Assembly (NCBI GenBank): GCA_041586815.1
Contig: JBFGZM010000001.1
Coordinates: 1 to 42,912, forward strand
Source: Marinobacterium sp.
GTDB lineage: Bacteria; Pseudomonadota; Gammaproteobacteria; Pseudomonadales; Balneatricaceae
Length of the DNA: 42,912 nt
Direction of reading: 5' to 3'
Shown here piece after piece: positions 1 through 42,912 of this stretch. Position 1 is the first letter of the stretch; every line of letters starts with the position of its first letter. The notes below the pieces were generated by a model. The model made no database searches, had not been told where the DNA came from, and saw only the letters and a program-made list of their open reading frames with translations. Made by a program: the position numbers and the translations under genes.

Positions 1-203
1 GACCGGAACAGTTTGACGGAATGCAAGTACCCGAGGTGCTGCTGGGCGGCAATCACGAGGAAATCAGGCGCTGGCGCCTGAAACAGCAACTGGGCCGAAC
101 CTGGACAAGGCGCCCGGACCTGCTGAAAAACCTCGAGCTGGATCGCGAGCAGCAGACGTTGTTAAACGAATACATCCGTGAGACCCAGAGGTCCGACGGT
201 TGA
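1..203 (+). CDS. trmD: tRNA (guanine-N1)-methyltransferase, 3' part only (truncated by window edge)
   Basis: C-terminal TrmD motif [17 protein letters not shown]...[10 protein letters not shown]; lies directly upstream of rplS; frame is open from position 3. Confidence 0.93.
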
Positions 204-225
204 ATACTCACTCTAGGAGCGAGCG

Positions 226-582
226 ATGAGCGGCAAAATCTCTATCATTCAGCAGATCGAAGCTGAGCAGATGGGTAAACAGGTACCTGAATTCGGCCCC
301 GGTGATACCGTTGTCGTACAGGTTAAAGTGACTGAAGGCACGCGTACGCGTCTGCAGGCGTTTGAAGGTGTTGTGATTGGCAAGCGTAACCGCGGCCTGA
401 ACTCTGCCTTCACTGTGCGCAAAATCTCCCACGGTGTGGGCGTTGAGCGTACTTTCCAGACCTTCAGCCCGACTGTTGACAGCATTGGTGTCAAGCGTCG
501 CGGTGACGTGCGTCAGGCCAAGCTGTACTACCTGCGCGAGCGCAGCGGCAAGTCTGCACGTATCAAGGAAAAGCTGGGCTGA
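226..582 (+). CDS. rplS: 50S ribosomal protein L19
   Basis: [15 protein letters not shown]...[10 protein letters not shown]...GVGVERTF...[14 protein letters not shown]; AGGAG RBS. Confidence 0.98.
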
Positions 583-604
583 GCCCTGGCTCACCTCAAT
601 CTTT

Positions 605-633
605 AAAAGGGCGGCCTTCGGGTCGCCCTTTTT
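605..633 (+). terminator. Rho-independent terminator after rplS
   Basis: aaaagggcggcc-ttcg-ggtcgcccttttt stem-loop with U tract. Confidence 0.9.
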
Positions 634-660
634 GCGTTTGGGCCTAAAGCGGGGCTGTCG

Positions 661-689
661 TTGGCCTGTTCGCGATTTGTCGCTATGAT
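661..689 (+). promoter_or_regulatory. Putative sigma70 promoter for the 746..2194 gene
   Basis: TTGGCC (661-666), 17-nt spacer, TATGAT (684-689), just after the rplS terminator. Confidence 0.4.
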
Positions 690-745
690 GCCTACTATTA
701 AGATCTCTGTAAGCCGGTACTGACAGACTACAAGGAGCTGCAGTT

Positions 746-2194
746 ATGCGGAAGTTGTTCAAGTTGCTGGGATTTTTGATGGTGCCGGTGCTGGTTGCCG
801 GAGGTGCCTACGGGTACTACTGGTATCAGGTCAAAAGCTCCGCGGATCGCATGGTTGAAGCTGCGGCGCCCTTCGCAAAAATTACTTATGCCCGCGTTAT
901 TGCCGGGCTCGACGGGGGTGCCGGCATCGGTGGTGTGCAGGTGACTCCGCAGGGTAGCAAGGATTCTCTGCTGATCGGTTCCGTGCTGTTCCAGGCTCCG
1001 GATCCGCTGTTTTACCTCGATGCCGAGAAAACGCTGCGTGAAGGCAGCTGGCCCGAGCACATGTCGCTGTCGATCCAGGGGCTGGAAATGAGGCTCGATG
1101 CGGATTACCTGGCGCAATGGGAGGCGATGGGGCAGTCCTTCGCGGTGCCGCAGGAAGGTGTCGGTTTTGAAGCGCTTGCCTGTGGGGACGTACAACGCTT
1201 CGATCTGGCGACAACCCGCGCGATGCAATACCAGAAGCTGAATATGGACATGCTGGTGGCGATGGACTTTATGCCCAAGGCTCAGTTGTTGCGCCTGCGT
1301 TCTGATGTCAGCGTTGCCGACATGGCCCAGACCAGCTTCTATGTCGACCTGTCCCTGGCCAGCAATGCACTCTCGGCTGCCTCGCTGGTGCAGGCGCAAC
1401 CTGCGCTGGAGCGTGTCACGCTGGACTACAGCGACCTGGGCTATAACAGCAAGCGCAACCGTTTTTGTGCCCTGAATGGTGGTTATGCGCCGGGCGAATA
1501 CCCGCAGCGGCACAGTGAAATGGTACAGGCCGAGTTGCAGCAGCTTGGCTGGTCCCTGCCTGATACCCTGGTGAAAGCCTATGCCGATCTGCAGCATCCA
1601 CAGGCGATCCTGCAGGTGGCTGCCGAGCCGCCGCCGGGGTTCGGTGCTCAGTCCATGGCGGAGATCTCTTCCCCCGAACAGCTCCTAGACCTGCTCAATC
1701 TGCGGGTTTCGGTGAATGGCGTGCGTCAGGATCTGAGTGCTATCAGCTGGTCGCTGAGCCCGAGCGAAGCGGTTGCCGCCACCGAGGGTGCAGCCGAGGA
1801 CCTGCCTGCCGATGTGATGCAGCCGGAGGTGCTGGCTGCCGGTGTTGTTGAAAAGAGGGCGCCGCAGGAAGACCTGGTGGTGGAACTGGAGCAGCCAAGA
1901 CCGGAGCCGGAGCAGATGGTTACCCTTATTGATCCCGATGTCGTGCAGGTGATGCCAGGTATCGTGGTCAAGGCCAAAGCGGCAGAGAAAACCTACAAGC
2001 CTACCGCTGTGCAGCAGGTACATGGCTATGCTGGCCAGAAGGTCAAGCTGCGCACCTATTTCGGGCGTCGTATCGAAGGTACTCTGGTGCGGGTGGCGAA
2101 TGGACACCTGGAAGTAGAGCAGCGCCTGGACCGTGGAGTGGCAGTGTTCCCGATTGCCGCTGACAAGGTGGCAGAGCTGTCTGTCTGGCGTTAA
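746..2194 (+). CDS. Hypothetical protein with N-terminal membrane anchor, acidic linker and small C-terminal beta domain
   Basis: 482-aa ORF with AAGGAG RBS; hydrophobic N-terminus LLGFLMVPVLVAGGAYGYYW; no family recognised. Confidence 0.8.
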   Translation: MRKLFKLLGFLMVPVLVAGGAYGYYWYQVKSSADRMVEAAAPFAKITYARVIAGLDGGAGIGGVQVTPQGSKDSLLIGSVLFQAPDPLFYLDAEKTLREGSWPEHMSLSIQGLEMRLDADYLAQWEAMGQSFAVPQEGVGFEALACGDVQRFDLATTRAMQYQKLNMDMLVAMDFMPKAQLLRLRSDVSVADMAQTSFYVDLSLASNALSAASLVQAQPALERVTLDYSDLGYNSKRNRFCALNGGYAPGEYPQRHSEMVQAELQQLGWSLPDTLVKAYADLQHPQAILQVAAEPPPGFGAQSMAEISSPEQLLDLLNLRVSVNGVRQDLSAISWSLSPSEAVAATEGAAEDLPADVMQPEVLAAGVVEKRAPQEDLVVELEQPRPEPEQMVTLIDPDVVQVMPGIVVKAKAAEKTYKPTAVQQVHGYAGQKVKLRTYFGRRIEGTLVRVANGHLEVEQRLDRGVAVFPIAADKVAELSVWR

Positions 2195-2240
2195 GCAGGC
2201 GGTGCTGGATATCGAAGGCGACCGCCGTTTGCGTCAGCGT

Positions 2241-3137
2241 ATGCCGGATGCCGCTGATCAGCGGGACATAGAGCGTTATATCGACGCTATCTGGCTTGAA
2301 AAGGGTTTGAGTGCCAACACGCTGGCATCTTACCGGCGTGACCTCAGTCTGTATGCCTGCTGGCTCAATGATCAGGGCGTCGTCCTGCTGGCTGCTGACA
2401 GGGCGCTGTTGCGGCGTCATCTTGACTGGCGGTTGCAGGCCCGGCTCAAGGCGAGCTCTACGGCGCGCCTGCTTTCCTGTTTGCGCGGTTTTTATCGATA
2501 CTGGATTCGCGAGGAGCGGCTGACGGATGATCCCACGCTGCAAATCGACAGTCCGCGCCGGGTTCGTCCACTGCCAAAGACCCTGACCGAAACCGATGTC
2601 GAGCAGTTGCTGGCGGCGCCGCCGCTGGACGATGCGCTGGGGTTGCGTGACCGAACCATGCTCGAAGTGCTCTACGCAACCGGATTGCGTGTGTCGGAGC
2701 TGGTGGGGCTGTCCTGTACTCAGGTGAATCTGCGCCAGGGTCTGGTGCAGGTTGTTGGCAAAGGCAACAAGGAGCGGCTTGTGCCTCTGGGGGATGAGGC
2801 CGTGCACTGGTTGCAGTGCTACCTGAGACAGGGGCGGGGAGAGCTGATTGAGGCGGGCTCGGATGTGCTTTTCCCCAGTCGGCGAGGCCAGCAGATGACG
2901 CGTCAGACATTCTGGCATCGTATCAAGCTCCACGCCCTGGCTGCCGGTATCGACAAGCCGCTGTCACCCCATGTGCTGCGTCATGCCTTCGCGACCCATC
3001 TGGTGAATCATGGCGCTGACCTGCGTGTGGTGCAGATGTTGCTGGGGCACAGCGATCTATCGACCACGCAGATTTACACTCAGGTCGCGCAGCACCGATT
3101 GCAGTCTGTTCACCGCCAGCATCACCCTCGGGGCTAG
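2241..3137 (+). CDS. xerD: Site-specific tyrosine recombinase XerD
   Basis: WLEKGLSANTLASYRRDL, LYATGLRVSELV, GKGNKERLVP, HVLRHAFATHL, LGHSDLSTTQIY; upstream of dsbC. ATG 2241 chosen as start (GTG 2202 possible). Confidence 0.95.
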   Translation: MPDAADQRDIERYIDAIWLEKGLSANTLASYRRDLSLYACWLNDQGVVLLAADRALLRRHLDWRLQARLKASSTARLLSCLRGFYRYWIREERLTDDPTLQIDSPRRVRPLPKTLTETDVEQLLAAPPLDDALGLRDRTMLEVLYATGLRVSELVGLSCTQVNLRQGLVQVVGKGNKERLVPLGDEAVHWLQCYLRQGRGELIEAGSDVLFPSRRGQQMTRQTFWHRIKLHALAAGIDKPLSPHVLRHAFATHLVNHGADLRVVQMLLGHSDLSTTQIYTQVAQHRLQSVHRQHHPRG

Positions 3138-3210
3138 CCGCGCCGGGGAACTAATCGTTACCTGTCTCGTCTGAGAAGGTCTATACACATTTACTGAATT
3201 TGAGGGTTTT

Positions 3211-3960
3211 ATGCATAAATCACTCCTGGGTGCGCTTCTGGTGCTGGGCTTCAGTGGGGCGCTGCAGGCTGCCGAGAATGATGCCGGGGTCACCGAGATC
3301 ATTACCCGGCAGTTGATGAAGGTTGACGCGCGCATTCCCGTCGAATCTGTTACCAGGGCTCAGGTGCCGGGCATGTATGAGGTTGTGCTGGGGACCGGTG
3401 AAGTGCTTTATGCAGATAAAGAGGGTGAGTACTTCATGCTTGGTCAGCTTTACAAGCTCAGTGATGACAAGGGCTTTGTCAATCTGACAGAGGAGCGTCT
3501 GAATGCCCAGCGGGTGGCGCTGATGGGCGGAGTGGCGACAAAGGACCTCATCTCCTTCAAGCCTGAAGGTGAAGTCAGGGCCACCATTGCGGTATTTACC
3601 GATGTTGACTGCCCTTACTGCCGCAAGTTGCACGATGAGGTTCCCAAGCTCAATGCCATGGGCATTCAGGTGGACTACCTGGCATTTCCTCGCGGTGGGG
3701 AGGCCACAGAAGCCTTTACCAAGATGCAGTCTGTCTGGTGTTCGGCACCGGAGCTGCGTGCGGATAACCTGACCCAGGTCAAGCAAGGCAAGTCCATTGA
3801 TGAGCAGGTCTGCCAGTCGCCGGTCATGGATCAGTTCGAGCTGGGGCAGAAGGTTGGTGTCACGGGCACGCCGGCGCTGGTATTCGAAGACGGCAGTCTG
3901 GTGCCGGGCTATATGCCGGCGGCGCGTCTGGCGCAGATGCTGGGACTTGCGCAGCAATAA
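3211..3960 (+). CDS. dsbC: Periplasmic thiol:disulfide isomerase DsbC
   Basis: Signal peptide, VFTDVDCPYCRKLH active site, GVTGTP cis-Pro loop; xerD-dsbC synteny. Confidence 0.93.
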   Translation: MHKSLLGALLVLGFSGALQAAENDAGVTEIITRQLMKVDARIPVESVTRAQVPGMYEVVLGTGEVLYADKEGEYFMLGQLYKLSDDKGFVNLTEERLNAQRVALMGGVATKDLISFKPEGEVRATIAVFTDVDCPYCRKLHDEVPKLNAMGIQVDYLAFPRGGEATEAFTKMQSVWCSAPELRADNLTQVKQGKSIDEQVCQSPVMDQFELGQKVGVTGTPALVFEDGSLVPGYMPAARLAQMLGLAQQ

Positions 3961-4084
3961 ACATCCTTCGGTGGCGCGATGCTGTCGTGCCACCGGATGC
4001 TCCACCCTCCTTCCGCAATGCCCGTCCGGTAAATTCATCCGCTATCTTCTGCCTGTTCCTATCCAAGTCAGGCCCAACACCCGT

Positions 4085-4090
4085 TATAAT
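4085..4090 (+). promoter_or_regulatory. Putative -10 element for hom-thrC
   Basis: Perfect TATAAT about 70 nt upstream of the hom start; no clear -35. Confidence 0.4.
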
Positions 4091-4159
4091 ACCCACCCAT
4101 TTTTACCGCGGATGAAGAAAGTTCATCCGGATCGACTCAACAGCGAGTGAGGTATTGAT

Positions 4160-5461
4160 TTGAAACCGGTTAAAGTTGGTATCTGCGGTCTTGGTACCGT
4201 AGGCAGCGGCACTTTCAACGTGCTCAAGCGCAATGAAGACGAAATCAGTCGTCGTGCAGGCCGTCATATTGTGGTTTCTCAGGTGGGCGCACGCCGCGAA
4301 AACCCGAACGCTGATACCACTGGCATTGACATGACCAGCGACATTTTCGCGGTTGCGACCAATCCGGAAATTGACATCGTGGTTGAGCTGATCGGTGGCT
4401 ATGACGTGGCCCGCAAGCTGGTGCTGACGGCCATTGAGAACGGCAAGCATGTCGTCACAGCCAACAAGGCGCTGATAGCCGTGCATGGCAACGAGATTTT
4501 CGAAGCAGCCCACAAGAACAACGTGATTGTGGCGTTTGAAGCCGCTGTCGCCGGAGGCATTCCGATCATCAAGGCGATCCGCGAGGGCCTTGCGGGCAAC
4601 CAGATCAACTGGCTGGCGGGTATCATCAACGGTACCGGCAACTTCATCATGACCGAGATGCGCGAGAAAGGGCGTGACTTCGCCGATGTCCTGGCAGAGG
4701 CCCAGGCGCTGGGCTACGCCGAAGCGGATCCGACTTTCGATGTTGAAGGCATTGACGCCGCTCACAAGCTGACGATCCTGGCCTCCATCGCATTCGGTAT
4801 CCCGCTGCAGTTCGACAAGGCCTATACCGAAGGCATCAGCGCCATTACCCAGGATGACGTTACCTACGCCGATGAGCTGGGCTACCGTATCAAGCACCTG
4901 GGTATCAGTCGTCGCACCGCGGAGGGTATCGAACTGCGCGTACACCCGACGCTGATTCCCAAGCCGCTGCTGCTGGCCAATGTCGAAGGTGTCATGAATG
5001 CGGTGATGGTCGACGGCGATGCCGTGGGCCAGACCCTGTATTACGGTGCCGGTGCCGGTGCCGAGCCCACGGCGTCTGCCGTGGTGGCGGATGTGATTGA
5101 CGTGGTGCGCATGCTGGTATCCGAACAGGGTCATCGTGTACCGCACCTGGCTTTCCAGCCGAGCGCGCTGTCCGATCTGCCCGTACTGCCGGTGGAGGAA
5201 ATCGAATCCGCCTACTACCTGCGCATTCATGCTATCGAACGGCCCGGTGTGCTGGCGCACATCACCAAGATCTTCGGTGACAACGGCATCAACATTGAAG
5301 CTATCATCCAGAAAGAGACCACCGCTGATCAGGTACCGGTGATCATTCTGACCCAGCGGGTAAAGGAGCGGGTGATGAACGATGCCCTGGCCCAGGTCGA
5401 GGCACTGGACGATATTCTCGGCAAGGTCACCCGCATCCGTGTCGAGTTGCTGAAGGATTGA
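4160..5461 (+). CDS. hom: Homoserine dehydrogenase (with C-terminal ACT domain)
   Basis: GLGTVGSG, VVTANKAL, FEAAVAGGIP, GIINGTGNFI, GYAEADPTFDVEGIDAAHK; TTG start with GAGGT RBS. Confidence 0.96.
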   Translation: MKPVKVGICGLGTVGSGTFNVLKRNEDEISRRAGRHIVVSQVGARRENPNADTTGIDMTSDIFAVATNPEIDIVVELIGGYDVARKLVLTAIENGKHVVTANKALIAVHGNEIFEAAHKNNVIVAFEAAVAGGIPIIKAIREGLAGNQINWLAGIINGTGNFIMTEMREKGRDFADVLAEAQALGYAEADPTFDVEGIDAAHKLTILASIAFGIPLQFDKAYTEGISAITQDDVTYADELGYRIKHLGISRRTAEGIELRVHPTLIPKPLLLANVEGVMNAVMVDGDAVGQTLYYGAGAGAEPTASAVVADVIDVVRMLVSEQGHRVPHLAFQPSALSDLPVLPVEEIESAYYLRIHAIERPGVLAHITKIFGDNGINIEAIIQKETTADQVPVIILTQRVKERVMNDALAQVEALDDILGKVTRIRVELLKD

Positions 5462-5471
5462 GGATACGAGC

Positions 5472-6866
5472 ATGAAATACATATCGACCCGCGGTCAGGC
5501 GCCGGCACTCAATTTTGAAGAAGTGCTGCTGGCAGGTCTTGCCAGCGACGGCGGCCTCTACGTGCCCGAAACGCTGCCGACCTTCAGCAAGGAAGAGATC
5601 GCCTCCTGGGCGGCGCTGCCGTACCACGAGCTGGCATTCAAGGTCATTCAGCCCTTCGTCAGCGACTGCATCAATGATGCGGACCTGAAAAAAATGGTGG
5701 ATGAAACCTATGCCGGCTTCGACCACCGCGCCGTGGCGCCGCTGGTGCAGCTGGACAGCAACGAGTGGGTGCTGGAGCTGTTCCACGGTCCAACCCTGGC
5801 GTTCAAGGATTTCGCACTGCAGCTGCTTGGCCGCCTGATGGATCATGTACTGGCCAAGCGCGGCGAACGTCTGGTTATCATGGGCGCCACATCCGGGGAT
5901 ACCGGCTCTGCTGCCATTGAAGGCTGCCGTCACAGCGACCATCTGGATATCTTCATCCTGCACCCCAACAAGCGGGTGTCGGAGGTGCAGCGTCGCCAGA
6001 TGACCACCGTGAAGGCCGATAACGTTTTCAATATCGCGCTGCAAGGCAACTTCGATGACTGCCAGCAGATGGTCAAGGACAGCTTCGCCGATCAGACCTT
6101 CCTCAAGGGGCTGAAACTGGGTGCTGTGAACTCGATCAACTGGGCTCGCATCATGTCCCAGATCGTGTACTACTTTGCTGCTTCCCTGGCAGTGGGTGGG
6201 CCGCATCGCGAAGTGGCTTTTTCCGTACCGACCGGCAATTTCGGCGATATTTTTGCAGGTTACCTGGCCAAGCAGATGGGTCTTCCCATCGCGCAGCTGG
6301 TTGTGGCGACCAACCGCAACGATATCCTGCACCGGGTGATTTCCGGCAACGACATGAGCCGCGGCGAGCTGGTGCATACGCTGTCACCGTCCATGGATAT
6401 CATGGTGTCGTCCAACTTCGAGCGTTTGCTGTTTGATGTGTATGACCGTGATGGCGCTGCCATCTCCGATCTGATGGCACGTTTTCGCACCGAAGCGGTA
6501 CAGCTCGATGACGCGCGCTGGACCAAGGTTCGCGAGCTGTTCGACAGCCAGGCCGTTGATGACGAAACCACCTGCAACCTGATTCGTCAGGTGCATGCCG
6601 AAACTGGCTATCTGCTGGATCCGCACACTGCAATCGGTCTGCAGGCCGGGCGCGACTGCAACCGCGATCGCAGCGTGCCGATGATAACCCTGGCGACGGC
6701 ACACCCGGTCAAGTTCCCGGAACCGGTTGTCAAGGCCGGGCTGGAGTCGCCCAAGCTGCCTGAGGGCATGGCGGATCTGTTCGAGCGGCCGGAGTACTAT
6801 GAAGTGCTGGCTAACGACCTGTCCGTGGTGCAGGCGTACCTGGCCTCCCATGTTCACAAGGCGTGA
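5472..6866 (+). CDS. thrC: Threonine synthase
   Basis: MKYISTRG, LASDGGLYVP, ELFHGPTLAFKDFALQ (PLP lysine), ATSGDTGSAA, SVPTGNFG. Confidence 0.97.
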   Translation: MKYISTRGQAPALNFEEVLLAGLASDGGLYVPETLPTFSKEEIASWAALPYHELAFKVIQPFVSDCINDADLKKMVDETYAGFDHRAVAPLVQLDSNEWVLELFHGPTLAFKDFALQLLGRLMDHVLAKRGERLVIMGATSGDTGSAAIEGCRHSDHLDIFILHPNKRVSEVQRRQMTTVKADNVFNIALQGNFDDCQQMVKDSFADQTFLKGLKLGAVNSINWARIMSQIVYYFAASLAVGGPHREVAFSVPTGNFGDIFAGYLAKQMGLPIAQLVVATNRNDILHRVISGNDMSRGELVHTLSPSMDIMVSSNFERLLFDVYDRDGAAISDLMARFRTEAVQLDDARWTKVRELFDSQAVDDETTCNLIRQVHAETGYLLDPHTAIGLQAGRDCNRDRSVPMITLATAHPVKFPEPVVKAGLESPKLPEGMADLFERPEYYEVLANDLSVVQAYLASHVHKA

Positions 6867-6892
6867 TGGCAACAGGGCCTGGTAGGTTGATT

Positions 6893-6925
6893 CCGATGCG
6901 GGAAGCCCGCGGCTTTTCGCATCGG
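6893..6925 (+). terminator. Stem-loop after thrC (possible terminator or stability hairpin)
   Basis: ccgatgcgggaagcc-cgc-ggcttttcgcatcgg; no clear downstream U tract. Confidence 0.4.
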
Positions 6926-6929
6926 CTGC

Positions 6930-7733
6930 ATGCCTGTGGATAACCTTTTTTTCCTCATCTCCAAGACCCTTTGGCTGGCAGTACAGCCCGATAACCTGCT
7001 TGTCTTGCTGCTGGTCCTGGCCACCCTGGGTCTCTGGTTGGGCCGTCGCTGGGCCAGATCACTGCTGAGCGTAATGGCACTGGTGATGGTTGCACTGCTG
7101 CTGATGCCGCTGGGCAATCTGCTGCTGGAACCGCTGGAATCGCGCTTCAGACCCTCGGCATTGCCCGAATCCGTGGCCGGTATCATGGTGCTGGGCGGTG
7201 GCGAGGATGCGGACCTGAGTGCCCGCTGGGGACAAAGCCAGTTCAACAGTGCGGCTGAGCGCCTGATGGTGCTGCCAGAGCTGATGCAGCGTTACCCCGA
7301 TGCCCAGGTGCTGTTTACCGGCGGCTCCGCTGCCGTGCTGGACGGGCAGTTTCGTGGGGCGGATGTCGCCAGAACCTGGCTTCAGACACTGCCTCCATCC
7401 CTGTCTTCCCACCCGGTGCTGTTCGAGCGCGATGCGCGCAATACCTGGGAAAATGCCCTTTTCAGCGCCCGCCTGCTGGGGGGCGTGCCGGAGCAGCCCT
7501 GGTTGCTGGTAACGTCCGCTTTTCATATGCCTCGCTCTGTGGGGATTTATCGTCAGCTTGGCTGGCAGGTTGTGCCTTACCCGGTGGATTACATCAGCAC
7601 GAATGACTATTTTCGGCCGCAGTTCGCGCTCAATCTGCGCGATCTGGTGGTAGGTGTTCGGGAGTGGATCGGCCTGCTGATCTACCACCTGACCGGGCGC
7701 ACCAGTACGTTTTTTCCGGCACCGGAGGCCTGA
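6930..7733 (+). CDS. YdcF/DUF218 (ElyC/SanA-like) membrane protein
   Basis: Two N-terminal TM segments; IMVLGGG, LFTGG, ARNTWENA, LVTSAFHMPRS, PYPVDY motifs. Confidence 0.88.
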   Translation: MPVDNLFFLISKTLWLAVQPDNLLVLLLVLATLGLWLGRRWARSLLSVMALVMVALLLMPLGNLLLEPLESRFRPSALPESVAGIMVLGGGEDADLSARWGQSQFNSAAERLMVLPELMQRYPDAQVLFTGGSAAVLDGQFRGADVARTWLQTLPPSLSSHPVLFERDARNTWENALFSARLLGGVPEQPWLLVTSAFHMPRSVGIYRQLGWQVVPYPVDYISTNDYFRPQFALNLRDLVVGVREWIGLLIYHLTGRTSTFFPAPEA

Positions 7734-7737
7734 TGCC

Positions 7738-9474
7738 ATGACGGACATACAGATCGAACGTCGGCCGCAACCGGACAGCACCCTGCCGGTATTCAGCGAA
7801 ACCCACCCGGTATTGGCGCGCATCTATGCGGCCCGCGGCGTACAGTCGCTGCACCTGCTGGGACGCTCCCTGAGCGAGTTGCTGCCGGACTCGGGTCTGC
7901 ACGGGCTGGATGCCGCCGTGGCACGGCTTGTCAGGGCCATTACCACCGGCGAGAGCATTCTGATTGTCGGTGACTTTGACTGCGACGGCGCCACCAGTAC
8001 CTCGGTCGCAGTGCTGGCGCTGCGCATGATGGGCGCGGCAGAAGTGGGCTACCTGGTGCCCAACCGGTTTGAATACGGTTATGGCCTGAGTCCGGAAATC
8101 GTTGATGTGGCGCGCGAGCAGAAGCCGCACCTGCTGGTGACTGTGGATAACGGCATTTCCAGCCTGGAGGGCGTTGCCCGCGCCAACGCCTGCGGCATGG
8201 ATGTTGTCGTTACCGACCACCACCTGGCCGGCAGTGAACTGCCGGCGGCCTGTGCCATCGTCAACCCCAACCAGCCGGGCTGTGGCTTTATCGCCAAGTC
8301 GACCTGCGGCGTGGGGGTCATTTTTTACGTCATGATCGCGTTGCGCCGTGCCCTCACAGCCAGTGGCTGGTTTGTACAGCAGAACATGGCGCCGCCGAAC
8401 CTCGCCAGCCTGCTGGATTTGGTCGCACTGGGTACGGTCGCCGATGTCGTGGCGCTGGAGCACAATAACCGTGTGCTGGTGCATCAGGGCTTGCAGCGTA
8501 TCCGCGCCGGCAAGGCGCGTCCCGGACTGCGAGCCCTGATCGAGGTGTCCGGGCGCATTCAGTCGCGTCTGGTAGCCAGTGACCTGGGTTTTGCGCTGGC
8601 GCCGAGACTCAATGCCGCCGGCCGGCTGGAAGACATGTCTATCGGTATCGAGTGCCTGCTCACCGAAGATCCTGATCATGCGCTGGCGCTTGCGCGCACG
8701 CTGGATGAGCTGAACCGGGAACGCCGGGGTATAGAGCAGGAAATGCAGCAACAGGCGCTGCAATCCCTGGCGCAGCTCGAGCTGGATGAATCCGAGTTGC
8801 CGATGGGGCTTTGCCTCTACGATGAAAACTGGCACCAGGGCGTAATCGGCATTCTGGCATCGCGTATCAAGGAGCGGGTGCACCGCCCGGTGATCGCGTT
8901 TGCGCCCGGCGACGATGGCGAAATCAAGGGCTCGGCGCGTTCAATCAGCGGCTTCCATATCCGTGACGGCCTTGATGCCATCGCGGCGCGCTATCCGGGC
9001 TTGCTTAACAAGTTTGGTGGCCATGCGATGGCGGCGGGCATGACGCTGGATACGGCACACTTTGACAAGTTCAGTGCGGCCTTTGACGAACAGGTGCGGC
9101 TGCAGCTTGATGCCGCGGCGCTGACACGCAGGCTTGTGACGGACGGTACCCTGGGGGCTGCCGAACTCAATGTGGAGCTGGCCGAGGTGTTGCGAGAAGG
9201 GGGGCCCTGGGGACAGCTGTTTCCGGAGCCGCTGTTCGATGGAGAATTCGGTTTGCTGCAACAGCGTATCGTTGGGCAGCGCCACCTCAAGCTGGTGCTG
9301 ATGGAGCCGGCCACTGGGCTGGCGGTCGATGCCATCTGGTTTAATATTGATACGGCGCTCTGGCCGGACACAACGGTGCAGAGGGTTCGGGTTGTTTATC
9401 GGCTGGATGTGAACGAGTTTCGCGGTCAGCGCAATCTGCAGCTGATGGTGGAGCACCTCGAAGCGATCGGCTGA
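7738..9474 (+). CDS. recJ: Single-stranded-DNA-specific exonuclease RecJ
   Basis: GDFDCDGATS, PNRFEYGYGL, TVDNG, TDHH (DHH motif), PRLNAAGR, KFGGHAMAAG. Confidence 0.97.
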   Translation: MTDIQIERRPQPDSTLPVFSETHPVLARIYAARGVQSLHLLGRSLSELLPDSGLHGLDAAVARLVRAITTGESILIVGDFDCDGATSTSVAVLALRMMGAAEVGYLVPNRFEYGYGLSPEIVDVAREQKPHLLVTVDNGISSLEGVARANACGMDVVVTDHHLAGSELPAACAIVNPNQPGCGFIAKSTCGVGVIFYVMIALRRALTASGWFVQQNMAPPNLASLLDLVALGTVADVVALEHNNRVLVHQGLQRIRAGKARPGLRALIEVSGRIQSRLVASDLGFALAPRLNAAGRLEDMSIGIECLLTEDPDHALALARTLDELNRERRGIEQEMQQQALQSLAQLELDESELPMGLCLYDENWHQGVIGILASRIKERVHRPVIAFAPGDDGEIKGSARSISGFHIRDGLDAIAARYPGLLNKFGGHAMAAGMTLDTAHFDKFSAAFDEQVRLQLDAAALTRRLVTDGTLGAAELNVELAEVLREGGPWGQLFPEPLFDGEFGLLQQRIVGQRHLKLVLMEPATGLAVDAIWFNIDTALWPDTTVQRVRVVYRLDVNEFRGQRNLQLMVEHLEAIG

Positions 9475-9528
9475 TGCAAGGCGGGGCTCTGCAGGCCCCT
9501 GATTCTGGTGATGAAAGGAAAGACGGTA

Positions 9529-9711
9529 ATGAATGATCTGACACTTGATGAACTCAATATCCTGCTGTCCGTGTTTGCACGGGCCGGCGTCGAGGCAGGA
9601 GCCGGTGACGAGGGTGAATTACTGCAGCGCCTGCGTCAGGCCCAGGTCGAGCGTGAAGAGCTGGACAGCCTGGACTTTGACGACTGTGCTGGTGGTGCCT
9701 GCAAGCTGTAA
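9529..9711 (+). CDS. Small acidic hypothetical protein (60 aa) ending DDCAGGACKL
   Basis: ATG 9529 with AAGGAA RBS; fills the gap after recJ; GC3-rich codons; C-terminal Cys pair. Confidence 0.7.
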   Translation: MNDLTLDELNILLSVFARAGVEAGAGDEGELLQRLRQAQVEREELDSLDFDDCAGGACKL

Positions 9712-9938
9712 CCCGTGGTCAGCCATCTGTTGTCAGCGATGACACTAGATAGGTTTGCGGCGGGCACTAACATCATGCAGGATGTGCCTTGGGGGCTTAA
9801 TCAGGGATGAACAGGACAGGGTCTGCCGCGTAACCGGATTGCCGCCCGTTATGCCCTCTTATCTTCACAGCGAAGCCGGGTGTGCCCTGCTGGGGCCGCT
9901 TGAGTCAGGAGCCATGGATGTCAGCAGGAAGCAGGAAG

Positions 9939-12698
9939 ATGTCTGCTTGTATAGCGCCAAAGCGAATGCCGCATCCAGGGTCTGTCACTGTGTTCATGGC
10001 TGCGTTGGGGCTCTGGCCATCGGCCGCTGTGGCAGCCGGTATCCAGACCCTGCTGGATAATCCTGTCGCGACTCTGGCACCGCTGCTCGCGTTTTTGCTG
10101 CTGGCGCTGGTACTTGTCTGGCTGCGCTGTCGACGTCAACAGGCGCGGCTGCGAGAACGCGAAGCCTCTCTGTATCGATACCGGGCTATCTTCAATGCGC
10201 TGCCTGAGGCGGCCGTTATCAAGAATGGGCGCGGCCAGTTTCTGGATTGTAACCGGGCTTTTACTGCATTTTCGGGACTGGATGTCGAGGTGTTGCGCGG
10301 CAAAACCAGCCGCGAGTTATTTTCGGTGGCGGACGGCCAGCGTATTGCGGAGCAGGATCGCCGTGCCATGAAGTCCGATGGGCTTTTTCCGGGTGAAGAC
10401 TGGGTGCACAGTACCGGTCGGCGGCCGCGCCTGGTGAGTTTCTTGCGCACCCGCTTGCCGGTGCAGGGACCGGAGGAACAGACCCTGCTGGTAATCGGCA
10501 CCGACATTACCGAACAGCGCCAGGAAGAGGTCATCGCGCGGCTGCAGAACATGACGCTGGACTGCCTGCTGCGCGGTATTGCTTTGCCAGAGGTGCTTGA
10601 GCGTCTGGTTGAAACGGTGGAACAGGCCTATCCCGGGTTGCTTGCGTCGGTCATGCTGCTGGACAAGGATCGTCTGCTGCGATCCACCGCGGCCCCGTCC
10701 TTGCCTGACTATCTCTGCGAGGCGACAGACGGGCTTGAGGCTGCTGAAGGTGTTGGATCCTGTGGCACGGCCGCAGCGACAGGCAGGCGGGTGATCGTCG
10801 AGGACATCGCCGAGCATCCCTATTTCGAGTCATTTGTCGAAATCGCCCGGCGGGCAAATATCAGCGCCTGCTGGTCGGAGCCGGTGCTGGGCAGTCAGGG
10901 TGAGGTTCTGGGAACCTGCTGTCTCTATTCCCCCGACGCCGGCGGTCCGACGTCGGCCCAAATCAAGCTGCTTGAGCAGGCCGCCCGGCTGGTGAGCCTG
11001 GCGGTGGAGCGCAGCCGGCGCGAGGATCAGCTGCGAAAACTGTCGCGGGCAGTGGAACAGAGCTCCAGCATGGTGGTGATTACCGACGCCAGTGGCGTTA
11101 TCGAATACGTCAACGAAAAATTTTGTGAGGTAACCGGCTACAGTGTCGAGGAGGTTCTGTCGCAGCGGCCTTCGCTGTTGAAATCCGGCGAGACCGATGT
11201 CGACGTTTACCGCGACATGTGGCAGTCGCTGCTGGCGGGACAGGACTGGCATGGCGAGATACGCAATCGACGCAAGTCGGGTGCACTCTACTGGTCAGCC
11301 CTGTCGGTGTCGCCCATCCTGGATGAAGACGGTAACGTGACCCACTTTATCGGCATCAGTGAGGATATCTCTGCCCAGAAGCATTCCCAGGCGCAGATTG
11401 AACAGCTCGCCTTCTACGACCCTCTCACCCAGCTGGGAAATCGTCGCCTGTTCCGCGAGCAGCTGGATCAGGAGCTGCGCAAGGTACGTCGTACCGGGCA
11501 ACAGCTGGCTGTGTTCTATCTGGATCTGGACAACTTCAAGCAGATTAACGATACCCTCGGCCACGATATCGGTGATCGGCTGCTGCAGGCGATCGCAGGA
11601 CATCTGCGAGTGACCCTGCGTGAAACCGATATCATTGCTCGCCTGGGTGGCGACGAGTTTATTATCCTGCTGCCCCAGGTGACGGGCCTGGCCCAGGCCA
11701 AGAAAGTGGCGGAAAAGCTGCTCAAGACGTTGCTGACGCCGATTCCGGTGGCCGGGCACGAGGTGCTGATTACCTTCAGTATCGGCATCACGCTGGCGCC
11801 CGATGATGGCGATACCTGGTTTGTGCTGATGAAGAACGCGGATCTGGCGATGTACCGGGCCAAACGCCAGGGACGCAACAACTACCAGTTCTTCACCCGC
11901 GAGATGAATGAAGAAGTCATGCGCCGGGCACAGATGGAAGCCGAGTTGCGCACGGCACTGGAAGAGGGGCACTTCAGTCTCGTCTACCAGCCGCAGTGGA
12001 ATCTGCTGGGTGGTTTGCAGCTGGTGGGCATGGAAGCCCTGATTCGCTGGCATCATGCCGATCGCGGCTGGATCTCGCCAGTGGAATTTATTCCGGTGGC
12101 CGAAGAACTGGGACTTATCGTGCCGCTGGGCAACTGGGTCATTCATGAGGCCTGCCGGGCCGGTTTCCACCTGGTTGAACAGGGGCACGACGTCAAGGTG
12201 GCGGTCAACCTGTCGCTGCGACAGTTCCGCGATCCGAACCTGCTGGATACGGTACGCCTGGCGTTGCAGAATAGCGGCCTTGAGGCGCGCCATCTGGAGT
12301 TTGAGATCACCGAGTCCATGATCATGGACGATATCAGTCGTGTGCTGGAAATTCTCGGTGCGCTCAAGGAGCTGGGGGTAACGCTGTCCATTGATGACTT
12401 CGGTACCGGCTATTCGTCGCTGAGCTACCTCAAGCAGTTGCCGGTGGATCAGCTCAAGGTGGATGCGTCCTTCGTGCGTGACATTCCCCATGACCACAAT
12501 GACATGGAAATTGCTGCCGCAGTGATCGCCATGGCGCACAAGCTGGGGCTCAAGGTGGTGGCGGAGGGGATTGAAACCCCGGCGCAACTGGCATTTCTGC
12601 GGGAGAACCGTTGTGAAATGGGGCAGGGTTACCTGCTGGCACGTCCGGGACCACTGGATGCCGTTCTGCAGTTGCTGGAGGTCGAACTGACCGATTGA
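9939..12698 (+). CDS. Membrane-anchored PAS-GAF-PAS-GGDEF-EAL diguanylate cyclase/phosphodiesterase
   Basis: TM segment, PAS motifs, GAF (GVGSCGTAA...ACWSEP), RETD I-site plus RLGGDEF, MEALIRW, DDFGTGYSSL; start uncertain (9918-9996 alternatives). Confidence 0.92.
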   Translation: MSACIAPKRMPHPGSVTVFMAALGLWPSAAVAAGIQTLLDNPVATLAPLLAFLLLALVLVWLRCRRQQARLREREASLYRYRAIFNALPEAAVIKNGRGQFLDCNRAFTAFSGLDVEVLRGKTSRELFSVADGQRIAEQDRRAMKSDGLFPGEDWVHSTGRRPRLVSFLRTRLPVQGPEEQTLLVIGTDITEQRQEEVIARLQNMTLDCLLRGIALPEVLERLVETVEQAYPGLLASVMLLDKDRLLRSTAAPSLPDYLCEATDGLEAAEGVGSCGTAAATGRRVIVEDIAEHPYFESFVEIARRANISACWSEPVLGSQGEVLGTCCLYSPDAGGPTSAQIKLLEQAARLVSLAVERSRREDQLRKLSRAVEQSSSMVVITDASGVIEYVNEKFCEVTGYSVEEVLSQRPSLLKSGETDVDVYRDMWQSLLAGQDWHGEIRNRRKSGALYWSALSVSPILDEDGNVTHFIGISEDISAQKHSQAQIEQLAFYDPLTQLGNRRLFREQLDQELRKVRRTGQQLAVFYLDLDNFKQINDTLGHDIGDRLLQAIAGHLRVTLRETDIIARLGGDEFIILLPQVTGLAQAKKVAEKLLKTLLTPIPVAGHEVLITFSIGITLAPDDGDTWFVLMKNADLAMYRAKRQGRNNYQFFTREMNEEVMRRAQMEAELRTALEEGHFSLVYQPQWNLLGGLQLVGMEALIRWHHADRGWISPVEFIPVAEELGLIVPLGNWVIHEACRAGFHLVEQGHDVKVAVNLSLRQFRDPNLLDTVRLALQNSGLEARHLEFEITESMIMDDISRVLEILGALKELGVTLSIDDFGTGYSSLSYLKQLPVDQLKVDASFVRDIPHDHNDMEIAAAVIAMAHKLGLKVVAEGIETPAQLAFLRENRCEMGQGYLLARPGPLDAVLQLLEVELTD

Positions 12699-12730
12699 GT
12701 GCGATCGCGCTGCGCCACCGATCTCGGTGA

Positions 12731-12764
12731 TTGTCATGAATCTGTCATTATTCGGGCATAGTCT
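12731..12764 (+). promoter_or_regulatory. Pho box (PhoB site) with downstream -10
   Basis: TTGTCAT-GAAT-CTGTCAT (12731-12748), 11-bp periodic direct repeat, followed exactly 10 nt later by TAGTCT (12759-12764). Confidence 0.72.
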
Positions 12765-12801
12765 GGCGACCAGAATGTCGCTAGCTCCCGGTGATTACAG
12801 C

Positions 12802-14571
12802 ATGCAGTCAAGCCTTCACACAGCGCCTGTGGCGAACGAACCCAGTGTGCTGGATGCAATTCTTCGTGATGAAAACCTGACACCCTATTTCCAGCCCATT
12901 GTCGATCTGCAAAACGGTGAGGTGATCGGTCACGAGGCCCTGATACGCGGCCCTCAGGGCACTGTCATGCAGATGCCGGGGCCGCTGTTCGAAGCGGCGC
13001 TGGCCGAAGGGCGGCTGGCAGACCTGGAACTGTTATGCCGGCGCCTGGCGCTTGAGCGTTTCGCCCAGTTGCGGCCTGCCGGCAAGTTGTTCCTGAATAT
13101 CAATGCGTCTCTGCTCGGCATGCCGGGGCATCCCCAGGGGCTGACGCTGGAATGGCTCGACGAGTTGCAAATTCCCCAGGCGAGTATCGTTATCGAGTTG
13201 TCGGAACAGCACCCGTTTGACCACTGTGGCCTGACGCAGACAGCCGTGCGTCACTACCAGGACATGGGCTTTGGCATCGCCATCGACGACCTGGGTTCCG
13301 GTTATTCGGGCCTGCGCCTCTGGTCCGAGCTTGAACCGGCGTACGTCAAGATCGACAAGCATTTCGTGCGCGGTATCGATCAGGACAGCGTGAAACGCGA
13401 GTTCGTCAAATCCATTATCAATATCGGCAACAGCACCCGCTGTCATATCATCGCCGAGGGGATCGAAACCCGCGGCGAGCTGCATACGCTGCAACTGCTG
13501 GGCGTCGGTCTGGGGCAGGGCTTCCTGCTTGGCAAGCCCCAGTCGCTGCCGGTGGCAGTGGCGGCATGCCGGCTTGCTGCCATGGAACCGGGTCGCGGGC
13601 AGCGGGACAATGAGCGCGGCGAAACCGCTGCCGTTCTGCTCAAGCCGGCACCGGCCGTGACCCTGGCCGACAATATCGGTGCCGCCAGTACCCTGCTGCG
13701 CCAGCACCCCGATCTGACGCTGATACCGGTGCTGGATGATGGTCAGCCCGCAGGCGTATTGCGTCGCCATGAACTCTGGGAACTGTACGCCAGCCAGTAC
13801 GGGCGGGCGCTCTACGAACAACGCCCGGTGAGTTGCATGCTTAAACGGGATTTTCTGGCTGTCGAGATCAATATGCCGCTGGAGCAGGTGTCCCATCTGC
13901 TGACCGAGCAGGAATCCAGCCTGATGCAGCAGGATATCCTTGTCGTCCAGGACGGCAGTTACCTGGGCATGGGCAGCGTGCGTGACCTGTTGCGGAACAT
14001 TACCGAACTCAAGATTCGCACGGCGCGCTATGCCAATCCCCTGACACTGCTCCCGGGTAATGTACCGGTGAACGAGGAACTTGATCGCCTGCTGGTCGGT
14101 GCCTGTGATTTTCACGTTGCCTACTTCGATCTCAACCAGTTCAAGGCTTACAACGATCGCTATGGCTATGGCCGGGGTGACCGGGTCATTCGTCACCTGG
14201 GCGACTTGCTGGTGCGCCATGCCGGTGCGCCTGATACCTTTGTTGGTCATATCGGCGGTGATGACTTTGTGGTGATTTTTCGCCATGGCCTGTGGAAACA
14301 GACCTGTGAACGCATTCTGGATGAGTTTGACCATTCGGTGCGCGAGTTCTATGACCCTCAGCACCTGAAGGATGGCGGTATCTGGTCCGAGGGGCGGGAT
14401 GGCACCCAGCTGTTTCATGAGTTGCTGGGGCTCGCTGTGGGCGTGGTACATCCCGATCCCTACCGCTGCCCCGGCTTTCAGGAGGTCGCCGAGCTCGCGG
14501 CAGAGGCCAAGAAAGCTGCCAAAACAACCAGCCACGGGCCCTTGTACCTGTCTTCGCGCCGCGCTCTCTAA
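12802..14571 (+). CDS. EAL-CBS-GGDEF(GGDDF) c-di-GMP phosphodiesterase, RapA-like architecture
   Basis: FQPIVDL...HEALIRGP, DDLGSGYSGL, CBS-like middle region, ANPLTLLPGN, HIGGDDF; ATG 12802 lies downstream of the Pho-box promoter. Confidence 0.9.
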   Translation: MQSSLHTAPVANEPSVLDAILRDENLTPYFQPIVDLQNGEVIGHEALIRGPQGTVMQMPGPLFEAALAEGRLADLELLCRRLALERFAQLRPAGKLFLNINASLLGMPGHPQGLTLEWLDELQIPQASIVIELSEQHPFDHCGLTQTAVRHYQDMGFGIAIDDLGSGYSGLRLWSELEPAYVKIDKHFVRGIDQDSVKREFVKSIINIGNSTRCHIIAEGIETRGELHTLQLLGVGLGQGFLLGKPQSLPVAVAACRLAAMEPGRGQRDNERGETAAVLLKPAPAVTLADNIGAASTLLRQHPDLTLIPVLDDGQPAGVLRRHELWELYASQYGRALYEQRPVSCMLKRDFLAVEINMPLEQVSHLLTEQESSLMQQDILVVQDGSYLGMGSVRDLLRNITELKIRTARYANPLTLLPGNVPVNEELDRLLVGACDFHVAYFDLNQFKAYNDRYGYGRGDRVIRHLGDLLVRHAGAPDTFVGHIGGDDFVVIFRHGLWKQTCERILDEFDHSVREFYDPQHLKDGGIWSEGRDGTQLFHELLGLAVGVVHPDPYRCPGFQEVAELAAEAKKAAKTTSHGPLYLSSRRAL

Positions 14572-14629
14572 CCACAGGATCCGGGGCGCCTGCCGGGAAC
14601 AGGCTGTGCCCGGTGACGGTGATTTTCTC

Positions 14630-14638
14630 TGCTATAGT
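14630..14638 (+). promoter_or_regulatory. Putative extended -10 promoter for the nudF-parE cluster
   Basis: TGcTATAGT about 26 nt before the nudF ATG. Confidence 0.4.
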
Positions 14639-14664
14639 GTGCGTTTCGAAAATGGAACCCGCAC

Positions 14665-15300
14665 ATGGCTGAGCCTTGGAAACCCCGCTTCGGCGCTGCT
14701 GATTTTCGTATCAATGCGGAGGAAGCACTGCATCATGGTTTTTTCAATCTCGATCGCGTGACGGTGACCCATCGCTGTTTTTTGGGGGGTGAGGCCAGGA
14801 TCGAACGCGAGCTCTACCGGCGTCGTGATGCGGTCTGCGTGCTGCCCTATGATCCGGTGATGCGGGCCGTGGTGCTGATCGAGCAGTTCCGTGTTGGTAC
14901 CCTGGACCACCCCCGTGGCCCCTGGCAGCTGGAGCTGGTGGCGGGCCTGGTCGAGCAGGGAGAAAGCGCCGCCGATGTGGCACGGCGCGAAGCGGTGGAA
15001 GAGGCTGATCTGCAACTCGGTGACATTGAGCCCATCAGTCGCTTTACGCCAAGCCCCGGCGCTGCACGGGAATATATCGATCTGCTCTGTGCCCGGGTGG
15101 ATGCCAGCCGTGCCGGTGGCGTCCATGGTCTGGCGGAAGAAGGCGAGGATATTCTGGTGCATGTGGTGTCGCTGGAGGATGCCTGCGCCCTGGTGCGCGA
15201 CGGGGTGATCGATAACGCACCGGCCATCATTGCGATACAATGGCTGCAAATGCACAGCCCGCGACTCGAACAGCAGTGGGTTCAATCGGAGCTTCCATGA
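14665..15300 (+). CDS. nudF: ADP-ribose pyrophosphatase (Nudix)
   Basis: LPYDP...VVLIEQFR, Nudix box GLVEQGESAADVARREAVEEAD, GVHGLAEEGEDI; nudF-yqiB-cpdA-yqiA-parE synteny. Confidence 0.92.
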   Translation: MAEPWKPRFGAADFRINAEEALHHGFFNLDRVTVTHRCFLGGEARIERELYRRRDAVCVLPYDPVMRAVVLIEQFRVGTLDHPRGPWQLELVAGLVEQGESAADVARREAVEEADLQLGDIEPISRFTPSPGAAREYIDLLCARVDASRAGGVHGLAEEGEDILVHVVSLEDACALVRDGVIDNAPAIIAIQWLQMHSPRLEQQWVQSELP

Positions 15301-15734
15301 AACGCAAGTATGTACCCGACCTGTCGCGGCAGATGGCTCAGTGCGAGGCCAATTACGCGCGCATGATGAAATTGCTGCCGGACCTGGATGTCTGCGATCA
15401 TCGCGAATTCCAGGTGTACTGGAAAGCGCATCAGGTCGTGGTGCGCCTTGAAGTGGAAGAGCGCTTCGCCTACACCAGCACGGTGCTGGTCAAGCAGCTG
15501 CACGAGGGATCAAGCTGGCTGTCGACGCCGACCCTGGTGGTGCGGCTCTATCACGATGCCACCATGGCGGAGGTCATTTGCCTGAAGAGCCGGCGCCAGT
15601 TGTCCGGTGTTTATGGCTACCCCAACCGCGACATGCACCACCCCGATGAAAAGGCACAGCTCAACGGTTATCTGGGCGAATGGCTGAATCACTGCCTCAA
15701 TCATGGTCACCACAACGAGCCCGTCTTTGTCTGA
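15297..15734 (+). CDS. yqiB: DUF1249 family protein YqiB
   Basis: CEANYARMMKLLP, VRLYHDATMAEV, YPNRDMHHPDEKAQLN; ATGA overlap with the nudF stop. Confidence 0.9.
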   Translation: MKRKYVPDLSRQMAQCEANYARMMKLLPDLDVCDHREFQVYWKAHQVVVRLEVEERFAYTSTVLVKQLHEGSSWLSTPTLVVRLYHDATMAEVICLKSRRQLSGVYGYPNRDMHHPDEKAQLNGYLGEWLNHCLNHGHHNEPVFV

Positions 15735-16545
15735 AGAACTGCCATTCGTAGCGTCTGAAATGCCTGTTCGTGTGCTGCAATTGAGTGACTGCCACCTCAG
15801 CCCCGAACCCGGCGGCCTGTTCCGTGGCATAGACCCGATGTTGCAACTGCAGACGGTGGCGGCGGATGCGCGGCGGCGTTTTGCGCCGGCGGATCTGCTG
15901 CTGCTGACCGGGGACCTGACCCATCACGGCGGGCCTGAGGCCTACCGGCGTTTGCTGCAGTCGGTTGAAGGCCTTGCGCACCGGCGTCACTGGCTGCCCG
16001 GCAATCACGATGTGGCAGCGTCCCTGCAGGCGGTCGAAGCGGCAGAGCCGGCACTTGGCTGCAAGCGGATCGACACGCCGCACTGGCGCATTCTGCTGCT
16101 GGACTCCACCGACGCCCCCGATGGCCGTGGTGGCGGCAGTCTGGCGCAGGCCGAGCTCGACTGGTTGCAACAGCAACTGAGCGACGCTGGGCGGCGCTGG
16201 GTGTTTATCGCCCTGCATCATAACCCGGTGGCGCTGGGCAGTGTCTGGCAGGACGCCATCATGCTTGGCAATGCGGCACCCTTCTGGGCCCTGGTGGAGG
16301 CTTGTCCACAGGTGCGTGGCGTTATTTTCGGTCACGTGCATCAGCAGCAGCAGCTGTGGCGCGCAAGCGTGCAGCTGTTCGGCGCGCCTTCCACTGCGCT
16401 GCAGTTCGAGGCCGGGTGCGCGGAGTTTCAGCTAGAAACCGATATGGCGCTGGCCCGGCCTGGGTATCGCTACTATGAACTGGCGGACGATGGTCGCATT
16501 GAGGCGCAGCTGTGCCGCGTCGCGGTGCCGGATTGCGTCGGCTAG
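15727..16545 (+). CDS. cpdA: 3',5'-cyclic-AMP phosphodiesterase (metallophosphoesterase)
   Basis: QLSDCHL, LTGDL, PGNHD, ALHHNP, FGHVHQ, PST motifs; synteny; start uncertain (TTG 15727 or ATG 15760). Confidence 0.88.
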   Translation: MSEELPFVASEMPVRVLQLSDCHLSPEPGGLFRGIDPMLQLQTVAADARRRFAPADLLLLTGDLTHHGGPEAYRRLLQSVEGLAHRRHWLPGNHDVAASLQAVEAAEPALGCKRIDTPHWRILLLDSTDAPDGRGGGSLAQAELDWLQQQLSDAGRRWVFIALHHNPVALGSVWQDAIMLGNAAPFWALVEACPQVRGVIFGHVHQQQQLWRASVQLFGAPSTALQFEAGCAEFQLETDMALARPGYRYYELADDGRIEAQLCRVAVPDCVG

Positions 16546-16591
16546 GCCCCTCCGGTATGGTTCCGCCATGCAGGTTCAGCAAGGAGCGGGG

Positions 16592-17221
16592 ATGACGCAG
16601 ACCCATTTTATCTATGTCCATGGCTTTAACAGTTCTCCTGCGTCGATCAAGGCCCGCATCCTGGCGGAGGGCCTCAATCGCCAGGGTCTAGGCGGGCACT
16701 ACAGTGTGCCGGCGCTGTCGCACTGGCCCTCCGAGGCCATGGCACAGCTGGAAGCCCTGGTGAGCGATCCCGCGGTACCGGTATTGCTGGTGGGCAGCTC
16801 CCTGGGGGGCTTTTACAGCACCGCACTGGTGGAAAAATATCCCCATTGCCGCTGTGTGCTGGTGAACCCTGCGGTGGCCCCGCAGGTACTGCTGGCCGAC
16901 TGGCTGGGCGAAAACGAAAATCTCTATACGCACGAGCATTACCAGTTGACACCCCGGCACCTGGCGCAATTGCAGGCACTGGTGTGCCCTGAGTTGCAGG
17001 GGCTGGAGCGTTACCTGCTGCTGCAACAGACCGGGGATGAAACCCTGGATTACCGCGAGGCAGTGGCGCGTTATGCAGGAGCTGCGCAGTTTGTGCAGCC
17101 CGGTGGCAGCCATGGCTTTGACCGTTTTGAGGATCTGCTGCCTGCGATACTCGCTTTTGCAGACGGGCGCATCGCACTGCCCGACCCTGTAGCCTTACCT
17201 TTCTCTCAGCTATCGCATTGA
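16592..17221 (+). CDS. yqiA: YqiA/UPF0227 family esterase
   Basis: YVHGFNSSP, GSSLGG nucleophile elbow, NPAV, GDETLDY, GGSHGF; AAGGAG RBS before 16592. Confidence 0.9.
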   Translation: MTQTHFIYVHGFNSSPASIKARILAEGLNRQGLGGHYSVPALSHWPSEAMAQLEALVSDPAVPVLLVGSSLGGFYSTALVEKYPHCRCVLVNPAVAPQVLLADWLGENENLYTHEHYQLTPRHLAQLQALVCPELQGLERYLLLQQTGDETLDYREAVARYAGAAQFVQPGGSHGFDRFEDLLPAILAFADGRIALPDPVALPFSQLSH

Positions 17222-17237
17222 CAGGAATCCGCAACCG

Positions 17238-19130
17238 ATGGCGACACAATATACAGCCGAGGCGATTGAAGTCCTCAGTGGCCTGGACCCGGTAAAACGC
17301 CGGCCGGGCATGTACACCGAAACCGACCGCCCCAACCACCTGGCCCAGGAAGTGATCGACAACTCCGTCGATGAGGCCCTGGCCGGCCACGCCAAACAGG
17401 TTGATGTCGTCCTGCACAAGGATGGCTCCATGACCGTGAGTGATGATGGCCGCGGCATGCCGGTGGATATTCACCCCGAAGAGAAGGTCAGTGGCGTGGA
17501 ACTGATCCTTACGCGGCTGCACTCGGGCGGCAAGTTCAACAATGACAACTACCAGTACTCCGGCGGCCTGCACGGTGTCGGCGTCTCGGTGGTGAATGCC
17601 CTGTCGCGCCTGCTGGAAGTCCAGGTCAAGCGTGACGGCAACGTCTACCGCATTGGCTTTGCCGATGGCGACAAGGTTTCCGAGCTCGAAGTGGTCGACA
17701 GTTGCGGCAAGCGCAACACCGGCACCAGTCTTCGCTTCTCGCCGGACCCGAAATATTTCGACAGCCCGAAATTCAGCGTGCCGCGCCTCAAGCATGTGCT
17801 GCGCGCCAAGGCGGTGCTGTGCCCCGGGCTGCGGGTGACCTTTGTCGACCAGGGCGACGCCAAGGCGGACAAGGAAGAGTGGTATTACGAAGACGGCCTG
17901 GTGGCCTACCTCAAGGGCTCGACCCAGGTGTTCGAGGCGCTGCCGGCCGAGCCCTTCAGCGGCACTCTGGCCGGTGATGAAGATGCGGTGGAGTGGGCCG
18001 TGCAGTGGCTGGTGGACGGTGGCGACATGGTGGGCGAAAGTTACGTCAACCTGATTCCCACGGCCCAGGGCGGCACCCATGTGAACGGCTTTCGCACCGG
18101 CCTGCTGGAAGCCATGCGCGAGTTCTGCGAGTTCCGCAACCTGCTGCCCCGGGGCGTCAAGCTCAGCGCCGACGACGTGTGGGAGCGCTGCTGCTATATC
18201 CTCTCGGCCAAGATGCGGGACCCGCAGTTTGCCGGTCAGACCAAGGAACGGTTGTCATCGCGCAAGATTGCCGCCTTCATCTCCGGCGCCATCAAGGATT
18301 CATTCTCCCTCTGGCTCAACCGCCATGTGGAAGAGGGTGAACAGCTGGCGGAGCTGGTGATCAGCAACGCCCAGCGTCGCCTGAGATCCAACAAGAAGGT
18401 GGTGCGCAAGAAAGTCACCCAGGGCCCGGCGCTGCCCGGCAAGCTGGCGGACTGTTCCGGCGGCGATACCCTGCAGGGCGAGCTCTTCCTGGTGGAAGGG
18501 GACTCGGCCGGCGGCTCGGCCAAGCAGGCGCGGGACCGGGAGTTCCAGGCCATCATGCCGTTACGGGGCAAGATCCTGAATACCTGGGAAGTGGATTCCG
18601 GTGAAGTGCTGGGCTCCCAGGAAATTCACGATATTTCCGTTGCGATCGGCGTGGAACCGGGCTCCGAAAATCTCGAAGGCCTGCGCTACGGCAAGATCTG
18701 CATCCTCGCCGATGCCGACTCCGACGGTTTGCATATCGCCACCCTGCTGTGCGCGCTTTTCGTGCGTCATTTTCGCCCGCTGGTGGCCGCCGGTCATATC
18801 TATGTGGCGATGCCACCGCTGTTCCGTATCGACGTTGCCAAGGAAGTCTTCTATGCCCTGGACGAAGACGAGAAAAACGGCATCATCGAGCGCATCAGGG
18901 CCGAGCGCAAGAATGCCAAGATCGGCGTGCAGCGCTTCAAGGGGCTGGGCGAGATGAATCCGCTGCAGTTGCGTGAAACCACCATGGCGCCGGATACCCG
19001 CCGTCTGGTACAGCTCACCATTGAAGCGGATGACGAGACCAATGAAACCATGGACATGCTGCTGGCCAAAAAGCGCTCGCCGGATCGCAAAAACTGGCTC
19101 GAAATCAAGGGCAACCTGGCCGACATCTGA
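17238..19130 (+). CDS. parE: DNA topoisomerase IV subunit B
   Basis: LSGLDPVKRRPGMY, EVIDNSVDEA, GGLHGVG, EGDSAGGSAKQ, PLRGKILN, DADSDG, RFKGLGEMNP. Confidence 0.97.
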   Translation: MATQYTAEAIEVLSGLDPVKRRPGMYTETDRPNHLAQEVIDNSVDEALAGHAKQVDVVLHKDGSMTVSDDGRGMPVDIHPEEKVSGVELILTRLHSGGKFNNDNYQYSGGLHGVGVSVVNALSRLLEVQVKRDGNVYRIGFADGDKVSELEVVDSCGKRNTGTSLRFSPDPKYFDSPKFSVPRLKHVLRAKAVLCPGLRVTFVDQGDAKADKEEWYYEDGLVAYLKGSTQVFEALPAEPFSGTLAGDEDAVEWAVQWLVDGGDMVGESYVNLIPTAQGGTHVNGFRTGLLEAMREFCEFRNLLPRGVKLSADDVWERCCYILSAKMRDPQFAGQTKERLSSRKIAAFISGAIKDSFSLWLNRHVEEGEQLAELVISNAQRRLRSNKKVVRKKVTQGPALPGKLADCSGGDTLQGELFLVEGDSAGGSAKQARDREFQAIMPLRGKILNTWEVDSGEVLGSQEIHDISVAIGVEPGSENLEGLRYGKICILADADSDGLHIATLLCALFVRHFRPLVAAGHIYVAMPPLFRIDVAKEVFYALDEDEKNGIIERIRAERKNAKIGVQRFKGLGEMNPLQLRETTMAPDTRRLVQLTIEADDETNETMDMLLAKKRSPDRKNWLEIKGNLADI

Positions 19131-19147
19131 TGACGGGTGTCCGCACC

Positions 19148-19255
19148 CTGACGGAAGCTCAAGATGAGTACAGAAACCACGTTTGAAATCGGCATCGAAC
19201 GACTGTCGTTGAAAGACTTCAGCGAGAAGGCGTGGTTATGCTCAGTTCCATGTAC
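19148..19255 (+). pseudogene. Degenerate duplicate of the parC RBS region and first 23+ codons
   Basis: 19164 ATG reads [23 protein letters not shown] versus Par[24 protein letters not shown] (19342); 178-bp offset; frame shifts and stops at 19319. Confidence 0.85.
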
Positions 19256-19341
19256 TGATTTCCTGGCCGGGGTCCTGTGCAGGTTGAACGGGCTCCCAAG
19301 GGAACACTGGCGTTATTGATAGCCACTGACGGAATCAAGCA

Positions 19342-21597
19342 ATGAGTACAGAAACCACGTTTGAAAACGGCGTCGAACGACTGTCGTTGAAAGATTTCAG
19401 CGAGAAGGCCTACCTGGACTATTCCATGTACGTCATTCTCGACAGGGCGCTGCCGCATATCGGTGATGGCATGAAACCGGTGCAGCGCCGCATCGTCTAT
19501 GCCATGTCGGAACTGGGCCTCAAGGCCACGGCCAAGTACAAGAAGTCGGCCCGTACCGTGGGTGACGTGCTGGGCAAGTTTCACCCCCACGGCGACTCGG
19601 CCTGCTATGAAGCCATGGTGCTGATGGCGCAGCCGTTCAGCTATCGTTATCCGCTGGTCGATGGCCAGGGCAACTGGGGCTCCCCCGACGACCCCAAGTC
19701 CTTCGCCGCCATGCGTTACACCGAGTCGCGCCTGGCGCCCTACGCCGAGGTGCTGCTGCGCGAACTTGGTCAGGGCACGGTTGACTGGCTGCCCAACTTC
19801 GATGCGACCCTGCAGGAGCCGGCGGTACTGCCGGCGCGTCTGCCCAACGTGCTGCTCAACGGCACGACAGGCATCGCGGTGGGCATGGCGACGGATATTC
19901 CGCCGCACAACCTGCGCGAAGTGACCCAGGCGTGTCTGCATCTGCTGGATCACCCGACGGCGGATGTGCCGTCGCTATGCGAGTTTATTCCCGGGCCTGA
20001 CATGCCCACGGATGCCGAAATCGTCACCCCGCCCCAGGAGCTGCGCAAGCTGTATGAAACTGGCCGCGGCTCGGTGCGCATGCGCGCGGTCTATATCCGT
20101 GAGCAGGGGGAAATCGTGATCACGGCGCTGCCGCACCAGGTGTCAGGCGCCAAGATTCTGGAGCAGATCGCCGGCCAGATGCAGGCCAAGAAACTGCCGA
20201 TGGTGGCGGACCTGCGCGATGAGTCCGACCATGAAAACCCCACCCGCCTGGTGATCATTCCCCGCTCCAACCGCGTCGATATCGACCAGCTGATGGCACA
20301 CCTGTTCGCCTCCACCGATCTGGAGCGCAGCTACCGCGTCAACCTCAACATGATCGGTATCGACGGCCGTCCCCAGGTCAAGGACTTGCGGCAGATTCTC
20401 ACCGAATGGCTCAGCTGGCGCACCCAGGTGGTACGCCGCCGTTTGCAGCACCGCCTCGACAAGGTCATGGACCGGCTGCACCTGCTCGAAGGCCTGATGA
20501 TTGCCTACCTCAATATCGACGAGGTGATCGCCATTATCCGCTACGAGGAGGAGCCCAAGGCCGAGATGATCCGGCGCTTCAATATCAGTGAGCGCCAGGC
20601 CGAGGCGATTCTGGAGCTCAAGCTGCGCCACCTGGCCAAGCTCGAAGAATTCAAGATCCGTGCAGAGCAGGATGAGCTGGAAGCCGAGCGCAAGCGTATC
20701 GAGGAAATTCTGGGGTCTGACGCAAGGTTGCGCAAGCTGATCAAGCAGGAACTGACAGAAGACGCCAAGACCTACGGCGACGATCGCCGTTCACCCATCG
20801 TGCAGCGTAGCGAAGCCCAGGCATTCAGCGAGAAGGACCTGCTGAGTGCCGATCCCGTGACGGTGGTGATTTCCAAACAGGGCTGGATTCGTGCCGCCAA
20901 GGGTCACGATATCGATGCCGAGGGCCTGAGCTACAAGTCCGGCGACAGCTTCAAGCTGGCCTGTGCCGGGCGCATGAACCAGCCCACCCTGCTGCTGGAT
21001 TCTACCGGGCGCAGCTATACCCTGGACACCCACACACTGCCATCGGCGCGGGGACAGGGCGAACCGGTGACCAGCCACCTGTCGCTGCCCAAGGGGGCAA
21101 CCATCGAAGGCATGGTGTCGGGGCAGGACAATGATCGCATACTGCTGGCCTGTGACGCGGGTTATGGCTTTGTGGCCAAGGTATCGGATCTGAGCAGCAA
21201 GACCAAGAACGGCAAGGCGGCACTGACGCTGCCCGAAGCCAGCCAGACCCTGGCACCGATTCTGGTGAAAGATGCGGCGCGGGACCTGCTGGCGGCGGTG
21301 ACCAATGAAGGGCGACTGCTGGTGTTCGCGGTGGCGGATCTGCCGGAGCTGGCGCGTGGCAAGGGCAACAAAATTATCAATATTCCAGGCGCCCGGGCCA
21401 AGGCGCGGGAAGAGTATCTGACCGCGCTGGTCACGCTGGGGCCGGACGCAACCTTGCTGGTGCATGCCGGTCGCCAGCACCTGAAGCTCAGGGGGGCCGA
21501 GCTGGATCACTACCGTGGTGAGCGGGGTCGGCGTGGCAACAAGCTGCCCCGGGGGTACCAGCGGGTGGATCGTCTGGAGGCGGATGGCGGCGCTTAG
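19342..21597 (+). CDS. parC: DNA topoisomerase IV subunit A
   Basis: [40 protein letters not shown] (QRDR), AAMRYTE active-site Tyr. Confidence 0.97.
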
Positions 21598-21628
21598 CGG
21601 GCAAGTCCTGCAAGCGATCGGAATACGC

Positions 21629-21665
21629 AAAAGGCGCTGGCGACAGGATCGCCAGCGCCTTCTTG
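21629..21665. terminator. Probable bidirectional terminator between parC and the convergent gene
   Basis: aaggcgctggcga-cagga-tcgccagcgcctt 13-bp stem with A-rich and T-rich flanks. Confidence 0.8.
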
Positions 21666-21694
21666 CTGTCAGGGTCTGAAGGGGCGGGCCGGGT

Positions 21695-23374
21695 TCAGGC
21701 TGTCTTGCTGACCAGATGGCTGGCCTGGCGCTCCAGCAGTTCTTCGTAGTCCTCGCTCAGGCGATGGATCAGCACCTTGTCTTCATCTTCGCGGCGGATG
21801 TCGGCCTGTTCCAGCAGGTTGTCCTTCAGATCCGGTACTTCGGTGAGGGCGGTGTGACTGATCAGCTCGTTGCTCTGGGTGCTGCGGGTCAGAAACTGGG
21901 CCTCCTCCAGCATCAGATCCGGCTTGAGGCAGTTGCCGCGGACCAGTGCGATGTGCAGGTTCAGCACCGGCTGGAAATTGCGGATGCGGCGCTGATTGAA
22001 AGCCCGATACAGCAGGGTGAAGAGCTTGGCGGCGCAGAGCGCATTGGCACCGTGGGCATCGTCATCGGTGGGCTCGCGGAACCAGACGCGAAAATCGCCG
22101 TTTTCCTGTGGCAGGATGTCGCCACTGTAAATGCCGGCGATCTGGTGGGCGAACTGGCCGTATTGCGCCAACAGGTCCGCGCGTTCGGTTTCATCCACGT
22201 ACTCTGCATGGCCACTGGCGGCGTCTATCAGTATCAGGTAGCAGGCTTCGTGGGGCTCCAGTATCAGCTCCAGTTCGTGCTCCAGACTGTAGAGTCCCAA
22301 CTGGGTTTCGGCTCGCTCGCGCAGGGGGTTGGGTGCGCTCGGCCGCGGTGGCTCGGCGGCGGGTTCGTCGTCAAATTCCAGTTCCTCGTCAATAAAACGG
22401 GGTTCCTGGTGGCGCTCATGATCTTCGGACTGCGGTGCCGAGGGGGTGAAGCGCGGCATCAGCCGTTCCTTTACCGGGCGCAGCAAATCCAGCAGTCCTT
22501 CGAAGCCGGCGTCTTCCCGGGTTGGGCGTGCGCCGGCTGATTTGTCCGGATTTTCCGTCTCGTTGTCTTCGGGCTCAGACTCTTCGTATTCACGCTCATC
22601 CGTCGGGTACTGATAGTCCTCCGGACTGGCCCGGGAGGCGTCTGCGTCTTCCGGCGGGAAGGTGTAGTTATCCTGAGCGGCAACTGTCTCGTTCTCGGCG
22701 GTTGCACCATCGCCCGTCTGAGGCCCGCCTGCATCCACTCCGGTGTCTGTATTGTCCAAAGCCGGTTCTGTCAGGCTGCTGTCTGTCTGTTCATCCTCGG
22801 CGACGCGGTCCTCGTTCAGGACTTTGGCAGTGTCAGGCTCCTGTGCCTGTTCGCGCGGGGGGCGGGCGTGCAGTGCCACGGCCAGGGTCAGCAACGCCAC
22901 CAGAGCGCTGCCCAGCCAGAGCAATGCCACCAGAGTGATCTGTTCCAGTCGCTGCTCCCGGGCGGGGGCCGGGTCCAGCCAGAACAGCATGCGGCCAAGG
23001 TTTTGCTGCTCGCGCTCGAGTACCAGCTCACGCTCCAGCGGACCTTCGGTGTCGCCGCTGCGGGCCACCAGTTCGCTGGTATGGTCATAGAGGGCAATGC
23101 CGCGCACCTCCGGCTGATCACCCAATTCGTTGACCAGGTAGTTCAGGCTGACCCGGTCATCGGCCAGCAGCAGCGGTTGTAACAGTACCGCGGACTGGCG
23201 CATCAGCTTGTCGCCGGCACTCAGGGTCTGCGCCTGGGCGTCCCGGCTGGCACTGAACCACAGGTAGGCGCTGCTGAGCAGCAGGCCACAGGTCAGGATC
23301 AGTGCCAGTTGCACCAGCAGGCGACGACGCAATGAGGCGGGAATGGCGGTAACGGGGTGCTGGACTGCGGACAT
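21695..23374 (-). CDS. AhpA/YtjB-like inner-membrane protein with long acidic linker and degenerate nucleotidyl-cyclase-like C-terminal domain
   Basis: Two TM segments flanking LLADDRVSLNYLVNEL...VRGIALYD...VARSG; D/E/P-rich linker; cyclase-like tail; start taken at ATG 23374. Confidence 0.7.
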   Translation of the reverse strand: MSAVQHPVTAIPASLRRRLLVQLALILTCGLLLSSAYLWFSASRDAQAQTLSAGDKLMRQSAVLLQPLLLADDRVSLNYLVNELGDQPEVRGIALYDHTSELVARSGDTEGPLERELVLEREQQNLGRMLFWLDPAPAREQRLEQITLVALLWLGSALVALLTLAVALHARPPREQAQEPDTAKVLNEDRVAEDEQTDSSLTEPALDNTDTGVDAGGPQTGDGATAENETVAAQDNYTFPPEDADASRASPEDYQYPTDEREYEESEPEDNETENPDKSAGARPTREDAGFEGLLDLLRPVKERLMPRFTPSAPQSEDHERHQEPRFIDEELEFDDEPAAEPPRPSAPNPLRERAETQLGLYSLEHELELILEPHEACYLILIDAASGHAEYVDETERADLLAQYGQFAHQIAGIYSGDILPQENGDFRVWFREPTDDDAHGANALCAAKLFTLLYRAFNQRRIRNFQPVLNLHIALVRGNCLKPDLMLEEAQFLTRSTQSNELISHTALTEVPDLKDNLLEQADIRREDEDKVLIHRLSEDYEELLERQASHLVSKTA

Positions 23375-23544
23375 AGTGGGCTGGGGTATCCGGGGCACGT
23401 GGAAATGGGACGAAACCGATCATAGCAGCTCAACCGGGGCCGGCACAGTGTCGCCGAACGGCATGTTGCCGCGGGCGAACAGGCTATTTTGCCCTCTGGC
23501 TGCTCCGATTGGAGGAAGGCGGGAAGCAAAAGTGAAATCCTTAC

Positions 23545-23574
23545 ATGCAACAATCGGGTTCCGGACGGTATAAT
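23545..23574 (+). promoter_or_regulatory. Putative sigma70 promoter for the proA-lipA cluster
   Basis: TATAAT at 23569-23574 with weak ATGCAA -35; about 33 nt before the proA ATG. Confidence 0.5.
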
Positions 23575-23607
23575 GCGCAGGTTAACGACCGGAGCTAAGG
23601 GCAGGGC

Positions 23608-24864
23608 ATGAACGTAGAGGCATACATGATCGAGCTGGGTCAGCGTGCACGCGAGGCGTCGCGGCTGATGGCGCGGGCCGACACCGGCATCAAGGACAAG
23701 GCGCTGCTGTATATGGCCGAGGCCATCGAAGCGGCGCGCGACAGCCTGGTCAATGCGAATCAGCAGGATCTGGAACAGGGTCGGGCCAGTGGTCTGGATG
23801 CAGCCATGCTGGATCGTCTGGAGCTGACACCGGCACGCATCGACACCATGATCGAGGGTCTGCGTCAGGTCGCCACCCTGGCGGACCCGATTGGCGGCAT
23901 TACCGACATGAACTACCGCCCCAGCGGGATTCAGATTGGCAAGATGCGCGTGCCGCTCGGCGTAATCGGCATCATCTATGAGTCGCGTCCCAATGTAACG
24001 GTCGAGGCGGCAAGCCTGTGCCTGAAGTCCGGCAACGCCGCCATTCTGCGTGGTGGCTCCGAGTCGATTCATTCCAACCAGGCGATTGCGGCCTGCATTG
24101 CTGCCGGTTTGAAACGGGCCGGCCTGCCGCAGACCGCGGTGCAGGTGGTGGAAACCACCGACCGTGCCGCCGTGGGCCAGCTGATCACCATGCCGGAGTA
24201 TGTCGACGTTATCGTGCCCCGTGGCGGCAAGGGGCTGATCGAGCGGGTCAGCCGAGATGCACGGGTGCCGGTGATCAAACACCTGGACGGTATCTGCCAC
24301 GTCTTTATCGACAGCGAGGCAGACAAGTCCAAGGCCATCAATATCGCCATCAATGCCAAGACACACCGCTACGGCACCTGCAACACCATGGAAACCCTGC
24401 TTGTCGACAGCAGTGTGGCCGCCGCGGTGCTGCCGGAGCTGGCCGGCGCCTATGAACAGGCTGGTGTTGAGCTGCGCGGCTGCGAACGCACCCGCAAGCT
24501 GCTGCCGCAGATAGTGGCGGCAACGCAGGAAGACTGGTCCACCGAATACCTGGCCCCCATCCTGGCGATCCGCGTGCTGGACGGCATGGATGAGGCCATC
24601 AGTCATATCAACCATTATGGATCCCACCATACCGATGCCATCGTGACCGAAAACTACACCAAGTCACGGCGTTTTCTGCGGGAGGTGGATTCCAGCTCGG
24701 TGATGGTCAATGCCTCCACGCGCTTTGCCGATGGCTTCGAATACGGTCTGGGGGCCGAAATCGGCATCTCCACCGACAAGATTCATGCGAGGGGACCGGT
24801 CGGTCTGGAAGGGCTGACATCGCAGAAATACGTGGTGCTGGGTGATGGTCATATCCGTAGTTAG
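23608..24864 (+). CDS. proA: Gamma-glutamyl phosphate reductase
   Basis: [57 protein letters not shown]...HARGPVGL. Confidence 0.97.
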
Positions 24865-24870
24865 GCGGAC

Positions 24871-25539
24871 ATGAGCGCCATCCGGCCTGCGGATGCCCTG
24901 GTTTTCATGGGTGGTACCTTCGACCCCGTGCACAATGGTCACCTGCGCACCGCGCTTGAGATCCAGCAGTGGATGGGAGTGGAGCAGGTCTGCCTGATTC
25001 CGTCGAACACCCCGGTGCACCGCGAGCAGCCTGGCTGCTCGCCGGCGCAGCGCCTGGCCATGGTGCGCCTGGCGGTGGAGCACGAACCGGCCCTGCGGGT
25101 CGATGCACGGGAAGTACTGTCGGACAAACCCTCCTACAGCCTGCTGACGCTGCAATCCTTGCGGGCCGAAATCGGGCCCGACCGGCCACTGTGCATGGTG
25201 CTGGGTATGGACGCCTACCTCGGGCTGGCCAGCTGGCATGGCTGGGAACAGCTGTTGGACTACTGCCACATCATCGTGGTGTGCCGGCCCGGTTACGTCT
25301 ACGAGCCGGATGAGCGGATGAGTCGTTTTCGCCGTGCGCATGAAACCCGGTCGCTGGGGACCGTGCTGGGATCGCCCTGTGGTCGCGTGCTGATGCACGA
25401 GCTGACGCCACTGAGCATTTCAGCCACCCAGATTCGCCAGCTGGTGGCGAAGGGGCTGTCGCCCCGTTACCTGTGTCCGGACCCCGTCTGGCACTATATG
25501 CAACACCACAACCTTTACGCGATTAAAGAGGATAGTTAA
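24871..25539 (+). CDS. nadD: Nicotinate-nucleotide adenylyltransferase
   Basis: GGTFDPVHNGH, GMDAY...WHGW, ISATQIR. Confidence 0.95.
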   Translation: MSAIRPADALVFMGGTFDPVHNGHLRTALEIQQWMGVEQVCLIPSNTPVHREQPGCSPAQRLAMVRLAVEHEPALRVDAREVLSDKPSYSLLTLQSLRAEIGPDRPLCMVLGMDAYLGLASWHGWEQLLDYCHIIVVCRPGYVYEPDERMSRFRRAHETRSLGTVLGSPCGRVLMHELTPLSISATQIRQLVAKGLSPRYLCPDPVWHYMQHHNLYAIKEDS

Positions 25540-25545
25540 CCGAAG

Positions 25546-25887
25546 ATGCGGACTGATCAACTGGTCACACTGGCGCAAACCGCGCTGGAAGATATGAAAG
25601 CCAAAGATGTCGTACTGCTGGATGTGCAGGGCAAGTCCAGCGTGACAGACTTCATGCTGATCGCCAGCGGAACCTCCCATCGCCATGTGAACTCCATTTC
25701 CCAGGAAGTGATCGAGAAGGCGAAAGAGGCGGGTGTGATGCCACTGGGTACCGAAGGACAGACCGTCGGTGACTGGGTACTGGTGGATCTGGGCGACATT
25801 GTTGTCCATGTCATGATGCCGGATGCCCGCAGTTTCTACGACCTGGAACGGCTGTGGAGCTTCGACGCGGCGCAGGCAGCAGAGTAA
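25546..25887 (+). CDS. rsfS: Ribosome silencing factor
   Basis: [33 protein letters not shown]...FYDLERLW. Confidence 0.95.
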
Positions 25888-25892
25888 CGGCG

Positions 25893-26360
25893 ATGAAAGT
25901 ACGTCTGATTGCCATTGGTGGCAAGATGCCGAACTGGGTGACCCAGGGCTACGATGAGTATGCCAAGCGGCTGCCGTCGGACCTGACGCTGGAACTGGTG
26001 GAGTTGCCCCTGGGCCACCGGGGCAAGGGCGCGGATCTTGCCCGGGCCAAGCGTCAGGAGGGCGATCAGATGCTGGCGGCCATTCCCAGGGGTGACCTGG
26101 TGGTGGCGCTGGAGGTCGAAGGCCGCAACTGGTCGACCGAACAGCTGGCCTCGAACATGGAAGGCTGGCGCATGGAGGGTCGCAATGTCTCCTTGCTGAT
26201 TGGCGGTCCGGACGGCCTGGATGCCCGCTGCAGTGCGGCGGCTGATCAGCGCTGGTCGCTGTCGGCACTGACGCTGCCCCATCCGCTGGTACGGGTGCTG
26301 CTGGCTGAGCAGCTTTACCGTGCCTGTACCATTTTGCAGGGTCACCCCTACCACAAATAG
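25893..26360 (+). CDS. rlmH: 23S rRNA m3-pseudouridine1915 methyltransferase
   Basis: [32 protein letters not shown]...GHPYHK. Confidence 0.95.
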
Positions 26361-26367
26361 CGACTCC

Positions 26368-28290
26368 ATGGCCTTCGAACGCTTCAAGGATTACAGCCAG
26401 GAAAGCCGCACCTTTGGTGCACGGGCAATGCTGGCCTTTGTGCTGGTGCTGGTGCTGGTGTCGGTGCTGGTCGGGCGACTCTACTTTCTGCAGGTGGTGC
26501 AGTATGACCGCTATGCCGCCATGTCTGAGGATAACCGGGTGCATTTGCAGCCGGTGGCGCCCACCCGGGGCCTCATCTATGACCGCAATGGTGTGCTGCT
26601 GGCCGAAAACCGCCCCAGTTACAGCGTTACGGTGCTCAAGGAGGAGGTACGGGACCTTGAGGGAACGCTGGAGATCCTCAAGCAGCTGATTCCCATTACC
26701 GAGTCCGAACTGGAGCGTTTTGACAAGCGTTACCGCCAGCGACGCCGGCCGTTCGAGACGGTGCCGGTTCGCTTTCGTCTTACCGAACCTGAAATTGCCC
26801 GCATTGCGGTCAACTACCACCGTCTGCCGGGGGTGCAGGTTGAAGCCGATCTGATCCGCTATTACCCCCATGGCGAAGCCGTGGTGCATGCGCTGGGCTA
26901 TGTCGGACGTATCAACGAGGCCGAACTGCAGCGGGTAGAGGCCAACAACTACGCCGCCACACACTATATCGGCAAACTGGGTATCGAAAAATTCTACGAG
27001 CCGCAGCTCCATGGGCAGGTGGGCTTTCAGAAAGTCGAAACCAACGCCCGGGGCCGTGTGCTGCGTGTGCTGGAGCGGGTCGACCCGGTACCGGGGGATG
27101 ACCTGGTGCTGAGTCTCGACCTGCGGCTGCAACAGATTACCGAGCGACTGATCGATGGCCGCAAGGCCTCGGTGGTGGCGATCGACCCCAAGACGGGGGG
27201 TATTCTGGCGCTGGTGAGCGAGCCGGGCTATGACCCCAACCTGTTTGTTACCGGCATTTCGACCAAGGATTACAGCGCGCTGCGGGACTCGCCTGATCTG
27301 CCGCTGTTCAACCGGGCGCTGCGTGGCGGTTACCCGCCGGGCTCGACCATCAAGCCGGTGATTGCCCTGGCAGCGCTGGATTCTGGCACGGTATCACCGT
27401 CACACACGGTGTGGGATCCGGGCTTCTTTACGCTCAGCCAGGGCGGACGGCGCTACCGTGACTGGAAGCGCAGCGGTCATGGCCGGGTGGATCTGAATCT
27501 GGCGCTGGCCCAGTCCTGCGATGTCTGGTTCTACGATGTGGGCTACCGCATGGGGGTGGACAAGATGTCGGATTACCTGGGGCGTTTTGGCTTCGGGGAT
27601 GTCACCAGCCTGGATCTGCCCGAAGCAGTGCCGGCGGTACTGCCTTCCAAGGAATGGAAACGCAATGCCCGCAATCGTCCCTGGTACCCCGGGGACTCGG
27701 TCAACCTGAGTATCGGTCAGGGGTTCTTTGTCGCTACGCCGCTGCAGCTGGCTACAGCCGCCACGGTGCTGGCGAATCGCGGCAGCTGGGTGCAGCCCAG
27801 GCTGTTGCAGGGGGTACGCACCGCCGCTGAAAATGGCGATATCAATATCGCCATGCCGCTGATGGCCGATGCCAAGGCCGTACCCGCGGACGTGATCGTC
27901 AAGTCCGATGCCTACTGGCAGCAGGTCATCAAGGGCATGGTGGATGTCATGCACGGTGAACGAGGCACGGCCCGCAAGGCGGGGGAAGACTCCAGCTATA
28001 TTATTGCGGGCAAGACCGGTACGGCCCAGGTGGTAGGTATCAAGCAGGATGAGCGTTACGATGCCTCCAAGCTGTCAGAGCGCAACCGCGACCATGCCCT
28101 CTTTGTCGCCTTTGCTCCGGTGGATGATCCCCAGATCGCAGTAGCCGTGGTGGTGGAAAATGGTGGTGGTGGCTCCAGTACCGCGGCACCCATTGCCCGC
28201 CAGGTGATGGATGCCTGGTTGCTGGGAATTGATCCCAGTGCTGACCCCATGCCGGAAGAGCTGCTGCAGGAAGCGGAGGTATCGCGATGA
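26368..28290 (+). CDS. mrdA: Penicillin-binding protein 2
   Basis: N-terminal TM, PTRGLIYDRNG, PGSTIK (SxxK), SCD (SxD), KTGTAQ. Confidence 0.96.
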   Translation: MAFERFKDYSQESRTFGARAMLAFVLVLVLVSVLVGRLYFLQVVQYDRYAAMSEDNRVHLQPVAPTRGLIYDRNGVLLAENRPSYSVTVLKEEVRDLEGTLEILKQLIPITESELERFDKRYRQRRRPFETVPVRFRLTEPEIARIAVNYHRLPGVQVEADLIRYYPHGEAVVHALGYVGRINEAELQRVEANNYAATHYIGKLGIEKFYEPQLHGQVGFQKVETNARGRVLRVLERVDPVPGDDLVLSLDLRLQQITERLIDGRKASVVAIDPKTGGILALVSEPGYDPNLFVTGISTKDYSALRDSPDLPLFNRALRGGYPPGSTIKPVIALAALDSGTVSPSHTVWDPGFFTLSQGGRRYRDWKRSGHGRVDLNLALAQSCDVWFYDVGYRMGVDKMSDYLGRFGFGDVTSLDLPEAVPAVLPSKEWKRNARNRPWYPGDSVNLSIGQGFFVATPLQLATAATVLANRGSWVQPRLLQGVRTAAENGDINIAMPLMADAKAVPADVIVKSDAYWQQVIKGMVDVMHGERGTARKAGEDSSYIIAGKTGTAQVVGIKQDERYDASKLSERNRDHALFVAFAPVDDPQIAVAVVVENGGGGSSTAAPIARQVMDAWLLGIDPSADPMPEELLQEAEVSR

Positions 28291-28344
28291 AACCTGGGTT
28301 TGCGTTGTTGTACCCGCGAGGCGTGGTTGCCTGGAGGAACGGTT

Positions 28345-29487
28345 ATGAGCCTGCGTGACTTTCAGCGCACCATGCCCGAATCCGGCCAGCATCTGGCAAA
28401 CAGGCCGGGCTGGTGGTCCTATACGCATCTGGATGCCTGGATGCTGCTGTTTCTGCTGCTGTTGTCCGGTTTTGGCCTTTTTGTGCTCTACAGTGCCTCG
28501 GGGCAGGATGCTGGCTATGTCAGTCGGCAGGCAATCCGCATGGGCGCGGGCCTGTTCGTACTGGTTGTGCTGGCACAGGTGAACCCGCGCCATCTGGCGC
28601 GCTGGGCGCCCTGGATGTTTGCTGCCAGTGTGATGCTGTTGCTGGCGGTGCTGCTGGTGGGGGTCGGAGCAAAAGGCGCTCAGCGCTGGCTGGCGTTGCC
28701 GGGATTCCGCTTCCAGCCATCGGAAATCACCAAGCTGGTGCTGCCACTGATGATTGCCTGGTATCTTTCGAGCCGGCCGTTGCCACCGCGGCCGTGGCAC
28801 ATTATTGTTTCGCTTGTTCTGCTGGGTGTTCCGTCTGTGATGATCATGAAACAGCCGGACCTCGGTACTTCACTGCTGATTGCGGCCTCGGGGATTTTTG
28901 TACTGCTGCTGTCGGGAATACTGTGGCGCTATATCTTTGCGGCCATGCTGGCTGCCGGGGCTGCGCTGCCGGGACTCTGGATGGTGATGAAAGACTATCA
29001 GCGTCAGCGGGTACTCACTTTCATGGACCCCGAAAGTGATCCGCTGGGCAGCGGCTGGAATATTATCCAGTCCAAGACTGCCATCGGCTCGGGCGGCGTC
29101 TGGGGCAAAGGTTATATGGACGGCACTCAGTCGCAGCTGGATTTCCTGCCCGAGTCCCACACCGACTTCATTATTGCGGTTGTTGCTGAAGAACTGGGGC
29201 TCATTGGCGTGCTGATATTGCTGTTCCTGTATCTGCTGATTATTGGTCGAGGCCTGATCATGGCGGCCCGGGCGCCGGACAGCTTTGGTCGTCTGGTGGC
29301 GGGCAGCATTATCCTGACGTTCTTCGTGTATGTTTTTGTAAACATCGGCATGGTCAGCGGACTCCTGCCGGTGGTTGGTGTACCGCTGCCCTTGATCAGT
29401 TATGGCGGTACCTCTATTGTGACGCTGATGGCAGGGTTCGGCATAATGATGTCGGTTCATACCCATCGGCAGATGCTGCGTCGTTAA
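28345..29487 (+). CDS. rodA: Rod shape-determining SEDS protein RodA
   Basis: GAQRWL, FQPSE, KQPDLGT, FLPESHTDFI, PVVGVPLPLISYGG; GGAGG RBS. Confidence 0.96.
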   Translation: MSLRDFQRTMPESGQHLANRPGWWSYTHLDAWMLLFLLLLSGFGLFVLYSASGQDAGYVSRQAIRMGAGLFVLVVLAQVNPRHLARWAPWMFAASVMLLLAVLLVGVGAKGAQRWLALPGFRFQPSEITKLVLPLMIAWYLSSRPLPPRPWHIIVSLVLLGVPSVMIMKQPDLGTSLLIAASGIFVLLLSGILWRYIFAAMLAAGAALPGLWMVMKDYQRQRVLTFMDPESDPLGSGWNIIQSKTAIGSGGVWGKGYMDGTQSQLDFLPESHTDFIIAVVAEELGLIGVLILLFLYLLIIGRGLIMAARAPDSFGRLVAGSIILTFFVYVFVNIGMVSGLLPVVGVPLPLISYGGTSIVTLMAGFGIMMSVHTHRQMLRR

Positions 29488-29500
29488 ACAGGGATTAAGT

Positions 29501-30559
29501 ATGCAAAAAATGTTGGTTCCCGCTTTGGTTACACTGGCGCTGGTATTGCAGACTGGCTGCGCATCAACGGCGGTTGGGCACGTCAGCAAGGACGCAGCCC
29601 CGGAGGAGGTCAAGACGGCTGATGCCGGCAACGGCTATTCGCAGCACCCGGAAGCCGTGGTGCTGATCGATGAAATGGTGGCCGAAGGGGCGGATCGTGC
29701 TTATCTGGTGAGTCTGCTTGATCAGGCGCAGCGGCAGGAGTCGATTCTCAAGGCCATGTCGCGTCCTGCGGAGAAACGCCTGACCTGGGGCGAATACCGC
29801 AAGATATTTATTGAACAGAAACGTATCGACCAGGGCATTCAGTTCTGGCGTGAGCACGCCGATACCCTGGCCCGGGCCGAGCAGCAGTATGGTGTACCGG
29901 CCGAGGTGATCGTTGCCATTATCGGTGTGGAAACCCGCTACGGACGCATTACCGGCAGCTACCGAGTGCTGGACGCCCTGGCGACACTGGGATTTGACTA
30001 CCCCAAGCGCGGTGCTTTCTTTCGCGGCGAGCTGAAAGAGTATGTGCAGCTGGTGAAGGAAGAACAGGTTGACCCGCTGTCTCTCAAGGGTTCCTACGCC
30101 GGTGCCATGGGATATGGCCAGTTCATCCCCTCCAGCTTTCGCGCCTACGCGGTGGATTTCGATGGCGACAACAAGCGTGATATCTGGGGCAACCCGGTGG
30201 ATGCCATTGGCAGTGTGGCCAACTACTTCGCCCGTCATGGCTGGAAGCCGGGTGAGCCTGTCACCAGTAACGTGGTGATCAATGGCACGACGGATGCGAG
30301 CTGGTTCAATGCAGGCCTCAAGCCTGAAGTCACCCTGGCCCAGTGGGCGGATCGGGGTATCAGCACCCGCAAGGATCTCGATTCCGCCCAGACGGCGACC
30401 CTGATGCAGCTTGAAACCACCGAAGGCGACGAGTACCGCTTTGGTCTGCACAATTTCTACGTTATCACCCGTTACAACCACAGCCGGCTCTATGGCATGG
30501 CGGTGCATGAGCTGAGCCAGATGATTGGCGCGGCCTACCGCGGGAGCAAACAGGGGTGA
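29501..30559 (+). CDS. mltB: Lytic murein transglycosylase B (SltB1/MltB family)
   Basis: Lipobox-like LQTGC, IIGVETRYG, GSYAGAMGYGQFIPSS, DFDGD EF-hand, ITRYNHS. Confidence 0.93.
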   Translation: MQKMLVPALVTLALVLQTGCASTAVGHVSKDAAPEEVKTADAGNGYSQHPEAVVLIDEMVAEGADRAYLVSLLDQAQRQESILKAMSRPAEKRLTWGEYRKIFIEQKRIDQGIQFWREHADTLARAEQQYGVPAEVIVAIIGVETRYGRITGSYRVLDALATLGFDYPKRGAFFRGELKEYVQLVKEEQVDPLSLKGSYAGAMGYGQFIPSSFRAYAVDFDGDNKRDIWGNPVDAIGSVANYFARHGWKPGEPVTSNVVINGTTDASWFNAGLKPEVTLAQWADRGISTRKDLDSAQTATLMQLETTEGDEYRFGLHNFYVITRYNHSRLYGMAVHELSQMIGAAYRGSKQG

Positions 30560-31428
30560 CTTTCACATCGCGGCGCGTTTCGCTGGCGCTGATGCTGGCA
30601 CTGCTGACCGGTTGCGCCACCACGGAGATATCGGATGATGAGGGTACCGGTAGCGCTGCACCGCCCGAGGCGAACGCCGGCCGCTACTCGATGAGGCACG
30701 ACAAGGCGCCTCTGGAAATGGTGGATGTATCCAAGGTGCCCGATGCAGTGCCGCGCCTTGAGCCCAAAAGCCTGAGGGGGAACCGCAGTCCCTACGAGGT
30801 GCTGGGGCAGAGTTATCATATTCTTGATAATGCGCTGGGGTACCGGGAGCAGGGAACGGCGTCCTGGTACGGTCGCAAGTTCCATGGCTACGAAACCTCC
30901 AACGGCGAAATCTACGACATGTTCACCATGACGGCGGCGCACAAGTCGTTGCCGTTGCCATCCTATGTCCGGGTTACCAATGTGGATAACGGCCGCCAGG
31001 TCGTGGTGCGGGTCAATGATCGCGGTCCCTTCCATGAAGGGCGGGTGATTGACCTGTCATACGCGGCAGCATCGCGGCTGGATATGCTGGGTGAGGGAAC
31101 GGCCCGCGTCTCACTGGAAGTGCTGGATCCGCGCGCAACCCTGGCATCTGCACCCGCCAGACCGGCGGGTGAGAAAGCCGGCGCTGGCCCCGGACGCTAT
31201 CTGCAATTGGGCGCCTTTTCGGACCGTTCGGCCATCGATCGCATCGAGCAGCGTATCGGGCAGCTGTCCGCCGGTCTGAACCTGCGTGTTTCGCCGGTAA
31301 GCCAAGAAGGCCGCACTCTGTACAGGGTGCAATTGGGGCCGGTACCTGACAGCGAAACCGAAACGCGACTGATGCGCGAACTGGCGGATGCCGGCTACAC
31401 CGCCACCCGCCCGGTGGACTTACCCTGA
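30556..31428 (+). CDS. rlpA: Septal ring lytic transglycosylase RlpA (DPBB + SPOR)
   Basis: Lipobox LTGC, GTASWYG, MTAAHKSLP, VRVNDRGPF, IDLSYAAA, C-terminal LQLGAF...YRVQLGP. Confidence 0.93.
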   Translation: MTFTSRRVSLALMLALLTGCATTEISDDEGTGSAAPPEANAGRYSMRHDKAPLEMVDVSKVPDAVPRLEPKSLRGNRSPYEVLGQSYHILDNALGYREQGTASWYGRKFHGYETSNGEIYDMFTMTAAHKSLPLPSYVRVTNVDNGRQVVVRVNDRGPFHEGRVIDLSYAAASRLDMLGEGTARVSLEVLDPRATLASAPARPAGEKAGAGPGRYLQLGAFSDRSAIDRIEQRIGQLSAGLNLRVSPVSQEGRTLYRVQLGPVPDSETETRLMRELADAGYTATRPVDLP

Positions 31429-31499
31429 TCGCCTGAGTAGAGTAGAACTTTTAGTCTTTGACGACGTCTACCCTGCACCCATTTCCCCGCAGACTGATA

Positions 31500-32729
31500 A
31501 TGAGAATCATGGCTCAACGACCGATATATGCCCGACTATGTGGCTTCTTCCTCTGTTCATTCCTCATGGCCGGCGCCGTTCAGGCCGAAACGCCGACCCT
31601 GAATGCGACGCCCACGCTCAATGCAACCCCGACACTGTCGCCGGCTGAACTGATACCGGCTTCGCCCCAGATTGCGGCGACTTCCTACCTGGTGATGGAT
31701 GCCGAAACCGGCGAAATTCTGCTGTCCGACAAGGAAGACGAGCAGTTCGCTCCCGCCAGTCTGACCAAGATGATGACCAGCTATATCGTCGAGTACGAAC
31801 TGGCCAAGGGCAATATCTCCAAGGATGACCTGGTTCTGATCAGCGAAAAGGCCTGGCGTACCGAAGGCTCGCGGATGTTCGTGCGCGAGGGTACGCAGGT
31901 CAAGCTGATTGATCTGCTGCAGGGCATTATTATCCAGTCCGGCAACGATGCCTCGGTTGCCGTGGCCGAACACATCGCCGGCAGCGAATCGGCCTTTGCC
32001 GACCTGATGAACCAGCACGCCGGTCTGCTGGGAATGAAGAATACCTATTTCCGCAATGCCACCGGATTACCGGCGGACCAGCACCTGTCCACGGCCCGCG
32101 ACCTGGCCATTCTGGCGCGGGCGATCATTCGCCAGTTCCCGGACAACTACCCGATCTATTCCGAGAAGTACTTCACCTACAACGAGATTCGCCAGCCCAA
32201 TCGCAACCGTCTGCTGTGGCGCGATGATTCCGTTGATGGCCTGAAGACCGGGCACACCGAAGAAGCAGGCTATTGTCTGGTTGCCTCGGCCAAGCGCGAT
32301 GACATGCGCCTGATCAGCGTGGTACTGGGTACCCGCAGTGAAGAGGCGCGGGCGCAGGAAACACAGAAACTGCTGGCCTATGCGTTCCGTTACTACCGTA
32401 CCCACAAACTGTATGATGGCGGTACGCCTCTGAATACCGCCACTGTCTGGGGTGGTCAGGGTGGCGAAGTACGCCTGGGCCTGGCTGAATCCCTGGCGGT
32501 TACCGTGCCACGAGGGCAGACCGATCAGCTGGAAGCTGCCCTGGATGTTGATCGAGTGATCGAGGCGCCGGTGGTGCAGGGGCAGGAATATGGTCGTGTG
32601 CGGGTCACGCTCAATGGCGATACCGTACGTGAAGTGCCGCTGGTTGCACTTGAGGATGTGGCCGAAGGCGGCCTGCTCAAGCGCATCTGGCACAGTATTC
32701 TGCTGTTTTTCCTCAGCCTGATCGGCTGA
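31500..32729 (+). CDS. dacA: D-alanyl-D-alanine carboxypeptidase (PBP5/6)
   Basis: PASLTKMM (SxxK), QSGNDA (SxN), GLKTGHT; start may be 31500 or 31509. Confidence 0.92.
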   Translation: MRIMAQRPIYARLCGFFLCSFLMAGAVQAETPTLNATPTLNATPTLSPAELIPASPQIAATSYLVMDAETGEILLSDKEDEQFAPASLTKMMTSYIVEYELAKGNISKDDLVLISEKAWRTEGSRMFVREGTQVKLIDLLQGIIIQSGNDASVAVAEHIAGSESAFADLMNQHAGLLGMKNTYFRNATGLPADQHLSTARDLAILARAIIRQFPDNYPIYSEKYFTYNEIRQPNRNRLLWRDDSVDGLKTGHTEEAGYCLVASAKRDDMRLISVVLGTRSEEARAQETQKLLAYAFRYYRTHKLYDGGTPLNTATVWGGQGGEVRLGLAESLAVTVPRGQTDQLEAALDVDRVIEAPVVQGQEYGRVRVTLNGDTVREVPLVALEDVAEGGLLKRIWHSILLFFLSLIG

Positions 32730-32797
32730 GTCGCAGTGTAAGTACCCACTGACCCCGCCGCCTTCGTCCCGAGGGCGTGCTGAGGAGACGGACGCAG

Positions 32798-33652
32798 ATG
32801 AATATCGTATACCTCAAGGGTCAGTTCATGGCCTCTGAAGAGGCGAAACTGTCGCCCTTTGATCGCGGATTTCTGTTCGGCGACAGTGTCTACGAGGTCG
32901 TGCCCTATTTTCGCGGCATTGGCTTTCGGCTGCAGGAGCATATCGCCCGGCTGGAATACAGCCTGAGGGCGGTGCGCATCCAGGCAGACCTTGACTGGGC
33001 TGCGCTGATGGATGAGCTGGTGGCGCGCAACGGTGGTGGCACCATGTCGGTCTATCTGCAGGTCACCCGCGGTGACGCTGGCAGCCGGAGCCACAGTTAC
33101 GATGCCAGTCTCGAGCCTACGGTATTTGCCTGCTGCGCTCCGGTGCGCAATTTTGTGGCGATACCCGCCGACGACGTGAAAGGTCTCAGTGCCATCGTCA
33201 CGGCGGATCTGCGCTGGCATCGCTGCGATATCAAATCCACCGGTCTGCTACCCAACATTCTGGTGCTGCAGCAGGCGCGGGATCACCAGGCTGATGAAGC
33301 CTTGCTGCTGCGTGATGGCGTGCTGACCGAAGGCACGTCGAGCAATCTTTTTGTGGTGCGCCAGGGCGTGATTTACACCCCCAAGCGCAGCTCTCACATC
33401 CTGGGCGGGATTACCCGGGAACTGATACTGGGCCTGGCGGACGCCAATGGCATGCAGTTTCAGGAAGTGGATATCGACTACGATACCCTTATGAACGCCG
33501 ACGAAGTCTGGATTTCCAGTTCGACCCGAGGCGTGATGCCGGTGACGCAAGTGGATCATCGTCCCATCGGCAGTGGTACCAAGGGGCCCGTCTGGGCTCG
33601 AATGTTTGAATTGTTGGCCCGTTACCAGCAGCAGCTGATGACGGGGGAGTGA
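32798..33652 (+). CDS. Class IV PLP aminotransferase, D-alanine (D-amino acid) transaminase-like
   Basis: DRGFLFGDSVYEV, YLQVTRG, RWHRCDIKSTGLL, EGTSSN, ILGGITR, ADEVWISSS; GAGGAG RBS. Confidence 0.85.
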   Translation: MNIVYLKGQFMASEEAKLSPFDRGFLFGDSVYEVVPYFRGIGFRLQEHIARLEYSLRAVRIQADLDWAALMDELVARNGGGTMSVYLQVTRGDAGSRSHSYDASLEPTVFACCAPVRNFVAIPADDVKGLSAIVTADLRWHRCDIKSTGLLPNILVLQQARDHQADEALLLRDGVLTEGTSSNLFVVRQGVIYTPKRSSHILGGITRELILGLADANGMQFQEVDIDYDTLMNADEVWISSSTRGVMPVTQVDHRPIGSGTKGPVWARMFELLARYQQQLMTGE

Positions 33653-33655
33653 GTG

Positions 33656-33928
33656 ATGAGCGAACAGCAACCCCCCAAAATTGAATTTCCCTGTCCCGAC
33701 TACCCGATCAAGGTGATCGGGGTGAACAGCACCGACTTTCGTGAGTACGTGATTGAAACCGTGCAAATACATGCCCCGGATTTCGATATCACCACCGTCA
33801 CGGTTCAGAACAGCCGCGAAGGGACTTTCCAGTCCGTGCGCTTTTGCATTACCGCCACCGGCGTCGATCAGCTTGAACGGCTGCACCAGGATCTGAAATC
33901 CTCCGGTCGCGTCAAAATGGTCATTTGA
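33656..33928 (+). CDS. ybeD: DUF493/YbeD family protein
   Basis: [15 protein letters not shown]...SREGTFQSV...RVKMVI; dacA-ybeD-lipB synteny. Confidence 0.9.
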
Positions 33929-34578
33929 TGCTCGAGTCCGACAGTCTGGTTCTGCGTGACCTGGGCCAGGTGCCCTATGCTTCCACCTGGCAGCAGATGC
34001 AGGACTTTACCAACAGCAGGGATGAGCAGACCCCGGATGAAATCTGGCTGCTGGAGCATGACCCCGTATTCACCCAGGGCCAGGCTGGCAAGGCCGAACA
34101 TGTGCTCAATGCCGGTGATATTCCGGTGGTGCAGGCTGACCGTGGTGGTCAGGTGACCTACCACGGCCCCGGTCAGCTGGTGGTTTATCTGCTGTTGAAC
34201 CTGCGGCGCAAAAGCCTCGGCGTACGCGATCTCGTGGACCTGATGGAGCAGAGCGTGGTCGAGCTGCTGGCGGAATATGGTGTCGAGGCCTATCCCAAGC
34301 CTGATGCCCCCGGTGTCTATGTCGAGGATGCCAAGATCTGCTCACTGGGTTTGCGGGTGCGTCGCGGCTGCTCCTTTCATGGCCTGGCGCTGAACCTGGA
34401 CATGGATATGGAACCCTTCCTGCGCATCAATCCCTGTGGCTACGCCGGCATGGCAATGACCCAGCTGGCAAGCCTTGTGCCGGGGCTGGACAGTGCGGCG
34501 GTTGTGCGCCGTATGGGTGATATTTTGATCAACAAAATCGGGTATACTTCGGTGTCCCGCAGAACCAGATTGGATTAG
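33928..34578 (+). CDS. lipB: Octanoyltransferase
   Basis: [44 protein letters not shown]. Confidence 0.96.
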
Positions 34579-34585
34579 CGATTGT

Positions 34586-35566
34586 ATGGCAAGTTCTGAT
34601 AGCAAAACCGCAGGCGCGCGCGTCGAGCAGGGTGTCAAACTTCGCGGCGCCGAAAAGGTCGCCCGTATCCCGGTGAAAGTCATTCCCACCGAGAAGGACG
34701 AAATGCCACGCAAGCCGGCCTGGCTGCGGGTGCGCATGGGTAACTCGGCTGAAGTACAGCGCATCAAGTCCAAACTGCGCGAGCACAAGCTGTCTTCCGT
34801 CTGTGAAGAAGCGAGCTGCCCGAATATCGGCGAGTGCTTCACCAACGGCACAGCCACCTTCATGATCATGGGGGATATCTGTACCCGTCGCTGCCCGTTC
34901 TGCGACGTGGCCCACGGCCGCCCCAATGCCCTGAACGCTGACGAGCCGCGCGAGCTGGCCACCGCCATCGCGGATCTGGGGCTGCGTTATGTGGTGATCA
35001 CCTCGGTGGACCGTGATGACCTGCGTGACGGTGGTGCCCAGCACATCGCGGACTGTGTGCGCGAGACCCGCGAGCGTCAGCCGTCCATCGAAATTGAAAC
35101 CCTGGTACCGGATTTCCGCGGCCGCATGGATGTTGCGCTGGACATTCTGGGTGCCACGCCGCCTGACGTGTTCAACCACAATATGGAAACCGTGCCGCGT
35201 CTGTACAAGCAGGTGCGTCCGGGTGCGGACTATGAATGGTCCCTGGACCTGCTGGAAGGCTTCAAGCAGCGCCAGCCCGGAATCCGTACCAAGTCCGGCC
35301 TGATGGTCGGTGTGGGCGAAACCAATGAAGAGATCGTCGATGTCATGCGTGACCTGCGGGCCCACAACGTCGACATGATTACCATCGGTCAGTACCTGCA
35401 GCCGAGTCGCAGTCACCTGCCGGTGGACCGCTTCGTCACACCGGAGGAGTTCGACGAGTTTGCCCGTCTGGCGAAGGAAATGGGTTTCTCCCACGTCGCC
35501 TCGGGCCCGCTGGTGCGTTCGTCCTACCACGCCGATCTGCAGGCCAAGGGCGAGAAAGTCGGCTAA
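34586..35566 (+). CDS. lipA: Lipoyl synthase
   Basis: [12 protein letters not shown] and CTRRCPFC clusters, RSSYHA. Confidence 0.97.
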
Positions 35567-35589
35567 CGACCAAAGGTCGCTGTCATATG

Positions 35590-35616
35590 AAAAAGGAGCC
35601 TGTGGGCTCCTTTTTT
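35590..35616. terminator. Bidirectional Rho-independent terminator after lipA
   Basis: aaaaaggagcc-tgtg-ggctcctttttt. Confidence 0.88.
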
Positions 35617-35634
35617 GTGTTTGGTCATGTGGTT

Positions 35635-35776
35635 TTAGACCCTGGTAACCCAGACACCGACATCCAGCGTGGAGCCGGCTGTGCCATGGCAGGAACCGGC
35701 GATCGGCGATCGGCGGTACGGCCCCCGGCAGGCAGGCAACGGCGACTGTGACTTACGATCGCTGCTGACAATCTTG
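35635..35776 (-). pseudogene. Degenerate duplicate of the 3' end of the adjacent transglutaminase-like gene
   Basis: Aligns to 35804-35936; encodes ...PIAGSCHGTAGSTLDVGVWVTRV* versus ...PIAGSYRGTASSTLDVGVWVTKV*; contains a 7-bp (cgatcgg) duplication. Confidence 0.85.
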
Positions 35777-35803
35777 TGTGTTTTGGATATGTGTCGTTTG
35801 CAG

Positions 35804-36655
35804 TTATACCTTGGTAACCCAGACACCGACATCCAGCGTGGAGCTGGCTGTGCCACGGTAGGAGCCGGCGATCGGCGGTACGGCCCCTGGCAGGCGGGCA
35901 ACGGCCACCGCTATATGATCGCTGCCGGCGATCTTGCCGATGGTCGGATCAAACCCCTTCCAACCAGCCCCAGGCAGGTAGACTTCTGCCCAGGCGTGGG
36001 TGGCGCCGTTGCTGTCCGCTGCCAGGATGGCATGCAGGTAGCCGCTGACAAAGCGGGCAGCCAGCCCCAGGTAGCGAGCGGCTTCCATAAAGAGCACCGC
36101 AAAGTCGCGGCAGGAGCCGGTGCCGTATTCCAGCGTCTGGCGGGCGCTCTGTACGCCAGGTTCTTCCCGCACACGGTAGATCAGGGTCTGGTAAATATGC
36201 TCGGCGATGCGCTGTAGCAGGCTATAGGTCTGTATTTCTTCACCGGCCTGCCAGAAGTTGCCGATCCAGGTGCCTAGCAGGGCACAGGTGTGTGCATCGG
36301 GCAGCGTATGGTAGGGCGCCAGCATGGGCTCGTCATTCGGCTGGTAGTTGAACGGATAGCTCAGTGCATAGTCCGACACCAGGAAGTCCAGCGGGGCTTC
36401 GTTGTACTGCTGAATAATGACTTCGCTTTTGACGACCAGCTGGCGCGTGGGCTGGGTAAAATTGGCCAGGGCGACGGAATTGTCTTCGACATCCCGGTGC
36501 CACAGGAGTGTGGCCGCCGGACTGATGTCCAGGGAAAACGACTGGATACGCAGCTCATGGTCTTCCCGTGGCCGCAGCAGCAGCTTGTGTTCGCCCAGAG
36601 CTACCGTGTCGGTAAAGTTGTAGTAGGTGTGATGCACAATCTTGTAGCGTTGCAT
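35804..36655 (-). CDS. Transglutaminase-like protein (Bact_transglu_N-type N-terminus + core)
   Basis: HHTYYNF...LLLRPR...DVEDN N-terminus; triad motifs GSCRDFA, HAWAEVY, FDPT; ARFVSGYL. Confidence 0.9.
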   Translation of the reverse strand: MQRYKIVHHTYYNFTDTVALGEHKLLLRPREDHELRIQSFSLDISPAATLLWHRDVEDNSVALANFTQPTRQLVVKSEVIIQQYNEAPLDFLVSDYALSYPFNYQPNDEPMLAPYHTLPDAHTCALLGTWIGNFWQAGEEIQTYSLLQRIAEHIYQTLIYRVREEPGVQSARQTLEYGTGSCRDFAVLFMEAARYLGLAARFVSGYLHAILAADSNGATHAWAEVYLPGAGWKGFDPTIGKIAGSDHIAVAVARLPGAVPPIAGSYRGTASSTLDVGVWVTKV

Positions 36656-36733
36656 AATGTGATCCCGAATGTCGTGCTCAGAGCGATTAGTGAAGCCCTG
36701 TACTGCAGGTGCCAGGGTATCGAGCCGCGTCAG

Positions 36734-37540
36734 CTATCCGCCTGGATAGCCCTGCTCGTCAATGTACTCCACGCTGACCCGTTGTGCCCTGGGGTAGAGA
36801 GCCGGTCCAAACTGGTTGTAAACCGCAACATCGGCGGCATCCCGGCCATAGCCGATGGCAACGTAGCCGCCGTGAAGCTGGGACTGAGTGGCATCGAAGG
36901 TATACCAGCGATCTGCCACGTAGGCCTCGAACCAGGCGTGCAGGTCCATGGGTTCCAGGTTATGCAGATATCCCACCACCATACGCGCGGGGATGCTCAG
37001 GCTGCGACACAGGGCGATGCCCAGATGGGCCAGGTCGCGGCATACTCCCCAGCCTCTTGCGTTGACCTCAGCGGCCGAAATCTGGATATCGCTGCTTTCG
37101 GGCTGGTAGGCAATGGTATTGCGCAGCCAGGTTTCGATGGCAGCGACCTGATCATAGCCTGGGGTATAGCCCGTGGTGATGCCGTGGGCCATCTGGCTGA
37201 AACGGTCCGATTCGCAGTAACGGCTGGGCAGCAGGTAATAGAGTGCGGACTCGGGCAGGTTCTGGATCTCGACGAAAGGGGCCCCGGGAGCGCGATCGAT
37301 GTGGTCCGAGGTCATCACTTCAGCCGCGGTGTGGATCTCAAAGGCCCCCGGTGGCGCAATAAGGCGTTGGCACAAATTGCCGTAGTTATCGGTGAATTCG
37401 AAAACGGGCAAGCTGGGTACCAGTTTGTACTGCTCGCTGGCAATCCATTGCTGGGCGCCGCTGCGCGGTCGCAGCATCAGCACAAACGGCGTCGGTACGG
37501 CGATGTCGAATGTCAGATCACAACTAGTTTTTAACCACAT
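36734..37540 (-). CDS. Transglutaminase-like protein
   Basis: [45 protein letters not shown]; start ATG 37540 with GGAAAGGA RBS. Confidence 0.9.
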
Positions 37541-37718
37541 GGTTCCTTTCCTTCGAATTACACTGGATGGCTCACTAGAGAGATACGGCCTCAGACCTGT
37601 TGTACGCTTGTGAACAGATCCCCTCATCGTCAGCAGAGGCTGGTATTTCACTGTACAGGCTTGGCGCCTGAAGTAACGGCTTAATTTGCACGCTAGGGCC
37701 GTGGTGACCCAGGCCTGC

Positions 37719-38156
37719 TCAGCTTTGCAGCAGTTTTTCAAACGTATCGGCGCCAGGCCCCAGCGGCTGACCGTAGCTGAATTCCACATAGTTGCCATTG
37801 GGATCACGCAGGCCGCAATAGTAGCCCACCGGAAAGGGCTCATCCCGCGGAGCCCAGACGAGGCAGCCGGCTTTCTCGGCTTGCTGTGCAATCCTGTCGA
37901 CAGCCTCGCGGCTATGCAGGGCAAAGCCGAAGTGGCGATAGTCATTATCCGGCAGGCTCAGGTCCCTGCCGCCGTCCATCAGCACGAAGATAAAGTCGCG
38001 TTCGCGCCCGGGTTCTGCCATCCAGCTGATGGTCTGTCGGCTGCTGCGGCGCTCATGCACGATGCGCATGCCGCAAAAGTTCTGGTAGAAGGCAACACAG
38101 GCGGCCATGTCCGAGACATGGAGGGCGAGGTGGGTAATGCGGGCTGTAGTGGACAT
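37719..38156 (-). CDS. VOC/glyoxalase-family protein
   Basis: [11 protein letters not shown]...[24 protein letters not shown]; AGGAG RBS before ATG 38156. Confidence 0.88.
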
Positions 38157-38195
38157 CCGGGAGCTCCTGTTCAAATCCGCTGTCAGGTGAACTAG

Positions 38196-38591
38196 TTATA
38201 CACCCTGGTGACCCATGGGGTCTGTCTGGGGACAACTTTCAGCTGTGGATAATGGCGGTTTGTCATGGGCTTAAATGTTATCCACGAATACTGTGTATAA
38301 GATTGTGAATAAGGTATGGGTACAGATCCAGAGCCTTGCGGAGCCGGTGTATTGCCTGATGAGTGCGTTTTTTGAACGGTAAAAAAGACAGGTTTTCAGC
38401 AACTTGCATTGTGTATATGTGTAGAAAAAAGGTGTCTTTGGAGGTGAGCTGTCAAGCCAAATCGGAAAAATTTCCTGGCCTGACTCGATGTGTTATGCAC
38501 AGAATGCAGGGGTAACCATGTGTATAACTTAAGGGTAAATGGATGGGGCGCCGTCATGCCGGCGTTTGCCGCCAATGCTCAATTCATGAGC
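38196..38591. promoter_or_regulatory. Intergenic DnaA-box cluster with Fis- and IHF-like sites (DARS/datA-like element)
   Basis: Five exact TTWTNCACA matches (38244, 38292, 38304, 38493, 38519) plus 1-mismatch boxes (38196, 38278, 38410, 38418); Fis-consensus 15-mers at 38363 and 38577; IHF-like 13-mer at 38394. Confidence 0.75.
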
Positions 38592-38697
38592 ACTCAATAA
38601 CGGCAGCTGCAGAGGTGTCTGAAAAGGCAGGCTGGACGGTTCGACAAGAGATACGCGCGGTATGGGATGCACGCGGCGTCAACAAGGGTGTTCTGGC

Positions 38698-39726
38698 TCA
38701 GCCGGTGGCATCCAGTGGCAGAGCGAGGCCAGCCAGGTTCAGCAGAATCGCGGTCAGGGGCAGCCAGGGGTCGCCACTGCGGGCGCCTTTCACCAATCGG
38801 TCGACCTCGGCGGCCTGTTGCAGCAGGCTTTCCAGGGTGGCCGGGGAAAGGCGTTTGGTTGTGCTGCGCACCAGCTGCTTGCGCTTGCCGAACAGCCGCT
38901 GTTGCTGGCACAGACTGTCAAAGGCTGTGCCCTGTTGCAGGCCGCGCTGCACGGCATGCAGGATGCGGATTTCCCGCGCCAGAGCCCAGAGTACCACCGC
39001 AGGTTCCGAGCCTTCCTGGCGCAGTACCTGAATAATGCGGGTAACACGCTGGGGCTGGGCGCCCAGAGCGGCGTCGGTGAGGCCGAAGATATCGAAGCGG
39101 GAGCTGTCCGATACGGCGTCGATTACGTCGTCGGCGCTGAGGGTCTTGTTGGGAAACAGCAGCTGCAGTTTGCTCATTTCCTGGCGGGCGGCCAGCAGGT
39201 TGCCTTCGACGCGCTGACACAGCACTTCGACAGCACTGTCATCCAGGCGTATGTCCATCTGCACTGCACGGCGCCGGATCCATTCGGGCAGCTGCGACGG
39301 CTCCACCGGCCAGAGTTCGACAATCACGCCACTCTTGTCGACAGCCTTGAACCAGGCACTTTTCTTGGCACCGGCATCGAGCTTGTCGGCAATGATCAGC
39401 AGAACGTTGTCGGGGGCGGGGTTGACCAGGTACTGCTGCAGCATGTCGCTGGCATTCTTGTTCAGCTTCTGGCTGCCAAGACGCAGTTCGATGATCTTGC
39501 GTTCAGCAAACAGCGACAGGGCGCTGGCACATTCAAGCAGGTATTCCCACTTGAAGCTGCCATCGACGTGCAAAACTTCCCGTTCGCTAAAGCCCTGATC
39601 GAGAAACGCCTTGCGCAGCAGATCGCAGCTTTCCTCGGCCAGCAGGGGTTCGTCGCCGGTGACCAGATAGACCGGCGCGACACCCTGTTTCAGGCGCGCG
39701 CCGAGCTGTTCCGGCTTCAGCTTCAT
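38698..39726 (-). CDS. holA: DNA polymerase III delta subunit
   Basis: VYLVTGDEPLL, LSLFAERKIIEL, VEGNLLAARQE, FDIFGLTDA; leuS-lptE-holA synteny. Confidence 0.95.
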   Translation of the reverse strand: MKLKPEQLGARLKQGVAPVYLVTGDEPLLAEESCDLLRKAFLDQGFSEREVLHVDGSFKWEYLLECASALSLFAERKIIELRLGSQKLNKNASDMLQQYLVNPAPDNVLLIIADKLDAGAKKSAWFKAVDKSGVIVELWPVEPSQLPEWIRRRAVQMDIRLDDSAVEVLCQRVEGNLLAARQEMSKLQLLFPNKTLSADDVIDAVSDSSRFDIFGLTDAALGAQPQRVTRIIQVLRQEGSEPAVVLWALAREIRILHAVQRGLQQGTAFDSLCQQQRLFGKRKQLVRSTTKRLSPATLESLLQQAAEVDRLVKGARSGDPWLPLTAILLNLAGLALPLDATG

Positions 39727-40208
39727 GGCTGGGCGGCGGCGATGTACAGGCGCAGGATCTGGCGTGAAATATCCTGCTGCATTTCACGCCGCAGCAGAGC
39801 TTCCTGGGCATTTTTGGCGGTAATGGCATCCGAGTCATAGGTGTAGACCCGCTCGGTACGTACCGCAGTCGGTGCAATCAGGAAACGTTCACCCTGGGTG
39901 ACCTGAAAGCGTACCTCGGTGCGCAGTTCATATTCGTCCGCCTTGACGCTTTCATCCAGTGATGCGACGCGACGACCCTGTTTTTCCTCGAGAATCTGCA
40001 GGTTGTAGGGCGCTGCGGCGACCAGTTGAATGCCGTTGCTGCGCAGTGTGCGGCTCAGTTCGAGCCGCAGGGCACTGCGGCCGGCCGGCATTTCCAGCGC
40101 CAGTTCGCGCATCTCCTGCGGGACTTCAGCGCTGCCGCGCAACTGAAAACCACAGCTGCTTAACAGCAGGGTTGCGAGCAGCAGTATCAGCCTCAATTGC
40201 ACAGTCAT
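39723..40208 (-). CDS. lptE: LPS assembly lipoprotein LptE
   Basis: Lipobox LLSSCGFQLRG; located between leuS and holA. Confidence 0.92.
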   Translation of the reverse strand: MTVQLRLILLLATLLLSSCGFQLRGSAEVPQEMRELALEMPAGRSALRLELSRTLRSNGIQLVAAAPYNLQILEEKQGRRVASLDESVKADEYELRTEVRFQVTQGERFLIAPTAVRTERVYTYDSDAITAKNAQEALLRREMQQDISRQILRLYIAAAQP

Positions 40209-40223
40209 TGCTTTCTCCCGTCC

Positions 40224-42878
<2,655 letters not shown>

Positions 42879-42912
42879 TCAATGGAAAGTTCGTGACATG
42901 CGGCATAGCATA

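What the first reader, a model, noticed from the sequence alone, without database searches (positions are those of the whole stretch)
38196..38591. Two-module DARS-like DnaA-box element with Fis and IHF sites downstream of holA
Seen: this AT-richer intergenic stretch holds five exact and at least four near DnaA boxes. Module A is TTATCCACG-5nt-TGTGTATAA-3nt-TGTGAATAA (38278-38312). Module B is TTATGCACA-5nt-CAGGGGTAA(degenerate)-3nt-TGTGTATAA (38493-38527). Each is followed about 50 bp later by a perfect GnnYRnnWnnYRnnC Fis-consensus 15-mer (GTGCGTTTTTTGAAC 38363; GCTCAATTCATGAGC 38577), so the core+Fis unit repeats at a 214-215 bp offset although I see no similarity between the spacers. Between the modules is an IHF-like site TTTCAGCAACTTG (38394; one mismatch to WATCARNNNNTTR) preceded by an A-tract. 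Established: E. coli DARS cores are three boxes, one opposed to two tandem ones, and DARS2 needs Fis and IHF. The 5-nt/3-nt spacing matches the DARS1 core as I recall it. Inference: this is a DnaA-reactivating (or datA-like titrating) locus with a doubled architecture, in a context (next to holA) different from the E. coli uvrB/mutH sites.
Basis: partly seen in the sequence, partly recalled or inferred. Interest (0 to 1): 0.8.

Follow-up and report, generated by a model that had tools for sequence, protein, structure and literature searches.

The report
Tandem DnaA-recharging-type module beside holA
The gap after holA holds a conserved non-coding array of DnaA, Fis and IHF binding motifs whose core is spaced exactly like the E. 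coli sequences that recharge the replication initiator DnaA, followed by a weaker second copy, so it likely helps time DNA replication rather than being the origin.

Summary
Observation confirmed. Core A (38278-38312) has the E. coli DARS geometry: one box opposed to two, 5 and 3 nt apart. Core A, Fis +85, module B +215 and Fis +299 keep their spacing in 9 of 9 genus genomes, the IHF motif in 8 of 9. It is not oriC: GC skew switches at gidA/dnaA, about 0.6 Mb away in a complete relative. The first unit is common: such cores occur in 85 of 121 class-wide genomes, mostly followed by IHF (+120), a reverse box (+204) and often Fis (+85); this genome has four such units. This scan reported that family before on other DNA. 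New here: (1) a second, degenerate core+Fis in tandem, found beside holA only in Marinobacterium and Pontibacterium records in one exact-pattern scan of 185,579 species; (2) the order is core-Fis-IHF, the reverse of DARS2; (3) DnaA Gln208 and Fis Gln68, which E. coli DARS2 uses, are both alanine here. E. coli's DARS2 region also has a second core, so doubling is not unique. Best reading: a DARS-type ADP-release site (55%); rival: a datA-like DnaA sink (22%). Activity is untested.

The parts
38196..38204 (+). Upstream DnaA box (1 mismatch), close to the start of the glyoxalase-family gene
   Evidence: invariant in the 6 closest genomes, absent in G005/G006/G008
38227..38252 (-). Two upstream boxes: 38227-38235 (2 mismatches) and 38244-38252 (exact)
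   Evidence: partly kept in the 6 closest genomes
38278..38312 (+). Core A: box I (+, 1 mismatch), 5 nt, box II (-, exact), 3 nt, box III (-, exact); DARS core geometry
   Evidence: E. coli cores; present in 9 of 9 genus genomes
38315..38323 (-). Weak fourth tandem box after core A (3 mismatches), same offset (+37) as in module B
   Evidence: several invariant positions in the 9-genome alignment
38363..38377 (.). Fis-consensus site A at core +85
   Evidence: GnnYRnnnnnYRnnC kept at +84/85 in 9 of 9 genus genomes with different sequences; same offset in 19 of 35 independent core clusters
38380..38406 (+). A-tract plus IHF-like site (13-mer 38394-38406, core +116)
   Evidence: at most 1 mismatch in 8 of 9 genus genomes, 2 in G006; 8 of 9 key columns invariant
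38410..38428 (-). One-mismatch DnaA boxes at +132 and +140/142
   Evidence: +132 kept in the 6 closest genomes, a box at +143/144 in G005/G006
38451..38457 (.). Invariant GTCAAGC (+173); likely the right half of a third, imperfect Fis site (full consensus match in G005)
   Evidence: also at +173/175 in paralogous modules
38493..38538 (+). Module B: exact box (+), 5 nt, degenerate box (4 mismatches), 3 nt, exact box (-), 2 nt, weak box (3 mismatches); starts at +215
   Evidence: +214 to +216 in 9 of 9 genus genomes; single copy in each of 5 genomes searched
38577..38591 (.). Fis-consensus site B at +299 (84 after module B start)
   Evidence: kept at +298/299 in 9 of 9 genus genomes and at +300 in G013 and G028
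38698..39726 (-). holA (DNA polymerase III delta), last gene of leuS-lptE-holA, transcribed toward the element (context)
   Evidence: TIGR01128 E=2.7e-85
37719..38156 (-). Glyoxalase/VOC-family gene, starting about 120 bp beyond core A (context)
   Evidence: PF00903 E=2.6e-12

Best explanation
This conserved DnaA/Fis/IHF motif array is likely a DARS-type site that recharges the replication initiator DnaA by stripping ADP from it, with the degenerate second module likely acting as an accessory or control arm. Shown: the motifs, their spacing, their conservation and the distance from the origin. Inferred from E. coli DARS: ADP-DnaA would load on box II, pair head to head with DnaA on box I, be steadied by box III, release ADP and rebind ATP. 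Inferred from the layout: IHF at +116 lies about midway between core A and module B, so its bend would fold module B back onto core A. Fis at +85 and +299 would tie activity to growth phase. Module B, with strong outer boxes and weak inner ones, would fill mainly when ATP-DnaA is high and so damp the site, as E. coli DARS2 box V does. The protein contact would have to differ from E. coli's, because DnaA residue 208 and Fis residue 68 are alanine.
For: Core spacing and orientation are those of DARS1 and DARS2 (PMC6868365 passages). E. coli box V lies at +211 in the same orientation as module B's first box at +215, and its IHF sites lie at +93/+109 against +116 here (PMC4245941 supplement S10). 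Conservation falls on the motifs: 31 of 45 box positions and 8 of 9 IHF key positions are invariant in 9 genomes, against 38 of 248 other positions. Fis at +84-86 follows 19 of 35 independent core clusters and IHF at +115-122 follows 20 of 35, against slid-window means of 0.37 and 0.87 (maxima 3 and 5). In the class sample the counts are 13 and 21 of 31, with control means 0.25 and 0.68. Paralogous modules sit beside unrelated genes, one in a gap between convergent genes, which fits a gene-independent role. The genome encodes Fis, IhfA and an Hda-sized DnaA paralogue (name recalled); ihfB is in 3 of 3 close relatives searched. DnaA keeps R227, F239, K243, R285 and L290.
Against: No binding or ADP-release data. 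DnaA has Ala at E. coli position 208 (30 of the 30 best-scoring relatives), and E. coli Q208A releases about 40% instead of 90% of ADP on DARS1 (PMC6868365 section 15). Fis has Ala at 68 in 5 of the 6 genomes examined (G050 not read); E. coli Q68A is moderately impaired (PMC11724364 passages). The order is core-Fis-IHF, whereas DARS2 is core-58 bp-IHF-64 bp-Fis and moving these sites by 5-10 bp lowers activity. G013 and G028 keep both cores and Fis B but lack Fis +85 and IHF +116. No core lies upstream of rppH in 5 of 5 genomes checked (family name recalled), so this is not a positional orthologue of DARS2. A DiaA-like gene scores below the family cut-off.
Confidence: 0.55

Rival explanations
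1. It works like datA: a DnaA sink or IHF-dependent hydrolysis site that lowers active ATP-DnaA after it is replicated.
For: At least 12 full or near boxes in 340 bp. In the wider family the distal box (+202-206) points the same way as boxes II/III across an IHF site (13 of 35 clusters; 19 of 31), as datA's boxes do (PMC5742627 passages). Ala208 weakens the ADP-release route. The element lies 0.55-0.62 Mb from dnaA, so it is copied early.
Against: datA's essential boxes all point one way and minimal datA lists no Fis site. Here the opposed box I at exactly 5 nt is kept in all 9 genus genomes. The same-direction distal box is lost in this genome (5-7 mismatches).
Confidence: 0.22
2. It is a transcription control region: DnaA, Fis and IHF regulate the glyoxalase-transglutaminase genes, or bound DnaA blocks read-through from leuS-lptE-holA.
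For: Boxes reach within 40 bp of the glyoxalase gene start. No intrinsic terminator follows holA. DnaA binds 3-bp-spaced box pairs at E. coli promoters and is described as a roadblock (PMC11317965).
Against: No sigma-70 promoter match. The same unit occurs beside unrelated genes and between convergent genes. A paralogue of this very element has moved with a different gene. G013 and G028 keep the cores at holA.
Confidence: 0.12
3. It is oriC or a second replication origin.
For: Dense DnaA boxes with IHF and Fis motifs.
Against: GC skew is positive through the whole window bar three 1-kb bins. In complete G001 it is positive on both sides of the element and switches near gidA. An AT-rich (14% GC over 50 bp) box cluster upstream of gidA exists in this genome on C322. 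The element's lowest 50-bp GC is 30%.
Confidence: 0.03
4. It is a structured RNA or small gene and the boxes are incidental.
For: Strong intergenic conservation.
Against: No Rfam match in the gap. The consensus fold has a covariation penalty of +3.0 and only 4 of 69 pairs show a two-sided change. Fis sites vary in sequence but keep the DNA-binding consensus.
Confidence: 0.02

Closest known systems
E. coli DARS2 (rppH/ygdT-mutH gap; PMC4245941, PMC8682772, PMC11724364)
   Same: 5/3 three-box core; IHF site about 110-120 bp from core start in the same orientation; a full-consensus box at +211 (here +215) pointing the same way; Fis sites; a second opposed 5/3 cluster further on (+316 in E. coli).
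   Different: Fis lies between core and IHF here, beyond IHF in DARS2. The second core starts at +215 and has its own Fis site. Gene context is holA, not rppH-mutH. At least four related units per genome. DnaA Gln208 and Fis Gln68 are alanine.
E. coli DARS1 (bioD-uvrB gap; PMC6868365)
   Same: Identical core spacing, exact box II, mismatched box I.
   Different: DARS1 needs no Fis or IHF and shows no match at +85 or +116; it has no second module.
E. coli datA (DDAH site)
   Same: DnaA boxes on both sides of an IHF site; a 3-nt tandem pair.
   Different: datA's essential boxes all point one way; no opposed 5-nt pair; no Fis site in the minimal region.
The ~215-bp core-Fis-IHF-box module noted earlier by this scan in other Gammaproteobacteria (unpublished AI notes)
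   Same: Core, Fis +85, IHF +116-121; tested here.
   Different: The usual reverse box at +204 is lost in this genome and a second core+Fis follows at +215; 0 of 31 class-sample cores have a forward box at +205-217.

Membership tests
DARS (core) | Three DnaA boxes, box I opposed to II and III, 5 and 3 nt spacers | tested here: met
   core A vs E. coli DARS1/DARS2
DARS (core) | Intergenic, between oriC and terminus, not the origin | tested here: met
DARS (core) | Promotes ADP release from DnaA and raises ATP-DnaA in vivo | not testable with these tools
   needs biochemistry and deletion strains
DARS (core) | DnaA Gln208 head-to-head contact (E. coli mechanism) | tested here: not met
   Ala here and in 30 of 30 best-scoring relatives; Ala in 46 of 66 readable class genomes, Gln in 6. 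E. coli Q208A is impaired, not dead.
DARS (core) | Module B is itself a full core with a strong box II | tested here: not met
   4 mismatches in box II here and in the 6 relatives scored; a full second core only in G013
DARS2 proper | IHF and Fis consensus sites downstream of the core | tested here: met
DARS2 proper | Order core-58 bp-IHF-64 bp-Fis | tested here: not met
   here core-50 bp-Fis-16 bp-IHF; an imperfect third Fis site beyond IHF is possible (+164 in G005)
DARS2 proper | Position at rppH-mutH | tested here: not met
   no core upstream of rppH in 5 of 5 genomes
DARS2 proper | Fis Gln68 contact with DnaA | tested here: not met
   Ala in 5 of 6 genomes examined, 1 unread
datA | All essential boxes in one direction around one IHF site | tested here: not met
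   opposed boxes at 0/+14 and +215/+241 (for the definition)
datA | IHF-dependent hydrolysis of DnaA-bound ATP | not testable with these tools
   needs biochemistry
oriC | GC-skew switch at the site | tested here: not met
oriC | AT-rich unwinding element | tested here: not met
   lowest 50-bp GC 30% vs 14% upstream of gidA

The most novel reading that the evidence does not exclude
The core-Fis-IHF-box unit, not E. coli DARS2, is the common form of DnaA control site across Gammaproteobacteria, and it works without the Gln208 and Gln68 contacts known from E. coli. In Marinobacterium a tandem copy turns it into a two-core switch in which IHF folds an ATP-DnaA-sensing second core onto the recharging core, possibly gated by read-through from the leuS-lptE-holA operon.
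Probability: 0.25. Interest if true: 0.75.

Novelty: new variant of a known kind. Interest (0 to 1): 0.47.

Why it matters
DnaA recharging sites have been studied, in the papers I found, only in E. coli, with homologues listed for eight close relatives. This element gives a compact test case in a genus with named type strains: does a DARS core work when the two residues E. coli relies on are naturally alanine, and what does a second core add? A yes would extend the DnaA switch to most Gammaproteobacteria and point to a different protein interface. A no would mean that the most conserved DnaA-box arrangement in this class has another job.

Tried and rejected
oriC: rejected. Structured RNA: rejected. 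Sigma-70 promoter or intrinsic terminator: none found; the invariant GTCAAGC reads TTGAC on the minus strand but has no -10 partner by eye. DARS2 orthologue at rppH: none. One search used a mis-registered module B pattern that missed even this genome, so its 0 of 61 is void; the corrected pattern was run on 5 genomes only. My core threshold missed G008's core A and the B modules of G006, G008 and G028; they were read. Two of the 61 holA flanks were short (G037 284 bp, G047 1112 bp). One search used 48 of the 52 cores; the 4 left out were not fetched, and if all lack the sites the Fis and IHF counts fall to 19 and 20 of 39. One search used 31 cores from 29 of the 30 loci returned, out of 132 listed matches. 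The original DARS paper (Fujimitsu 2009) was not held under the two ids tried; its supplement may list more distant homologues. File 1 of the PMC4245941 supplement was not searchable. No RNA holder listed. DNA contigs of four marine runs of one study cover the gap in overlapping pieces, with one differing letter listed inside it (38258; 77 further rows not shown); they may include the source sample and are not independent. DiaA: inconclusive. Residue 208 does not predict cores: 39 of 46 Ala and 5 of 6 Gln genomes have one.

Full report
Observation. The 38175-38697 gap lies between the end of holA (38698-39726, minus strand) and a glyoxalase-family gene. It holds five exact and five one-mismatch DnaA boxes. 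With 171 exact boxes in 3.73 Mb, five in 332 bp has a Poisson probability of 7e-12, and only one other such cluster exists. Core A (38278-38312) is the best 5/3 core of the genome. Counting from its first base, there follow a weak fourth box (+37), a Fis consensus (+85), an A-tract and IHF-like site (+116), near boxes (+132, +140), GTCAAGC (+173), module B (+215, +229 degenerate, +241, +252 weak) and a second Fis consensus (+299). Module B repeats core A's four box offsets and the Fis offset, but it has no IHF site or distal box of its own before holA.

Conservation. A DNA search found the gap in 5 of 8 same-genus genomes and in 0 of 52 others. Reading 1.5 kb downstream of holA in all 61 genomes added diverged copies in the other 3 genus members and in G013 and G028 (one other genus); none of the remaining 50 showed a core. 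In the 9 genus genomes module B starts at +214 to +216, Fis A sits at +84/85 and Fis B at +298/299 in 9 of 9 (2 lack the central A/T), and the IHF site has at most 1 mismatch in 8 of 9. Invariant columns: 31 of 45 in boxes, 8 of 9 IHF key positions, 7 of 12 Fis key positions, 38 of 248 elsewhere. G028 has module B at +215; G013 has a full second core at +205; both keep Fis at +300 but lack Fis +85 and IHF +116. Kin are not independent, so these counts show persistence, not a p-value.

Range of the doubled form. One exact-pattern scan of 185,579 species genomes for boxes II-III plus a second core 160-190 bp on gave 9 stretches. Seven lie at holA: four Marinobacterium records, two Pontibacterium records and one Oceanospirillaceae MAG. 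Two are Firmicutes box arrays with no box I and no holA. The window's HolA is 95.6% identical to that of the M. rhizophilum record, so the host is likely a Marinobacterium (inference). Exact matching misses variants, and the tool may omit near records.

Not the origin. dnaA is on another contig. In complete G001 dnaA is at base 16 and the element at 619 kb; in G002 they are 548 kb apart. Twenty 20-kb samples of G001 show positive skew from 5 kb to 2.4 Mb, including both flanks of the element, and negative skew from 2.8 to 5.16 Mb. The switch falls near gidA, where an AT-rich box cluster lies; its homologue in this genome is on C322.

The first unit is a common module. The core pattern (up to 2 mismatches) hits 35 of 61 relatives and 85 of 121 class-wide genomes, with 0 hits for the reversed control (84 of 120 without G099, which is unpublished and enters only the tallies). 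Among 35 clusters of cores chosen without regard to Fis or IHF, 19 have Fis at +84-86, 20 have IHF at +115-122 and 13 have a reverse box at +196-206; slid windows give means of 0.37, 0.87 and 0.82. In 31 class-sample cores the counts are 13, 21 and 19, and 0 have a forward box at +205-217. This genome has four core+Fis units (here, C4 twice, C250) and complete G001 has five. The unit is about 213 bp long, so module B begins where a second unit would; I took the unit length from earlier notes of this scan and checked it. In G005 and G006 a paralogue lies 3 kb away; in G001, G003 and G004 the same paralogue sits elsewhere beside the same ~600-residue gene, with Fis +85, GTCAAG +173 and boxes at +201/+215. 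The element therefore duplicates and moves as a unit.

Comparison with E. coli. DARS1 and DARS2 cores have the same 5/3 layout. DARS2 has IHF sites at +93/+109, the essential Fis sites 64 bp beyond them, and box V at +211. ATP-DnaA spreading from box V over weak boxes displaces Fis (PMC8682772). E. coli also has a second opposed cluster at +316 with an exact IHF match 119 bp after it, and DnaA ChIP is stronger there (213) than at the core (78) (PMC11317965 Table 1). So doubling as such is not new, but a second core at +215 with its own Fis site is not in the papers I saw. DnaA here is Ala at 208, as in 30 of the 30 best-scoring relatives and 46 of 66 readable class genomes (55 of 121 did not match the pattern). 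Fis is Ala at 68. Both E. coli alanine mutants are impaired but not dead.

Mechanism. Shown: motifs, spacing, conservation, position. Inferred: ADP release at core A; an IHF bend about midway between core A and module B; growth-phase input through Fis; module B as an ATP-DnaA-sensing or steadying arm; possible gating by read-through from holA, since no terminator was found and datA is regulated by read-through (PMC11724364). I put DARS-type recharging at 0.55, a datA-like sink at 0.22, transcription control at 0.12, origin at 0.03 and RNA at 0.02; the remainder is for roles not considered.

Literature seen. PMC6868365: passages and sections 15 and 21. PMC4585315, PMC10380432, PMC8682772, PMC11724364, PMC5742627, PMC12371093: passages. 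PMC4245941: passages and passages of supplement file 2. PMC11317965: part 1 of 4 and passages. Fujimitsu 2009: not seen. PMC10380432 says DARS-like sequences are conserved in many proteobacteria. Seven searches listed no paper on a DARS at holA, in Marinobacterium, or with the core-Fis-IHF order; I saw listings only, and subscription papers are mostly missing.

Verdict. A real, conserved DARS-type element and a new variant of a known kind. The family is one this scan has met repeatedly; the tandem second core and the alanine substitutions are what this case adds. Interest 0.47.

Noticed in passing
G000 C4:10982-11082 and C4:12512-12611; C250:1111-1211: Three more core+Fis(+85/86)+IHF(+121) units; the two on C4 flank one cysK-like gene 1.5 kb apart and have the reverse box at +204. 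Kept in G001, G003, G004 and G007; the C4 pair also in G002.
   Followed up: partly
G000 C28:4205-4500: A 5/3 core upstream of a metA-like gene, with IHF at +130, no Fis at +85 and a forward box at +284; G005 and G006 have a second core there at +277/278.
   Followed up: partly
G000 C68:3138-3425 (L001): A second dense cluster of six exact DnaA boxes between convergent genes (NYN-like gene and betaine ABC transporter; labels recalled), not in the 5/3 layout and not next to dnaA. Unexplained.
   Followed up: no
G000 C43:4233-4313: A lone module-B-like array (exact box, degenerate middle box, near box) with no core 215 bp upstream.
   Followed up: partly
G000 C4 near 12685 and C28 near 4425: The palindrome TGTCAATATTGACA occurs in two different modules where this element has GTCAAGC; the binding protein is unknown.
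   Followed up: no
L015:952-1083 (E. coli K-12, upstream of mutH): E. coli's second 5/3 cluster has an exact IHF match 119 bp after it, the spacing of the widespread module; the characterised DARS2 core has +93/+109.
   Followed up: partly
L015:847-880: E. coli DARS2 box V is followed by the same 5-nt spacer as module B's first box here and then by a degenerate opposed box, so it may be a relic second core.
   Followed up: no
class sample G073, G093, G066, G069, G139: Two or three cores within 500 bp at other offsets (124-492 bp), so tandem cores arose more than once.
   Followed up: no
L003 DnaA (P0001): Besides Ala at 208, DnaA has Phe where E. coli has His136 and a long domain II, 519 aa in all.
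   Followed up: no
window 35804-38156: Glyoxalase-family gene and two transglutaminase-like genes inserted between lipA and holA; other relatives have different genes here.
   Followed up: partly
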